A stretch of DNA of 64,000 nucleotides from an uncultured Lachnospiraceae bacterium (GCA_964367905.1 CAYIZP010000008.1:11596-75595), one strand, 5' to 3'; shown: positions 1-64,000, numbered from the stretch's first letter. The notes: generated by a model not told the origin, from the letters alone. A program made the numbers and translations.

Positions 1-377
1 AGCGAGCATCTGATTTGGTGTAATGTATCGATTAACTCTTGAATGACGATGGGCTTTAATAGATATCCTGTGACACGTAATGAAATCGCTCGTTTGGCAT
101 AGTCAAAATCTTCGAATCCACTCAATACGATGAACTTAGTGTTTGGAAATTCAACAGTTGCCTTTTCGATGAAGGTAAGTCCATCACAATGTGGCATACG
201 AATATCGGTCAACACAATATCTATGTTTTGGTGTGCTTGCATAAATGCAAGGGCTTCCAGGCCGTTGCAGGCAAAACCTGCGGGTTTGATGCCATAAGAT
301 TCCCAGTCTATTATATTACTTAACCCTTGTTGTATTACGGGTTCATCATCAACAATAAGTAAATTCAGTGTCTTCAT
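1..377 (-). CDS. Two-component response regulator, N-terminal receiver domain only (gene continues off the left edge); YesN/AraC-type likely
   Basis: Reverse-strand translation from the ATG (cat at 375-377) gives MKTLNLLIVDDEPVIQQGLSNIIDWESYGIKPAGFACNGLEALAFMQAHQNIDIVLTDIRMPHCDGLTFIEK...LSGFEDFDYAKRAI...GYLLKP. This is a CheY-like receiver with an acidic pair, a phospho-Asp in TDIRMP and a Lys in LLKP. It is absent from the ORF track because it has no stop inside the window. Confidence 0.85.
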   Translation of the reverse strand, partial: MKTLNLLIVDDEPVIQQGLSNIIDWESYGIKPAGFACNGLEALAFMQAHQNIDIVLTDIRMPHCDGLTFIEKATVEFPNTKFIVLSGFEDFDYAKRAISLRVTGYLLKPIVIQELIDTLHQIRCS

Positions 378-458
378 TTCGTATGACTTCCTTTCAATCG
401 ATTACAAGCGCGTGCCCTAGCGTTTGGCTTATAGTTGTTAATCAGTATAACATCTAAT

Positions 459-497
459 GTGAAAAAATGATACTATGAATGAGAAAATGACATTGTC
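459..497. promoter_or_regulatory. Candidate operator (copy 1) with two direct half-sites AAAATGA(T/C)A about 21 nt apart, upstream of the GH95 gene
   Basis: gtgaaaaaatgatactatgaatgagaaaatgacattgtc matches the element at 2791-2829 at 31 of 39 positions by hand count. A TAAAAT -10-like hexamer lies at 505-510. Confidence 0.5.
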
Positions 498-556
498 ATT
501 CTGCTAAAATGGAATAGAATAAGCATAGTAAACATAGAGAAGAGAGGAAGTAGAGG

Positions 557-2794
557 ATGAAAAAGAATGTGATATGGTATCAGAAGCCTGCAAAGGATTT
601 TACAGAAGCGATTCCATTTGGGAATGGAAGTTTTGGTGGAATGATATATGGGGGAGTAGAAACGGAAAAAATCTCCTTAAACAGTGATACTCTTTGGTCT
701 GGAACAGGTATAAAACAAGAAAATTGCGTCGAAAGAAAACACTTAGAGCACGTAAGAGAATTAGTAGAAGCAGAAAAGTGCAGTGAAGCAGGAGCGTATA
801 TAAAGGAGAATATGTTAGGTTTCTTTTATGAATCCTATATGCCGATGGGGAGTTTGTTGATTAAGCAATTAGGCGGCGAAGAGGTGAAGAATTATGCTCG
901 TCGGCTTGATATGAATGTTGGTATTGTATCAAGCGAGTTCACACGGGACGAGATTGTGTATCGAAAAGAACTATTCTCTTCCTATGTAGATGGTCTTATC
1001 ATGATGAGGTACTCGGCTAGCGAAAATGGGGCATTGCATTTGGAGTTTGGATTTGATTCGGAACTGAAGCATGTCTGTATGGCAGAAGAGAGACGATTGG
1101 TAATTCAAGGAGAATGTCCAAGTCACGTTGAACCGACCTATGTGAATAGTGAAAATCCCATTCAATATGATTCGGAAAACAAGGGAATTCAGTTTGTGAC
1201 TGTTGCATCAGTGGTAGATACGGATGGACAATGCAGTATGAGAGAAGGGAAAGTAATTCTTGAGTCAGCATCCTATTGTGTGATTGCTATTGTGACAGAA
1301 AATGGGTTCAAAAAGTATAATTTGCCGTTGAATACTGATGTGGAAGCGATGAGGGGGCACTGTATCGATAAGTTATCCACTATCGAGGCCTATTCAGTCA
1401 TGAAAGAAAATCACAGGAAGGATTATCAGAAATTATTTGACCGTATGGATATGAGTTTGGGAGGCAGCAATCTAGAGCATTTGCCAACCGACGAGAGACT
1501 CCAGCGATTAAGGGATGGAGGAAGTGATAATGGACTGTATGCATTATACTTTCAATTTGGTAGATATCTGATGATCTCTAGCTCTCGTGAGGGGAGTCAA
1601 GCAATCAATCTGCAAGGGATTTGGAATGAGGATATACGACCAGCGTGGTGTAGCAACTATACGACAAATATTAATACACAGATGAATTACTGGCCAGTGA
1701 ATAGTGCGAATTTATCCGAGTGTGAGGAGCCACTAATTACCATGCTAGAGGAGCTGAGCGAACAAGGTCGATGGGCGGCACGAAACCAATTTCACTGTAG
1801 GGGGTGGGTGACGAATCATAATGTAGACCTATGGAGACAAGCGGCTCCGGTAGGTGGGAACGCGCATTATGCATATTGGCCGATGGGTGGAGTGTGGCTT
1901 GCCACACATGCATATATGCATTATGAATACACGCAAGATCAGCAGTATTTATCAGAAAAGGGATATGCAATTATGAAAGGTGCGGTGGAGTTTTGTTTGG
2001 ATTGGTTATACGAGGATCAGGATGGGAGATTGCAAACTTGCCCATCGACGTCTCCCGAGAACACTTTTTATGATCCAAATGATGTTGGCAAGGTGGCAGG
2101 TGTTGGCAAAAGTTGTGCCTCGGATATCGCTATCATGAAACATCTGCTTGATAGCTTTGTGAAGGCAAGTGAGCTTCTAGGTAAAGATGTTGAAATGAGA
2201 AAAAGAGTAGAAGCAGTGTCCAGTTGTTTGCCTCAATATAAAGTGGGGAAAGATGGATGCTTGCAGGAATGGAATCAGGATTATGAAGAAGTGGATAAAG
2301 GGCATAGACACTTTTCACCGCTGTATGGAGTGTATCCAGGAAATTCTATCCGAGAGGAACATCAAGAAATCATGAAGGCAGCACACAACTTAATACGAAA
2401 AAGGCTGGCCAATGGTGGCGGGCATACGGGATGGAGTTGTGCATGGTTGATTGCATTGTTTGCGAGGCTAAAGGATAGAGAGGGGGCAGCATATTACCTC
2501 AATCAGTTATTGACAAAATCCACCTATGACAATTTGTTTGACTTGCATCCACCACTTGGAAATGGAAAGGAAGTGTTTCAGATTGATGGGAATTTTGGAG
2601 GGGTAGCTGGGATTATAGAGATGCTCGCGCAGAATCAAAATGGAGAGATAGAATTCCTGCCCTGTATTCCAGAAGGTTGGTCTGAGGGAAGTGTGAGAGG
2701 GTTGAAATTAAGAGGTGGTATCGAGGTGTCTTTTTCATGGAAAGATCATAGAGTGCGTGAGCAGACGATAGAAGTGAAAATGGAAAACAAGTGA
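557..2794 (+). CDS. Glycoside hydrolase family 95 (alpha-L-fucosidase / alpha-L-galactosidase type), cytoplasmic
   Basis: 745-aa ORF. The N-terminus (WYQKPAKDFTEAIPFGNGSFGGMIYGGVETEKISLNSDTLWSG) is the typical GH95 N-terminal signature. No signal peptide. RBS gaggaagtagagg precedes the ATG. Confidence 0.8.
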   Translation: MKKNVIWYQKPAKDFTEAIPFGNGSFGGMIYGGVETEKISLNSDTLWSGTGIKQENCVERKHLEHVRELVEAEKCSEAGAYIKENMLGFFYESYMPMGSLLIKQLGGEEVKNYARRLDMNVGIVSSEFTRDEIVYRKELFSSYVDGLIMMRYSASENGALHLEFGFDSELKHVCMAEERRLVIQGECPSHVEPTYVNSENPIQYDSENKGIQFVTVASVVDTDGQCSMREGKVILESASYCVIAIVTENGFKKYNLPLNTDVEAMRGHCIDKLSTIEAYSVMKENHRKDYQKLFDRMDMSLGGSNLEHLPTDERLQRLRDGGSDNGLYALYFQFGRYLMISSSREGSQAINLQGIWNEDIRPAWCSNYTTNINTQMNYWPVNSANLSECEEPLITMLEELSEQGRWAARNQFHCRGWVTNHNVDLWRQAAPVGGNAHYAYWPMGGVWLATHAYMHYEYTQDQQYLSEKGYAIMKGAVEFCLDWLYEDQDGRLQTCPSTSPENTFYDPNDVGKVAGVGKSCASDIAIMKHLLDSFVKASELLGKDVEMRKRVEAVSSCLPQYKVGKDGCLQEWNQDYEEVDKGHRHFSPLYGVYPGNSIREEHQEIMKAAHNLIRKRLANGGGHTGWSCAWLIALFARLKDREGAAYYLNQLLTKSTYDNLFDLHPPLGNGKEVFQIDGNFGGVAGIIEMLAQNQNGEIEFLPCIPEGWSEGSVRGLKLRGGIEVSFSWKDHRVREQTIEVKMENK

Positions 2795-2829
2795 AGAAAT
2801 GATACTAGAACTGAAAAAATGACATATTA
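2791..2829. promoter_or_regulatory. Candidate operator (copy 2) upstream of the ABC solute-binding protein gene
   Basis: gtgaagaaatgatactagaactgaaaaaatgacatatta has the same 39-nt architecture as 459-497. It overlaps the GH95 stop codon. Confidence 0.5.
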
Positions 2830-2888
2830 AGGGTAAAAGAAATACGATATGATAGGGTCACAAAATAAAGGTAAGGAGAGAAAGTAGT

Positions 2889-4328
2889 ATGAGAAAAAAC
2901 AAATTAATGGCACTAGGATTAGTTGCAGCTATGGCAATTGGTACACTTGCTGGGTGTAGTGCGGCAGAGGCACCAGCAACAGAGGAAACAGAAGGTGCGG
3001 CAGAAGAAACTGTCGAGGAGCCAGCAGAGGAAGCGGAAAGCGGTGAAAAAACCAAAGTTTTAGTATGGTCAGGAAATAGCCATGATTCTGAGTATATGAA
3101 TGAAATGGTAGCAAAGTTTAATGAAGAAAACACAGATGGAATCGAAATTGAGTATGTAGTTACAACAGATAACTATGTAAACATGATTCAAATGGGAATC
3201 CAATCAGATCAAGCACCAGATATCTTTAATATGGGACCGTCTAACAAAGATTTTGATTTAAAGTCATTTGTTGACGCGGGAATGCTTTTACCAGTTGATG
3301 AATATATGAGCGATGACTTTAAAGCGACATACGATTTAGAGAAGCTAGCATATCCAAATGTAAATACAATTGATGGTACATTCTACTATGTTCCAACAGC
3401 TCAACGTTCAGGTATGCGATTGATCTACAACAAAGAGTTATTTGAGTTAGCTGGAATTGAAAATCCACCTACAACTTTAGAAGAGATGGTTGATGCGGCT
3501 GCTAAAGTGACAGAAGTTGGAGAAGGAACAAAATTCGGTATTGGACATCCAGGTTTGAGTTCACCAATGGTTCGTATCATGGAACCAATGGCAGAGATGA
3601 GTGGAATTCTTCCATATAATTATGTAGATGGAAAGTTTGATTTTACAGGGTACAAGCCAATTATCGAAGGTGTTCGTCAAATGTTTGATGATGGAAGCAC
3701 ACTTCCAGGTGTTACTAGTATGAAGATTGACCCATTACGTGTACAGTTTTCTGAAGGAAATGTTGGTATGTATGGAAATGCTTCTCAAGAGGTTGGAGTA
3801 TTAACAGAACAATTCCCAGCTAAAATTGAGTGGGCTGTGGCTGAGATGCCTACATTGAATGGAGAAGTTGTTGGGGCACAAACAGCAGAACCTCAAAACG
3901 GATGGGTTATGACAAGTACATGTAAAAATCCAGAAGCAGCATGGAAAGTAGCAGAGTTCTTCTCTAGTGTTGAAGTAATGAAAGGTTATGTAGAAAAAGG
4001 ATATAGCTTATCTAACTCACAAGTAGTTATGGATCAAGTTGATCAATCGGCAATTGGAAAATTAGCAGAATTTGGAGTATATGATTATGAGGGATTCTAT
4101 CCTAAATATCCTGCAGTTACACCAGAAGGTAAAGTGTGGCAAGAAGTAGTTTGGACATTATGCTCTGATTCGACACTTGATATAGACTCTACACTTACAG
4201 AATTAACAGATGCGTATAATACAGCTCTTGACAAGGATGTAGAGATGGGTAAGGTTACACGTTTAGTAATCAAAGATTTTGACCCTATGAAACCAGGTGC
4301 GGGCACTTTTGAATATTTAACAAAGTAG
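2889..4328 (+). CDS. ABC sugar transporter, extracellular solute-binding lipoprotein
   Basis: 479 aa. Signal peptide plus lipobox (LAGC at residues ~20-23), followed by an acidic Glu/Ala/Thr linker and a family-1 solute-binding-protein-like body. Two permease genes follow. Confidence 0.85.
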   Translation: MRKNKLMALGLVAAMAIGTLAGCSAAEAPATEETEGAAEETVEEPAEEAESGEKTKVLVWSGNSHDSEYMNEMVAKFNEENTDGIEIEYVVTTDNYVNMIQMGIQSDQAPDIFNMGPSNKDFDLKSFVDAGMLLPVDEYMSDDFKATYDLEKLAYPNVNTIDGTFYYVPTAQRSGMRLIYNKELFELAGIENPPTTLEEMVDAAAKVTEVGEGTKFGIGHPGLSSPMVRIMEPMAEMSGILPYNYVDGKFDFTGYKPIIEGVRQMFDDGSTLPGVTSMKIDPLRVQFSEGNVGMYGNASQEVGVLTEQFPAKIEWAVAEMPTLNGEVVGAQTAEPQNGWVMTSTCKNPEAAWKVAEFFSSVEVMKGYVEKGYSLSNSQVVMDQVDQSAIGKLAEFGVYDYEGFYPKYPAVTPEGKVWQEVVWTLCSDSTLDIDSTLTELTDAYNTALDKDVEMGKVTRLVIKDFDPMKPGAGTFEYLTK

Positions 4329-4345
4329 TGATGGGTTGAATACCT

Positions 4346-4373
4346 AAAGGCACCATATATATGGTGCCTTTTT
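4346..4373 (+). terminator. Intrinsic terminator/attenuator hairpin after the solute-binding protein gene
   Basis: GGCACCATAT/ATATGGTGCC forms a perfect 10-bp stem (4349-4368), followed by TTTTT. Confidence 0.75.
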
Positions 4374-4444
4374 AAATACATAGAAATGTTGTGATCGAAT
4401 TAGGATTCAACAGAACTATAAGAATTAATATGAGGAGATTCGAG

Positions 4445-5371
4445 ATGAAAAAAACAAAACGTTCCGTGGTGGTAAATGGTACAAAGCAAGGCTGGAATAT
4501 ACAAGTGTTTCTAATGATGATAGCATCGATTGTCTTATTTCTTGCAGTTTCTGTTTATCCTTTTATATGGCTAACGAAATATGTGTTTTATGATTACAAT
4601 GGATTTGTAAGTTACTTTATAGGTTTTGATAACTTTACAAGATTAATAGGAGATGAAATTTTTTGGAAAAGCGTGCTACATACCTTTGAATATGCTGGAT
4701 TAAAATTATTGTTTATCATGCCACTTTCTTTAGCAGTTGCAATTTTTCTAAATGGAAAACTTAAAGGAAAAAATTTATTTAGAATGATATTTTTCGTTCC
4801 AACTGTAATTAGTGCTGCAGTATATAGTTTAATCTTTTTCTTTATCTATAGCCCATACAATGGGATTTTAAATGGGGTGTTAATGAATTTTGGTCTTACC
4901 CAAGAGGCCATCGACTGGCTAGGAAATCCAAGTTTGTCTATGATGAGTATTATTGTTGTTGCTGTTTGGGGTGGATTTGGTAATTATATGATACTGTTTT
5001 TGGCTGGATTACAGAGTATCCCACAGGATGTGTATGAGAGTGCGTCTATTGATGGTGCAAATAGGATGCAGAAATTTAGCCATGTTACCTTACCACTATT
5101 AGGTCCAATCATTAAGGTTGTTCTATTACTAGCAATTACAACGGCATTTAAGGACTATGAAAGTATCATGGTTTTAACTGGCGGAGGACCGCAAGACAGA
5201 ACAAATGTTATGTTCCTATATGTTTATCAATTGATGTTTGGAAATTCTGACACCGTAGGACAGCTTCAAGTTGGTTATGGTGCTACGGTTGGATTAGTAT
5301 CAGCGTTGATAATTGCGATAGTTACTGGAATATATTTAAAGCTAAGCAAAAAACTAGATGATATAGATTAG
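4445..5371 (+). CDS. ABC sugar transporter permease (MalF/UgpA-like)
   Basis: The ORF opens at 4391, but ATG 4445 follows RBS GAGGAGA (4432-4438). Multi-TM protein with an EAA-type loop (ESASIDGANRMQKFSHVTLPLL). Confidence 0.85.
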   Translation: MKKTKRSVVVNGTKQGWNIQVFLMMIASIVLFLAVSVYPFIWLTKYVFYDYNGFVSYFIGFDNFTRLIGDEIFWKSVLHTFEYAGLKLLFIMPLSLAVAIFLNGKLKGKNLFRMIFFVPTVISAAVYSLIFFFIYSPYNGILNGVLMNFGLTQEAIDWLGNPSLSMMSIIVVAVWGGFGNYMILFLAGLQSIPQDVYESASIDGANRMQKFSHVTLPLLGPIIKVVLLLAITTAFKDYESIMVLTGGGPQDRTNVMFLYVYQLMFGNSDTVGQLQVGYGATVGLVSALIIAIVTGIYLKLSKKLDDID

Positions 5372-5390
5372 AGAAAGAGGGAATATAGCA

Positions 5391-6257
5391 ATGAAAATAA
5401 AAATGCAATCAAAAAGTATGAATGAAAGAATTGCAAATATTGTGATATATGTTTTTTTGGTTATTTTGACAATATTTACCGTATATCCGATTTTATATGT
5501 GGTATTTGGTTCTTTTAAGACAAATCAAGAATTAGTAGCAGGTGGAATTAATTTACTACCAGAAGTATTTAGTTTCCAAAACTATATAGATGCATGGCAA
5601 ATGGCTAACTTCGGAAGGTATACAATCAATAGTATTTTCTTAAGTTCAATGGTAATGATAGGTGTAGTGTTGATTTCTAGTATGGTAGGTTATTGTTTTG
5701 CTAGAAGAGATTTTAAAGGTAAGAATTTAATCTATAGTTTATTAGTTGCATTTATGTTTGTAAATGTAGGGAGTATGGCACTTCGTCCGCTCTTTGAATT
5801 ATCAATTGAACTGAATATGCATCAATCGATTTGGTCGGTTATCCTCATTGTAATCGGGACAAATCAAGCAACAAATATATTCTTAGTACGTGGATACATG
5901 CAGAGTATTCCGAGGGAACTGGATGAAGCAGCAATTATTGATGGTTGTAGTTTTTTCCAGATTTACTACAAGATAATTTTACCAGTATTAAAGCCAGTTC
6001 TTGCAACAGTGGCACTATTATCGTTTCGTGGTGCATGGAATGAATATATTTTGCCAAATGTATTTACAATGTCCAATCCAGATATGCGACCGCTGACAGC
6101 AGGGGTTATAGCACTACGTTCTACAGGTGATGGGGCAGCAGCATGGAATATTATGTTCGCAGGATCAGCAATGAGTATTGTCCCTATTATTATCTTGTAT
6201 TTATGTACCAGTAGATACTTTATGAGTGGATTAACTGTAGGTGCAGTAAAAGGATAG
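5391..6257 (+). CDS. ABC sugar transporter permease (MalG/UgpE-like)
   Basis: 288 aa, 6 predicted TM segments, EAA loop (DEAAIIDGCSFFQIYYKIILPVLKP). Confidence 0.85.
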   Translation: MKIKMQSKSMNERIANIVIYVFLVILTIFTVYPILYVVFGSFKTNQELVAGGINLLPEVFSFQNYIDAWQMANFGRYTINSIFLSSMVMIGVVLISSMVGYCFARRDFKGKNLIYSLLVAFMFVNVGSMALRPLFELSIELNMHQSIWSVILIVIGTNQATNIFLVRGYMQSIPRELDEAAIIDGCSFFQIYYKIILPVLKPVLATVALLSFRGAWNEYILPNVFTMSNPDMRPLTAGVIALRSTGDGAAAWNIMFAGSAMSIVPIIILYLCTSRYFMSGLTVGAVKG

Positions 6258-6305
6258 AGCATAGAATTAAATAGTATGTAAAGAGTTATTATTATGGAGG
6301 AAAAA

Positions 6306-8006
6306 ATGAAGGAAAGATATAAAAAGTATGATTTAAAAGGAAATATGGAATTGGCATTAAACTATCTAGAACAGATGGTAGATAAGGATCAGGACTTCCT
6401 TCCATATTGGCTAGTTGTACCACACGGAATTCCAGCTTATGCAAAACATTGTAGAGTGGATGATGCGGAATTGGTAGCATCATGGTATGAAGCAGTCGTG
6501 GCGGCACAAGATGTATTGGGGGCTGGAAAAGGAGAGGAAGTAAAACAAGGATTTTACAGACACCTGATGAAATCATGGGGAGCAGATGGGCTTAGGTATC
6601 ATGAAAAATATCCATGGACACATACGATGCATAGTTCGTTCCATGAGATGGGCTATGTATTGTCAGCGCTTAATAGAATCATTTTGAATCAACCAAATAA
6701 TGAAGAAGTGCTAGAAAAGGGTAAAAACCTAGTAAAAGCTATGAGAGATCTGGTAATCCAACGCAAGAGACGTACTTTTTGGTCGGGTGACTTCTACGAG
6801 GAAGCGCCAATCTATGAGTTTCCGAATGATGTGTATCTGCAAGAGGGTGGATTTGAACTAGAATGTCACACGGGACGCGGAGAGCAACCAATTAGAAATG
6901 GGGTTATATTACAACCGTTGGTTGTGTTTTGGGAACTGACAGGAGACGAAGTAGCCCTTGACTTGGCGCAAGGAATCGCGAATCACTTAATTGGAGCATC
7001 TAAGTTTTTTAACTATAAGATGGAGTTTTTCGGACATGTACATTCGGTTGCGTGGATTGCAATCGGGATGATTCGATTGGGGAGATTGACCAATAATGAA
7101 ACATACCTAAGCAAAGGGAAGAAGATTTTTGATTATATCGTCTCTATTTCCTCATCTTTTGGGTGGGTTCCAGAGTATGCACAATTACATGATCCAGCTG
7201 AGGAATTCTGCGAAACATGTTGTATCAAGGACATGGTAGAGGGAGCAAAGGAATTGATTGATGCAGGATATGAAGAATACTACGAGCTCATCGATAAATA
7301 TGCTAGGAATATGTTAGATGAAAATCAATTGAAGGATGGAACATTTGCCCCAGTTGATGCTACTGCAGTGGATACACAGGACACGACATATACCAATATT
7401 TCAGAGAGGATTGTAGGTGGATTTACAGGAGGTTCCGAACCAGGGTCTATATCGATTACAAAATTCCGTTCCTTGGCAGGCTGTTGTGCGGGAACTGGAC
7501 CACAAGCACTGCAAATTATTTGGAACACGGTGGTAGAGAAGAAAGAGGATGAATTAACCATCAATCTTCCAATGGATATCACATTAGACGATGTAGTTCA
7601 GGTTGAAACATTTTATCCAAATGAAGGAAAAATGGTTATTGTTCCAGCACAGACAAGCAGCATCAAGGTTCGAGTGTTTGATTGGATGAAAAATGGTTTG
7701 AGAGTATTGGTGAATGGAATAGAAGTCGAGGAAGTCTGTGTGGAAAATAATATGATAATTGTAGGGTCGGTAGAGGCTGACTGTACTTGCGAAATCATAC
7801 ATCAGCTAGAGACCATAGAGAAAAAAGAGATGATAAGAGGGCGTGAATATACTGTCACATGGAGGGGAAGCGATGTGGTGGAATTATCGCCAAAAGCAGA
7901 GCACATTAGATTATTTCAACGAGATTTAAGTATTCCAAGATATTACCCAACGCCAGAGGATATTCAGAATCCAAATGCGGAAGTAGTTGCAGTTCCTACG
8001 GCGTAG
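6306..8006 (+). CDS. Cytoplasmic GH127/DUF1680-like putative cysteine glycosidase ((alpha/alpha)6-barrel plus beta-sandwich); assignment tentative
   Basis: The ORF opens at 6294; ATG 6306 follows GGAGG (6296-6300). Residues (numbered from 6294) E294, E307-T308-C309 and C397-C398 reproduce the E...ExC...CC Zn/nucleophile pattern I recall for B. longum HypBA1 (E322, E338, C340, C417, C418). No signal peptide. Confidence 0.4.
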   Translation: MKERYKKYDLKGNMELALNYLEQMVDKDQDFLPYWLVVPHGIPAYAKHCRVDDAELVASWYEAVVAAQDVLGAGKGEEVKQGFYRHLMKSWGADGLRYHEKYPWTHTMHSSFHEMGYVLSALNRIILNQPNNEEVLEKGKNLVKAMRDLVIQRKRRTFWSGDFYEEAPIYEFPNDVYLQEGGFELECHTGRGEQPIRNGVILQPLVVFWELTGDEVALDLAQGIANHLIGASKFFNYKMEFFGHVHSVAWIAIGMIRLGRLTNNETYLSKGKKIFDYIVSISSSFGWVPEYAQLHDPAEEFCETCCIKDMVEGAKELIDAGYEEYYELIDKYARNMLDENQLKDGTFAPVDATAVDTQDTTYTNISERIVGGFTGGSEPGSISITKFRSLAGCCAGTGPQALQIIWNTVVEKKEDELTINLPMDITLDDVVQVETFYPNEGKMVIVPAQTSSIKVRVFDWMKNGLRVLVNGIEVEEVCVENNMIIVGSVEADCTCEIIHQLETIEKKEMIRGREYTVTWRGSDVVELSPKAEHIRLFQRDLSIPRYYPTPEDIQNPNAEVVAVPTA

Positions 8007-8025
8007 ATATGACAAGGAGAAGGAA

Positions 8026-11000
8026 ATGAGAGAGAGAAGAAAATGGAAAGTAGTATGGGTTTTAATCGCTTTTAGCATGATCTTTAGCGAGTTCAGTATG
8101 CCACTAGGAGCAGTTCAAGCGGCGCCAGAGGGTCCACAAGCAGCACCAGAAGACCCTAAAACTTCAATCGAAGTTGTCAGTGAAAGTTCCACACCAACTA
8201 TTTATGTAGATGATAATAGTGATGTGGCGGTTTTAAAAGCGGTAGAAAATTTGCAACAAGATATTGACCGAGTAACTACAAGAACAGTAGAGCCTCCAAT
8301 TGTGCATGATGAATTACAACTTAATTCGTCAACGGGAACCAAGATTATTGTAGGTACAATAGGACAAAGTAAAGTCATAGATGAAATGATTGCAGCTGAC
8401 AAAATCGACAGTGCCCTGCTCTCCAATATAAAGGGGGCAGGTAAATGGAGCGATAAGGGTAAGTGGGAGTCATCGATTCGAGTTGTCGTGGATGGGCAAA
8501 TTGTGATTATAGGAAGTGACCCTCGAGGGACAATCTATGGTATCTATGATTTGTCTGAGGAACTTGGTGTGTCTCCATGGTATTTTTGGGCAGATGTTAC
8601 ACCAGAGAAAAAATCAAGTGTTGTGATTGATTCTTCTGATTATGTGAGATATGAACCAGATGTTCAATATCGAAGCATGTATATTAATGATGAGGTAAAC
8701 TTAGTACTTTGGTCTAGAGAGATTGATCCCGAGTATAGTATCGGACCGGAGACATATAAACTAATGTATGAGTTGATGGGACGCTTAAATTTGAACTTTT
8801 TGAAACCAGCATCTCATCCATATTCTAGTGTGTTTATAAATCCACCAGATCTTCCAGAGGGAGCAGATCCGTTACAAAATATAAAAAACGCAGATGAATA
8901 TGCGATTGTCATCGGATCACCAGCGCCAATGTTTAGAAATAATCTAGGAGAGTGGCCACCATTTGCCGAGGCGTGGGAAGAGGAGCATGGATATAAACCA
9001 GAATTTAACTATGGATATGAAAAGAACAGAGAAGCCATAGAAGCTTATTGGGAAGAAATGGTGATTGCGCTAAAGGATTATGAAGTTGTATGGTCATTGG
9101 GGATGAGAGGGCTTAGTGATGGAGCAATTATGACGCCGCCAGGATATACGAATGAGATGAAGGCGGATCTAGTCACCGAAGTAGTGTCTAAGCAGCAGGA
9201 GATGTTAGCAAAGCATATTAATGGGGATACAGATTTTACAGATGGATACGATACAGAGGGGATTTTCCAAACATTTGAAGTATACAAAGAAGTTCTGGAT
9301 ATTTATAATGCTGGTTTAAAGGATACATTGCCAGAAGAAGCTGCAATTATATGGTCAGAGGATAATCATGGAAACATCAGACAATTTCCAAATGAGGAGG
9401 AACAAGCGAGAAGTGGTGGAAACACATTGTACTATCATCTATCCTACTACGGATCGCCAAAATCCTATATATGGCTATATACCACTCCACTGAGTAAGGT
9501 AGGATCAGAGCTTGATCGAGCATATGCCAATGGAATCCAAAAGGCATGGATATTCAATGTTGGAGACATTAAGCCAGCGGAGTTAGCGATCGACTATGCT
9601 GTGAATAAAGCATGGGATGTAGATGGGCTGAGTGCAAATAAGACAGATGAGTTTGTGAACCAGTGGATGAGTGATGTTTTTGGCACTCAGCATGGCGAAG
9701 AACTTGCTGATATTATAGAAACTTCGTATCAGTTAGCAATTGCGAGGAGGCCAGAATTTTTAGGAACTAATCTATTCGATCCAGTGAACTTTGGAGACGA
9801 GTGGACGCAAAGAATGAAAGATTATGAGAACCTATATTTAAGCGTGAATGCTTTATATGATGAAGCATTTAAAGGGGAAGAATTAGATGATGCATTCTAC
9901 CAACTGGTTGTATATCCGATTAGAAGTGCTTATCATGTAAATAGTAAGTGGTATTATACGGATATGTATAATTTGTACAAAGAGCAAGGTCGTGGAGTTG
10001 CAACAAACTATATGGCAAGCATGGCAGTACAAGCTCAAGAGAATGAATATGCGGAAACAGAGTACTATAACAAAACCATGAGTGATGGAAAGTGGGATAA
10101 GATTATGAACCCATATCCGCCGAATATTGGTCTATATATTCCGTCAACTCCAAGGATTCCTACCTTGACACCGATTGCCATAACGGAAGAAACAGATATC
10201 GGTGTAGTTGTTGAAGGGACAAGAGTTGCCGCGGAGACACAGACAGTAGAATTTTCGAGTATTACGCAAGATGCACGATTTATTGACGTGTTTTCAAAAG
10301 GTATAGACACTGTTAATTGGAGTGCCCAAGTTAGTGCAGAGTGGATTAACTTAACGAAAACAAGTGGCATTACAAGCAGTGAGAGAGTTTGGGCTTCTGT
10401 TGATTGGGATAAGATTCCTGGCGGAAATCAGACTGGGACGATTACATTTACCTGTGAAGAGACAGAGTCAGAGATTGTAGTAAATATTGAGGCAGAGAAT
10501 ACAAGGAACAAAGCGGACTACACAGGTTATGTCGAAGCGAATGGATATATTTCTATTGAAGCAGAAAACTTTGATAAGAAAATTGAGCGTTCAGGATATG
10601 AGTGGGTAACTTACGAAGATTTAGGGCGAAGCAATCATGCCATGATGACTTATCCGACTGTTGGAGATAGAATTACAACGGACATAGCGAACAAAGCTCC
10701 AGAACTTCAGTATGAAATCAATGTAAATGCTGCGGGAGAATATGATATTACATTCTATCGCATGCCAACACTGGATGGAAGTGCAGTGCGTTTGGCATAT
10801 GCCTTAAATGATGGCGAACCTCAAATTATCTCAGGTGACCACAATGTAGGCGGCGATTGGAGTAAAAATGTTTTAGAGGGTATAGAGAAATTAACAGCTA
10901 AGATCAATGTACCAACAGAAGGGAAACACACTCTGAAAGTATGGATGGTAGATCCAGCTGTAAGTTTTGACCAGATTGTAATTGAGACAGAGGAAAATGT

Positions 11001-14000
11001 AGATAACTCCTATTTTGCAGCACCTGAGAGTTATCATAGTTCTAAAAATACAGAGCCAGGACAACAGGCCTATAGTTTGCAGCTAAGGATGGATGAGAAT
11101 GAACTACTCCTAAGAGAGGCAACAGAATTACTCAAAATCACTAATCTGGGTAATTCGGTAGGTCAGTACTCGAAAGAGGTGTATGATGAGCTAGCAGCGA
11201 AGAAATCAGAGATGGAAACATTGATGGAAGATCTAGATGCGACAGACGAAGCGAAGAGGGCAATGGCAAGTGCACTTATTAAGGCAATGAATGATTTTAA
11301 AAACTCAAGAATTATGAATGATGATACTTATACTTATCATTTTTATGAGGATTTTGAATCAAGATATGATACGCAAGATCTAAGTGGAATGGCTGGCACT
11401 ATTTCTAAAATGGAAATAGAAAAAGAAGGGGATAATGCATATCTATCGTGCTCGCGTGATTTATCATGGAATATTGAGCCACAAGAATCATTTCTTATAA
11501 CAGAATATAGATTCAAAGCCAATAGTGGAACATGGACGATGTTCCCAACGATGTATGATGGACCATTTATCAAAGGTCAGAGAGATCTGCCAGGACCAAG
11601 TATCATCACAAAAGGAAGTGGTGCAGGGGCACAATTTCAAGTTAGAAACCCAGAAATCAATAACTGGCAAAATGTTACAGATGGCTACATAAATTATAAC
11701 GAGTGGTATAGTGCAAAGATAGAGGTAAATGTTAGTGAACAAAAGTATGATTTCTATCTGAATGACAAACTAGTAGTAGATGATATGGGATTTAGAAGTT
11801 CCGATGTAGAAGTAATATCTGAGATTATATTTGGTGGAGCGGATGGTCTAAATTATCAATTGGATGATGTGAAGATTTATACTTATAAAAATCCAGTTCA
11901 ATCAATATCACTAGACCAAGATACAGTTACGATGAATACAGGCGAAGAAACCACACTTATTGCGACTGTTTTACCGGAGAATGCAACAAATAAAGGTGTA
12001 TCATGGACTTCAAGTAATGAAGCGGTGGCAACAGTTAGTAGCGAGGGTGTTGTAACTGGGGTTTCGGTTGGGAAAGCGATTATAACAGCGGAGACTAACG
12101 ACGGAGGAAAGACAGATACATGCGAAATCATGGTTGAGTCAGTAGAGGCAGGATATTCAATTGAAATTATAGGAGGAGAAGCAAGTCAAGAAACAGGTAA
12201 GAATGGCGAACTCATTTCTATCAAAGCAAATGTGCCAGCAGGTAAATTGTTTGACAAATGGGTATCGAATGATGTTGAGTTTAGTGATGCGAATGCACAG
12301 ATTACAGTATTCTCCATGCCAGCAAAAGCAGTTTCTATCACGGCGACATTTAAGGAGCCTACTGAGTATAACTATCTAATCAAAGATGATTTCGAAGCTC
12401 GATTTGAGAGTCAAGATATGACGGGAATTGATGGTGATGCTACGAAGTTGTCAATTGTAAAGGATGGAGAAGATGCAGTGATGTCTGCGCAGACACAATT
12501 CAACTACTTTATTGAAGGTCAAGACGAGTATCTTGCTGCAAAGTATGATTTTAGAGTGATGAATAATACATGGACAAGTTTTCCAACCATGTATGATGGA
12601 CCATTCGAAAAAGATGTGAAGGATTTACCTGCGATAAGTCTTGTAACAGCTGGCAGTGGATCAGCAGCAAAAATGCAGGTTCGTGACCCAGAAAGCAATA
12701 GTTGGAAGGATGTTGCAGGTGGTGCTATTAATGTTGGAGAATGGTATAGTGCAAGAATAGAAGTTGATGTCTTGAACCAGACATATGATTATTACTTAAA
12801 TGATGTGTTGTTAGTAGATGATATTGGATTTAGAAGCACAGGTGCAAAATTAATTTCTCAAATTAATTTTGGTGGTGGTGCTGCTGGGATTGATTTCCAA
12901 TTAGATGATTTACAAATTTATACAACGGAAAAAGCGCCAGAGCCAGAAAAATATTCTGTACAAATATCGGGAGGAACAGCGGATAAGGCAACAGCATCGA
13001 AAGATGAGGTGGTGAAGATAACCGCAGAAATACCAGAAGGTAAGAAATTCGTGAATTGGACTTCAAATGATGGTGTAACATTTTCAGATGAAACCAAAGC
13101 AGAGACAAGTTTTATAATGCCAGAGAAGGCAGTATCAATTGTTGCTAATTATGTGGATAAGGTAATATTGGTAGAGTCGGTTGAGTTAAACAAAACAAAA
13201 ATCAACTTTACGAAAGCGGGAGAAACGGTGCAACTTCAAGCAACCATAACTCCAGAGTCAGCAACAAATAAACAAGTGACTTGGAAGTCAAGTGATGAGA
13301 AGATTGTGACAGTAGATAATGCAGGGGTAGTTACAGCGATTGCCAATGGTACTGCAAGCATTACTGTTAGTACAGAGGATGGAAATAAAATCGCAACATG
13401 TGAAGTTGTGGTTAATATTCCAAAGCAAAAGCAATCCATCTCAGTGATTGGCGGTACAGCGGATAAATCAGAAGCAGAGAAAGGGGAAACGATTACAATT
13501 AGCGCAGTTGTTCCAGAGGGAAAAGAGTTTGTAAATTGGTCAACAAGTGATGGGGTTGATTTCACAGATCAAAATGCGAAAAAAACAACGTTTACAATGC
13601 CAGAGTCAGACGTTGTAATAACAGCGAACTTCAAAGAGAAATCAAGTGAAGAAGACAAGCCAAATACTGGCGATCCAATTGTATTGCTGAAACCGGATAT
13701 AGATGGAACAAAGGCGAGTGCAACAATAGGGGATGAGACTATAAAAAATATGCTTGATAATCTTGCAAATAATGGGGATGGGCAGCTCGTAAAAGTTCAA
13801 ATTCAGAATACCGGAAGCAATGTAGATGAGGTTGATATTCAACTTAGCAAGGAGCTTGTAGCAAGGCTACTAGAAACAAATACAGATGGGATTGAAATCT
13901 CTACTGGACTTGCAACGCTTACCATAGACCAAGCAACACTAAAAACTATTTTAGAGAAGCAAGGAGATAAAGTAAGCATATCGGTGAAAAGAGTAGATGG

Positions 14001-14496
14001 GGAAAATTTATCACCAGAGGCCAAAGAGAGAATTGGAAACAGACCAATGTATGAATTTACAATTGAATCAGATGGAACAAAGATTACAAATTTTGGAGAT
14101 GGAAAGATTCGCGCATCCATTCCGTATAAACTAGAGGATGGAGAAAATCCTGACGAGCTTACTGTATACTATGTGCCATCGGATGGTAGCAATACTTTGG
14201 AGGAGATGGAAGATAGTCAATATGTACAACAAAGCCAGACGATCGTATTCTCAACAAATCATTTTTCTAAGTTTGCAGTAGGAGAAAAGGTATCGACTCA
14301 AACAGGAGAAGATAAGACTCCGCAAACAGGAGAAGATAAGACTCCGCAAACAGGAGAAGATAAAGCAACACAAACAGGAACAGATACAGTACCAAAGACA
14401 GGAGATGATACAAACTTTTGGCCAGTATACACAATGGTAATAGCTATTGTGGCAGCAACGGTTGTAATCCGTAAAAGAAAGAAAAGTATGAAATGA
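8026..14496 (+). CDS. Giant cell-wall-anchored GH115-type alpha-glucuronidase, paralog 1 (multi-domain)
   Basis: The ORF opens at 7987; ATG 8026 follows aaggagaagg. Signal peptide ends at ...AVQA. GH115-like core with RGTIYGIYDLSEELGVSPWYFWADV, then a GH115 C-terminal beta-sandwich (KHTLKVWMVDPAVSFDQIVIE). A FIVAR-like helical linker follows. Downstream modules are an unassigned ~190-aa module x2, Big_2 x2, InlB-B-repeat-like ~65-aa modules x3 and a C-terminal ~200-aa domain ending HFSKFAVGEK. The protein ends with a sorting signal. Confidence 0.75.
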   Translation: MRERRKWKVVWVLIAFSMIFSEFSMPLGAVQAAPEGPQAAPEDPKTSIEVVSESSTPTIYVDDNSDVAVLKAVENLQQDIDRVTTRTVEPPIVHDELQLNSSTGTKIIVGTIGQSKVIDEMIAADKIDSALLSNIKGAGKWSDKGKWESSIRVVVDGQIVIIGSDPRGTIYGIYDLSEELGVSPWYFWADVTPEKKSSVVIDSSDYVRYEPDVQYRSMYINDEVNLVLWSREIDPEYSIGPETYKLMYELMGRLNLNFLKPASHPYSSVFINPPDLPEGADPLQNIKNADEYAIVIGSPAPMFRNNLGEWPPFAEAWEEEHGYKPEFNYGYEKNREAIEAYWEEMVIALKDYEVVWSLGMRGLSDGAIMTPPGYTNEMKADLVTEVVSKQQEMLAKHINGDTDFTDGYDTEGIFQTFEVYKEVLDIYNAGLKDTLPEEAAIIWSEDNHGNIRQFPNEEEQARSGGNTLYYHLSYYGSPKSYIWLYTTPLSKVGSELDRAYANGIQKAWIFNVGDIKPAELAIDYAVNKAWDVDGLSANKTDEFVNQWMSDVFGTQHGEELADIIETSYQLAIARRPEFLGTNLFDPVNFGDEWTQRMKDYENLYLSVNALYDEAFKGEELDDAFYQLVVYPIRSAYHVNSKWYYTDMYNLYKEQGRGVATNYMASMAVQAQENEYAETEYYNKTMSDGKWDKIMNPYPPNIGLYIPSTPRIPTLTPIAITEETDIGVVVEGTRVAAETQTVEFSSITQDARFIDVFSKGIDTVNWSAQVSAEWINLTKTSGITSSERVWASVDWDKIPGGNQTGTITFTCEETESEIVVNIEAENTRNKADYTGYVEANGYISIEAENFDKKIERSGYEWVTYEDLGRSNHAMMTYPTVGDRITTDIANKAPELQYEINVNAAGEYDITFYRMPTLDGSAVRLAYALNDGEPQIISGDHNVGGDWSKNVLEGIEKLTAKINVPTEGKHTLKVWMVDPAVSFDQIVIETEENVDNSYFAAPESYHSSKNTEPGQQAYSLQLRMDENELLLREATELLKITNLGNSVGQYSKEVYDELAAKKSEMETLMEDLDATDEAKRAMASALIKAMNDFKNSRIMNDDTYTYHFYEDFESRYDTQDLSGMAGTISKMEIEKEGDNAYLSCSRDLSWNIEPQESFLITEYRFKANSGTWTMFPTMYDGPFIKGQRDLPGPSIITKGSGAGAQFQVRNPEINNWQNVTDGYINYNEWYSAKIEVNVSEQKYDFYLNDKLVVDDMGFRSSDVEVISEIIFGGADGLNYQLDDVKIYTYKNPVQSISLDQDTVTMNTGEETTLIATVLPENATNKGVSWTSSNEAVATVSSEGVVTGVSVGKAIITAETNDGGKTDTCEIMVESVEAGYSIEIIGGEASQETGKNGELISIKANVPAGKLFDKWVSNDVEFSDANAQITVFSMPAKAVSITATFKEPTEYNYLIKDDFEARFESQDMTGIDGDATKLSIVKDGEDAVMSAQTQFNYFIEGQDEYLAAKYDFRVMNNTWTSFPTMYDGPFEKDVKDLPAISLVTAGSGSAAKMQVRDPESNSWKDVAGGAINVGEWYSARIEVDVLNQTYDYYLNDVLLVDDIGFRSTGAKLISQINFGGGAAGIDFQLDDLQIYTTEKAPEPEKYSVQISGGTADKATASKDEVVKITAEIPEGKKFVNWTSNDGVTFSDETKAETSFIMPEKAVSIVANYVDKVILVESVELNKTKINFTKAGETVQLQATITPESATNKQVTWKSSDEKIVTVDNAGVVTAIANGTASITVSTEDGNKIATCEVVVNIPKQKQSISVIGGTADKSEAEKGETITISAVVPEGKEFVNWSTSDGVDFTDQNAKKTTFTMPESDVVITANFKEKSSEEDKPNTGDPIVLLKPDIDGTKASATIGDETIKNMLDNLANNGDGQLVKVQIQNTGSNVDEVDIQLSKELVARLLETNTDGIEISTGLATLTIDQATLKTILEKQGDKVSISVKRVDGENLSPEAKERIGNRPMYEFTIESDGTKITNFGDGKIRASIPYKLEDGENPDELTVYYVPSDGSNTLEEMEDSQYVQQSQTIVFSTNHFSKFAVGEKVSTQTGEDKTPQTGEDKTPQTGEDKATQTGTDTVPKTGDDTNFWPVYTMVIAIVAATVVIRKRKKSMK
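14299..14394 (+). repeat. Tandem 24-nt coding repeat (about 4 copies) encoding QTGEDKTP units
   Basis: caaacaggagaagataagactccg at 14299-14322 and 14323-14346 is identical. Copies 3 and 4 (14347-14394) are degenerate. Confidence 0.9.
14389..14496 (+). other. C-terminal cell-wall sorting signal of paralog 1 (VPKTG + hydrophobic helix + RKRKK tail)
   Basis: VPKTGDDTNFWPVYTMVIAIVAATVVIRKRKKSMK, an (S/P)PxTG-like motif as used by clostridial sortases. Confidence 0.7.
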
Positions 14497-14508
14497 TAGT
14501 TAGGAGAT

Positions 14509-14540
14509 AGGCTGACCACCTTGGGGTTAGCCTTTTCTCT
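14509..14540 (+). terminator. Terminator hairpin after GH115 paralog 1
   Basis: AGGCTGACC...GGTTAGCCT stem (one G-U pair) followed by TTTTCTCT. Confidence 0.6.
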
Positions 14541-14558
14541 GAATAGAGGAGAGGAAGA

Positions 14559-17500
14559 ATGAAACACGCTAAAAAAATTAGTATTTTATTATTCGCTAGT
14601 ATTTTGTTAAATCTGTTCAGCGGATTTATAACTGATATACAATCTGTTCAGGCGGCACCTGAAACAGCGAGCAGTTCTATTGTGGTGGCTAGTGCGACTT
14701 CAACACCCACGATATATGTTGACAAAGATCAGAGTGATATAGCTGTAATACGAGCGGTGGAGGATCTAAAAAAAGATATTGACCGCGTAACAACAAGTAC
14801 GGTAGAAGCAAATATTGTGAACGATAAGGGAACACTGGAATCAGCGAGTGGGACTAAAATTATTGTGGGAACTATCGGACACAGTGAAGTGATTGACCAG
14901 ATGGTAGAGGCGAATAAAATCCCTCAAAATCTACTGTCGAACATTCAAGGAAAAGGAAAGTGGAGTAGTGAAGGAAAGTGGGAGTCTTCGATACGAGTTG
15001 TTGTGGATGGACAAATTGTAATTATAGGAAGTGACCCTCGAGGGACAATCTATGGTATCTATGATTTGTCCGAGGAACTTGGGGTGTCTCCGTGGTATTT
15101 TTGGGGAGATGTTACACCAGAGAAACGTGACACGGTATCTGTCAATACAGCAGAAGTTGTTCGTGTAGAACCAGACGTGCAATATCGGGGAATATTTATC
15201 AATGACGAAGTAAACTTGATGTGGTGGTCGAAGGCAATTGATCCAGAATTCAGTATTGGACCTGAAACTTACAAGTTAGTTTACGAATTAATGTCAAGGT
15301 TAAATATTAACTTGTTGAAGCCTGCGATGCATACCTATTCAGATGAATTTTTGAACGATCCAAATTGGTCGGATTCAATTGATCCGCTAATCAATGTTAA
15401 AAATGCGGATGAGTATGGAGTGGTAATCGGATCTGCACAGCCGATGTTCCGAAAGAATGAAAATGAGTGGGCGCCATTTGCGGCACAGTATAAAGAGGAG
15501 CATAACTTGGATTTCACGCCAGAATTTGACTACTCATATGAAAAATATCGACCAGTAGTAGAGGCTTATTGGGAAGCACAAGTAGAGGCACTAGCCGAAT
15601 ATGAAGTGGCTTGGTCATTGGGAATGAGAGGAAAAGGAGATGGACCAATCGAGGTTAGAAATCCAGAATACCAATCCGATGCGAAAAAAGCAGAATTAGT
15701 AGATATGATTATTACAAAGCAGCAAGAAATTCTAGCAGAACATATTAATGGAGACACTGATTTTACAGATGGTATCGACTTGAATGGCATTTTCCAAACG
15801 TTTGAAGTATATAAAGAGGTGTTGACGATCTACAATGCGGGATTAAACGAAACACTGTCGGAAGAGGCGGCGATTATCTGGTCTGAAGATAATCATGGAA
15901 ATATACGACAGTTTCCGAATGAAGATGAGCAGGCAAGAGCGGCAGGAAACACATTATATTATCACTTATCTTACTGGGGATCTCCGCAGTCGTACCTGTG
16001 GCTCTATACAACTCCATTGAGTAAAGTTGGTTCCGAGCTAGACAGAGCGTATGAAAATGGAATCCAAAGAGCTTGGATCTTCAACGTTGGTGACATTAAA
16101 CCAGCGGAAATGGCATTGGAATTTTGCATTGACAAAGCTTGGGATGTAGAAGGGAACAACAAAGATAATACGGTAGAATATGTTGAAGATTGGAATGGAG
16201 ATATCTTCGGGGCAGAAAATGCAAAGGAAATCGAAGATATTATATCGACTCATTATTCACTTGGGATTGCAAGAAGACCTCAATTTACGAAAACAGACAC
16301 TTTTTCTCAGGAATATTTTGGGGATGAGTGGACAAAGCGTATGGTAGAATATGAAGATATCTTTCTGCGTGTAAACCAATTGTATGAGAATGATTATAAG
16401 GGAACAGCACAAGATGATTCTTTTTATCAATTGGTGGTATACCCAGTACGTGGAGCATATTATGCCAATCTTAAGTTTTATTATCAGGAACTCTACAACT
16501 TGTATAAAGAACAAGGTAGAGGTATTATAACGAATTATGTTGCATCTATGGCAAATGAAGCACAAGAGGGCGAGTTTGCAGAAACAAAGTATTATAATGA
16601 GGCAATGAGTGAGGGGAAATGGGAAGGTATCATGGATCCATACTCTAAATCGCCGAATGGCCAGAATCCACCAGATGCACCAAAACTTGCAAGTTTGCCG
16701 GCTATTACGATTACTGCGGACTCAAACATGGGTGTGATTTCTGAGGTTCAAAATACTTCGGGCGAGAAAAATGAATTAGCATTTTCAAGTATTACACAGG
16801 ACAGTCATTTTATCGATATATTTAGTACAGGAGGAAATTCTATCAGTTGGTCTGCCCAGACAGATGTAGACTGGCTCGCATTGTCTCAAACAATGGGAAA
16901 TACAATTAATGAAAGAGTGTGGGTGTCAGTTGATTGGAATCAGGTACCAGCAGAAGCTGTTAGCAATGCGACAATCACAATTCTTTGCCAAGAGACAAAA
17001 CAGGAAATCAAGGTGAAGATAACTGCTGACAATTCCAAGAATCGAGCGGATTATGAAGGGTATGTGGAGTCCGATGGATATATTTCAATTGAGGCTGAGA
17101 ACTTTGATAGGAGTACAAAGCGTGGTGACCATGAATGGGTCATCTATGAAGATTTGGGAAGAGAAAATGCCGCAATGATGACTTACCCAGTATCTGGAGC
17201 TCGTATTACTGAGAATATTTCTACCACATCGCCAGAACTCCAATACGATATCAATTTTGATAAGGCTGGAACATATGATATTACGTTCTATCGTATGCCA
17301 ACATTAGATGGTACAGCAGTGCGTTTTGCATATGCCCTAGATGACGGAGAACCGATTATAGTATCTGGAACTAAAACCTCAAGCGGGGATTGGAGCCAGA
17401 ATGTATTAGAAGGAATCGAGAAGTTAACGAGCGAGATTACGATTCCGTCGGCTGGTAAGCATACTTTGAAAGTATGGATGGTAGACCCAGCTGTAAGCTT

Positions 17501-20500
17501 TGACCAAATTGTAATCGAAACGGTAGATGGAATTCCGAGTACATATATGGCTCCACCTGAGAGTTACCACAGTACAAAGAATATGAATCCAGGCCAAGTA
17601 GCGACGGAATTATCACTAGAATTTGATGAAATGGAGCTAATCCTGAATCAAGCAGAAGGATTCCTTCGAATCACTAATTTGGGTGATGGATTAGGTCAGT
17701 ATTCGCAAGAGAAATTCAACGAATTAAAAGTAGCAACCGACGCATTAAAAGCAACTTTGGACAATCCAAGCGCGACAGAAGAAAATAAAATTCAAGCAAA
17801 AGAAGTAGTCGTTGCCGCCATGAGCGAATTTAGCTCATCTAGAAAAATGACAGATGGTGTGAATGAGTATCTGATATATGAAGACTTTGATTGGAGACAG
17901 GCTGGAAATGACACCAATGGGTTATCAGCAACAGGTGCATCGATTGTTTCAGATGATAGAGATGATACAAATGCAGTGTTGAATATGACTGGAGATCTAT
18001 TCTGGAATTTCCCATTACAGAATGAAGCGTTTACCGTGGAATATGAGCTGAAAACGATTGGAACAACTTGGACGAATTTGCCATATATCTATAAGAGTGG
18101 AGCATATGCGGGAACAAAAGCAACACCAGGACCATGTGTGGCAACAGAGGGCAGCAATTTCAAAGTACACAATGGATCTGGTTGGCAAACTAAAAATGTA
18201 ATTCAGAGCAATCAATGGGCAACAGTAAAAATAGAGATTGATACTCCTAATAAAACCTTCGATTTCTATTATAACGATGAACTGATTGCGGACGACTATG
18301 GATTTAGAGATAAAACATTAACAGAACTTGGCCAGATCTGGATGGGTGGCTCCAATGCAGGAAGGCATTTCCAACTAGATAATATGAAAGTGTATCAATC
18401 GATAGCGGGAACAAGAGTTAGTTTGAATAAAGAACAATTAAATCTTGTAAAAGGATTCTCGGAGAAATTAGAGGCGACCATAACACCTAGCGATACCGAA
18501 GTAGGTGGGTTATCGTGGAATAGTGATAACGAAGCGGTTGCAACAGTGGACAATGAAGGGAACGTAACAGCAATCAGCGCAGGAAAAGCTGTAATCACTG
18601 TGAAAGCAAATGACAATGATGCGATTAAGGCTAACTGTACGGTGACAGTCATTGATGTCGCAAACCATGCATCTATCGTGGAAGCTACAAATTTATTGGA
18701 AACAGTAGAAGTAGGAACTGAGCCAGGGCAATATCCAAATGATGTATATAGGGCGCTACAAGATGCAAAAGAAAATGCAATAACAATTTTGACAGATCAA
18801 ACAGCGACAGAGGCGAAAAAAGCAGAAGCAATCCAGTTGTTAGATCAAGCAATTACCAGATTAAAAGCCGCTAAGATTCCAGAAGAGCTCATCCCTGAGT
18901 ATTTGGTTCAAGAAGATTTCGAAGCTCGTCTTGAGAGTCAAGATATGACCGGGATAGAAGGGGATCATACAAAGATGGAAATAGTCAAGGATGGAGAGGA
19001 TGCAGTGATGTCTGCAAAAACTCAGTTCAACTTTTTTATTGATGCACAAGATAAAGTCTTGATAACTGAGTATGATTTCAGAGTCATGAATAACGCATGG
19101 ACAAGCTTCCCTACTATGTATGATGGTCCATTTAAACAGGGGGAAAGAGACCTGCCAGCGGTAAGCTTAGTTACAGCAAGTGCGGATTCACAGGCTAAAA
19201 TAAGAGTGCGAGACCCAGAAATCAATAATTGGAAAGATGTAGAAGGTGGCGCAATCAATGTTGGGGAATGGTATCATGTAAAAATCGAGGTCGATGTCGT
19301 AAATCAAACCTATGACTACTACTTGAATGATGTATTATTAGTAGAGGATATTGGATTTAGAAGCAAGGACGCCAAGGTAATATCGCAGATAAACTTTGGT
19401 GGTGGTGATCCTAAGATTGATTTCCAATTAGATGACTTGAAGATTTATACCTTAAAAGAAGTAGAGCCTGAACCAGAGCCACAAACATATGCGGTGACGG
19501 TAAACGGAGGAACAACCAGTAAAGCAACAGCTGTAAAAGATGAGATAATTACAATTACGGCAACAGTTCCAGATGGGAAAGAGTTTGTGAATTGGACGAG
19601 TGCAGATGGGGTAGTATTTGCAGAGATAGAGGCCAAAGAGACAACCTTTAAAATGCCAGAGAAAGCGGTAACAATTACAGCGAATTATAAGGATAAAGTT
19701 GTAACACCACCAGTAGACCCTAATCCAACGGACCCGACAGATCCAGAGGATCCAACAGATGCGACAGACCCGAGTGATCCTGATGAACCAGATAATTCGG
19801 TTGCACCTGTAATCCCTGTACAGCCGAGTGTAGACGGCATCAAGGCGGAGGCGAAGGTAGAAGATTCGGAAGTGACAGATGCACTCTCGAATGCAAAGGA
19901 CAATGGAAAAGGCCAGTGGGTGAAGATAGAAGTTGGAAATGTCGACCACAAGGTAAAGGAAGTGGTGGCTGAGTTTAGCATCAATAGCGTGGAAGCATTG
20001 CTCGAAGCAGAGACAAAAGGACTTCAAGTGAATACAGGAAAAGCTGTATTAGAGATTGATATGGAGACATTGAAGGTGATACAATCGAAAGCAGGAGAGA
20101 GTGTTTCAATTACAGTTAAGCAGTTAGAGAATACAGAGTTTTCAGATGTGATACAGGAAAGAGTTGGAAATAGACCAGTATTTGAATTTACGATAGAATC
20201 GGCAGGAGAGAGAATTACTTCCTTTGGAACAGGGAAAATCCGAGTTACGATTCCGTATGAGCTAGCAGAGGGTGAAAGTGCAGAGGATATTACTGTATAT
20301 TATATTCAGTCAGATAATACACTGATTGAGATGACAGATTGTGCATATGATGCGATAAACAAAGTCGTGACATTTACAACGGATCATTTTTCAAGGTTTG
20401 CGGTAGGCGAGAAGAAAGCAGAGGCGGTAAATCCTCCGATAGAAGTTAAGCCGACACCAACAGAGCCAAGCGTAATACCAACAACGGATAATCAAGCGCC

Positions 20501-20603
20501 AGAAACAGGTGATGAAACAAGTTTCCTAGCAGTGTATATCTTGATTTTATCACTGATAGGCATTGGAATAGGTACCTTTGTTAGACGACGAGTATACAAA
20601 TAA
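14559..20603 (+). CDS. Giant cell-wall-anchored GH115-type alpha-glucuronidase, paralog 2 (multi-domain)
   Basis: 2014 aa. Signal peptide ends at ...SVQA. Same GH115 core motifs as paralog 1, FIVAR-like linkers x2, unassigned ~190-aa module x2, Big_2 x1 and InlB-B-repeat-like x1. A Pro/Asp/Thr-rich linker follows (PPVDPNPTDPTDPEDPTDATDPSDPDEPD), then a C-terminal domain ending HFSRFAVGEK and a sorting signal. Confidence 0.75.
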   Translation: MKHAKKISILLFASILLNLFSGFITDIQSVQAAPETASSSIVVASATSTPTIYVDKDQSDIAVIRAVEDLKKDIDRVTTSTVEANIVNDKGTLESASGTKIIVGTIGHSEVIDQMVEANKIPQNLLSNIQGKGKWSSEGKWESSIRVVVDGQIVIIGSDPRGTIYGIYDLSEELGVSPWYFWGDVTPEKRDTVSVNTAEVVRVEPDVQYRGIFINDEVNLMWWSKAIDPEFSIGPETYKLVYELMSRLNINLLKPAMHTYSDEFLNDPNWSDSIDPLINVKNADEYGVVIGSAQPMFRKNENEWAPFAAQYKEEHNLDFTPEFDYSYEKYRPVVEAYWEAQVEALAEYEVAWSLGMRGKGDGPIEVRNPEYQSDAKKAELVDMIITKQQEILAEHINGDTDFTDGIDLNGIFQTFEVYKEVLTIYNAGLNETLSEEAAIIWSEDNHGNIRQFPNEDEQARAAGNTLYYHLSYWGSPQSYLWLYTTPLSKVGSELDRAYENGIQRAWIFNVGDIKPAEMALEFCIDKAWDVEGNNKDNTVEYVEDWNGDIFGAENAKEIEDIISTHYSLGIARRPQFTKTDTFSQEYFGDEWTKRMVEYEDIFLRVNQLYENDYKGTAQDDSFYQLVVYPVRGAYYANLKFYYQELYNLYKEQGRGIITNYVASMANEAQEGEFAETKYYNEAMSEGKWEGIMDPYSKSPNGQNPPDAPKLASLPAITITADSNMGVISEVQNTSGEKNELAFSSITQDSHFIDIFSTGGNSISWSAQTDVDWLALSQTMGNTINERVWVSVDWNQVPAEAVSNATITILCQETKQEIKVKITADNSKNRADYEGYVESDGYISIEAENFDRSTKRGDHEWVIYEDLGRENAAMMTYPVSGARITENISTTSPELQYDINFDKAGTYDITFYRMPTLDGTAVRFAYALDDGEPIIVSGTKTSSGDWSQNVLEGIEKLTSEITIPSAGKHTLKVWMVDPAVSFDQIVIETVDGIPSTYMAPPESYHSTKNMNPGQVATELSLEFDEMELILNQAEGFLRITNLGDGLGQYSQEKFNELKVATDALKATLDNPSATEENKIQAKEVVVAAMSEFSSSRKMTDGVNEYLIYEDFDWRQAGNDTNGLSATGASIVSDDRDDTNAVLNMTGDLFWNFPLQNEAFTVEYELKTIGTTWTNLPYIYKSGAYAGTKATPGPCVATEGSNFKVHNGSGWQTKNVIQSNQWATVKIEIDTPNKTFDFYYNDELIADDYGFRDKTLTELGQIWMGGSNAGRHFQLDNMKVYQSIAGTRVSLNKEQLNLVKGFSEKLEATITPSDTEVGGLSWNSDNEAVATVDNEGNVTAISAGKAVITVKANDNDAIKANCTVTVIDVANHASIVEATNLLETVEVGTEPGQYPNDVYRALQDAKENAITILTDQTATEAKKAEAIQLLDQAITRLKAAKIPEELIPEYLVQEDFEARLESQDMTGIEGDHTKMEIVKDGEDAVMSAKTQFNFFIDAQDKVLITEYDFRVMNNAWTSFPTMYDGPFKQGERDLPAVSLVTASADSQAKIRVRDPEINNWKDVEGGAINVGEWYHVKIEVDVVNQTYDYYLNDVLLVEDIGFRSKDAKVISQINFGGGDPKIDFQLDDLKIYTLKEVEPEPEPQTYAVTVNGGTTSKATAVKDEIITITATVPDGKEFVNWTSADGVVFAEIEAKETTFKMPEKAVTITANYKDKVVTPPVDPNPTDPTDPEDPTDATDPSDPDEPDNSVAPVIPVQPSVDGIKAEAKVEDSEVTDALSNAKDNGKGQWVKIEVGNVDHKVKEVVAEFSINSVEALLEAETKGLQVNTGKAVLEIDMETLKVIQSKAGESVSITVKQLENTEFSDVIQERVGNRPVFEFTIESAGERITSFGTGKIRVTIPYELAEGESAEDITVYYIQSDNTLIEMTDCAYDAINKVVTFTTDHFSRFAVGEKKAEAVNPPIEVKPTPTEPSVIPTTDNQAPETGDETSFLAVYILILSLIGIGIGTFVRRRVYK
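20496..20603 (+). other. C-terminal cell-wall sorting signal of paralog 2 (APETG + hydrophobic helix + RRR tail)
   Basis: APETGDETSFLAVYILILSLIGIGIGTFVRRRVYK. Confidence 0.65.
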
Positions 20604-20618
20604 GTAATTTGAAGAGTC

Positions 20619-20641
20619 GGCTAATCACACAGTGGTTAGCC
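20619..20641 (+). terminator. Hairpin after GH115 paralog 2 (weak terminator; poor T-tract)
   Basis: GGCTAATCAC aca GTGGTTAGCC forms a 10-bp stem with one G-U pair. The stem sequence resembles the hairpin after paralog 1. Confidence 0.4.
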
Positions 20642-20682
20642 ACTTGACTTAAATACATAGAGCAAGAGAGGAAAGAAAGATA

Positions 20683-21771
20683 GTGAAGATGACATTAAGA
20701 TGGTATGGAAGCAAGCATGATTCCGTAACCTTACAACAAATTAGGCAGATTCCAGGAGTGACAGGTGTAATTACAACCTTATATGATTCAGTGCCAGGAG
20801 AAGCATGGGAATTAGAGCATATTTTAGCAATGAAAAAGGAAGTGGAAGAAGCAGGGCTCGAATTGGCAGGAATCGAAAGTGTAAATATTCATGATGCTAT
20901 AAAAACGGGAGCTCCCGAGCGAGAGGAATATATTGAGAATTATATCACCACATTAGAGCGACTTGGGCAGGCTGGAATCCACATGGTATGTTATAACTTT
21001 ATGCCTGTATTCGATTGGACAAGAACAGAGCTTGCCAGAGAGCGGGAAGATGGTTCCACAGTACTTGCGTATACACAAGAGGCAGTCGATGCGATGAATC
21101 CGGAAGAAATGTTCAATTCGATTGGAGACGATATGAATGGATTTGTCATGCCGGGCTGGGAACCAGAGCGGATGGAGAGAGTAAAAGAATTATTTGAACT
21201 CTATCGAGAGATTGATGATGAAAAGCTGTTCGAAAATCTGAAATATTTTCTGGAAAAGATTATGCCAACATGTGAAAAATATGACATCAATATGGCAATC
21301 CATCCAGATGATCCGGCTTGGAGTGTATTTGGATTACCACGAATCATTATCAACAAGGAGAATATCTTGAAAATGATGAAGATGGTAGATAATCCTCATA
21401 ACGGAGTGACATTTTGTTCCGGTTCCTATGGAACAAATTTGGATAATGACCTCCCCGATATGATTAGAGCCCTAAGAGGCAGAATACACTTTGCACATGT
21501 AAGAAATTTGAAATTTCATACTCCGACAAATTTTGAAGAGGCGTCACATTTATCTTTAGATGGTAATTTTGATATGTATGAAATCATGAAGGCGCTTCAT
21601 GACATTGGATTTACAGGACCGATTCGACCAGACCATGGAAGGATGATTTGGGGTGAAGTTGCCATGCCAGGGTATGGGTTATACGATAGAGCGCTCGGAG
21701 CAACCTATCTGAATGGATTATGGGAAGCGATTGAGAAAAGTGGAGGCGAAAAAGCAAATGATTTTAAATAA
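20683..21771 (+). CDS. uxuA: Mannonate dehydratase
   Basis: 362 aa, collinear with E. coli UxuA motifs as recalled (TLRWYG, VCYNFMPVFDWTRT, MAIHPDDP, RPDHG). The true start may be ATG 20689 rather than GTG 20683. Confidence 0.9.
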   Translation: MKMTLRWYGSKHDSVTLQQIRQIPGVTGVITTLYDSVPGEAWELEHILAMKKEVEEAGLELAGIESVNIHDAIKTGAPEREEYIENYITTLERLGQAGIHMVCYNFMPVFDWTRTELAREREDGSTVLAYTQEAVDAMNPEEMFNSIGDDMNGFVMPGWEPERMERVKELFELYREIDDEKLFENLKYFLEKIMPTCEKYDINMAIHPDDPAWSVFGLPRIIINKENILKMMKMVDNPHNGVTFCSGSYGTNLDNDLPDMIRALRGRIHFAHVRNLKFHTPTNFEEASHLSLDGNFDMYEIMKALHDIGFTGPIRPDHGRMIWGEVAMPGYGLYDRALGATYLNGLWEAIEKSGGEKANDFK

Positions 21772-23371
21772 AAATGTGATGCTTGATAAAGAGGAGTGGC
21801 AAAACAAGGGGTATGCAATGCCCCAATATGATCGCGAGTACATAGCTCAAGTTACAATGCAAGAGCCGAACTGGATACATTTTGGTGCGGGTAATATCTT
21901 TCGTGCATTTCCAGCATATGTTGTTGAGAAGCTGCTTAATTCAGGCAAGATTGATAGAGGGATTATCGTAGCAGAAGGCTATGACTATGACATTATAGAT
22001 AACTTAAATCAGAAAAGTGATAATCTTGGTATTGTGGTTACATTAAAATCTGACGGAGACGTGGAGAAGGCGGTAGTTGGAAGCGTAGTTGAATCTTTGG
22101 TTCTTGATAGTACAAGGGAGATGGAGTTTCAGAGATTAAGAGAGATTTTTACAAAACCAAGTCTCCAAATCGCATCGTTTACCATTACTGAAAAAGGATA
22201 TAACTTAGTAGATGGAGAAGGTAAGATGTTAGATGATGTAGCAAAGGATGCAAAGAGGGGAGTTGAGAATCCCATAAGCTATATCGGAAAAGTAACTGCA
22301 TTATTGTATGAGAGGTTTCTATGTGGTGAGCTTCCACTTGCATTGGTTAGTATGGATAATTGTTCTCACAATGGAGATCGGTTGAAGGAAGCGATTCTAG
22401 GGATTGCTACACAATGGGTAGAGGGGAGGCATGTAGATGAGACCTTTCTAAGATATCTCAATCATGCAAAGAAGGTATCATATCCATGGACAATGATTGA
22501 CAAAATCACACCACGCCCACATGAGAGCATTGAACATATCTTAGAACAAGACGGAATCAGTGGAGTTGGGGGTGAGTTGACATCTAAAAACACATATATA
22601 GCTCCGTTTGTCAACACAGAAGAATGCGAATATCTAGTCATAGAAGATTGGTTTCCAAATGGAAGACCAAATCTAGAGATAGATGGGGTTTATTTTACAG
22701 ATCGCCTGACCGTAGATAAGGTAGAAAAGATGAAAGTGTGTACATGCCTCAATCCACTACATACAGCTTTGGCTATATTTGGTTGTTTATTGAATTATGA
22801 GAAAATATCGGATGAAATGCAGGATGAAGCGCTGAATAATCTAGTTCGAAAATTAGGGTATGAAGAAGGCTTGCCGGTAGTGGTTAATCCAGAAATACTA
22901 TCTCCAAGAGAGTTTATCGACCAAGTGGTAGAAAAGAGAATTCCAAATCCATTTATACCAGACACACCACAGAGAATAGCGACAGATACTTCTCAAAAGC
23001 TCGCAATCCGATTCGGAGAAACCATCAAGGCTTATGCTAAATCGGAAGAATTAGTAGTGTCAGATCTTAAAATTATTCCACTGATACAAGCCGGGTGGAT
23101 TAGATATTTGATGGGGATTGATGATAGAGGAAATCGGTTTGAATTAAGCCCTGACCCTATGATAGAGTCTCTTGCCGATACCGTGGAAAAATTGGAGCTA
23201 GGCTCAAACAATCAGACTCATGATATATTGATGGATTTAATATCTGATGAGAAAATATGGGGTGTAGACCTATATGCTGTGGGATTAGGTTTGTGTGTAG
23301 AAGGATATTTTGAGGAATTAAATGCAGGTGTTGGAGCAGTAAGGGAGACACTAGAAAAATACTGCATGTAA
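21758..23371 (+). CDS. Mannitol-dehydrogenase-family hexuronate reductase (fructuronate reductase UxuB-like; a UxaB-type cannot be excluded)
   Basis: The ORF opens at 21713; ATG 21758 follows GGAGG (21742-21746) and overlaps the uxuA stop. It has an N-terminal dinucleotide motif HFGAGNIFRAF and is about 537 aa. Confidence 0.7.
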   Translation: MILNKNVMLDKEEWQNKGYAMPQYDREYIAQVTMQEPNWIHFGAGNIFRAFPAYVVEKLLNSGKIDRGIIVAEGYDYDIIDNLNQKSDNLGIVVTLKSDGDVEKAVVGSVVESLVLDSTREMEFQRLREIFTKPSLQIASFTITEKGYNLVDGEGKMLDDVAKDAKRGVENPISYIGKVTALLYERFLCGELPLALVSMDNCSHNGDRLKEAILGIATQWVEGRHVDETFLRYLNHAKKVSYPWTMIDKITPRPHESIEHILEQDGISGVGGELTSKNTYIAPFVNTEECEYLVIEDWFPNGRPNLEIDGVYFTDRLTVDKVEKMKVCTCLNPLHTALAIFGCLLNYEKISDEMQDEALNNLVRKLGYEEGLPVVVNPEILSPREFIDQVVEKRIPNPFIPDTPQRIATDTSQKLAIRFGETIKAYAKSEELVVSDLKIIPLIQAGWIRYLMGIDDRGNRFELSPDPMIESLADTVEKLELGSNNQTHDILMDLISDEKIWGVDLYAVGLGLCVEGYFEELNAGVGAVRETLEKYCM

Positions 23372-23387
23372 CAGCGATAAGAAGGGA

Positions 23388-25772
23388 GTGTGCAATGTGA
23401 TTTTACACAATGGGAAATTTCTAAAAGCGTGGATGGTCAGTGGGTTAAAAAGTGAAACTTATCATTCGATTCAAAATGAGAAGAATCAGATTGAAAATGA
23501 GCAAGCGATGAGAGAACAGGCAATACAAGAAATCGAAACAAGACCAAAGTGTGAGATAAAATTAGGAGAGATAGGAATTGAGGGACATAAGTGGAGGTAT
23601 CATTGCTTGGGTGGTCATTCCATGGTGGACCTGAGTGAAACAGCACAAATTCCGATTAAATATGATGGATATGCAGCCACAACTATCATCTCAGAATGCG
23701 CACAAAAGATCAAAATAGCTATTTGGAATTACATGGCGATTACGCTGTTTGTGAATGAAAAAAAAGTGTGCAAAACTCAAGCTGTGTATAAACCGATGCG
23801 GCGAACGACTTGTACAATCGATTTGCAAGAAGGTAAAAATGAACTCTTTGTAGTGATGCAAAATGTGGGAATACGTGATACTAGAAACATATTTGGCATT
23901 GAAGTCTTAGAGAGTGAAGATGAATTCAAGGAGCAATATTGCGATTATCATAATGTTAAATCATTGTTAGAAGCAGAGAGGTGGTTGCAGCAAGTGAAAG
24001 TGAAGGGGTGTACGTTGATGATACCCAAACACGAATTTGCTGTTTATGTAAAATCGGAGATGGGAAACGAGGTGCTACAGGCAGATACATGGAACATTCC
24101 TGAAGGTCTTGCACTGTTTGAACTTCAAGTAACTCTGCGAGAGGGAATTGTATCACGAAGCTTCGAGATATACCATCATCATACAGCGAATTACAGTAAT
24201 TCGGCTAGCACAGAAGAAAAGCAGGAACAGTTAATGAAGGCATTAGCAAGCGAGCCATATCAAGCGCGGGAAGGAGGCGCTAGATTCAGTGTCTATCATG
24301 TACTAGCACGATATGCAGTAAACCAGGTTACGGAAAATGATGAAAAATTATTATTAGATGATTTGAGTTGGATTGAAAAGTGTGTGGATTGTTCTGATTT
24401 CTTGATGGCAGGTTTTATCAGGTTATTGAAAAAATATCAGGTGTCTAGAAAACTTGAAGAACGAATAAAAGAAGTTTTTTTGACATATCGATATTGGATG
24501 GATGAAAGCGGAAACGACGGTATGTGTTTTTGGAGTGAAAATCATGCTCTGATGTTTTTTTCGGCACAGCTCTTTGCGGGAGAGAGATATCCAGACGAAT
24601 ATTTTACCAGAAGTGGAAGAAGTGGAAGAGAACAATATAAATTGGGATATCTACGGTGTGAGGATTGGCTTACTTCAATAGAACGTAATGGATTAGATGA
24701 ATTTTGTAGTGCGACCTATACAGGGGTTACAGTAGCCGCATTATTGAATGTAGTTGATTTTGCACCGCAATGCTTATCGGAGCGAGCAAAAAAAATATTA
24801 GACGATATCTTTCTAAACATGTCAGAGCATGTGTTTGATGGGGTGATTATAGCACCGCAAGGAAGGGTATATAGAAGTGTGATTACTCCGTTTCAACAAT
24901 CAGCACAGGAGTTGGTGCATTATATCGATAGTGGGGCACCAACAGTTCGATATTATAAAGGTGCTGAAACGATGTGGCTTTCATTTTTGGCAACAAGCCA
25001 GTATGAATTTAAAGCATACTTATCAGAGGTTATCAAAAGAGAGAGTTCCAAAATATATGTATCGGGAAATGCACGGATTTGCTTGCATAAAACGGGTGAA
25101 TACATAATGACATCAGTTGAAAGTCCAAGACAAGATAACTATAGGGGCGAACGAGTGGAGTATGAGCCGTTTTCTATGGAATGGGTCAGAAAAATTAATG
25201 AAGCTTATCATGGAAGGACTCTATTTGAGCCAGGTGTGTTCGGTTATCAACAGCATTTGTGGTATGCGAGTCTAGCGCATAATTGTTGTGTATTTACAAA
25301 TCATCCTGGGGTAAGTGCGGATAGAAGCCAGATGCGACCAGGGTATTGGCATGGAAATGGAATTATACCTGCAATAAAACAGCATAAAAATATATTGGCT
25401 TGTATTTATCATATTCCAAAAGATAAACATCCAATAAAATTCACACATTTGTTCTGGCCTAAAAACTGTTTTGAGGAAACCGTTCAGATTGGAAATTGGT
25501 TGTTTGGTAGAGTGAATGAGAGGTATATTGCAATCTGGTGCAATGTAAAGCTTGAGGAATATGATGATGTTCTGTCAGAATGTGAACTGAGGGCGAATAG
25601 TAGAGATTCAGCATATGTATGCATCTGTGGTAATGGTATTGGATTCGAACGATTTAGAGAGCAATGTACAAATAAAAGGGTATACTATGCTTTGGATGAA
25701 AAGAAACTCTATATAGATGACAAGATATATCTGTCATACCAGATCTATGAAGATAACACACAATATATTTGA
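23388..25772 (+). CDS. Hypothetical cytoplasmic protein, ~790 aa, candidate uncharacterised carbohydrate-active enzyme
   Basis: Long uninterrupted ORF with no signal peptide. The start is ambiguous (GTG 23388/23397 or ATG 23433). The central segment (CFWSENHALMFFSAQLFAGERYPDEYF) and the C-terminal GYQQHLWYASL are faintly reminiscent of toroid-plus-beta-sandwich lyases or hydrolases. I cannot assign a family. Confidence 0.6.
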   Translation: MCNVILHNGKFLKAWMVSGLKSETYHSIQNEKNQIENEQAMREQAIQEIETRPKCEIKLGEIGIEGHKWRYHCLGGHSMVDLSETAQIPIKYDGYAATTIISECAQKIKIAIWNYMAITLFVNEKKVCKTQAVYKPMRRTTCTIDLQEGKNELFVVMQNVGIRDTRNIFGIEVLESEDEFKEQYCDYHNVKSLLEAERWLQQVKVKGCTLMIPKHEFAVYVKSEMGNEVLQADTWNIPEGLALFELQVTLREGIVSRSFEIYHHHTANYSNSASTEEKQEQLMKALASEPYQAREGGARFSVYHVLARYAVNQVTENDEKLLLDDLSWIEKCVDCSDFLMAGFIRLLKKYQVSRKLEERIKEVFLTYRYWMDESGNDGMCFWSENHALMFFSAQLFAGERYPDEYFTRSGRSGREQYKLGYLRCEDWLTSIERNGLDEFCSATYTGVTVAALLNVVDFAPQCLSERAKKILDDIFLNMSEHVFDGVIIAPQGRVYRSVITPFQQSAQELVHYIDSGAPTVRYYKGAETMWLSFLATSQYEFKAYLSEVIKRESSKIYVSGNARICLHKTGEYIMTSVESPRQDNYRGERVEYEPFSMEWVRKINEAYHGRTLFEPGVFGYQQHLWYASLAHNCCVFTNHPGVSADRSQMRPGYWHGNGIIPAIKQHKNILACIYHIPKDKHPIKFTHLFWPKNCFEETVQIGNWLFGRVNERYIAIWCNVKLEEYDDVLSECELRANSRDSAYVCICGNGIGFERFREQCTNKRVYYALDEKKLYIDDKIYLSYQIYEDNTQYI

Positions 25773-25811
25773 GATGAATCGAATGAATTAGCTTAGAGAG
25801 GAGTATGCTTG

Positions 25812-26162
25812 ATGGCAATAAATAAATGTGAACAATGGGCATTTCAAGAGAATGCCTTAGTAGAAGAAGTGGGCGATGGTGTGTCGCGAAAGGTTTTGGC
25901 TTATTGTGATGAGATGATGAGTGTAGAAAACTCGTTTGAAACTGGTGCTGTCGGTGCAATGCATTCACATCCACACACACAGATTACATATGTGGTGAGT
26001 GGTGTGTTTGAGTTTACAATAGGTGAAATAAAAAAAATTGTAAGAAGCGGAGATACGTTGTTGAAACAAAATGGTGTGGAACATGGATGTACATGTATAG
26101 AAAAGGGAATATTGTTAGATGTTTTTACACCGATGAGAAAAGAATTTGTGGGGGAGAAATAG
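25812..26162 (+). CDS. Small cupin-domain protein
   Basis: 116 aa from ATG 25812 (the ORF opens at TTG 25809); RBS agagaggag. Cupin metal motif GAMHSHPHTQITYVVSGVFEF ... GVEHG. Confidence 0.75.
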   Translation: MAINKCEQWAFQENALVEEVGDGVSRKVLAYCDEMMSVENSFETGAVGAMHSHPHTQITYVVSGVFEFTIGEIKKIVRSGDTLLKQNGVEHGCTCIEKGILLDVFTPMRKEFVGEK

Positions 26163-26163
26163 T

Positions 26164-26802
26164 ATGAGAATAGCATTAATCAATGAGAATAGTCAAGCAG
26201 GAAAAAATAGCATTATAGAAGCTGCACTTAAAAAAGTGGTGGAACCAATGGGACATGTAGTGGATAATTATGGGATGTATGGAGTTGAAGGCGAAAGAGA
26301 GTTGACATACGTTCAAGTTGGAATTCTCTCATCGATATTGATTTCGAGTGGTGCGGCAGATTATGTGGTTACAGGGTGTGGTACGGGGCAAGGCGCAATG
26401 ATTGCGTGTAATAGCATGCCAAATGTACTTTGTGGACATGTTGCAAATCCAAGTGATGGCTACTTGTTTGCACAGGTAAATGATGGAAATTGCGTTGCGA
26501 TGCCATTTGCTCAGGGATTTGGCTGGGGAGGAGAATTAAATCTAGAATATACATTTGAAAAATTATTTGGCTTTGGTAGTGGAAACGGTTATCCGAAAGA
26601 ACGAGTAATTCCAGAGCAAAGAAATAAGAAAATACTAGATGGTGTGAGAATGCAAACAATTAAGGACATCAGAACATGCTTAGAGCTGATTGATAAAGAG
26701 TTGGTTAGAAGTATTGTTACGGATAGTAAGTTCGAAGAACTGTTTTTCGCAAATTGTAAGGATAAAGAGATCGAGGAATGTATCAAGAAGATAAGAGTGT
26801 AA
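26164..26802 (+). CDS. RpiB/LacA/LacB-family sugar isomerase, long (~212 aa) DhuI-like form
   Basis: ATG 26164 lies 2 nt after the cupin stop. It has an RpiB-like core (VTGCGTGQGAMIACNSMPNVLCGHV) plus a ~60-aa C-terminal extension. The length matches the streptococcal DhuI-type isomerases as I recall them. Confidence 0.6.
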   Translation: MRIALINENSQAGKNSIIEAALKKVVEPMGHVVDNYGMYGVEGERELTYVQVGILSSILISSGAADYVVTGCGTGQGAMIACNSMPNVLCGHVANPSDGYLFAQVNDGNCVAMPFAQGFGWGGELNLEYTFEKLFGFGSGNGYPKERVIPEQRNKKILDGVRMQTIKDIRTCLELIDKELVRSIVTDSKFEELFFANCKDKEIEECIKKIRV

Positions 26803-26809
26803 TAAAAGA

Positions 26810-26851
26810 GGGACAGGGGAGTTATGAGCATAGCTCGTAAGCCCATGTCCC
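26810..26851. terminator. Bidirectional terminator hairpin between convergent genes
   Basis: GGGACAGGGG ... CCCATGTCCC (9 of 10 pairs) with an inner GAGC/GCTC stem. The minus strand has the T-rich tail CTCTTTTATT. Confidence 0.6.
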
Positions 26852-26856
26852 CTTGA

Positions 26857-28176
26857 TTAATGTAGTTTGAATACATTGATTCCATCTTCAAATCCCACAT
26901 CATTTGCTAATTCAACAAAGTAGTCCGAGTGATTGTCTTCGGGGTACTTTGTTATTTTTATACCCAGAGCCAAGTCTGTGGTTTCATGGTAGTTTGCAAA
27001 TGGTATTCGGAAGTTGAGTGTTGTGGATTGACCGTTGTTTATCTGGTAGAGTAAAGTGCTGGTGATTTCTTCTGTTGCAATTTCTTTGCCATCTTGCATC
27101 AAGACGCCATAAATCTTGTATTTAGCAGAGAGTGTACTATAGCCTATATTCTGTATCTTCAAGGTAAAGTCTACATACTTATCCCATGAGTTCGCAGGGG
27201 CTAAGGTAGAGGTAATCTGTTGAACGGAGAGCTGGTAACCAAGCTTTTGTTCAATGTAATCACTGGCATTCATGCCTTCTATCTCAGTTTCTTCCCATTG
27301 GGATATGATGTCCATATTGTATTTGCAGTTGAGATAGGTCATATGTAGTTGTGAAAATTCGGTATCAGCATAGGCGGCTTCAGTCTTTCCACTAGTTGTT
27401 GGCATTTCCCCACCATTGATATATGTAGTAAGAGTTTCTTGCATCCAGTTTAGTTCAGCAATACGGTCATAGTTTGCATCGTCATAGGTACCCATATCAT
27501 CGAAGGTGGATAGAAGGGCATCGTTGTATAGCCCTAAACGGTCTACAAGGATACCAGCCTCCCATGCCTCGCGAATGAAGCGTGGACGCCGAACGGAGAC
27601 GAGTATAGTTTCTTCTAGATGTTGTTCCCAGTGTTTGAGGACAAATTGTCTGATTTCAGTGGAATGCACTTCATCTGTTACCAAGTAATCACCAGAATGC
27701 CATTCGCCCCAATCGCCGAGAAGTCCAGCCTGAACCACCATGATGATGTCTTTGTATTCATTTAATACATCAGAAATCTGTCCAATATGCTCGGAGATTA
27801 GTTCTGTATCAGAGGGTTCGTGTACGCCCGCGTGGAAACCATAGGCAGCACGAAAGACAACGCCGAGACCATTCTCTTTGGCAGCGGCTAAAACGGTACG
27901 AAGCTCTTCAATCTTTTCTTCTCCGATTGAAGTGGAAGCGTATTGCTCGATATCATATGCTATTAGAACGACACGTACCTCCTCACGAATAGAGGGGATA
28001 CGAGAGACTTCGCTAGAATCAATCTGAATATAATACCCTTTGTCAGGATTGTCGAGTACACGATTGTCAAAACTATATTTATATACCTGGCGTTGGGTTT
28101 TTCCCATCACAAAAAACACGGTGATTCCACCGAGAACTACGAGTATCAATCCGATTAACCATATCATTTTCTTCAA
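26857..28176 (-). CDS. Membrane-anchored DUF4874/DUF4832-like putative glycoside hydrolase
   Basis: 439 aa with an N-terminal TM anchor (MIWLIGLILVVLGGITVFFV). NPDKGYY and LLGDWGEWH motifs are typical of this TIM-barrel-like family as I recall it. Confidence 0.55.
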   Translation of the reverse strand: MKKMIWLIGLILVVLGGITVFFVMGKTQRQVYKYSFDNRVLDNPDKGYYIQIDSSEVSRIPSIREEVRVVLIAYDIEQYASTSIGEEKIEELRTVLAAAKENGLGVVFRAAYGFHAGVHEPSDTELISEHIGQISDVLNEYKDIIMVVQAGLLGDWGEWHSGDYLVTDEVHSTEIRQFVLKHWEQHLEETILVSVRRPRFIREAWEAGILVDRLGLYNDALLSTFDDMGTYDDANYDRIAELNWMQETLTTYINGGEMPTTSGKTEAAYADTEFSQLHMTYLNCKYNMDIISQWEETEIEGMNASDYIEQKLGYQLSVQQITSTLAPANSWDKYVDFTLKIQNIGYSTLSAKYKIYGVLMQDGKEIATEEITSTLLYQINNGQSTTLNFRIPFANYHETTDLALGIKITKYPEDNHSDYFVELANDVGFEDGINVFKLH

Positions 28177-28216
28177 AACTTCTCCTTTGAATTAAAATAC
28201 TAAATTTATATGATGT

Positions 28217-28759
28217 TTACCATCGTAGGATTTCATTTACTTCTTTTCGTGGTGTTGCCTTCGGTGTTTCATTTGGATAGCCTAAGGTGATGAGTGCGGC
28301 AACGGTCTCATTTTCAGGTAGATTGATTGCATCTGCAATGGTATCAGCATCGATTACACCCATAATACAGGTGCCAATTCCTTGGGCATGAGCTGCGAGA
28401 CAGAATGTCTGGCATGCGATACCTGCATCGAATATCTCCCAATCTCCATGCTTGCTAGTTGCGAAGTCACTGCCCTCGCCGAAGCGTCCGCTTTGACCAT
28501 TGACAAAGCTTAGAACAACCGCGTTTTTAGCATGACATAATACTTTCATATTGTAGGTGAATCCGTTGACACCATTGTCACAGATTTTTTTAATTACTTC
28601 AGGGTCTTGAATCATGGTGTAGCGTGCAACTTGAGTATTCGCCCATGATGGTGCATAGCGTGCAACCTCAATGATTGCCTCCATATCTTCCTTTGAAACA
28701 AATTCATCCTTGTATCTTCTTACACTCTTTCGTCCTTTTATTAATTCCATTGCTTCCAT
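28217..28759 (-). CDS. Nitroreductase-family protein
   Basis: 180 aa; IKGRKSVRRY...ARYAPSWANTQ signature. Confidence 0.8.
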   Translation of the reverse strand: MEAMELIKGRKSVRRYKDEFVSKEDMEAIIEVARYAPSWANTQVARYTMIQDPEVIKKICDNGVNGFTYNMKVLCHAKNAVVLSFVNGQSGRFGEGSDFATSKHGDWEIFDAGIACQTFCLAAHAQGIGTCIMGVIDADTIADAINLPENETVAALITLGYPNETPKATPRKEVNEILRW

Positions 28760-28801
28760 AGTGATTCCTCCATTTTCATTATTCTTTTCTTATCATTAAT
28801 A

Positions 28802-29662
28802 TTACTTACTACTCCAGCGACCTGATGCCCCACAAGGTAAGATCAACCCATTGCTTGTAACGGGTAGCCCGATCTCGTCGGATGTTACTGTTCCATTGTA
28901 CTTCTTTAGTTCTGTTGCCAACATGTAGGTTAGAACGGATGCAGATAGCCCAGTGGTATACGAGTTGATCAGGAAGAAGAGCGGGTCATCCGATAGAATT
29001 TGTGTACATAGTTTCAGGAATGGATGTATGGAATCTTCTATCTTCCAGATCTCGCCTTTTGGACCACGACCATAGGATGGTGGATCCATGATGATGGCAT
29101 CATAGGTATTGCCACGCCGAATCTCGCGCTCTACAAATTTCACACAGTCGTCTACTAACCAACGAATTGGACTCTCTGATAACCCAGAAGAGGCTGCGTT
29201 TTCCTTTGCCCATCCAACCATGCCCTTTGAGGCATCTACATGAGTGACATTTGCACCAGCTGCAGCAGCAGCCAAGGTTGCACCGCCAGTATAGGCGAAT
29301 AAGTTTAAAACTTTGATCGGGCGATTGGCTGACTTGATCTTTTCGCTAAACCAATCCCAATTGGTGGCTTGCTCTGGGAAAAGCCCAGTATGCTTGAAAT
29401 TAAAAGGTTTCAGATTAAATGTAAGAGTTCTATAGTGAATCTGCCACTGTTCAGGTAAGTCGAAGAACTCCCACTCTCCACCGCCTTTTGCACTTCTGTG
29501 GTAGTGTGCATTTGGACGCTTCCATTTTCCATGTCCTCTCGGAGTATCCCAGATGACTTGTGGATCGGGTCTCATGAGATAGTAATCTCCCCAACGTTCT
29601 AATTTTTCACCGTTTGATGTATCGATTACTTCATAATCCTTCCATCTGTCTGCTATCCACAT
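28802..29662 (-). CDS. Class I SAM-dependent methyltransferase (RlmI/COG1092-like catalytic domain)
   Basis: 286 aa; SAM motif VLNLFAYTGGATLAAA, and DPPSYGRG typical of this methyltransferase group. Confidence 0.7.
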   Translation of the reverse strand: MWIADRWKDYEVIDTSNGEKLERWGDYYLMRPDPQVIWDTPRGHGKWKRPNAHYHRSAKGGGEWEFFDLPEQWQIHYRTLTFNLKPFNFKHTGLFPEQATNWDWFSEKIKSANRPIKVLNLFAYTGGATLAAAAAGANVTHVDASKGMVGWAKENAASSGLSESPIRWLVDDCVKFVEREIRRGNTYDAIIMDPPSYGRGPKGEIWKIEDSIHPFLKLCTQILSDDPLFFLINSYTTGLSASVLTYMLATELKKYNGTVTSDEIGLPVTSNGLILPCGASGRWSSK

Positions 29663-29920
29663 ATATGTTTCCTCGTCTTTCTACGTTATATTCATGTTTT
29701 ATCATTGTTATTATGTTGCTTTTCAAATGTAACATTATTATAACAAATTGTGATAGAAATGGCTATCACTTGTTTACCAAATACGAAAACAGTGGTAAAA
29801 TGAGTGTGATAGATTGCTTTTTCGGGGGAACAAAATATGTTCTATCCATTTCAACATAAAAGATGAACTACTTAGAAATTTAAGTGCTACAAAATGGAAA
29901 TTATCTTGTTTAAGAGGTCA

Positions 29921-30183
29921 TTACAGATAAAATTATTTGAGAGAGCTCTACTTATATGTATGTTTAGGCGATTTTCAGGTTGAATATAATGTAATTACAT
30001 ATAAGCCTATATCAAATTCAATGATTTATCTGTATTTTGCAGCAAACTATCTCGAAAAAAGATTCTGAATACATATAAGAAGTTGCTTGTTATCATTTCT
30101 TATATGTAAATCAAGGGATACGAATCCATTTCATGGACAGAATTACAGATAAGTTGGTTAAGATTTTCGATATTTATATGTAA
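29921..30183. repeat. Left array of four ~41-bp palindromic units (period ~72-77 bp)
   Basis: Units at 29921-29960, 29994-30036, 30069-30108 (perfect 12-bp arms TACATATAAGAA/TTCTTATATGTA) and 30143-30183. Arm consensus is TTACA(G/T)ATAAG ... CTTAT(C/A)TGTAA. Confidence 0.8.
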
Positions 30184-30303
30184 AGCGAAATACATTTCTT
30201 TTTCACAAGTACTTAAGTAAGTGATATTGTTTGAGGAAGGTAACATAAATAAAGTATATGAAAAAAAGAATAAGAAAAAAATAATAAGAAAGAAGGTTTT
30301 GAT

Positions 30304-30915
30304 ATGATAATCGTAGATGCTAGAGGTGAAAATTGTCCGATGCCAGTCATTCGTACAAAGAAGATAATGGAAGATGAAGCGCTAAAGGGAGATGTTGAGG
30401 TAATTGTAGATAATCTGATTGCATCACAGAATGTGAAGAAGTTTGCCAAGAGTCAAGGATGTGAGATAGAGGAGCAGGTGGTGAGTGAAAGGGAGTATCG
30501 TATTGTGATTCAACGTGAAGCGGGCGAGAATCAGCTCGACCATGCGAAGGATGAGCAGGAATCCAATGAGCAGATTCAAGCTGGGACGATTCTTGTGATT
30601 TCATCGGAATATATGGGGAATGGCAACGATACGCTTGGGAAGACGTTGATGAAAGGTTTTGTTTATGCATTGACTCAACAGGCGAGTTTTCCAGAGAAGA
30701 TATTGCTCTATAATGGAGGAGCGAAACTAGTAGTAGAGGGTGCGGATACATTGGAGGATCTTACTTATCTACAGTCTGAAGGTGTAGGGATTTTGACTTG
30801 TGGAGCTTGTTTGAATTTCTATGAATTGGCCGAACAGGTGAGAGTTGGTGAAATTACGAACATGTACGTAATCGTAGAGGAAATGACGAAGGCGAAGAAA
30901 ATCATAAAGCCATAG
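30304..30915 (+). CDS. yedF: Selenium metabolism protein YedF-like (TusA/SirA-like N-domain + DsrE-like C-domain)
   Basis: 203 aa; N-terminal DARGENCPMPVIRTKK (TusA-type CPxP motif) and a C-terminal DsrE-like half. It sits immediately upstream of selD. Confidence 0.75.
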   Translation: MIIVDARGENCPMPVIRTKKIMEDEALKGDVEVIVDNLIASQNVKKFAKSQGCEIEEQVVSEREYRIVIQREAGENQLDHAKDEQESNEQIQAGTILVISSEYMGNGNDTLGKTLMKGFVYALTQQASFPEKILLYNGGAKLVVEGADTLEDLTYLQSEGVGILTCGACLNFYELAEQVRVGEITNMYVIVEEMTKAKKIIKP

Positions 30916-30964
30916 GAAATGGTAAAGTTGTATAAAATCATAAAGCCATAGAAAATCATAAAAC
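30898..30964 (+). repeat. Direct 18-nt repeat duplicating the 3' end of yedF
   Basis: aaaatcataaagccatag occurs at 30898-30915 (the last codons plus TAG stop) and identically at 30934-30951. A partial third copy, aaaatcataaaac, lies at 30952-30964. Confidence 0.9.
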
Positions 30965-30992
30965 TGCAGTTTGGCGGGAGGAGTAGAAGAGA

Positions 30993-32048
30993 ATGTCAAC
31001 AGAGATAAAATTAACACAGATGTCAAAAACATGCGGATGTGCCGCGAAGATTGGACCAGGAACATTGGCAAATGTTCTGGGGCAGTTGCCTAAATTTGAG
31101 GAGGAGAGGTTGCTAGTAGGGATCGAAACATCGGATGATGCAGCAGTCTATAAAATCAATGACGAAACGGCATTGATCCAGACACTAGATTTCTTCACAC
31201 CGATTGCGGATGACCCATATCGGTTTGGTCAAATTGCAGCATCGAACTCTCTCAGCGATGTGTATGCGATGGGGGGAGAGCCTAAGGTGGCATTGAATAT
31301 CGTAGCATTTCCAAATAGTTTGGACACGGCAATCTTAGGAGAAATCCTAAAAGGGGGAGCGGATAAAGTTCGTGAGGCTGGAGCGGTGCTTGTGGGGGGG
31401 CATTCGATTCAGGATGATGAGCCGAAATACGGACTGAGTGTGTCGGGATTTGCCCATCCAGATAAGATATGGAAGAACCATGGAAGTTTAGAGGGAGATG
31501 TCCTTATCTTGACGAAGCAGATTGGAAATGGTGTTGTGAACACAGCCATTAAGGTGGATATGGCTTCCGAAGAAGCAATCGAAGAGGCGCAAATCATCAT
31601 GGCAGAATTGAATAAGAAGGCGAAGGAAGTATTCGAGAACTTCCCTGTTTCAGCATGTACAGATATCACAGGATTTGGCTTGCTGGGACATGCAATCGAG
31701 ATGGCCACAGCCAGTGAAGTTACATTGGAAATCAATGCAGATGCAGTGCCATATATCGAGGAGGCAATCGAACTGGCGAAGCAAGGTTTAGTGCCAGTCG
31801 GTGCATATAAGAACCGTGAATTTGGGCAAGAACACATCAACTATGGTGAGGTGGAAGAGTGCTATCAAGATTTGTTGCACGACCCACAGACATCGGGAGG
31901 ACTGCTATGCAGTGTGCCAGCGCAATATGCAGAGCAAATTATGCAAGCATTTGAAGAAAAGGAAATGGTCTCAAAGGTTGCAATCATAGGTAAGGTAATA
32001 AAGAAACAAGAAAAATCAATTCTATTAACCACGGATTGTAGCAGATAG
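30993..32048 (+). CDS. selD: Selenide, water dikinase (selenophosphate synthetase), Cys-type
   Basis: 351 aa; N-terminal SKTCGCAAKIGPG (Cys/Lys catalytic loop, encoded TGC GGA TGT, with no TGA). PurM-like fold motifs are present (DDAAVY, GGHSIQD). Confidence 0.9.
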   Translation: MSTEIKLTQMSKTCGCAAKIGPGTLANVLGQLPKFEEERLLVGIETSDDAAVYKINDETALIQTLDFFTPIADDPYRFGQIAASNSLSDVYAMGGEPKVALNIVAFPNSLDTAILGEILKGGADKVREAGAVLVGGHSIQDDEPKYGLSVSGFAHPDKIWKNHGSLEGDVLILTKQIGNGVVNTAIKVDMASEEAIEEAQIIMAELNKKAKEVFENFPVSACTDITGFGLLGHAIEMATASEVTLEINADAVPYIEEAIELAKQGLVPVGAYKNREFGQEHINYGEVEECYQDLLHDPQTSGGLLCSVPAQYAEQIMQAFEEKEMVSKVAIIGKVIKKQEKSILLTTDCSR

Positions 32049-32060
32049 AAAGGTTGGAAC

Positions 32061-33206
32061 ATGATTTACTTAGATAATGCGGCAACGACGCTGATCAAAC
32101 CACCGAGTGTGGGTGAGGCGATGGTAGATGCACTGATGACGAATGGAAATGCGGGGCGTGGCGCAAGTCCACAATCCTTAAGTGCCGCGAGAACGATATA
32201 CGAAACCAGAGAACGCTTAGCCAGACTCTTTGGCATCTCTAGCCCTTCTCGGATTGCATTTACATCCAATGCTACAGAGAGCCTCAACATTGCAATCCAT
32301 GGAATCATCGAAGAGGGAGATCATGTGATTGTGACACAGACAGCTCATAATTCTGTTCTTCGCCCCTTGTATTATCTAGAGGAGACGAAAAAGATTGAGT
32401 TAAGTATTGTGTCGGTAGATTCCAGAGGTGTTGTCTCCGCAGAGGAGATCGAGAAGTCTATTAAAAAATCCACAAAGGTAATTATTGGGACACATGCGAG
32501 TAATGTTACAGGGAATATTATGCCAATCCATGAGATGGGAGCTATAGCAAGAGAGCATGATCTTATATTTGTGGTAGACGCAGCACAAACAGCAGGAACG
32601 ATTCCCATTGATGTGAATGCGATGAATATCGACATCCTTTGCTTCACAGGACATAAGGGGCTCTTGGGACCACAGGGAACAGGTGGGATCTATGTGAGAG
32701 AGGGTGTTGCAATCAAAGAATGGAAGAGTGGTGGCAGTGGAACCAACTCTTATAGCAAGAAACAGCCTCAACAGATGCCAGAATTATTAGAGGCAGGAAC
32801 CTTAAATGGCCATGGAATCGCAGGATTAAATGCCGCACTGAAATATATAGAAGAGGTTGGTGTCGATGAAATTCACAGAAGAGAATCTGAACTAATTTGG
32901 AGGTTCTACCGAGGCGTTCAGGGAATAGAGAATCTTAGAATCTATGGGGAATTTGTAGAAGAAAAGCCACGATGTCCAATTCTTTCCCTCAATATAGAGG
33001 GGTATGAATCTGCAGAAGTCAGCGATGCATTATTGGGTGAATATGATATCGTAACAAGGGCTGGTGCACACTGCGCTCCCCTCATGCATGTGGCTCTAGG
33101 AACAGAGGAACAGGGTTGTGTGCGGTTCAGTACTTCTTATTTTACAACGGAAGAAGAGATAGATAGAGCGATACAAGCCATTGCAGAGCTAGCAAGTGAG
33201 AACTAG
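32061..33206 (+). CDS. Class V aminotransferase, cysteine desulfurase / selenocysteine lyase family
   Basis: 381 aa; MIYLDNAATT start, PLP-Lys region FTGHKGLLGPQGTGG, and C-terminal RAGAHCAP active-site Cys loop. Confidence 0.85.
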   Translation: MIYLDNAATTLIKPPSVGEAMVDALMTNGNAGRGASPQSLSAARTIYETRERLARLFGISSPSRIAFTSNATESLNIAIHGIIEEGDHVIVTQTAHNSVLRPLYYLEETKKIELSIVSVDSRGVVSAEEIEKSIKKSTKVIIGTHASNVTGNIMPIHEMGAIAREHDLIFVVDAAQTAGTIPIDVNAMNIDILCFTGHKGLLGPQGTGGIYVREGVAIKEWKSGGSGTNSYSKKQPQQMPELLEAGTLNGHGIAGLNAALKYIEEVGVDEIHRRESELIWRFYRGVQGIENLRIYGEFVEEKPRCPILSLNIEGYESAEVSDALLGEYDIVTRAGAHCAPLMHVALGTEEQGCVRFSTSYFTTEEEIDRAIQAIAELASEN

Positions 33207-33280
33207 CGAGCGAGAGAATTAGAGAGTCAAAAGTGTCAAGAATATCAAGAGATAGAGAAGATATAAAGGATAGTGAATAA

Positions 33281-33517
33281 ATGAGAAAAAAAGAAATGAA
33301 ACTCCTAGTAGCATTTGATACCACTACAGAAGCCATGGAGATGGAAGCGAGATGCAAATCACAAGGAATTGCTGGAAGATTGATTCCTACACCGCAGAGT
33401 ATCACGGCAGGATGTGGATTGACATGGTGCAGTGGATTGGAGTGCAGGGGGCAGATAGAAAAGCTATTGAGGGAATTTGTAGGTGGTAAAATAGGGATTT
33501 ATGAACAAATGATGTGA
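33281..33517 (+). CDS. DUF3343-like small protein (putative Se/S carrier accessory)
   Basis: 78 aa; LVAFDTTTEAMEMEARCKSQGIAGRLIPTPQSITAGCGLTW matches the DUF3343 pattern (lone Cys in a CG motif) commonly next to selD/yedF, as I recall. Confidence 0.6.
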   Translation: MRKKEMKLLVAFDTTTEAMEMEARCKSQGIAGRLIPTPQSITAGCGLTWCSGLECRGQIEKLLREFVGGKIGIYEQMM

Positions 33518-33574
33518 GTTTTCACATTGTGAAGGCACTTGCAACACTTGAGTTTGTAGGAGGGCGAAAAATCA

Positions 33575-34039
33575 ATGTATAAGAATGATAGTGATTTGTT
33601 TTTTTGTTGTAGTTTGATAGAATTTATCGGAAGAGAATGTAAGTTGAAGAGAGTAGATGTTGTCAAGAAACTAGGAGAAGAATGCATTCGAAGAATTTAT
33701 GAGAATGCGGACATTCTTCATTGTGAACCAATAGAGAAGACAGCGGATGTTTATATAAATATGTTTGATATCGGGCAAGGGGATTACGACAATGTAAGTC
33801 TTTGCAAGTATGAAGTGCCAGATTATTGGGCGATTGGAGAGGTCTATGCAAGGGTGATAGAGGACAATGTAGTTATACCTGACTCGTTATCAAAACCAGA
33901 GGTGGATGAGGTGATTAAGGTTATATTCGATGTGTATTCATCGTTTATTAGTGACAGTATATCAAATTACAATTCAGGCTTTTTTTATCAATCAAGGGAA
34001 TACATCTCAGTGTGTTACCAATCGGGCGAGGTGATTTGA
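33575..34039 (+). CDS. Hypothetical protein (154 aa), no confident family
   Basis: ORF with RBS ggaggg. The N-terminal ~65 aa loosely resemble small helical Firmicutes domains of the DUF3791 type. It is more AT-rich than the selenium genes. Confidence 0.5.
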   Translation: MYKNDSDLFFCCSLIEFIGRECKLKRVDVVKKLGEECIRRIYENADILHCEPIEKTADVYINMFDIGQGDYDNVSLCKYEVPDYWAIGEVYARVIEDNVVIPDSLSKPEVDEVIKVIFDVYSSFISDSISNYNSGFFYQSREYISVCYQSGEVI

Positions 34040-34103
34040 ACGACTTGCTAATTCAGTACTTAAGAAATTATATATGTACATATATGTAAGTAAGGAGAAA
34101 AAT

Positions 34104-34589
34104 ATGTGGATGTGGATAATTGTTATCATTGTTATAATAATTGTTATCATTTATGGGTGTGAAACATTTTATCTTTGTGAGCTTGAAAGAAATATTAAGG
34201 AAGATGTTCATGGTTTAGCAGATAACTCATTGGAAATAACACCAGAGCAATTTTTTGCTTTGAAGAGCAGAACTTATGGAGGGAGAGGAAGAGCAAGGAT
34301 AGTTAGAAAATATGAGTTTGAAGGAATATACATATTGTGCAATAGAACTAAAAACATGTATTATGTTGGGCAAGGGAAGAATGTATTTTCACGTGTAAAT
34401 TCACATTTTTCAGGGCGAGGAAATGGTGATGTGTATGCAGACTACAAATATGGCGATCTATTCACAATAAAAATGCTATCATTGGAGGAAAGTGGCTATC
34501 TATCTCTTAATGAACTTGAAAGAAAGGCTATACAAACATTTGATGCATGTTACAGGGGGTACAATAGAACAAGGGGAAATAAGAATTAG
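34104..34589 (+). CDS. GIY-YIG nuclease-domain protein with an N-terminal transmembrane helix
   Basis: The ORF opens at 34074; ATG 34104 follows AAGGAG (34092-34097). It has a TM helix (WMWIIVIIVIIIVIIYG), then GIYILCNRTKNMYYVGQGKNVFSRVNSH ... ELERKAIQTF ... GYNRTRGN, i.e. the GIY / YVG / R / E / N core. Confidence 0.7.
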   Translation: MWMWIIVIIVIIIVIIYGCETFYLCELERNIKEDVHGLADNSLEITPEQFFALKSRTYGGRGRARIVRKYEFEGIYILCNRTKNMYYVGQGKNVFSRVNSHFSGRGNGDVYADYKYGDLFTIKMLSLEESGYLSLNELERKAIQTFDACYRGYNRTRGNKN

Positions 34590-34678
34590 TCGAAATTATT
34601 TATTAACGGTTATTGCTATGCTATAACAGGAGGGATATACAAGTATATTCCAAAAATTTCAGGTTCCAAAAATTTAGA

Positions 34679-34939
34679 TTACAGATAAGTAGTTGCAAAT
34701 ATGAGCTACTTATCTGTAATTTTATTTGAAAAATAGCGTCCAGAATCTTTAGATACATATAAGATTTGATAAGAACAAATATTTTATATGTATATTTTCA
34801 CGTTGCCTGAGATTTTTTGTTCAAAAATACAGATAAAGATAGAATTTTATCAGTGCCTTATATGTAATTTAAAGTTTTTGGTATGAATATTGGCTAGAAA
34901 TGCATATAAAGAGGGAGCTCTACGATTAGCTTATATGCA
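34679..34939. repeat. Right array of four ~41-bp palindromic units (period ~73-76 bp), inverted relative to the left array
   Basis: Units at 34679-34719 (perfect 14-bp arms TTACAGATAAGTAG/CTACTTATCTGTAA), 34753-34793, 34827-34868 and 34901-34939. The reverse complement of 29942-30155 aligns collinearly with 34708-34921. Confidence 0.8.
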
Positions 34940-34952
34940 AGCACGAAAACAA

Positions 34953-34989
34953 AGAGAGAATTACCATGAACGAAATGGTAATTCTCTCT
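34953..34989. other. Perfect 15-bp stem-loop
   Basis: AGAGAGAATTACCAT gaacgaa ATGGTAATTCTCTCT. Confidence 0.8.
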
Positions 34990-35047
34990 AAAATATTGGG
35001 GATGGGGGTAGGATGAGCTTTTGCTCATATCTCCCCCGTCCCCAACC

Positions 35048-35089
35048 AAAAAGATAGCGGGAACGCCAAGGCGTTTCCGCTATCTTTTT
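35048..35089. terminator. Bidirectional intrinsic terminator just downstream of hydA
   Basis: AAAAAGATAGCGGGAACGCC aa GGCGTTTCCGCTATCTTTTT has an A-tract and a T-tract on either side. It ends 5 nt from the hydA stop codon. Confidence 0.85.
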
Positions 35090-35093
35090 AATA

Positions 35094-36836
35094 TTAGTTA
35101 ATTGTACGTTTTACATATGATGTATGCAATAAGTGATGTGCCTTGTGGCCTCCTGGTTCACCTAAGTAGGTATCATATAATTCGATGATTGCTGGGTTTT
35201 CATGTGACTTACGGATTGTGTTAGCTGAATCCAAGTCATATAAAACTTTCGCACGAAGTCCACGAATATCTACTGTGTTGCGGATGTGTCCAGGTTGTTG
35301 AGGCATTCCTCCACCGTTTACGCAACCACCAGGGCATCCCATGATTTCGATAAAGTGGTAGTCTGCTTCTCCGGCTTGAACTTTCTCAAGTAATTGTTTT
35401 GCGTTAGCAAGTCCTGATGCTACAGCAACTTTTACATCTAATCCAGCAACAGGATATGTTGCTTCTTTGATTCCTTCGATTCCACGAACATCTGTGAAGT
35501 CTAATTTCGCAAGTTCTTCACCTGTAAGTTTCTCTACTGCTGTTCTAAGAGCAGCTTCCATAACTCCACCAGTAGCTCCGAAGATTACAGCAGCTCCTGT
35601 TCCAAGTCCTAATGGAAGATCAAAGTCTTCTTCTGGAAGAGAGTGATAGTTAAGACCAACTTTTTTGATCAGTCTACCAAGTTCTCTTGTTGTCAAAGAG
35701 TAGTCAACATCTGGCATTCCATTTGCATCTTGATCTGGTCTTTGAATCTCGAATTTCTTAGCTGTACAAGGCATGATTGATACAGAAACGATGTTCTTTG
35801 GATCAATTCCTTCTTTTTCAGCATAGTAAGATTTCGCGATTGCACCAAACATTTGTTGTGGTGACTTACATGATGATAAATTATCAATCATTTCTGGGAA
35901 GTAGTGCTCGCAATACTTAATCCATCCTGGTGAACATGATGTAATTAGAGGTAATTTTCCACCGTTTTGTACACGGCTTAGGAATTCGTTTGCTTCTTCC
36001 ATGATTGTAAGGTCAGCCGAGAAGTTTGTATCAAACACTTTGTCGAATCCGATACGACGTAGTGCAGCTGCCATTTTTCCTTGAGCGTTTGTTCCAACTG
36101 GATATCCAAACTCTTCAGCAAGTCCAGCACGAACTGCAGGAGCAGTTTGTACGATTACGTGCTTCTCAGGATCAGCGATTGCTTCTAGTACTTGGTCGAT
36201 ATGTGATTTCTCGTATAGAGCTCCTGTAGGACATACTGCGATACATTGTCCACAAGACACACAACTTGTTTCTCCAAGTCCCATCTCGAAAGCAGAACCG
36301 ATTGATGTTTCGAAACCACGGTTATTCGCTCCGATAACTCCAACGCTTTGTGTTTGCTCACATACAGCTACACAACGACGGCAAAGAATACATTTGCTGT
36401 TGTCGCGCTCCATATGGATTGCGCTGTCATCGATGCATGAAGGTGTAACATCTCCTTCATAGTATGTTTCATCATCTACACCTAGGTCAGATGATAGTGT
36501 TTGTAATTCACAATTACCACTTCTTACGCAAGAAAGACATTTGCGGTCGTGGTTTGATAAGATTAGTTGCATTGTTTTCTTACGTGAATCCAATACGTTT
36601 GGAGAGTTTGTTGTAATCTCCATTCCTTCGCTGATTGGATGTACACAAGAAGCTACAAGGCTTCTAGCGCCTTTTACTTCTACAACACAGATACGGCATG
36701 CGCCGATTTCATTGATTTTCTTCAAATAGCAAAGAGTAGGAATCTCAACATGAGCTAATCTTGCGGCTTCAAGGATGGTAGTCCCAGCCGGAGCACTAAC
36801 TTCTTTGCCGTTAATTTTTACAGTAATATTCTCCAT
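35094..36836 (-). CDS. hydA: [FeFe]-hydrogenase catalytic subunit, multimeric (HydABC, bifurcating-type) class
   Basis: 580 aa with an N-terminal 2Fe-2S domain plus His-ligated and 2x[4Fe-4S] domains. H-cluster motifs are P1 TSCSPGW (variant), P2 MPCTAKKFE and P3 EIMGCPGGCVNGGG. Confidence 0.9.
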   Translation of the reverse strand: MENITVKINGKEVSAPAGTTILEAARLAHVEIPTLCYLKKINEIGACRICVVEVKGARSLVASCVHPISEGMEITTNSPNVLDSRKKTMQLILSNHDRKCLSCVRSGNCELQTLSSDLGVDDETYYEGDVTPSCIDDSAIHMERDNSKCILCRRCVAVCEQTQSVGVIGANNRGFETSIGSAFEMGLGETSCVSCGQCIAVCPTGALYEKSHIDQVLEAIADPEKHVIVQTAPAVRAGLAEEFGYPVGTNAQGKMAAALRRIGFDKVFDTNFSADLTIMEEANEFLSRVQNGGKLPLITSCSPGWIKYCEHYFPEMIDNLSSCKSPQQMFGAIAKSYYAEKEGIDPKNIVSVSIMPCTAKKFEIQRPDQDANGMPDVDYSLTTRELGRLIKKVGLNYHSLPEEDFDLPLGLGTGAAVIFGATGGVMEAALRTAVEKLTGEELAKLDFTDVRGIEGIKEATYPVAGLDVKVAVASGLANAKQLLEKVQAGEADYHFIEIMGCPGGCVNGGGMPQQPGHIRNTVDIRGLRAKVLYDLDSANTIRKSHENPAIIELYDTYLGEPGGHKAHHLLHTSYVKRTIN

Positions 36837-36851
36837 CTCAATTCTCCTTCG

Positions 36852-38639
36852 TTACTCTTTGACGATTGCTTTGAATCTACATTTTTCCATACAAGCGCCA
36901 CACTTGATACACTTGTCTTGGATGATGCTATGAGGTTTCTTAACATCTCCCTCAATTGCGTTGTTTGGACAAACTTTCGAACACATTGTACAACCGATAC
37001 AGTTGTCTTCAATGATTGTGTAAGAAAGAAGGTCTTTACATACTCCAGCTGGACAACGTTTTTCGTTTACGTGTGCTTCATACTCGTCACGGAAGTAACG
37101 AAGTGTAGAAAGTACAGGGTTTGGAGCTGTTTGTCCAAGTCCGCAAAGTGAGTTTTGCTTAATGTAGTGTGAAAGTTCTTCTAATTTATCTAGATCCGCA
37201 AGAGTAGCGTTTCCTTGTGTGATTCTGTCTAGAATCTCTAACATACGTTTTGTACCAACACGACATGGTGTACATTTTCCACATGATTCTTCTACAGTAA
37301 ACTCAAGGAAGAATTTCGCGATGTCAACCATACAGTCAGTCTCATCCATAACGATAAGTCCACCAGATCCCATCATTGAACCGATAGAGATTAGGTTATC
37401 ATAATCGATTGGAATGTCGAAATGCTCTAATGGAATACATCCACCAGAAGGTCCACCTGTTTGAGCGGCCTTGAATTTCTTGCCACCTGGAATTCCACCA
37501 CCGATTTCATCGATAACGGTTCTAAGTGTTGTTCCCATTGGGATCTCAACCAAACCAGTGTTGTTGATTTTTCCACCAAGAGCGAAAACTTTTGTTCCTT
37601 TTGATTTTTCTGTTCCCATTCCTGCGAACCAATCAGCTCCATTTAGGATGATTTGAGGAATGTTTGCATATGTCTCAACGTTGTTAAGGATTGTTGGCTT
37701 GCCAAATAAACCTTTTTGAGCAGGGAATGGTGGACGAGGTCTTGGCTCTCCACGGTTTCCTTCGATTGATGTCATAAGAGCAGTCTCTTCACCACAAACG
37801 AAAGCACCTGCACCTAAACGTAAGTCGATATCGAAATCGAACCCTGTTCCGAAGATGTCTTTTCCAAGTAATCCCATCTCTCTTGATTGCTCAAGTGCGA
37901 TTACCAAACGATCAACAGCGATTGGATACTCAGCACGTACATAGATAAAACCTTGGCTAGCTCCGATTGCATAACCAGCAATTGTCATAGCCTCTAGTAA
38001 TGAGTGAGGATCTCCCTCGAGGATTGAACGGTCCATAAATGCACCTGGATCTCCCTCATCCGCATTACAACATACGTATTTTTGATCCGCGTCGTTTTGT
38101 TTTGCTAGTCTCCACTTGATACCAGTTGGGAAACCACCGCCTCCACGGCCACGAAGTCCTGAAGCGATCAATGTCTCGATTACGTCTTCTGGAGTCATAG
38201 TTGTAAGAACTTGACCTAATGCTTGGTATCCGTTTGTTCCGATATACTCTTCGATGATTTCTGGGTTGATTACACCACAGTTACGTAGAGCAACACGGTA
38301 TTGCTTCTTGTAGAAGTCTGTGTCGATTAACGCTTTGATTCCTGCGTCTGTTACAGTCTCTTGATATAATAGACGAGTAACTAGACGTCCTTTTAATAAA
38401 TGTTCTTCAACGATTTCAGGAATATCTTCTTCCTTAACCATTGCATAGAAACTTGCTTCTGGGTAAACAATCATAATTGGTCCTAAAGCACATAGACCAT
38501 GACATCCTGTTTGTACAACAGAAACTTCATCTTTTAACCCTACTCTATCTACTTCTTTTTGTAGAGTTTCCATAATTTTAACGCTTCCGGAGGAATTACA
38601 ACCAGTTCCACCGCAAACTAATACATGTGAACGATACAT
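36852..38639 (-). CDS. hydB: Hydrogenase flavoprotein subunit, NuoF-like (NADH/FMN-binding) with Fe-S domains
   Basis: 595 aa; GRGGGGFPTGIKW FMN/NADH motif, SCGKCTPCR N3-type cluster, and C-terminal 2x CxxCxxCxxxCP ferredoxin motifs. Confidence 0.9.
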   Translation of the reverse strand: MYRSHVLVCGGTGCNSSGSVKIMETLQKEVDRVGLKDEVSVVQTGCHGLCALGPIMIVYPEASFYAMVKEEDIPEIVEEHLLKGRLVTRLLYQETVTDAGIKALIDTDFYKKQYRVALRNCGVINPEIIEEYIGTNGYQALGQVLTTMTPEDVIETLIASGLRGRGGGGFPTGIKWRLAKQNDADQKYVCCNADEGDPGAFMDRSILEGDPHSLLEAMTIAGYAIGASQGFIYVRAEYPIAVDRLVIALEQSREMGLLGKDIFGTGFDFDIDLRLGAGAFVCGEETALMTSIEGNRGEPRPRPPFPAQKGLFGKPTILNNVETYANIPQIILNGADWFAGMGTEKSKGTKVFALGGKINNTGLVEIPMGTTLRTVIDEIGGGIPGGKKFKAAQTGGPSGGCIPLEHFDIPIDYDNLISIGSMMGSGGLIVMDETDCMVDIAKFFLEFTVEESCGKCTPCRVGTKRMLEILDRITQGNATLADLDKLEELSHYIKQNSLCGLGQTAPNPVLSTLRYFRDEYEAHVNEKRCPAGVCKDLLSYTIIEDNCIGCTMCSKVCPNNAIEGDVKKPHSIIQDKCIKCGACMEKCRFKAIVKE

Positions 38640-38649
38640 ATCTGCCTCC

Positions 38650-39027
38650 TTATTTTAGATCTACGGAATTTAAAGTATAGCCCTCAACTATGTTACCGCC
38701 AATTAGGTGACGATTAACAACTTCGGCAGCTTTATCCGGTGTCATTTTTACATAAGTAACTTTTTCTTTTCCTGGTTCCATTACTTCAACAATCGGCTCG
38801 TATTGACATAGGCCGATACATCCTGTTTGAGTAACTGAAACTTTTTGAACTAATCCTTGCTCTTGTACTAATTCTGCTAAAGCATTTAGTACAGGTCTAG
38901 CTCCACAAGCGATTCCACAAGTAGCCATACCAACAACTACACGTGTTTGCTCATGATTTTCGCTACGAAGACCAACTTGGCCTTGCATTTTCTCGCGAAT
39001 TGCCTTTAATTCTTCAAGACTTTTCAT
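38650..39027 (-). CDS. Thioredoxin-like [2Fe-2S] ferredoxin-domain protein
   Basis: 125 aa; Cys pattern GMATCGIACG ... TGCIGLC. Confidence 0.75.
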   Translation of the reverse strand: MKSLEELKAIREKMQGQVGLRSENHEQTRVVVGMATCGIACGARPVLNALAELVQEQGLVQKVSVTQTGCIGLCQYEPIVEVMEPGKEKVTYVKMTPDKAAEVVNRHLIGGNIVEGYTLNSVDLK

Positions 39028-39053
39028 CGTTATCCTCCAATCTTAGGTGCGCA

Positions 39054-39611
39054 CTAATACAGGGCACCATTATCTACTTCAAGTTTATTTTCGATTAAGT
39101 AACTTTTAATATAATTAGATACATCTGGTGTGTCGAAAGGCACATCTCCAAGAATTTCACGAAACTCTCTGGTATCTAAAGTGAATGAATTCTGATTGTA
39201 TTCATATTGATATATGAAATCAGTATCCGGGTGATAGACGATCAGATTATGTATACTAGAACTGATGTCGCCCATCGGCATTCTATCGATATGAGATAGA
39301 ACAAAATTAGTCTTCACTGTCGTTCCAACACCGAGTTCTGATTCAATAGAAAGAGAACCACCGGTTGCTTCAGCAGCAAACTTGAAAAATGGAATTCCAA
39401 GTCCAACTCGCCTCGTTGTTCTGCTAGTGAAGAATGGATCGCTGATCTGTTTTAGCTGATCCTCTGACATTCCACAACCATTATCTGCAATTGTGATGGT
39501 CAGTAAATCTGTTTCTGTATTTACAAAGACACTAATCTCTACTAAAGTCGCATTGGCTCTAGTAGAATTTTCCGCTACATCCAATACATTTAATGAAAGT
39601 TCGGTCAACAT
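39054..39611 (-). CDS. Stand-alone histidine-kinase-like ATPase (HATPase_c) protein embedded in the hydrogenase operon
   Basis: 185 aa; N-box LNVLDVAENS, G1 DNGCGM and G2 GLGIP...GG motifs. There is no HisKA/DHp or sensor domain. Confidence 0.75.
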   Translation of the reverse strand: MLTELSLNVLDVAENSTRANATLVEISVFVNTETDLLTITIADNGCGMSEDQLKQISDPFFTSRTTRRVGLGIPFFKFAAEATGGSLSIESELGVGTTVKTNFVLSHIDRMPMGDISSSIHNLIVYHPDTDFIYQYEYNQNSFTLDTREFREILGDVPFDTPDVSNYIKSYLIENKLEVDNGALY

Positions 39612-39615
39612 ACAG

Positions 39616-40116
39616 TTACTTGTATTTTGCTAGGATGTCAGGAATCTCATCAGGTAATAGACGTCCATAAACATCTTCATTAATTAACATAACTGGTGCA
39701 AGACCACAAGCGCCTACACATCGACATGAATCCAATGAGAATTTACCATCAGCTGTACACTCGCCATTAGCGATACCTAGTTCCTTCTCTAATTTTGTTA
39801 CTAGGTCACCTGCTCCTTTTACGTAACAAGCGGTACCAAGACAGACTGAAATCTGGAACTCTCCCTTTGGTTGTAGTGCGAATTGTGAATAGAATGTAGC
39901 AACACCATATATTTTTTCTAGCGGAATATTAGTTTCGTCTGAAATCATAGTTTGCACTTCGATTGGTAAATAACCATAAATCTCTTGTGCGCGTTGCATA
40001 ATAGGCATCAATGAGCCTTGTACATCTTTCAACTCTGCAATTGCTGTTTTTAATAGTGATTCTTGTTCCGGAGTTCCTGAAAAAGGAACTTTTTCCGTTG
40101 TACAATTACAAGCCAT
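39616..40116 (-). CDS. hydC: Hydrogenase [2Fe-2S] subunit, NuoE-like
   Basis: 166 aa; CLGTACYVKG ... CRCVGACGLAP NuoE-type cluster motif. First gene of the operon. Confidence 0.9.
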   Translation of the reverse strand: MACNCTTEKVPFSGTPEQESLLKTAIAELKDVQGSLMPIMQRAQEIYGYLPIEVQTMISDETNIPLEKIYGVATFYSQFALQPKGEFQISVCLGTACYVKGAGDLVTKLEKELGIANGECTADGKFSLDSCRCVGACGLAPVMLINEDVYGRLLPDEIPDILAKYK

Positions 40117-40160
40117 TTTTGTTTCCTCCTTAATTTTGTTATTTTATTGTCATACGCTTG

Positions 40161-40169
40161 ATTGTAGCA
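40161..40169 (-). promoter_or_regulatory. Candidate extended -10 (TGCTACAAT) for the hyd operon
   Basis: The minus strand reads tatgcTACAAT about 45 nt upstream of the hydC ATG. I could not place a convincing -35 element. Confidence 0.35.
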
Positions 40170-40232
40170 TATATTCACAAAAAAATCTACAAGAAAATAC
40201 TTTTTGTATACAATTTTATACAATCGTATTAC

Positions 40233-40264
40233 ATAAAAATTGGAGCAAAGAAATTCTGCCCCAA
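40233..40264 (-). terminator. Intrinsic terminator after the DHH gene
   Basis: The minus strand reads TTGGGGCA gaatttctt TGCTCCAA followed by TTTTTAT. Confidence 0.65.
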
Positions 40265-40284
40265 TTTGATGTCATGTTAGTTTG

Positions 40285-41196
40285 TTATCCGTTGATTAAA
40301 TCATGTAATAACTGTGGAATTTTCTCGTTCATTGTTTCGTTGTTAAACTGGCAAGTACCAACTGCTTTGTGACCGCCACCACCGTATTTTAGTAGTAGAC
40401 TTCCTACATCGATGGTTGCAGTACGATTCAAAACCGAGTATCCAACTGCACAGCTGCAGCCTTCACCACCACGTCCACTTACAATCCATGCGGAAATGTT
40501 TTGTTCAGGGTACATGCTATATATTAGGAAGCGATTTCCAGTGTAAATAGGATCTACACCACGCAAGTCGCTGATGATGACGTCGCCTTCTACACGTGTA
40601 TACTTGCGAACCATCTCGATAAACTTCTCGTTTTGCTCCCAATAGACTGTAACACGTTCTTTTACATCGGATAGTTCCATAATCTCTTCGATTGACATTG
40701 TGATACAACAGTCAATTAGTTTCTCCATCAAGGCATAGTTCGGAACTGTGAATTCACGCCAGCGACCTAAACCAGTTCTTGGATCCATTAAGAAACCAAG
40801 AAGTACCCATCCTGATGGATTTTGAATTTCGTCGATGGTTAATTGTGCGGCATCCACCTTGTCAACCGCGTCCATCATAGGTTCTAGGTTCGGGAATTTC
40901 TCGGCACCGCCATAGTATTCATAGATGATGCGAGCACAAGATGGAGCAAGACGGCTTTCACCTTCGTATTTTCCCTCCAATTCATTTCTTTCATGTTCGC
41001 TTGAATGGTGGTCGAACCAAAGTCCACAACCTGGTACATAAGGAACGTTTGCTAAACAATCGTCTGGGCCGATTTCAATCAACCCATCTTGTAGGTCCTT
41101 TGGATGTACAAACTTCCAATGGTCGATGATTCCTGCTTCTTTGAGCAATGCACCGCAAGCAAGTCCATCAAAGTCTGAGCGTGTAATTAATCGCAT
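40285..41196 (-). CDS. DHH-family phosphoesterase (exopolyphosphatase-related)
   Basis: 303 aa; N-terminal RSDFDGLACGALL and WFDHHSSE (DHH motif). Confidence 0.7.
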   Translation of the reverse strand: MRLITRSDFDGLACGALLKEAGIIDHWKFVHPKDLQDGLIEIGPDDCLANVPYVPGCGLWFDHHSSEHERNELEGKYEGESRLAPSCARIIYEYYGGAEKFPNLEPMMDAVDKVDAAQLTIDEIQNPSGWVLLGFLMDPRTGLGRWREFTVPNYALMEKLIDCCITMSIEEIMELSDVKERVTVYWEQNEKFIEMVRKYTRVEGDVIISDLRGVDPIYTGNRFLIYSMYPEQNISAWIVSGRGGEGCSCAVGYSVLNRTATIDVGSLLLKYGGGGHKAVGTCQFNNETMNEKIPQLLHDLING

Positions 41197-41362
41197 AATG
41201 TAAATCCTCCTTTTAAATCAATCAAAAATATCCGTATAGTCACATTGTATCAAAACATTTCTACAATAACAAGCAAAGAAATGAATGTATGTTGATAAAT
41301 TTCAAATTCAATGATATTCTATACATAATGACAAAAAAATGCGATGAGGAAAGGTGAAGTTT

Positions 41363-41716
41363 ATGAAAGTAAAAGAAATCCAAGAGATATTGAATGCAGA
41401 GATTTTAGTGGGTGAAGACCAGCTAGATCAAGTGATTTTAAGTGCCTGTAGTTCTGATATGATGAGTGATGTTTTGGCTTTTTCAAAGAACCACTCGGCT
41501 CTATTGACTGGGCTGTGTAATCCACAGGTAATCCGTACCATTGAGATGATGGATATGGAATGTGTGATATTTGTTAGAGGGAAGACACCAAACGAAATGG
41601 TACTCGACATGGCGAAGGAGCGCGGGATTGTAGCGATGGTTACAGAACATCCAATGTTCACGGCAAGTGGACTTCTCTATTCGAAAGGAATTAGCGGAGG
41701 TCTGAAAAATGAATGA
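41363..41716 (+). CDS. DRTGG-domain protein
   Basis: The ORF opens at GTG 41354; ATG 41363 follows gaggaaagg. The LLTGLCNPQVIRT... pattern is typical of DRTGG modules found beside sensory hydrogenase genes. Confidence 0.6.
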   Translation: MKVKEIQEILNAEILVGEDQLDQVILSACSSDMMSDVLAFSKNHSALLTGLCNPQVIRTIEMMDMECVIFVRGKTPNEMVLDMAKERGIVAMVTEHPMFTASGLLYSKGISGGLKNE

Positions 41717-42134
41717 TGAAATCGTGCTAAATTATACAGTACTTACAGAGGATTTTACTCGTGCAGGAGAAGCCAGTAGTGATGTGAAGAGTAAACTGAA
41801 GAAATTGGGTGTGGATCCAGAGTCCGTACGCAAGGTTGCAATTGCGATGTATGAGGGTGAAATCAATATGGTGATACATGCTAATGGCGGAGAGATTGAA
41901 GTACTAGTTACTCCAGAGCGTGTGAAGATGTGTTTGAAAGATGTAGGGCCTGGGATTCCTGATGTGGAGCAGGCGATGCAGGCAGGATTCTCTACGGCTC
42001 CAGACGAGATTAGAAGTTTGGGATTTGGGGCAGGAATGGGGCTTCCGAATATGAAGAGATATACGGATGAAATGCAAGTGGAGACAGAATTGGGGGTTGG
42101 AACCACAATTACGATGGTTGTAAACTTAGTATAG
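41709..42134 (+). CDS. Anti-sigma-factor-type Ser/Thr protein kinase (HATPase_c only, RsbW/SpoIIAB-like)
   Basis: 141 aa; YEGEINMVIHA (N-box-like), DVGPGIPD (G1) and GFGAGMGLPN (G2). Confidence 0.7.
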   Translation: MNDEIVLNYTVLTEDFTRAGEASSDVKSKLKKLGVDPESVRKVAIAMYEGEINMVIHANGGEIEVLVTPERVKMCLKDVGPGIPDVEQAMQAGFSTAPDEIRSLGFGAGMGLPNMKRYTDEMQVETELGVGTTITMVVNLV

Positions 42135-42178
42135 TGAGAATTTTTGTTGTAAAAAACTATAAGGAAGGGAAGAAATGA

Positions 42179-43444
42179 ATGGATAAGTTTTATCATTCAG
42201 TTTGCTTGGATGAAAAATTATGTAAGGGTTGCATCAATTGCTTGAAACGGTGTCCGACACAGGCGATTCGTGTGAGAGATCTGAAGGCACAGATTAACCC
42301 GAAGTTTTGCATTGATTGTGGAGAATGCATACGGCTATGTCCGCATCACGCTAAGCAAGCTACATATGATAGTTTAGATGTGATAGATAATTATGAATAC
42401 AAGGTTGCCTTACCAGCACCCGCACTCTATAGTCAGTTTAATCATTTGGACGATATCAATATTGTGTTAAATGGATTGGTAAAAATGGGATTTGACGACG
42501 TGTTCGAAGTAAGTGCAGCAGCAGAATTAGTGTCTCAGGCAACACGACAATTCATAGCAGAGAACGAGGAGGGTTCGCCGTGGATTAGTACGGCATGTCC
42601 AACGATTGTAAGACTGATTCGTGTGAAGTTCCCGAATTTGATTCCCCATCTTTTGCCACTGAATCCACCGATTGAGGTGGCGGCGCAGATTGCAGCGAAA
42701 AATGCTATGGAGAAAACAGGGTTATCACGCGAGAAGATTGCAGTCTGTTTTATCTCGCCATGCCCGTCAAAGGTGACATATGTGAAGGCTCCGCTTGGGA
42801 CTGAGAAGAGCGAAGTAGACCATGTGCTTGCGATAAAGGATGTATACCCATTGTTGGCGCAATCAATGAAGAAGGTAAATGAAGATGCTCCAGAATTGGC
42901 ACATTCTGGTAAGATCGGAGTGAACTGGGGACGGAGTGGTGGAGAGTCTGGAGCCCTGCTTACGGAACAGTATTTGGTAGCCGATGGAATTGAGAATGTC
43001 ATTCGTGTCCTGGAGGATTTGGAGGATGAGAAGTTCTCGAATCTGAGATTTGTGGAACTGAATTCTTGTAACGGAGGCTGTGTAGGAGGCGTACTGACTG
43101 TTGAGAATCCTTATGTCGCAGCGGTAAAATTAAAGCACCTGAGAAAATATCTTCCGATTTCTAGAAGTAGACTAGAAGAAGGCGATGTGGAAAATGAATT
43201 CATTAATTGGACGAGCCAGGTAGAATATGAGCCAGTGTTCCGACTCGGGGATACTTTGATAGAGAGCTTTGCCAAGATGAATCAAGTGGATCGTATCTGT
43301 AAGAAATTGCCGGGACTTGATTGCGGTTCTTGTGGGGCGCCTGATTGCAGGACTATGGCAGAGGATATCGTGCGAGGAGAAGCTACAGAAGACGATTGTG
43401 TACACTTGTTGCGCGAATCCTTGAATAAAATGAAGGGGAAATAA
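42179..43444 (+). CDS. Putative sensory [FeFe]-hydrogenase-like protein (HydS-type) with an extra C-terminal Cys4 motif, no PAS domain
   Basis: 421 aa with N-terminal 2x ferredoxin-type CxxCxxCxxxCP. H-cluster-like motifs are STACPTIV (Ala in place of the proton-relay Cys), SPCPSK and ELNSCNGGCVGG. C-terminal motif is CGSCGAPDC...DDC. Confidence 0.75.
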   Translation: MDKFYHSVCLDEKLCKGCINCLKRCPTQAIRVRDLKAQINPKFCIDCGECIRLCPHHAKQATYDSLDVIDNYEYKVALPAPALYSQFNHLDDINIVLNGLVKMGFDDVFEVSAAAELVSQATRQFIAENEEGSPWISTACPTIVRLIRVKFPNLIPHLLPLNPPIEVAAQIAAKNAMEKTGLSREKIAVCFISPCPSKVTYVKAPLGTEKSEVDHVLAIKDVYPLLAQSMKKVNEDAPELAHSGKIGVNWGRSGGESGALLTEQYLVADGIENVIRVLEDLEDEKFSNLRFVELNSCNGGCVGGVLTVENPYVAAVKLKHLRKYLPISRSRLEEGDVENEFINWTSQVEYEPVFRLGDTLIESFAKMNQVDRICKKLPGLDCGSCGAPDCRTMAEDIVRGEATEDDCVHLLRESLNKMKGK

Positions 43445-43544
43445 TGTGATACCACAAAGTGCGTAGCAATCCGTAGGTATCTAGGGTCAAAATCACTTTT
43501 AACCCCAACATCACAATATAAAATACGAAAGATGAGGGTCTAGC

Positions 43545-43886
43545 ATGACGATTCGAGAATTAGTGGATAAAGATTTATTTGAAGTGGTGTGTGAAGGTAC
43601 GGATTTGGAGCGAGAGATTACAGAGCCGTATTGTTGTGACTTGTTGAGTTTTGCGATGAGCAAGGCACCAGAAGGTGGGGCTTGGGTTACGGTGATGGGT
43701 AATATCAATACACTTGCAGTAGCCACTTTGACAGAAGTTGGCTGTATTATCTTGGCAGAGGGAGCAGTTTTGGATGACATGGCTGCGAAGAAAGCGGTAC
43801 AAGAAGAGATGACGGTTCTGAGGACGGAAGAACCAATCTTTAAGACTGCATTGGAAATCTATAAATTGTTAGAAGCGGAGAAGTAA
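43545..43886 (+). CDS. DRTGG-domain protein (second copy)
   Basis: 113 aa; WVTVMGNINTLAVATL... is similar in pattern to 41363-41716. Confidence 0.55.
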   Translation: MTIRELVDKDLFEVVCEGTDLEREITEPYCCDLLSFAMSKAPEGGAWVTVMGNINTLAVATLTEVGCIILAEGAVLDDMAAKKAVQEEMTVLRTEEPIFKTALEIYKLLEAEK

Positions 43887-43887
43887 G

Positions 43888-44607
43888 ATGGTGAAACTTC
43901 ATTATGATTTACATATCCATTCTTGTCTATCTCCTTGCGGTCATGATGATATGACACCAGGGAATATTGTAGGGATGGCGATGCTGAAGGGGCTAGATGT
44001 CATAGCGGTTACAGATCATAATTCTTGTAAAAACTGTAGTGCAGTGATGATGTTGGCAGCAGAATATGGGGTCTTAGCAATTCCAGGGATGGAAATTAAT
44101 ACGGCAGAAGAGGTGCATGTGGTGTGCCTCTTCGAAGAGCTAGCTGATGCCCTCGCATTTGACCAATATGTATATGAACGCATGATGCCATTTCCCAATG
44201 ATCCAGAAATATTTGGGCGGCAGCAGATCTGCAATGAAAACGATGAGGTCATCGGAGAGGAACCACTTCTATTGATTAATGGAGTGGATATATCTTTTGA
44301 TGAACTATGGGATGTTGTCGAGGGTTATCATGGTGTGATGATACCAGCACATATTGAAAAGAGTGCTAATAGTGTTACATCGAATCTCGGTTTCATTCCC
44401 CCTGATAGCAAATTCCATGTGGTGGAGATGAAGCGTCCGGAGATGAAGGAGGAGCTTTTACCGATGAACCCTCACCTTGCGGAGTGTAAAATCATTCGAA
44501 ACTCAGATGCACATTATCTAGAAGATATTCATGAGGCAGTGGAGAGTATGGAAGTGGAAGAGAAAACGGTGAAGAGTGTTTTGGCATATTTGCGAAATGT
44601 CAATTGA
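43888..44607 (+). CDS. PHP-domain metal-dependent phosphoesterase
   Basis: 239 aa; YDLHIHSCLSPCG ... VTDHNS ... PAHIEK PHP His/Asp motifs. Confidence 0.8.
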   Translation: MVKLHYDLHIHSCLSPCGHDDMTPGNIVGMAMLKGLDVIAVTDHNSCKNCSAVMMLAAEYGVLAIPGMEINTAEEVHVVCLFEELADALAFDQYVYERMMPFPNDPEIFGRQQICNENDEVIGEEPLLLINGVDISFDELWDVVEGYHGVMIPAHIEKSANSVTSNLGFIPPDSKFHVVEMKRPEMKEELLPMNPHLAECKIIRNSDAHYLEDIHEAVESMEVEEKTVKSVLAYLRNVN

Positions 44608-44649
44608 AGCAGAATGTGAATGGAGACAGCAGCAGAAGCGGAGAAATGA

Positions 44650-46020
44650 ATGAGTGGGGGATTTCATAAAAAAATAGTGGATTTTTTTGGAACAAAAGAG
44701 GCGTATAGCACGTATTTGGCATTGGCATGGCCGTGTGTGTTAGAGGCTCTTTTGTTGTGCGCTGTGAATATGGTCGATACCCTAATGGTAAGTGGTCTTG
44801 GTGAAGAGGCGATTGCGGCGGTGGGAATCACAAGTCAACCCAAATTTGTGCTTCTTGCAGCTGTTTTTGCTTTTAATGGAGGGATTACAGCGGTTATTGC
44901 CAGAAGGAAAGGTGAGGAACGTCAGGAAGCTTCCAATGCAATCCTAAAGGGAGTATTGGTTGTCGGTCTAGGACTCGGCCTATTGATATCGGCGATTGGA
45001 ATCTTTGGTGGACGTGGATTAATCTTATTGGCAGGGGCAGAAGATGCTTATCTTCAGCAAGCGGTGGATTACTTTATGATTCTCTCATCAGGCTTCGTAT
45101 TCCAGACATTGAATCTAGTTATCAATGCAGCGCAGAGGGGGAGTGGTCGAACTAGGATTACCATGCAGACAAATCTGATTGCTAATTTAGTAAATATTTT
45201 CTGTAATTATCTCTTGATTTATGGGAATCTAGGATTTCCGAAGATGGGAGTAGCGGGTGCGGCTTTAGCAACTACAATTGGAGCAGTGGTCGCGTGCACT
45301 GTAGCGGTTATTACCTTGTTGCAACGCAGCGGCTATCTCAATCTATATCTGATGAAGGCGCAAGTGTTTAGTTTGCGGTTGCTACAACCGGTCTTTCGTA
45401 TAGCGGGAAGCGCGTTTGTGGAGCAGATTTTTATGCGGATCGGCTTCTTCCTATATGCAATGATAGTGGCAAATTTAGGAACCACACCTTATGCCACCCA
45501 CCTAATCTGCATGTCTCTCTTGAATCTCTCTTTTTCATTTGGAGATGGAATCAGCGTGGCAGCAGCAACCCTTGTAGGGCAGAGGCTGGGAGCAGGAAGT
45601 GTTCCAGAGGCCAAGTTATATGCGAAAGTAGGACAGAGAGTAGCCTTGGTTGCGTCTACCTTTGTTGCACTTCTATTCTTCTTTGGAAGAAACAGTTTGA
45701 TTGAATTGTATTCGGATGACCCAGAAATCATAGCCATGGGGGCGGTGATTATGGTGATTATGGCACTGTCTACCCATGTGCAGACTGCGCAACTGGTATA
45801 CAACGGTTGTCTTCGTGGGGCTGGAGATGCGAAATATGTGGCATTGACCTCTTTGGTTAGTATCGGGATTTTGCGTCCACTCATCGCCTATATTTTATGC
45901 ATGTATACACCACTAGGGGTGTATGGGGCATGGGCGTCGCTATTTATAGACTTGGTGATTCGAACTGTTCTATCTGGGCATAGATTTAAGAGCGGGAAGT
46001 GGAGCGAAGTTGTTTTGTGA
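44650..46020 (+). CDS. MATE-family efflux transporter
   Basis: 456 aa, 12 predicted TM segments, with a MatE-like N-terminus (WPCVLEALLLCAVNMVDTLMVSGLGEEAIAAVG). Confidence 0.85.
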   Translation: MSGGFHKKIVDFFGTKEAYSTYLALAWPCVLEALLLCAVNMVDTLMVSGLGEEAIAAVGITSQPKFVLLAAVFAFNGGITAVIARRKGEERQEASNAILKGVLVVGLGLGLLISAIGIFGGRGLILLAGAEDAYLQQAVDYFMILSSGFVFQTLNLVINAAQRGSGRTRITMQTNLIANLVNIFCNYLLIYGNLGFPKMGVAGAALATTIGAVVACTVAVITLLQRSGYLNLYLMKAQVFSLRLLQPVFRIAGSAFVEQIFMRIGFFLYAMIVANLGTTPYATHLICMSLLNLSFSFGDGISVAAATLVGQRLGAGSVPEAKLYAKVGQRVALVASTFVALLFFFGRNSLIELYSDDPEIIAMGAVIMVIMALSTHVQTAQLVYNGCLRGAGDAKYVALTSLVSIGILRPLIAYILCMYTPLGVYGAWASLFIDLVIRTVLSGHRFKSGKWSEVVL

Positions 46021-46088
46021 AGTACAGATAATGTAGATTGAATTTAATGGGGATTTGATGTTTGAGTAGACTAAAGGAGAAGAGGAAG

Positions 46089-46775
46089 ATGAGATTTGTT
46101 ATAGATGATATTAAGAAGTCATTTGATAGTAAAGAGGTAATTAAAGGTGCTAGTTTTACGTTTGAGAGAGGGAAGATTTATGGCTTGCTTGGACGAAATG
46201 GATCGGGTAAGACGACATTATTTAATTGTATTAATGAGGATTTGATTGTAGATAGTGGAAATGTGTATATTGAGAAGGATGGAAAGCAGTCTCACCTAGA
46301 AGGTGATGATGTGGGATATGTGTTATCCACACCATCTGTACCAACTTTTTTAACTGCACGTGAATTCTTGAAGTTCTTTGTAGATATTAATAAGGATAAG
46401 ATTGACAATCCAAAGAACATAGATGAGTATTTTGATATGATTAGCATTTTGGAAGAAGACAGAGATCGTCTGTTGAAGGATTATTCTCTTGGAATGAAGA
46501 ATAAGATGCAGATGCTTGTGAATTTTATTGCGAATCCTTCTGTATTGCTTCTGGATGAGCCTCTTACATCTTTTGATGTGGTGGTTGCAGAAGAGATGAA
46601 ACGACTGCTAGTTGCGCAGAAAAAAGACAATATCATTATCTTCTCGACACATATCATGGAACTTGCCATGGAATTGTGTGATGAAATCGTAATCTTATCT
46701 GGAGGAACACTTACTGGTGTAGAGAAAGATAAGAATGTGATTATTGAAACATTGAGGAGGAATGGGGATGAGTAA
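46089..46775 (+). CDS. ABC transporter ATP-binding protein (ABC-2 type)
   Basis: The ORF opens at 46062; ATG 46089 follows aaggagaagagg. Walker A GRNGSGKTT, signature YSLGMKNKM, Walker B LLLDEP. Confidence 0.9.
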   Translation: MRFVIDDIKKSFDSKEVIKGASFTFERGKIYGLLGRNGSGKTTLFNCINEDLIVDSGNVYIEKDGKQSHLEGDDVGYVLSTPSVPTFLTAREFLKFFVDINKDKIDNPKNIDEYFDMISILEEDRDRLLKDYSLGMKNKMQMLVNFIANPSVLLLDEPLTSFDVVVAEEMKRLLVAQKKDNIIIFSTHIMELAMELCDEIVILSGGTLTGVEKDKNVIIETLRRNGDE

Positions 46776-48354
46776 GGTGATCAAACAGTTATTTTCATTG
46801 AATAATACCTATCAGAGTAACAGTTTGTTGTACTATCTTCAGAAGCTTCCGTTCATCGGGAAGTATGTGCCATCATCTGTATATTCAATCGGGTGGTTGA
46901 AAGTGTTAGCGGGAATCGTTAGTGTGTTAATCACAATCGTTATGATGTTTTTTACGAAGTCGCTGTATGCAATCATAGTGATATTTACTTCGGCTCTTAT
47001 CTACCCAGCACTAAATGTGAAGGCGGATGCCAGTGAGATGTTTTTGCTTATTTTCATCAGTTTATCCATTGTTGGTGGTTGGAGTAATACTAAGATATTA
47101 GTGCCGAAGAAGGAAGAGTACTATGCCATTGTTTTTATGCGTATGAGTGCAAAAACTGTTGCAATTTCAGTGTTTTTGAAGCAACTACTCATGCTTGTGG
47201 TCGGATTTTTACCAGCATTTATATTGATCCCTAATTTTGTTGCTTTTGATGGGATGACACTGATTGCTGTTTACGTAATTATGGTAATGAGTAAAGTGGT
47301 TGGAGCAGCAGTGAAGCTAAGAGTACTTTCACGTCAGCCGTATGCGAATTTCTCGAAGATTAGTAGGTGGGAATTGATCGGATGTGTTGTACTTCTTCTC
47401 TTGTGCGTGCCTTTTGTTATGCTTGGGTGGGCGCCGAACAAGACTCAACTGCTGGTGCTAGCAGGCGTGTTTTCCATAACAGGTGTTATTGCGATGATCT
47501 ATATTGTGAAGTTTCCTCTGTATAATAGTGTGTATAAACAGATATTGTCTCAATGGGATTCTGGTGCAGGCAAGATAAATTTTAATGTAAAGAATACAAA
47601 GGAATATTCGGAGAGGTATATCACAGATGGCGGTGATATCGATGGTAGTAAAACGGGATATGCGTTCCTGGCAGAATGTTTTAATAAGAGACATCGAAAA
47701 CTTCTGATGAATACAACAAGGCTCTACATAATTGGTTCTTTGATAATTTCTGCGTTAGCAATTGCTCTTAGTTTATTGGTACCAGAGATGGGAGAGATGA
47801 TTAATTCTATGGTGCTGGGAGCGATTCCGTTATTTACATTCTACATGTATTTTATGAATTGTGGAGAGCGGGTCGTGAAGATTTATTTTATGAACTGCGA
47901 CAACGAGATGTTGACCTATCGTGCATATAGACAACCAAGTGCTATCTTGCAGATGTTTACTTTGCGATTAAAATCCATTGTGTTGATGGACTGGTTGCAG
48001 AGCCTGCCGATTGCGATTGCACTTCCGTTAGTACTCTATATATCTGGGGGAACAGATCGACCATATGAATATGTGGTGTTATTTGCAAGTATTATGGCAT
48101 TATCAACATTTTTCAGCGTTCACAACTTAGTAATCTACTATGCACTTCAGCCGTTTAATAAAGAGGTGCAGATGAAGAACCCGATTTATGTATTCATAAA
48201 ATCAGGTACGTACCTGATTTGCTATGGGGTATTTGTAATAGGAGTGAACCCGATTGGTCTAGGAATTGGTGTTGTAATTTTTGCAGTGGCGTACATAGCA
48301 GTGGCAATTCCAATTGCGTATAAAGTGGCACCAAAGACATTTCGATTGAAGTAG
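46768..48354 (+). CDS. Polytopic membrane protein, putative ABC-exporter permease partner (uncharacterised family)
   Basis: About 528 aa with at least 10 hydrophobic segments. ATG 46768 follows GAGGAGG and overlaps the ATPase stop (ATGAGTAA), implying translational coupling. Confidence 0.6.
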   Translation: MSKVIKQLFSLNNTYQSNSLLYYLQKLPFIGKYVPSSVYSIGWLKVLAGIVSVLITIVMMFFTKSLYAIIVIFTSALIYPALNVKADASEMFLLIFISLSIVGGWSNTKILVPKKEEYYAIVFMRMSAKTVAISVFLKQLLMLVVGFLPAFILIPNFVAFDGMTLIAVYVIMVMSKVVGAAVKLRVLSRQPYANFSKISRWELIGCVVLLLLCVPFVMLGWAPNKTQLLVLAGVFSITGVIAMIYIVKFPLYNSVYKQILSQWDSGAGKINFNVKNTKEYSERYITDGGDIDGSKTGYAFLAECFNKRHRKLLMNTTRLYIIGSLIISALAIALSLLVPEMGEMINSMVLGAIPLFTFYMYFMNCGERVVKIYFMNCDNEMLTYRAYRQPSAILQMFTLRLKSIVLMDWLQSLPIAIALPLVLYISGGTDRPYEYVVLFASIMALSTFFSVHNLVIYYALQPFNKEVQMKNPIYVFIKSGTYLICYGVFVIGVNPIGLGIGVVIFAVAYIAVAIPIAYKVAPKTFRLK

Positions 48355-48549
48355 AAAACTGATTGCGACGCAAGTGAAAAAGGCCTATAGATACACTTAT
48401 CTAGACAGCCGAGTTGATGAATCAACGCCCCTCGGTTGCCTAAATAAAGGAAATGTTAAGAAAAAGTTGTCTTGCGATTTCATTGACATTTTCGACATAC
48501 AGTTTTATAATCAAAAAGGGTGGGTAATTATGTTGAAGGAGAAGAAGGA

Positions 48550-48834
48550 ATGAGATATAGAAGTAGTGTGTTTCAAACGTTTGCATTAATTACGCAATTA
48601 GGGCTGAGTATGCTTGCGCCGATTATACTATGTATTTTGGCAGGAAGTTTCTTGCAGAATCGGTTTAACCTACCTGTTTTCTTGCCGTTGTTGATTCTTG
48701 GAATTCTTGCAGGAGTGAGAAATTGCTATGTACTGATTCAGCATGTTCTTGAGAATGAGAAGAAGGAAAAAGAGATAGAGCGAGCAGAACGAATCGAAAG
48801 AGCAAAGCAAGCAAATAATGGAGAAAACAAGTGA
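48550..48834 (+). CDS. AtpZ/AtpI-family small membrane protein
   Basis: The ORF opens at 48520; ATG 48550 follows gaaggagaagaagg. It has two TM helices and is the first gene of the atp operon. Confidence 0.6.
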   Translation: MRYRSSVFQTFALITQLGLSMLAPIILCILAGSFLQNRFNLPVFLPLLILGILAGVRNCYVLIQHVLENEKKEKEIERAERIERAKQANNGENK

Positions 48835-49235
48835 ATGATAACAGGAAACAAGGGAACATCTTACAGGAATTAATATTAGGTATGATTGGTCTTGCAATGA
48901 TCGAACAAGTTGTTCTTCTTATACTAGGTGATGACTTGTTGTATCGATCTGTTGGTATTTGGATTGGTACGTTGATTGCAGCTGTGATGACCATTCATAT
49001 GAAGCGTAGCATCGAAGATGCATTGGAATTGGATGGAGCAACCGCAGAAAAACTTATGAAGAGAAGATCTCTTCTCAGAATGGGATTGGTAGCGGTTATA
49101 TTAGGCGTTTTATTCGCTTATGGAATTGCGAATATTTATACAACATTTATAGGAATGTTAGGATTGAAAATATCGGCTTATTTACAGCCATATTTATATA
49201 AATTATTAAAAAACTTAAGAAAGGGAGGTTCGTAG
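48831..49235 (+). CDS. atpI: ATP synthase protein I
   Basis: 134-aa membrane protein immediately upstream of atpB; overlaps the previous stop codon. Confidence 0.6.
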   Translation: MNDNRKQGNILQELILGMIGLAMIEQVVLLILGDDLLYRSVGIWIGTLIAAVMTIHMKRSIEDALELDGATAEKLMKRRSLLRMGLVAVILGVLFAYGIANIYTTFIGMLGLKISAYLQPYLYKLLKNLRKGGS

Positions 49236-49955
49236 ATGAAGACTAGCGTGGGCTTATTGTTGGCTAGCGAAAGCAATTTGGATTTTATGATACATGGGTT
49301 GGTTAGCTTTCGCTTGTTCGGCCATGAATTTTGGCTGACTACAACACATGTCAGTATTGTAATTGTAATGGCAATTCTCATGATATTTGCAGTTGTTGTG
49401 AGGGCAAAGCTAGAAGATGTGGATGGAAAACCGAGTCATCTGCAAAATATTGCAGAACTGGCAGTAGAATCCATAGATAATATGGTTCGAGGAAGTATGG
49501 GAAAATATGCGCCACAATTTCAAAACTATGTAGGAACTTTGTTTTTATTTATTGTAATAAGCAATATCTCGGGGTTGATCGGTCTTAGACCGCCGACGGC
49601 CGACTACGGTGTGACGTTACCACTAGGACTTATTACATTTTTCATCATTCAGTTTAACAACGCAAGGTATAACAAGATTGGAGCACTTACAGATTTGTTT
49701 AAGCCGATTCCACTATTAGCGCCAATTAATATCATCGGTGAGATAGCAGTACCATTTTCGTTATCACTCCGTCTGTTCGGGAATGTTTTCTCTGGAACAG
49801 TTATGATGGCATTGATTTATGGATTGATGGCTGATTTTGCATATGGGTGGCCAGGGTTCTTACACATTTATTTCGATGTATTCTCGGGATGTATCCAAGC
49901 GTATGTATTCTGTATGTTAACAATGGTATTTACCAAAATTAAAATTGAAGGCTAA
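49236..49955 (+). CDS. atpB: F0F1 ATP synthase subunit a
   Basis: 239 aa; conserved stator Arg region LSLRLFGNVFSG. Confidence 0.9.
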   Translation: MKTSVGLLLASESNLDFMIHGLVSFRLFGHEFWLTTTHVSIVIVMAILMIFAVVVRAKLEDVDGKPSHLQNIAELAVESIDNMVRGSMGKYAPQFQNYVGTLFLFIVISNISGLIGLRPPTADYGVTLPLGLITFFIIQFNNARYNKIGALTDLFKPIPLLAPINIIGEIAVPFSLSLRLFGNVFSGTVMMALIYGLMADFAYGWPGFLHIYFDVFSGCIQAYVFCMLTMVFTKIKIEG

Positions 49956-50015
49956 AGAAATAAAAATAACAAAAAGCTATTCAAGAAACAAAAACAAAAA
50001 AACATTTATTTTTAG

Positions 50016-50300
<285 letters not shown>

Positions 50301-50362
50301 TCAGAAAAGAGTATAATTTTAAGATATGAAAAATTAAATCAACATAGAAAGGAGGCCAGTCT

Positions 50363-50878
50363 TTGGAACGTTTATTTAATATCGATTTGCAACTGATATT
50401 CGAAACAGTTACACTTGCAGCAGCAATGTTAGTACTCTTTACATTTCTTTCTTACATGCTGTTTGAACCAGTGAGAAAAATACTGGAGAAGAGAAGACAA
50501 CGAATTGTCGATGAGCAAGAGGCTACAAAGTTATCGAAGAGTGAAGCGGATCAATACAAAGAAGAGTATGAAGCGAAGCTATTGGTTGTAGAAAAAGAAG
50601 CGGAAGAAATCCTAAGTGTTGCGAGGAAGAAAGCGCAGAAAAATGAAGCCAAAATTGTAGAAGAAGCCAAAGAAGAGGCTGCCCGTATAATAAAGCGTGC
50701 ACAAAATGAAATTGAATTAGAGAAGAAGAGAGCGCTTGATGATATGAAACAAGAGATTGTTGCAATTGCTTCTCTAATGGCGGAGAAAGTAGTGTCGGCA
50801 TCTATGGATGTGACAATACAGGATAGTTTGGTAGAAGAAACTTTGAAGGAAATGGGTGAAAGCACATGGCAAAATTAG
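50363..50878 (+). CDS. atpF: F0F1 ATP synthase subunit b
   Basis: 171 aa with a TTG start 7 nt after AAAGGAGG; one N-terminal TM helix plus a long charged helix. Confidence 0.85.
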   Translation: MERLFNIDLQLIFETVTLAAAMLVLFTFLSYMLFEPVRKILEKRRQRIVDEQEATKLSKSEADQYKEEYEAKLLVVEKEAEEILSVARKKAQKNEAKIVEEAKEEAARIIKRAQNEIELEKKRALDDMKQEIVAIASLMAEKVVSASMDVTIQDSLVEETLKEMGESTWQN

Positions 50879-51417
50879 TTTCTAAAACATATGGAGATGC
50901 ATTGTTTCAAGTTGCAAACGATGAGAGGAAAGTCGATGTTTTCTTTGAGCAGTCAAAAACAATTTTGGCGGTCTTGAATGAGAACAAAGATTTAGTGAAG
51001 TTATTGGAACAACCAAAGGTTGCCAAGACTGAGAAAATTGAGGTAGTGGAGAAAATCTTCGACGGAATGGTAGAGAAAGAAATCATCGGTTTGATGGTAC
51101 TACTAATCGAGAAGAGCCACTATGCAGATCTAGAGTCTGTATTCGAGTATTTTATCTCGGAAGTAAAAGAGGCGAAGAGAATCGGAGTGGCATATGTCAC
51201 ATCGGCAATCGAATTGAATGCGACTCAGAAGAGTAGCGTAGAGAAACGTCTCTTAGAAACAACTTCGTATCAGGAGTTGGAGATGAACTACGAAGAAGAC
51301 AAGAGTGTGATTGGTGGAATGTTAATTCGTATTGGAGACCGTGTAATGGATACGACAATTCGTACGAAGTTACAAGGGTTGAATAAGGAGTTAAGAGACA
51401 CACAATTGAGTTTGTAA
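50866..51417 (+). CDS. atpH: F0F1 ATP synthase subunit delta
   Basis: 183 aa, OSCP-like, positioned between atpF and atpA. Confidence 0.85.
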   Translation: MAKLVSKTYGDALFQVANDERKVDVFFEQSKTILAVLNENKDLVKLLEQPKVAKTEKIEVVEKIFDGMVEKEIIGLMVLLIEKSHYADLESVFEYFISEVKEAKRIGVAYVTSAIELNATQKSSVEKRLLETTSYQELEMNYEEDKSVIGGMLIRIGDRVMDTTIRTKLQGLNKELRDTQLSL

Positions 51418-51474
51418 AAAGAATGCTAAGTGTTTACTTAGCGAAATATTATAGAAAGAAGGTGGATTCGCTTC

Positions 51475-52992
51475 ATGAATTTAAGACCAGAAGAAATCAG
51501 CTCAGTGATTAAAGAGCAGATTAAAAGATACGCCGCAGAGATGGAAGTTTCTGAGGTTGGAACCGTAATTCAAGTTGCCGATGGTATTTCACGTGTCCAC
51601 GGTCTCGAGAATGCAATGCAAGGAGAACTATTGGAGTTCCCTGGCGAAGTATACGGGATGGTGTTAAACCTTGAGGAAGACAACGTAGGTGCAGTTCTTC
51701 TTGGGGATCACAAGAATATTAACGAAGGTGATATGGTTAAAACGACAGGTCGTGTAGTAGAAGTTCCTGTTGGAGATTGTATGTTGGGACGTGTTGTGAA
51801 TGCGTTAGGACAACCAATTGATGGAAAAGGGCCGATTCAGGCAGATAAATTTAGACAAATTGAGAGAGTGGCATCAGGGGTTATCGCTAGAAAATCCGTA
51901 GATACACCACTTCAGACAGGTATCAAGGCGATTGACTCAATGATTCCAATCGGAAGAGGACAACGTGAGTTAATCATCGGAGATAGAGAGACAGGTAAAA
52001 CAGCGATTGCAATCGATACAATCATCAACCAAAAAGGTCAGAATGTTAAGTGTATCTATGTAGCGATCGGACAAAAAGCTTCGACTGTTGCAAACATCGT
52101 TCAAACATTACAAGAGAATGGCGCGATGGACTATACAACAATCGTTGCATCTACAGCGAGTGAGTTGGCACCACTTCAATATATCGTGCCTTACTCAGGT
52201 TGTGCAATCGGTGAAGAGTGGATGGAGAATGGCGAAGACGTTCTGATCATCTATGATGATTTATCGAAACATGCGACAGCATACCGTACATTATCATTGT
52301 TGCTTCGTCGTCCACCAGGACGTGAGGCTTACCCTGGAGACGTATTCTACCTACACTCTAGATTATTAGAGCGTGCGGCACGTCTATCGGATGCATTGGG
52401 CGGCGGTTCTTTGACTGCGTTACCAATCATCGAGACACAAGCGGGAGACGTTTCAGCGTATATTCCAACAAACGTAATTTCTATTACTGATGGACAGATT
52501 TTCCTTGAGACAGAGTCATTCAATGCGGGCTTAAGACCAGCGATTAACCCTGGTATCTCGGTATCACGTGTTGGAGGTTCGGCTCAGATTAAGGCGATGA
52601 AGACAATCGCAGGACCAATTCGTATCGACTTGGCACAATATCGTGAGTTGGCAGCATTTGCACAGTTTGGTTCAGAGCTAGATGCAGACACATCAGAGCG
52701 TCTTGCACAAGGTGAGAGAATCCGTGAGATGTTGAAGCAACCTCAATATCAGCCAATGGCAGTAGAATATCAGGTTATGATTATCTATGCAGCTACGAAG
52801 AAATTCTTATTAGATATCGAAGTAGATGATGTATTACGTTTTGAAAAAGCTTTATTCGAATTTGTAGATACGAAATATCCAGAAATTCCAGAAGCGATTA
52901 AATCTGAAAAAGTCATTTCAGAAGCAACAGAAGCGAAATTGGTAGAAGCGATTGAAGCTTGTAAAAAAGACTTTTTAGCAAACCAAAAATAG
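51475..52992 (+). CDS. atpA: F0F1 ATP synthase subunit alpha
   Basis: 505 aa; Walker A GDRETGKT. Confidence 0.95.
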
Positions 52993-53008
52993 AAAGGAGG
53001 CTTGACTC

Positions 53009-53890
53009 ATGGCAACGATGAGAGATATCAAAAGGCGTAGAACAAGTATTGCGAGTACGCAACAGATTACAAAAGCCATGAAGCTAGTCTCTACTGTAAA
53101 GCTTCAGAAAGCACGTACACGTGCAGAGAGTTCAAAAGCATATTTCGATTGTATGTTTGACACAGTAAATTCTATGCTTGCAAGTGCAGGTCATATTGAG
53201 CATCCTTATCTAATCTCTCGAGAGACGAAGAAGATTGGGGTCGTAGTCGTTACTTCAAACAGAGGTCTTGCAGGTGGTTACAACTCGAATATTATCAAGT
53301 TGATTACGGGAGCGGACTGGAAGAAGGAAGATGTGACAATCTACGGTGTTGGAAGCAAGGGTGCAGACGGATTGAGGTCTAAGGGCTATAAAGTAGCGCA
53401 GACATATCATGATGTGATAGATGAGCCAAAGTATACCGAGGCACAAAAGATCAGTCGTCAATTATTGACAGATTTTGCCACAGGTGAGATTGATGAAATC
53501 TATCTAGCATATACATTCTTTAAGAACACTGTAAGCCATGTTCCTACGATGTTGAAATTGCTACCAGTTGATCCAACACAAGCAGAGGATAAGGCAGAAG
53601 TGGGCAGTGAGGAGTCGACCATCGATTCTCTTACCTTGATGAACTTCGAGCCAAATGAAGAAGATGCCTTGGATTTACTGATTCCAAAATATATGACCAG
53701 TCTATTATATGGTGCATTTGTAGAAGCGGTTGCAAGTGAAAACGGTGCAAGAATGCAGGCGATGGATAATGCGACAAATAATGCAGAAGAAATGATTAGC
53801 GATTTGGGATTAAAATATAACAGAGCTCGTCAAAGTGCTATTACTCAAGAATTAACAGAGATTATAGCCGGTGCCGAAGCTTTAAATTAG
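53009..53890 (+). CDS. atpG: F0F1 ATP synthase subunit gamma
   Basis: 293 aa; the N-terminal MRDIKRRRTSIASTQQITKAMKLVS and C-terminal ITQELTEIIAGAEAL helices are typical. Confidence 0.95.
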   Translation: MATMRDIKRRRTSIASTQQITKAMKLVSTVKLQKARTRAESSKAYFDCMFDTVNSMLASAGHIEHPYLISRETKKIGVVVVTSNRGLAGGYNSNIIKLITGADWKKEDVTIYGVGSKGADGLRSKGYKVAQTYHDVIDEPKYTEAQKISRQLLTDFATGEIDEIYLAYTFFKNTVSHVPTMLKLLPVDPTQAEDKAEVGSEESTIDSLTLMNFEPNEEDALDLLIPKYMTSLLYGAFVEAVASENGARMQAMDNATNNAEEMISDLGLKYNRARQSAITQELTEIIAGAEALN

Positions 53891-55291
<1,401 letters not shown>

Positions 55292-55303
55292 GAGGGAGAT
55301 CCT

Positions 55304-55711
55304 ATGGCAGATAAGACAAATGCATTTAAACTAGAAATTATAACTCCGGATGAGGTGTTTTTTAGCGGAGAGGCTTTCTTCCTAGAGTTCACTTCGATCG
55401 AAGGACAAATGGGTGTATACAAGGAACATATTCCTTTGACAACTATCCTTCAACCTTGTGCGATGAATATTCATCAAGATGCAGGTGAAAAAAAATGTGC
55501 GGTACTTGGTGGATTTGTAGAAATTCAAAAAAAGAAGATTACCGTACTGGCTGAAGATGCTCAATGGCCAGATGAAATTGATGTTGCGAGAGCGGAGCAA
55601 GCTGCACAACGTGCGGAAGAGCGTATCGCAAAGAATGAAAATACAATCGATGTGAAGCGTGCAGAAGCAGCTCTGAAGAGAGCGATGGCACGTCTTGACG
55701 CAACGAAATAA
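55304..55711 (+). CDS. atpC: F0F1 ATP synthase subunit epsilon
   Basis: 135 aa; last gene of the operon. Confidence 0.9.
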   Translation: MADKTNAFKLEIITPDEVFFSGEAFFLEFTSIEGQMGVYKEHIPLTTILQPCAMNIHQDAGEKKCAVLGGFVEIQKKKITVLAEDAQWPDEIDVARAEQAAQRAEERIAKNENTIDVKRAEAALKRAMARLDATK

Positions 55712-55746
55712 TAATTCTTAAAAATAGAATAGCGGAAGGATGACAG

Positions 55747-56622
55747 ATGATTCTTACTATAAAAAATCATGAGCTCAGTGTATCAATCGATACACTTGGT
55801 GGCGAATTGAAATCGATTAGTAAGCAAGGAACTGAATATTTATGGCAAGGGGATCCAGCATATTGGGCTGGACAATCCCCCTTGCTTTTTCCGATTGTAG
55901 GACACTTGCTTAATAAGAAAATTAGGATCCGTGGACGAGAAATTACAATGGAGAACCACGGCTTTATTATGAATACAGAGTTAGAGGTAGTACGTCACGA
56001 AGAAGACGAATTAGTTTTAATTACAAGATATAACCAGGAAACGCTAGAGCATTTCCCATTTAAATTTGAGTTTGAAGTAAGTTATAAAGTGGTAGAAGTG
56101 AAGCTAGAAACAAGATATAAGATTCGCAACTTGGATGATGAAGAGATGGTATATAATTTCGGTTTACATCCAGGTTTTAACTGTGATTTGAGTCATGGTC
56201 AAGTAATTGAAGATTATTATGTCGAATTTCCAGAGGTGAAAACACTAGAGTCTCAAGTGTTTAACGATGATATTCGCGTGGAAATGAACCAGACGAGACC
56301 AGTGATTGAGAATCAGAAGCGGTATAATTTTGTAGATGAGATGTTCCACAGAACCATCATTCTACATGATATTGATTTTGATCATGTGTGGTTAGGGAAT
56401 AAGGACAGAGGACATATATTAAAATTTTCATATGAGGGATTTAATGTATTTGCAATGTATCGTGCAGTGGGATCACCATTTATCTGCCTAGAGCCATGGA
56501 CAGGGCATGATGCTATCGTGCAGGATTTTGAGAACATGGAAGAGAATCCAACTGCCCAGTTTTTGGGAGCTGGAGAAAGTAAAGAATTTAGTATGACAGT
56601 AGATATGAATTGCCAAAGTTGA
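55747..56622 (+). CDS. Aldose 1-epimerase-family protein (LacX-like)
   Basis: 291 aa; LFPIVGHL, GFHPGFN-like (GLHPGFN) and LEPWTG motifs. Confidence 0.75.
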   Translation: MILTIKNHELSVSIDTLGGELKSISKQGTEYLWQGDPAYWAGQSPLLFPIVGHLLNKKIRIRGREITMENHGFIMNTELEVVRHEEDELVLITRYNQETLEHFPFKFEFEVSYKVVEVKLETRYKIRNLDDEEMVYNFGLHPGFNCDLSHGQVIEDYYVEFPEVKTLESQVFNDDIRVEMNQTRPVIENQKRYNFVDEMFHRTIILHDIDFDHVWLGNKDRGHILKFSYEGFNVFAMYRAVGSPFICLEPWTGHDAIVQDFENMEENPTAQFLGAGESKEFSMTVDMNCQS

Positions 56623-56688
56623 TTACGACAAATATAATGGATGTACAGATATTTGTATTTGTAATTGTAGATTGTTCGAGGTTTATAT

Positions 56689-58158
56689 ATGGAGAAGTGT
56701 AGGATTTTAATTGTAGAAGATGAATTAATCGTTCGACAAGCTGTAAAATATATTTTGCAAGATAAAAGTGATTTGTTTGAAATATGTGGAGAAGTGTAAA
56801 ATGGGCTGGAAGCATGTGAATTTTTAGAGCATACAGAAGTAGATGTTGTGATAAGTGATATCTGTATGTCGCTATTAGACGGATTAGAATTATCGAAACA
56901 GATTCGGATGAACTACCCCAATATATATATCATTATTTTAAGTGGGTATGATAATTTTGATTATGTAAAAACAGGATTTCAATACGGAGTGTTTGAATAT
57001 ATCTTAAAGCCGAAGTTAACAGCGGAGATATTATTTGAAACACTTTACAAGATATGTTCAAAACTAGGAATAGAAGATAGATATGAGTCTAATTTTGTGA
57101 AATACGCACTTTCAGACCAAGAAAATAAGGAAATGCCAGAAAAATATAAGGGGAAATATATTTCAAGTATTGCTATTAATTTGAATAAAATTCTAGGGTA
57201 TTCAGATGATAAATATCATTTTTATTATGAAAATATCTATGAAAAATTAAATAAAAGTTTCCAAGACTGTATATTAGAATCTTATTTGGCGAGCGATAAT
57301 ATTTTGATTTTTGTGTTCGTCTTTGAATATAAGACAAAATTAGAATTCGTAGAAGAGTTAAGTCGATTTATGTTAGATAATTTCAACCAATTATTGGGAA
57401 TTAAGTTTTTTTATACCAATATACTTAATGATGATACGATTCTAAAGGAATTGTTGAATTTGTATCATTCAGCTAAACAACATTTTTTTGTGCCAAACGA
57501 TATGTTGTTGATACAAAGTTTTCAAGCGGAGAAGACGGCAACACCTATATTGAATGAGTTTAAGAAACGAGCTGAATTCTATGACGAAGCGATAGAATTT
57601 CTCTGTGAGGCACTTCGTACTACTACATATAAATTAGGATATGATGAAGAGGAATATAAAAAACAAATAGAATATATTCTATATATAACATTTGAGCAAA
57701 AAAATTATGAAGATGCAGATATGGATATGTTTAAGGTTATGAGATTGCTCTCACAAGTATATTCGTTAGAGGATCTAATCAAGTTTGTTGACAATATCTT
57801 CGAGGAACTTACTCCTAACTCGGCGAAAAACAGTGAAGATAATTTAATAGATAAAATACAAGAGTATATTAAAAATAATGCATCAGAACAACTAACGATG
57901 AAGCAAGTGGCAGACCGGTTTCACATTAGCTATTCTTATCTGTCTACGTTTTTTAGTTACAATTTAGGGATTGGTTTTAATGAATATACAAATAAAATTC
58001 GAATAAAGAATGCAAAGAACTTATTGAAAAATTCGGATTTATCCATTAGTGAAATTTGTGAAAAGACGGGATATTTAGACCATAGTTATTTCAGTAGAAC
58101 GTTTAAGAAAATTACAGGAGTCAGTCCGAGCGCATATAGAAGAGATGGATCATTATGA
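56689..58158 (+). pseudogene. YesN/AraC-type response regulator interrupted by an in-frame TAA at 56797-56799
   Basis: From ATG 56689: MEKCRILIVEDELIVRQAVKYILQDKSDLFEICGEV, then TAA. The same frame continues NGLEACEFLEHTEVDVVISDICMSLLDGLEL...ILKPK (rest of the receiver) and a C-terminal AraC HTH (QLTMKQVADRFHISYSYLSTFF...ICEKTGYLDHSYFSRTFKK). The ORF track shows only 56848-58158. Confidence 0.8.
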
Positions 58159-59870
58159 AATTTAATTTATTTAATAAAATAGCTATCGTATTTGTTAGTG
58201 TCAGTTTGCTTACAAGTATGATTTCATTAGGAACAATGTCACGTAGTGTGGAAGCTGACTTCATATCGACTTATGTGGAATTTCAGGAGAATTCAATCGG
58301 GTTGATATTGAAAAATTTCGAGAATCTAAACACACAAGTGATTCAGTTGATAGATAATTACTCGGAGAATATAACACTAAATCAACATTTGACTAATGTA
58401 GAAGAGAAAAATTCTAGTGAATTGTTTTCAATCTACTATGATATTGAACAAATAACTAACACATCAAAAAAAAATCTTGAAGATAGCAGTGTCATTATTG
58501 AAGGAATGAATGCACAATTTTATGTGGATAATTATCGAGGAAGTATGCCGCCATGGAATTATGTTCAGCAAGATTATATTGAGGAGGCGTTAGAGTGTAG
58601 CAGTGAAAGTTTGATTTATACATATGGTTCGAGTGGGTTTTATGACGGTGGATATGGGGTTATGGCAGTAAAATCTTTGACAGCAGCATTTTCTTCTCAA
58701 GAGATAGGGACGATTTATATTTCTGTGGACACAGATACTATAAAAGCGCTGTATAGGGATTTTGTAACAGATGATATAACAACCTATGTTATTAATCAAG
58801 ATGCTGAGGTTATTTCAAGTAGTCAAGTTAGTACAGAAAACACAAAGATTGAGAATCTCTTGGTTGTTGCTACAAATATTGAGAAGACGGAGAATATCTA
58901 TGAAATTGTAGAATCTGGTGGCGATAGATATATGTATATGTCAGCATACATTCCGATATATGGCATGTATATTGTCAACGAGATAAGCTTAGAAAGCGCT
59001 TTATATGATTTCAACCAAACGAGTGCAAATATGTGGATTTTCGGAACATTTATTATGCTTATAGGGGTAGTCGTGGTATATTTTATTACAAGGCGTATCT
59101 ACGAACCGCTTAACAAGGTTATTCATAAAATTTCTGATTCAAACAAGGATGAGTTTCAGAAAATTGCGGGTATTAAATCAGGAAAAGAAGTGTCCAATTT
59201 AATCCAAGCATATAATTTTATGATCGCAGAAATAGAAGGTTATACGAATGAATTGATTGATGTAGAGAAGGGAAAACGATTGGCAGAGCTTGCAGCTCTA
59301 CAAATGCAAATCAATCCACATTTTCTATATAATACACTTGCTGTAGTGAAGTATCTTGTATGGCAAGAGGAGAAGGATAAAGCAGCTAAAACGATAGAAG
59401 CTCTTATTGACCTACTGCAAAACACCATCAGTAAAGATGATGAAATGCTCACAATCCAAAGGGAAATTGATAATTTGAGGAGCTATATTTATATCAATGA
59501 AATTAGATATGGTGAGGATATTAAAGTGCATATTTTTGTGGATGATCAAATAAAAGAGAGGAAAGTGCCCAAATTGATACTTCAACCATTTATTGAGAAT
59601 GCATACTTTCATGCATTTCAAAATAAAAAATCAGGCGAAATCACATTATATATGAATGAGATGGACGATAAGTTGATTTGTCATATTGCAGATAATGGAG
59701 ATGGAATAAAAAACTGGGATGAAACGAAAGCGAAACAGAGTTTCACAGGCGTTGGAATTATTAATGTGGATCAAAGAATTAAGATGATCTTCGGTGAAGA
59801 TTATGGAGTAAATATCATAAGTGAAGAAGGAAAAGGCACAAAAGTGAAGATAATTTTACCAATTTCATAA
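58155..59870 (+). CDS. Sensor histidine kinase, YesM-like (2 TM + HAMP + His_kinase + HATPase_c)
   Basis: 571 aa; QINPHFLYNTL phospho-His region, DNGDGI and GVGIINV ATPase motifs. Its start overlaps the regulator stop (ATGA). Confidence 0.85.
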   Translation: MKFNLFNKIAIVFVSVSLLTSMISLGTMSRSVEADFISTYVEFQENSIGLILKNFENLNTQVIQLIDNYSENITLNQHLTNVEEKNSSELFSIYYDIEQITNTSKKNLEDSSVIIEGMNAQFYVDNYRGSMPPWNYVQQDYIEEALECSSESLIYTYGSSGFYDGGYGVMAVKSLTAAFSSQEIGTIYISVDTDTIKALYRDFVTDDITTYVINQDAEVISSSQVSTENTKIENLLVVATNIEKTENIYEIVESGGDRYMYMSAYIPIYGMYIVNEISLESALYDFNQTSANMWIFGTFIMLIGVVVVYFITRRIYEPLNKVIHKISDSNKDEFQKIAGIKSGKEVSNLIQAYNFMIAEIEGYTNELIDVEKGKRLAELAALQMQINPHFLYNTLAVVKYLVWQEEKDKAAKTIEALIDLLQNTISKDDEMLTIQREIDNLRSYIYINEIRYGEDIKVHIFVDDQIKERKVPKLILQPFIENAYFHAFQNKKSGEITLYMNEMDDKLICHIADNGDGIKNWDETKAKQSFTGVGIINVDQRIKMIFGEDYGVNIISEEGKGTKVKIILPIS

Positions 59871-60005
59871 AAAATTCACAATTAAGATTATTGATCTCGC
59901 TGCAAGGTGAGAAAATACTGATAAACATCAATGAATAAATTATAACTGTTTTCCGAACTAGGTAGTATAATTTGAATATAAATTAAACAAGGGAGGAATT
60001 ACATT

Positions 60006-61340
60006 ATGAAATTGAAAAGAGTATTGGCAATGGCATTAGCTGGAACAATGGTATTTAGTTTGATTGCATGCGCACCACAGGAGGTGGCAGAAGAAGACGC
60101 TGCGCCAACAGCAGAAGAGTCAGGAGAAGCAAAGAGCGATTCGGAAAAAGAAGTAATTACAGCATGGGCATGGGATGCGAATTTTAATGTAGCAGCATTT
60201 AAAGAAGCAGAGGCGATTTACGAAGCTGAAAATCCGAATGTAGATATCGAAGTAGTAGAGTTCTCACAAGATGATATTATACAAAAGTTAAATACAACAC
60301 TTAGTTCGGGCAGTACAGATGGATTACCTAACATTGTGTTGATTGAGGATTATAGAGCACAATCTTTCTTACAATCATATCCTGGAGCATTTGCTGATTT
60401 GTCATCTATTACTGATGCAACTAAATTTGCAGAGCATAAATTGAGTTTTATGACATTAGATGATGTGTTTTATGGGGTACCATTTGATAACAGTAGTGCA
60501 GTTCTATACTATAGAAGAGACATTATTGAAGCAGCAGGATATACAGAAGAAGACATGATGAACCTTACTTGGGAAGAGTATATCGAAATGGGTAAAAAAA
60601 TCAAAGAAGAGCAGGATGTCAATTTGTTGACATTAGATCCAAATGACGTTGGACAAATTAGAATGATGATGCAGTCAGCAGGAGCTTGGTATACTGAGGA
60701 AGATGGATCGACACCACACTTTGTTGGAAATGATGCAATGGAGTATGCAATTGGATTATATGTTGAAATGCTAAATGCGGATATTGCGACTATTATTTCA
60801 GACTGGTCAGAGTTTGTTGGTTCTCCAAATACAGGAGCAGTAGCAACAGTTCCTACAGGATGCTGGTTTACACCAAGTATTGCACAAGCAGAAGATCAGA
60901 GTGGATTATGGGGAGTTGCGCCGTTCCCATCGGTAAAAGGCATAGAAGGGTCAGTCAATGCATCTAACTTGGGAGGTTCAAGTATCTATGTATTAAATGA
61001 AGTAGAGGGAACAGAATCAGCAATTGATTTCTTGGGACAGACTTTCGCAGGAAATGAGGAGTTTTATCAAACAATTTTAACGACAAATAATGTACTAGCA
61101 ACATATTTACCAGCTTATGAAGGCGATACATATACACAGGAAGTGGAATACTTTGCAGGGCAGTCAATTTATTCGGATATTTCAGAGTGGTCTGAAAATA
61201 TTCCTGCTGTAAACTATGGACTACATACTTATGCGTTTGAAGATATTTTGAAGTCAGAAATGCAAAATATTATTGCGGGAGTTGATGTTCCAACGGCATT
61301 GGAAAATATGCAAGCGCAAGCGGAAGCACAATTTAACTAA
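60006..61340 (+). CDS. ABC sugar transporter solute-binding lipoprotein
   Basis: 444 aa; lipobox LIAC followed by an acidic linker. A TATAAT -10 lies about 40 nt upstream. Confidence 0.85.
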   Translation: MKLKRVLAMALAGTMVFSLIACAPQEVAEEDAAPTAEESGEAKSDSEKEVITAWAWDANFNVAAFKEAEAIYEAENPNVDIEVVEFSQDDIIQKLNTTLSSGSTDGLPNIVLIEDYRAQSFLQSYPGAFADLSSITDATKFAEHKLSFMTLDDVFYGVPFDNSSAVLYYRRDIIEAAGYTEEDMMNLTWEEYIEMGKKIKEEQDVNLLTLDPNDVGQIRMMMQSAGAWYTEEDGSTPHFVGNDAMEYAIGLYVEMLNADIATIISDWSEFVGSPNTGAVATVPTGCWFTPSIAQAEDQSGLWGVAPFPSVKGIEGSVNASNLGGSSIYVLNEVEGTESAIDFLGQTFAGNEEFYQTILTTNNVLATYLPAYEGDTYTQEVEYFAGQSIYSDISEWSENIPAVNYGLHTYAFEDILKSEMQNIIAGVDVPTALENMQAQAEAQFN

Positions 61341-61350
61341 GGTGAAACTG

Positions 61351-61386
61351 ACCACTACCAATCGTATTGGTAGTGGTTTCTTTCTT
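61351..61386 (+). terminator. Intrinsic terminator/attenuator between the solute-binding protein and permease genes
   Basis: ACCACTACCAAT cgt ATTGGTAGTGGT forms a perfect 12-bp stem followed by TTCTTTCTT. Confidence 0.7.
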
Positions 61387-61402
61387 AGAAGGAGAATTAT
61401 AT

Positions 61403-62269
61403 ATGAAGACAAGTAAAAAAATCGGTTGGTTATACATTACAATTCCAATTTTATTTATTACACTTTTTTCTTTTTACCCTATGATCACAGCATTTGTGAC
61501 CTCGTTGCAATCGGGCATGGGAGTAAACTTAACATTTAACGGGTTTGGAAATTATTCTCGATTGTTTAAGGATCCAGTTTTTATACAAGCACTAACGAAT
61601 ACATTAACGTATTTAGTGATACAAGTCCCATTGATGACAGTATTAGCGCTTACAATTGCAACAGTTTTAAATAGTAAGCGATTGAGATTCAGATCCTTTT
61701 TTAGAACAGCAATATTTTTACCAAGTGTAACATCCTTGGTTGCATATTCTGTTGTATTTAAAAACATGTTCGCACCAAATGGAATTGTGAATGGTCTTTT
61801 GATGTCGATTAATTTGATTGATGAGCCAATCATGTGGATTACAGATGGTTTTTGGGCAAAGATAACGATTATTATTGCGATTACATGGCGTTGGACTGGA
61901 TATAACATGATTTTCTATTTAGCAGGATTACAGAATATTGATCGAAGTATCTATGAGGCAGCAGAAATAGACGGAGCTGGAACATTTACAAAGTTTTTTA
62001 AAATCACAGCACCGCTATTGAGTCCTATTATATTGTTTACAACAATTCTATCAACAAATGGTACATTACAATTATTCGATGAGGTTGTGAACTTGACAGG
62101 TGGTGGTCCTGGTAATGAAACCTTAACTATTTCACAATATATTTACAACCTATGTTTCCAATATACACCAGACTTTGGCTATGCATCAGCAGTTTCATAT
62201 GTGATTTTAATCATTGTAGGGGTATTAGCATTTGTACAAATGAAAATAGGAGGAGATAAAAATGAGTAA
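61403..62269 (+). CDS. ABC sugar transporter permease (MalF-like)
   Basis: The ORF opens at 61367; ATG 61403 follows GAAGGAGA. EAA loop: EAAEIDGAGTFTKFFKITAPLL. Confidence 0.85.
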   Translation: MKTSKKIGWLYITIPILFITLFSFYPMITAFVTSLQSGMGVNLTFNGFGNYSRLFKDPVFIQALTNTLTYLVIQVPLMTVLALTIATVLNSKRLRFRSFFRTAIFLPSVTSLVAYSVVFKNMFAPNGIVNGLLMSINLIDEPIMWITDGFWAKITIIIAITWRWTGYNMIFYLAGLQNIDRSIYEAAEIDGAGTFTKFFKITAPLLSPIILFTTILSTNGTLQLFDEVVNLTGGGPGNETLTISQYIYNLCFQYTPDFGYASAVSYVILIIVGVLAFVQMKIGGDKNE

Positions 62270-63071
62270 AGTAAAAGACATATTGATGTATCTTTTTATT
62301 ATTATAACGGCAACATTTTCTATTATACCGTTTTTCTGGATGATTATCTCATCTACAAATGCATCGGTTGATGTTACTGCAGGTGCCTTGACATTCGGAG
62401 GTGAGTTCATGAATAATGCAAAAAAATTATTTGAAACAACGACTTTCGGGCAAGCATTTATCAATTCAATTGTAGTAGCAACTATAACGACTGTGATTGC
62501 ATTGGTAATTTCATCAGCAGCGGGATATGGTTTTGTAATATACGGTAGTAAAATTAAAGATAGAATTTTTAATATTTTATTATTATCTATGATGATACCG
62601 TTTGCAGCAATTTTAGTACCACTTTATCGTCTGTTTGGAAATTTTGGAGTGTTAAATAGTTATATTGCAATTATTTTACCTGCGGTTGCAACTGCTTTTC
62701 TAATTTTCTTCTTTAGGCAAAATACAAAATCATTTCCAAAAGAATTATTAGAAGCGGGCAGAGTGGATGGGATTTCTGAAATTGGTTTATTTACTAAGAT
62801 TTATATGCCAACCATGAAATCTACCTATGCGGCAGCGGCAATTATAACATTCATGTCTGCATGGAATAACTATCTATGGCCACTCGTTGTGCTACAGGAT
62901 GATTCAAAGAAAACATTACCATTGGTAATTGCTACATTGAACTCATCTTATACACCAGACTATGGTGTCACAATGATGGCGGTTACATTAACAACGTTAC
63001 CGACAACAATTCTATTCTTTGCAATGCAAAAACGTTTTGTAGAAGGTATGCTAGGATCAGTAAAAGGTTAA
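62262..63071 (+). CDS. ABC sugar transporter permease (MalG-like)
   Basis: 269 aa; EAA loop EAGRVDGISEIGLFTKIYMPTM. Confidence 0.85.
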   Translation: MSKVKDILMYLFIIITATFSIIPFFWMIISSTNASVDVTAGALTFGGEFMNNAKKLFETTTFGQAFINSIVVATITTVIALVISSAAGYGFVIYGSKIKDRIFNILLLSMMIPFAAILVPLYRLFGNFGVLNSYIAIILPAVATAFLIFFFRQNTKSFPKELLEAGRVDGISEIGLFTKIYMPTMKSTYAAAAIITFMSAWNNYLWPLVVLQDDSKKTLPLVIATLNSSYTPDYGVTMMAVTLTTLPTTILFFAMQKRFVEGMLGSVKG

Positions 63072-63081
63072 ATATTAGAAG

Positions 63082-64000
63082 ATGAGAGAAAATGTGCTTT
63101 ATTTACACACGAAGGATACATCATATATTATTAATATTAAAGAATATGGGAAGTTGGAGCAGGTTTATTATGGGAAACGTATACGAGAGAATGAAAATCT
63201 AAACTTAGAAATTCAAACTTCTGAATTTGCACATAGTGTATTATATCGATATGATGAGAGTGTTGATACCTTCGAAAAGATGTCACTAGAATACGGAGAA
63301 AGTGGTAAAGGCGACTTTAGAGAGCCAGCGATATCACTCCGAACGAAGATGGGATATACGACAGATTTTATTTACCAATCTCATGAATTTCGAGAGGAGA
63401 GAGAAGGATTAAAAGGGTTACCTTTTGCAAGAGGACAATGTAAGACACTTATTGTTACCTTGTATGATAGCAATATAGACATAGAGTTAAAATTATATTA
63501 TCATGCATTTTACGAGTCCAATGTTATTACTCGACATGCAAGGATTAAAAACCTAAGTGATTGCAACATTGAAATTGATAGATTTATGAGTTTTTCTCTT
63601 GATTTAGATGACGATGGTTACGAGCTGGTTAGTTTCGAAGGTGATTGGGCTAACGAGATGCAGAAAAGCTGCCAAGGAATCAAAAGTGGTATCTATATCA
63701 ATGATTCAAAGGTTGGAACAAGTTCAAATCGACACAACCCATTTTTTATGTTGAAAAGAGATAATGCAAGTGAATATTTTGGCGAGGCATATGCTTTTAA
63801 TTTGATTTACAGTGCAAATCATGCTGAAGTGATTGAGAAGTCACCTTCGAATAAATTGCGGGTGTTATCAGGGATAAATCCGCATAATTTTAGTTATAGT
63901 TTACTGCCGAACGAGGTGTTCGATACACCAGAGGCAGTATTGACTTATACGGATCAAGGTTTGAATGGGGTAAGCAGAAATATGCATTCATTTGTGATCA
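63082..64000 (+). CDS. GH36 alpha-galactosidase, N-terminal part (continues off the right edge)
   Basis: Translation from ATG 63082: MRENVLYLHTKDTSYIINIKEYGKLEQVYYGKRI...GESGKGDFREPAISL...WANEMQ...GTSSNRHNPFFML, a typical GH36 (AgaA/melibiase) N-domain. It is open to the window end, so it is absent from the ORF track. Confidence 0.8.
   Translation, partial: MRENVLYLHTKDTSYIINIKEYGKLEQVYYGKRIRENENLNLEIQTSEFAHSVLYRYDESVDTFEKMSLEYGESGKGDFREPAISLRTKMGYTTDFIYQSHEFREEREGLKGLPFARGQCKTLIVTLYDSNIDIELKLYYHAFYESNVITRHARIKNLSDCNIEIDRFMSFSLDLDDDGYELVSFEGDWANEMQKSCQGIKSGIYINDSKVGTSSNRHNPFFMLKRDNASEYFGEAYAFNLIYSANHAEVIEKSPSNKLRVLSGINPHNFSYSLLPNEVFDTPEAVLTYTDQGLNGVSRNMHSFVI

Follow-up and report, generated by a model that had tools for sequence, protein, structure and literature searches.

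A dispersed intergenic module of helically phased palindromic units, a candidate protein-docking array, on both sides of a Lachnospiraceae selenium cassette

In the window, by which we mean the whole 64,000-nucleotide stretch of uncultured Lachnospiraceae DNA analysed here, two arrays of palindromic units lie on either side of a block of selenium genes. The explanation that we prefer, and to which we would give an even chance, is that each array represents a single copy of a dispersed intergenic module, with units that are phased double-stranded sites for a putative dimeric DNA-binding protein. The module is dispersed, its arrays are homologous and collinear over their whole length, the spacing of the units is quantised, the arms do not covary, and the half-sites and their spacing are under purifying selection in place.

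Organisation of the two arrays

The half-site TACAKATAAR was found 15 times in the 64 kb, compared with 0.89 ± 0.87 times in shuffled sequences (maximum 4), and 14 of these matches fell inside the two arrays, which bears out the original prediction of four palindromic units per array on both sides of the selenium genes. Each unit comprises a 10-nt half-site, 19 nt and the inverted half-site (39 bp in total), with the consensus (GAAAW)TACAKATAAR-N19-YTTATMTGTA(WTTTC) and a period in the window of 74 bp. The left-array units start at 29922, 29996, 30070 and 30144, exactly 74 bp apart, while those of the right array start at 34680, 34754 and 34828, followed by a degenerate fourth unit in which TGCA replaces TACA and the start, 34901, is shifted by −1. 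The features are as follows:

29922..29960, − strand: left array, unit 4 (family polarity), TACAGATAAA-N19-CTTATATGTA
29996..30034, − strand: left array, unit 3 (family polarity), TACATATAAG-N19-TTTATCTGTA
30070..30108, − strand: left array, unit 2, with perfect 12-bp arms
30144..30182, − strand: left array, unit 1, the unit closest to the selenium cassette
30183..30230, + strand: leader on the unit-1 side of the left array, ATTTCTTTTTNACAA, also present in family members L025 and L060
34680..34718, + strand: right array, unit 1, with perfect 14-bp arms
34754..34792, + strand: right array, unit 2
34828..34866, + strand: right array, unit 3
34901..34939, + strand: right array, unit 4, degenerate, TGCATATAAA...CTTATATGCA, starting 73 bp beyond unit 3

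The perfect arms described previously were recovered, those of 12 bp (in 30069-30108) at 30070-30081 and 30097-30108, and those of 14 bp inside 34679-34719. Between the arrays, the cassette encodes a TusA-like protein, SelD, a class-V aminotransferase, a Se/S carrier, a 154-aa protein and a TM+GIY-YIG protein. The right array, like its ortholog, is situated between two convergent 3' ends.

The inverted collinearity that had been proposed for the two arrays is real, but its register was one base out. In that register, the reverse complement of 29942-30155 matched 34708-34921 at 67/214 positions (31%), which is chance level (shuffles, 65.5 ± 6.3), whereas the reverse complement of 29941-30154 matched the right array at 120/214 (56%), and adding a 1-nt gap before unit 4 gave an inter-array identity of 164/272 (60%). 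The similarity is not confined to the half-sites, since outside them the arrays agreed at 100/212 positions (47%) against 61 ± 6 expected (29%; z = 6.3), and among the 48 possible unit arrangements the collinear-inverted pairing scored best. The GAGCTC cited as a shared landmark does occur in both outermost units, but with an offset of 3 nt and without conservation in other family members. Two copies of the module, 4.5 kb apart and in opposite orientation, account for the inverted collinearity, and the left array resembled L025 and L060 more closely than it did its counterpart on the right.

The module is dispersed among loci and genomes

When genomes were scanned with the unit pattern (at least 60 loci; one genome per species), many copies were obtained in unrelated contexts. 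Arrays were present on at least seven contigs of one Lachnospiraceae MAG that is ~98% identical to the window over the hydA-side flank, and also in Mageeibacillus, Agathobacter, Butyrivibrio, a Clostridiales MAG, other Clostridia, Treponema and metagenome contigs, the hosts being gut and rumen anaerobes. No arrays were found in the viral contigs, phages and plasmids searched. The four-unit arrays L025 and L060 aligned collinearly with those of the window (69-74%), and L043 with the ortholog of the right array at locus L001 (69%); these whole-module alignments span ~230-350 bp, with the unit-specific loops and spacers in the same order. The collinear arrays of the Lachnospiraceae MAG are intergenic and lie at loci unrelated to the selenium region. 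In Treponema, a 305-bp element with sharp boundaries occurs at two loci with 93% identity.

Taken together, the module is a non-coding, intergenic sequence of ~300-350 bp, present in multiple copies per genome, with three to six units (four in the lineage of the window) and half-sites that alternate in orientation in steps of 29 and 45 bp; its 74-bp period is not divisible by 3. All copies examined were intergenic and, among the matches listed, most arrays were single (within 8-kb tiles). The one other clear pair, at L053, is a direct and not an inverted one. Among the loci examined, the genes flanking the arrays had nothing in common, no gene family recurred beside them, and the arrays were oriented either way relative to their neighbours. 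The selenium operons of relatives do not carry arrays. The clean empty site that the original prediction had envisaged was not found in the relatives: their loci lack the array and break synteny at that point, and in one close Agathobacter-like relative what is left of the array is a deletion remnant bordered by microhomology, which indicates that at least some copies are dispensable.

Spacing, symmetry and conservation in place

Start-to-start distances between units were 73-76, 84-85, 95 or 106 bp, with only one weak case of 78 bp otherwise, and these classes (74, 84.5, 95 and 106 bp) correspond to 7, 8, 9 and 10 turns of ~10.56 bp. Since many arrays elsewhere (L024, L038, L072 and L080) consist of near-identical tandem copies of the whole 74-95-bp unit, the spacing within them is inherited rather than independently selected, so the evidence for quantisation rests on about four spacing classes. 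Across 90 units the loop length was 18-20 nt and half-site positions 1-9 were near-invariant (partly as a result of how the units were selected). The loops were not conserved across lineages, their centre being 78-86% A+T compared with ~45% on either side, and the flanks outside the half-sites were A-rich, both of which we read as cues in DNA shape about the dyad. The half-site centres are 29 bp apart (~2.75 turns), which matches no obvious simple-dimer geometry.

These features also bear on whether the units act as RNA or single-stranded DNA hairpins, that is, as terminator or stabiliser stem-loops, structured non-coding RNA or targets of HUH- or integron-type recombinases, which we consider very unlikely. 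Some units do fold strongly (the best, 34676-34722, at −13 kcal/mol and z = −7.0; three further units lie between z = −3 and z = −5) and two genes converge on the right array, which is downstream of both, but the remaining 4/8 window units folded no better than shuffles. In the 90 units the arms varied independently at position 5 (G/T) and at position 10 (A/G), and among the 22 units with G at position 5 of one arm, 17 had T in the other. Moreover, conserved stem sequences with free loops are the reverse of the usual RNA pattern, the arrays show no fixed orientation with respect to adjacent genes, quantisation by helical turns would be meaningless for single strands, and Rfam 15 gave no match in the window at the gathering threshold, only noise at E up to 5. 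Independent arm variation, together with the failure of half the window units to fold, argues for double-stranded recognition instead.

Purifying selection keeps the half-sites and their spacing in place. When the window was compared with the orthologous array at L001, essentially the only orthologous pair on which this conclusion is based, the half-sites had 2 differences in 80 positions and the rest of the array 29 in 192 (Fisher p = 0.0012; p = 0.011 for A/T positions only). The latter divergence (15%) is close to that of third codon positions in csd (13%), and indels occur just outside the orthologous array and never inside it. The Treponema paralogs show the same tendency, with 0/60 differences in half-sites and 7/163 elsewhere. 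At the orthologous locus the GIY-YIG ORF is largely deleted, and the adjacent array is retained.

We therefore favour phased docking sites, a model in which each 39-bp unit would be bound, as double-stranded DNA, by a dimer of a putative sequence-specific protein. Because the units are integral turns apart, the bound dimers would all face one side of the helix and could assemble cooperatively into a single nucleoprotein complex of ~300 bp, and the module would have spread to its many loci as a whole repeat. Candidate roles for such a complex are local transcription control, an architectural or barrier role, or a recombination target.

Alternative explanations

The strongest competitor, possible but in our judgement improbable, is that the module is a selfish, non-autonomous MITE- or BIME-like element whose half-sites bind a transposase or recombinase encoded elsewhere, and which is conserved because only intact copies propagate and not for any use to the host. 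The module is multi-copy and dispersed, with homology along its whole length and sharp boundaries, and it is distributed patchily over two phyla with gut and rumen habitats in common. The arrays also sit at synteny breakpoints, are missing from the loci of relatives, are frequently found a few hundred bp or less from the end of a contig, and have IS fragments inside or adjoining them; those of L056 are beside three tandem Rpn/PD-(D/E)XK 'putative transposase' paralogs, and a weak PDDEXK_2 gene separates the two at L053. However, module boundaries, set by aligning copies, revealed neither terminal inverted repeats nor target-site duplications, so that of the traits of a MITE the module has the small size, the lack of coding capacity and the copy number but not these two. 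The only near-empty site is the deletion remnant, and no transposase was consistently linked to the arrays, the Rpn-subfamily HMM matching only L056 among the loci examined. The absence of arrays from viral contigs, phages and plasmids is a further difficulty, as is the retention of half-sites in orthologous copies after insertion, which a purely master-copy model gives no reason to expect, and transposase recognition of the hairpin or end type needs no helical phasing between units. The main reading of the original prediction took the arrays as inverted ends, each with several sites, of a 4.5-kb selenium cassette that is mobile or can invert. The arrays are indeed inverted, with their unit-1 sides inward, and the right third of the bracketed segment is strain-variable (a DUF3990 gene gained or lost, the GIY-YIG ORF deleted). 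Synonymous divergence is 13-14% in csd and the Se-carrier gene compared with 5-6% in the hydA flank, the MAG contig tile expected to hold the left array gave no perfect unit, and pairs of arrays separated by a few kb seem more frequent than chance would give (the window, L053, L056 and L016/L035). Nevertheless, that reading is not supported, and we give it very little credence: collinear arrays occur at unrelated loci and are mostly single among the matches listed, the L053 pair is direct, and the left array is closer to arrays of other loci than to its supposed partner. The cassette, as already noted in that prediction, contains no transposase or integrase, nor any recombinase, the selenium operons of relatives do without arrays, the divergence varies as a mosaic and shows no step at the array, and the array stays where the GIY-YIG ORF is deleted.

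A portable promoter, in which the array and its leader travel together and the four units are operator or activator sites for an outward promoter on the unit-1 side, appears rather unlikely. In the window it would drive the TusA/YedF-SelD-Csd operon, and the leader (30183..30230, + strand) does contain a predicted sigma-70-like promoter reading into it, TTCACA-17-TATTGT with an upstream TG (an apparent extended −10, TGnTATTGT), 75 bp upstream of the operon. The leader, with a −35-like TTNACA, is common to the left array, L025 and L060, and in 4/5 scorable lineage copies a gene reads away from the unit-1 side at a distance of 120-360 bp. That proportion is not significant (p ~0.19), L025 and L060 have a weak −10, conservation of the leader does not extend to the right array, L043 or L056, and the number of promoter-like sites in the region (24) is not above that in shuffles (19.3 ± 4.3). 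In addition, the downstream genes are functionally unrelated, and the right array and its ortholog, between convergent 3' ends, lack a gene that a promoter on the unit-1 side could drive. The earlier argument, that a promoter function common to the two arrays does not explain them, stands.

Comparison with known systems

Two classes of repeat array were set aside. Integron attC sites or CALINs have RYYYAAC...GTTRRRY cores (R''/R') and gene cassettes between their sites, whereas the cores here are TACAKATAAR and YTTATMTGTA, with no ORF between units and a period of 74-106 bp. A CRISPR array has full-length repeats that are identical, unique spacers and cas genes close by; here conservation is limited to the 10-nt arms, the 'spacers' are homologous between dispersed arrays, and the flanks examined carry no cas genes. 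Composite or multi-site transposon termini were also rejected, there being no internal recombinase or transposase and inverted bracketing pairs not being the rule. Transposon ends with several transposase-binding sites are known from Tn7 (TnsB sites), Mu (L1-3/R1-3) and En/Spm (subterminal repeats), and from MITEs derived from such ends. The resemblance lies in the multiple spaced sites per end, the mutual inversion of the ends and the multi-copy short non-coding derivatives; here, in contrast, the sites form palindromic pairs, the arrays are usually single, and the search for a transposase, terminal inverted repeats and target duplications found none.

In Enterobacteria and Pseudomonas, REP and BIME elements form dispersed, non-coding clusters, confined to intergenic DNA, of alternating orientation and with linkers of set length, found in every gene-orientation context and bound by the host proteins IHF and gyrase; the REP itself is a GC-rich hairpin of 20-40 nt whose GTAG motif is recognised by the RAYT transposase. 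The likeness suggested originally comes nearer the data than the cassette-end reading and holds for the many dispersed intergenic copies and the alternating half-site orientation, but not for the palindromes: the conserved element here is an AT-rich half-site of 10-15 nt that is not itself a palindrome, hairpin potential is not conserved, and GTAG is absent from the unit consensus. What is copied here is also the whole four-unit array and not a single unit, and no RAYT (Y1 HUH) gene was seen in the array loci examined.

Among plasmid systems, comparable arrays are found at centromeres and iterons, for example F sopC (12 × 43 bp, an inverted repeat in every unit), R1 parC and P1 incC/incA, which flank repA. 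They share with our arrays the tandem, helically phased units, a single higher-order complex (the binding being putative here) and the possibility that two arrays flank a gene block. They differ in that our arrays are chromosomal, at many loci and on none of the plasmids or phages searched, have no par or rep genes nearby at the loci examined, and have a far longer period of 7-10 turns. Cooperative or looping multi-operator regions, exemplified by lambda OL/OR and the Lrp sites at pap and ilvIH, likewise have several dyad-symmetric sites per region, with conserved half-sites and free spacers on one helix face, and may occur as paired regions a few kb apart. Unlike these regions, the arrays described here are not confined to promoters, their regulator is putative, and their inter-site sequence is homologous between loci, which indicates that the module was copied whole and that the sites did not evolve independently. 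With arrays of the phased operator or centromere type the module nonetheless has in common its dyad symmetry, conserved half-sites, free spacer, fixed half-site distance and integral helical-turn spacing.

Structure of the arrays in the window

Within the 64-kb window there are 15 matches to the 10-nt half-site TACAKATAAR, compared with 0.89 ± 0.87 in shuffled sequences (maximum 4), and 14 of the 15 fall within the two AT-rich gaps. Both gaps contain four dyad-symmetric units. Since the inverted half-site always begins 29 nt after the forward one, each unit spans 39 bp (10 + 19 + 10), and the units recur with a period of exactly 74 bp, as listed here together with the single deviating unit:

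Left array, forward half-site starts: 29922, 29996, 30070, 30144
Right array, forward half-site starts: 34680, 34754, 34828
Right array, unit 4: 34901-34939, degenerate (TGCA replaces TACA), 73 bp after unit 3

The perfect 12-bp and 14-bp arms described in the original prediction are real. Tandem Repeats Finder did not detect the window arrays, because their units are too diverged.

The two arrays had also been proposed to be collinear in inverted orientation. In the register first given, the reverse complement of 29942-30155 against 34708-34921, identity is only 31%, which is the chance level; moving the register by one base (29941-30154) yields 120 of 214 identical positions (56%), and adding a 1-nt gap before unit 4 extends this to 164 of 272 (60%). 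With the half-sites removed, loops and spacers alone match at 100 of 212 positions, compared with 61 ± 6 in shuffles (z = 6.3), and the collinear-inverted pairing ranks best among the 48 possible unit pairings. The inverted collinearity therefore stands, with coordinates that were off by one.

A tandem duplication of the 16-bp sequence TTCCAAAAATTTCAGG (34648-34679) directly adjoins unit 1 of the right array; in L001, a contig of the Lachnospiraceae MAG CAYJFY01, the sequence is single. On the - strand, a promoter-like site, TTGGAA-16-TATACT (34669-34642), overlaps this duplication; transcription from it would enter the GIY-YIG ORF in the antisense direction.

A dispersed family of arrays

The full unit pattern, scanned once over species-representative genomes, matched at least 60 loci. 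Single-unit matches in Pseudomonas, Vibrio, Flavobacteria and similar genomes were at chance frequency, and multi-unit arrays were found in CAYJFY01 (seven contigs), a Mageeibacillus MAG, two Agathobacter MAGs, a Butyrivibrio MAG, a Clostridiales MAG and a Treponema MAG. A stricter pattern, in which three half-sites were required, recovered additional arrays in metagenome contigs. This genome-wide search, proposed as a check in the original prediction, thus found multi-unit arrays at many unrelated loci, which speaks against their being cassette ends. On the left-array side of the CAYJFY01 contig, the species-representative scan found no perfect unit in the neighbouring tile. At one locus, L073 (15-230), the search pattern is matched by chance by a 30-bp tandem repeat (CTTACATATAAGGTGACCCCACTACACAAC) that has no relation to the arrays.

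The right side of the window has its orthologue in L001, with 98% identity in the flank on the side of hydA ([FeFe] hydrogenase) and 89% in the array. Unrelated CAYJFY01 loci carry four units (contigs L025, L060 and L043) or three (contig L056). L025 and L060 align collinearly with the window arrays at 69-74% identity over ~275-305 bp, and L043 is 69% identical to the orthologous right array in L001; in all these alignments the order of the unit-specific loops and spacers is kept and the flanks are without any match, so that the repeated object is the whole four-unit module. On its unit-1 side this module includes a leader of 40-90 bp, and its other end, after unit 4, is sharp. L025 and L060 resemble the left array more closely than the right array does, and the window contains two members of the family in opposite orientation, accounting for the alignment reported originally. 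In Treponema, two loci share a 305-bp element at 93% identity; it consists of a 70-bp leader plus three units and has sharp edges, and neither terminal inverted repeats nor a target duplication were found at these two loci.

Genes in and around the bracketed segment

The genes lying between and beside the window arrays are as follows:

Bracketed segment, + strand: TusA/YedF-like protein
Bracketed segment, + strand: SelD
Bracketed segment, + strand: class-V aminotransferase (csd)
Bracketed segment, + strand: Se/S carrier
33575-34039, + strand: 154-aa protein, no family match and no Pfam match
Bracketed segment, + strand: 171-aa protein with a membrane helix and a GIY-YIG domain
Left of the segment, - strand: SAM-dependent methyltransferase
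Right of the segment, - strand: [FeFe] hydrogenase

The window set (30304-34039) comprises TusA/YedF, SelD, Csd and the Se carrier, and is without the selA, selB and LysR genes found between SelD and Csd in relatives' selenium operons (L081-L084); the selenocysteine insertion genes are therefore not part of the window cluster. In those operons (~62% Csd amino-acid identity) the order is TusA-SelD-SelA-SelB-LysR-Csd-...-Se carrier, and none of them carries arrays, so we rejected a link between arrays and selenium genes. An 18-bp tandem repeat (30896-30962; 3.7 copies, 71% matches) covers the TusA/YedF-like gene's 3' end together with the spacer ahead of selD.

Strains differ in the right third of the bracketed block (33517-34589; L001 975-2015). 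L001 carries a DUF3990 gene inserted at the equivalent of window position ~33517, and it is without window 34117-34417, the core of the TM+GIY-YIG ORF. Also absent from L001 is a 93-bp segment just downstream of hydA (34997-35090), which contains a G-rich hairpin (34996-35045), whose G-rich motif occurs once in the window, and a bidirectional terminator-like hairpin (35048-35089). Third-codon divergence between window 32568-38509 and L001 is 13% in csd, 14% in the Se carrier, 5.8% in the 154-aa ORF, 6.2% in hydA and 4.7% in a NuoF-like gene, a mosaic that suggests recombination within the region.

Divergence of half-sites and spacers

Between the window and the orthologous L001 array, half-sites differ at 2 of 80 positions and the remaining positions at 29 of 192 (Fisher p = 0.0012; p = 0.011 with A/T positions only). 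No indels occur inside the array, and indels of 16 bp and 93 bp lie just outside it. Because the 15% divergence outside the half-sites is about that of third-codon positions in csd (13%) and the Se-carrier gene (14%), and exceeds that of hydA (6%), loops and spacers look neutral, and half-sites and spacing look constrained, judging mainly from this one orthologous pair. The Treponema paralogs point in the same direction, with 0 of 60 half-site positions differing versus 7 of 163 elsewhere.

Duplex sites versus hairpins

In a set of 90 units taken from 22 loci, the arms show no covariation at the two half-site positions that vary: position 5 pairs are G/G in 5 units, G/T in 7, T/G in 10 and T/T in 68, and A and G occur in free combination at position 10. 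When folded as single-stranded DNA, four of the eight window units do no better than shuffled sequences, and the arrays have no match in Rfam. Stems hold their sequence and loops drift, the opposite of what structured RNA usually shows. A hairpin or RNA function was rejected on the absence of arm covariation, the unfolded half of the window units and the lack of an Rfam match.

Start-to-start spacings fall into four classes, plus one weak 78-bp exception, and the classes correspond to 7, 8, 9 and 10 turns of ~10.56 bp:

73-76 bp, many lineages: 7 turns
84-85 bp, Treponema and Butyrivibrio: 8 turns
95 bp, one array: 9 turns
106 bp, one array: 10 turns

Such phasing on one face of the helix makes sense only if the DNA is duplex and carries bound proteins. 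Outward of each half-site the sequence is A-rich (GAAAW), and the loop centre is 78-86% A+T compared with ~45% on either side, which would fit minor-groove contacts or bending at the dyad.

Genomic context of the arrays

All arrays are intergenic, between divergent, convergent or tandem genes. The flanking genes have unrelated functions, and an all-against-all comparison of flanking ORFs across loci revealed no recurrent neighbour. AraC-type and other regulators beside arrays were discarded as candidates, being of different families and no more frequent than their general abundance predicts. A phage or plasmid origin was likewise rejected: viral contigs held only single-unit matches at chance level, and Blastn found no arrays on phage and plasmid records. 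Arrays are frequently close to contig ends, at a distance of a few hundred bp or less, where repeats tend to sit.

In Agathobacter, the L015 array lies just downstream of a conserved peptidase operon, at a synteny break, and is missing from 13 relatives' loci at this position. Its closest relative (L015 5230-5610; L097 1342-1452), a pig-gut contig whose flanking M14 peptidase is 97% identical at the amino-acid level, keeps only a spacer 1 fragment and the last half-site of an L015-type four-unit array, after two deletions bounded by TTTC and TTT microhomology. Some array copies can be lost, as this remnant shows.

In L056 (1-3811), an array lies downstream of each of three tandem Rpn/PD-(D/E)XK 'putative transposase' paralogs, and in the second array copy an IS3-like fragment separates unit 1 (2742) from unit 2 (3505). 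The Butyrivibrio MAG locus L053 has two arrays 2.8 kb apart in direct orientation (606-812; 3589-3967), with a PAP2 gene and a weak PDDEXK_2-like gene between them; each array is followed by the common tail ATGACAAGTTCGCGAATAA...CCGCACCGAA. These two loci gave the idea that the Rpn/PD-(D/E)XK protein is the cognate protein. It was set aside since the subfamily HMM matches only L056 among the loci examined, and is a lead rather than a finding.

Possible explanations

We give an even chance to the explanation that the arrays serve a putative dimeric protein as phased double-stranded binding sites, with the units bound as duplex on one helix face, and that they lie on a repeat module that would have been copied around genomes and between lineages. 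A more ambitious form, which we hold only tentatively, makes them the DNA half of an undescribed system moving between phyla: a dimer would sit on GAAAW-TACAKATAAR half-sites 29 bp apart, three to six units at 7-10 turns would build a ~300-bp nucleosome- or partition-like complex marking or insulating intergenic boundaries in gut and rumen anaerobes, and the site modules would spread with the protein.

A selfish element, a reading that overlaps with the binding-site explanation, is rather unlikely; it would suit the dispersal and sharp boundaries of the module, its patchy distribution across phyla, the IS fragments within or beside arrays and the Rpn/PD-(D/E)XK paralogs around the L056 arrays, but there are no terminal repeats or target duplications, no clean empty sites and no consistent transposase. 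The conserved leader and a promoter-like site at 30202-30230 lend some support to a portable promoter, an improbable explanation that leaves the right array unaccounted for. We see very little prospect for the original prediction that the arrays are the termini of a selenium cassette or transposon, despite weak hints from the strain-variable right third of the segment, the mosaic synonymous divergence and the seemingly rather frequent array pairs a few kb apart. It was rejected because the arrays are dispersed and mostly single, and the L053 pair is direct, not inverted. For the window, this removes the suggestion of a mobile selenium cassette.

If a protein binds the arrays, they would be a new sequence-specific chromatin or regulatory element, belonging to abundant and poorly studied gut and rumen bacteria (Lachnospiraceae, Oscillospirales, Treponema). 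The signature, a fixed 39-bp dyad unit with spacings only in whole helical turns, is unusually clear and therefore directly testable. The family shows an entire multi-site array of putative binding sites copied around the genome as a unit, which has implications for the spread of regulatory or architectural sites. On the practical side, short-read assemblies break at the arrays, which could be mistaken for transposon ends.

Comparison with known systems

We found no description of the array family in the literature, and it matches no Rfam family. The DnaA box (TTATCCACA), the Fur/PerR boxes, the BlaI/CopY TACAnnTGTA box, the TyrR box, and the dif and attC cores presumably either do not fit the half-sites or have the wrong geometry. 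Integron (attC) and CRISPR readings failed on defining features. MITEs differ in their terminal repeats and target duplications, and multi-site transposon ends in that the arrays have neither an internal transposase nor obligate inverted pairs. The REP/BIME alternative raised in the original prediction holds for the distribution, which is alike, and fails on hairpins and GTAG. We rate the family as a dispersed intergenic repeat array that may serve as a protein-binding array, distributed like REP/BIME and working most like phased operator or centromere arrays.
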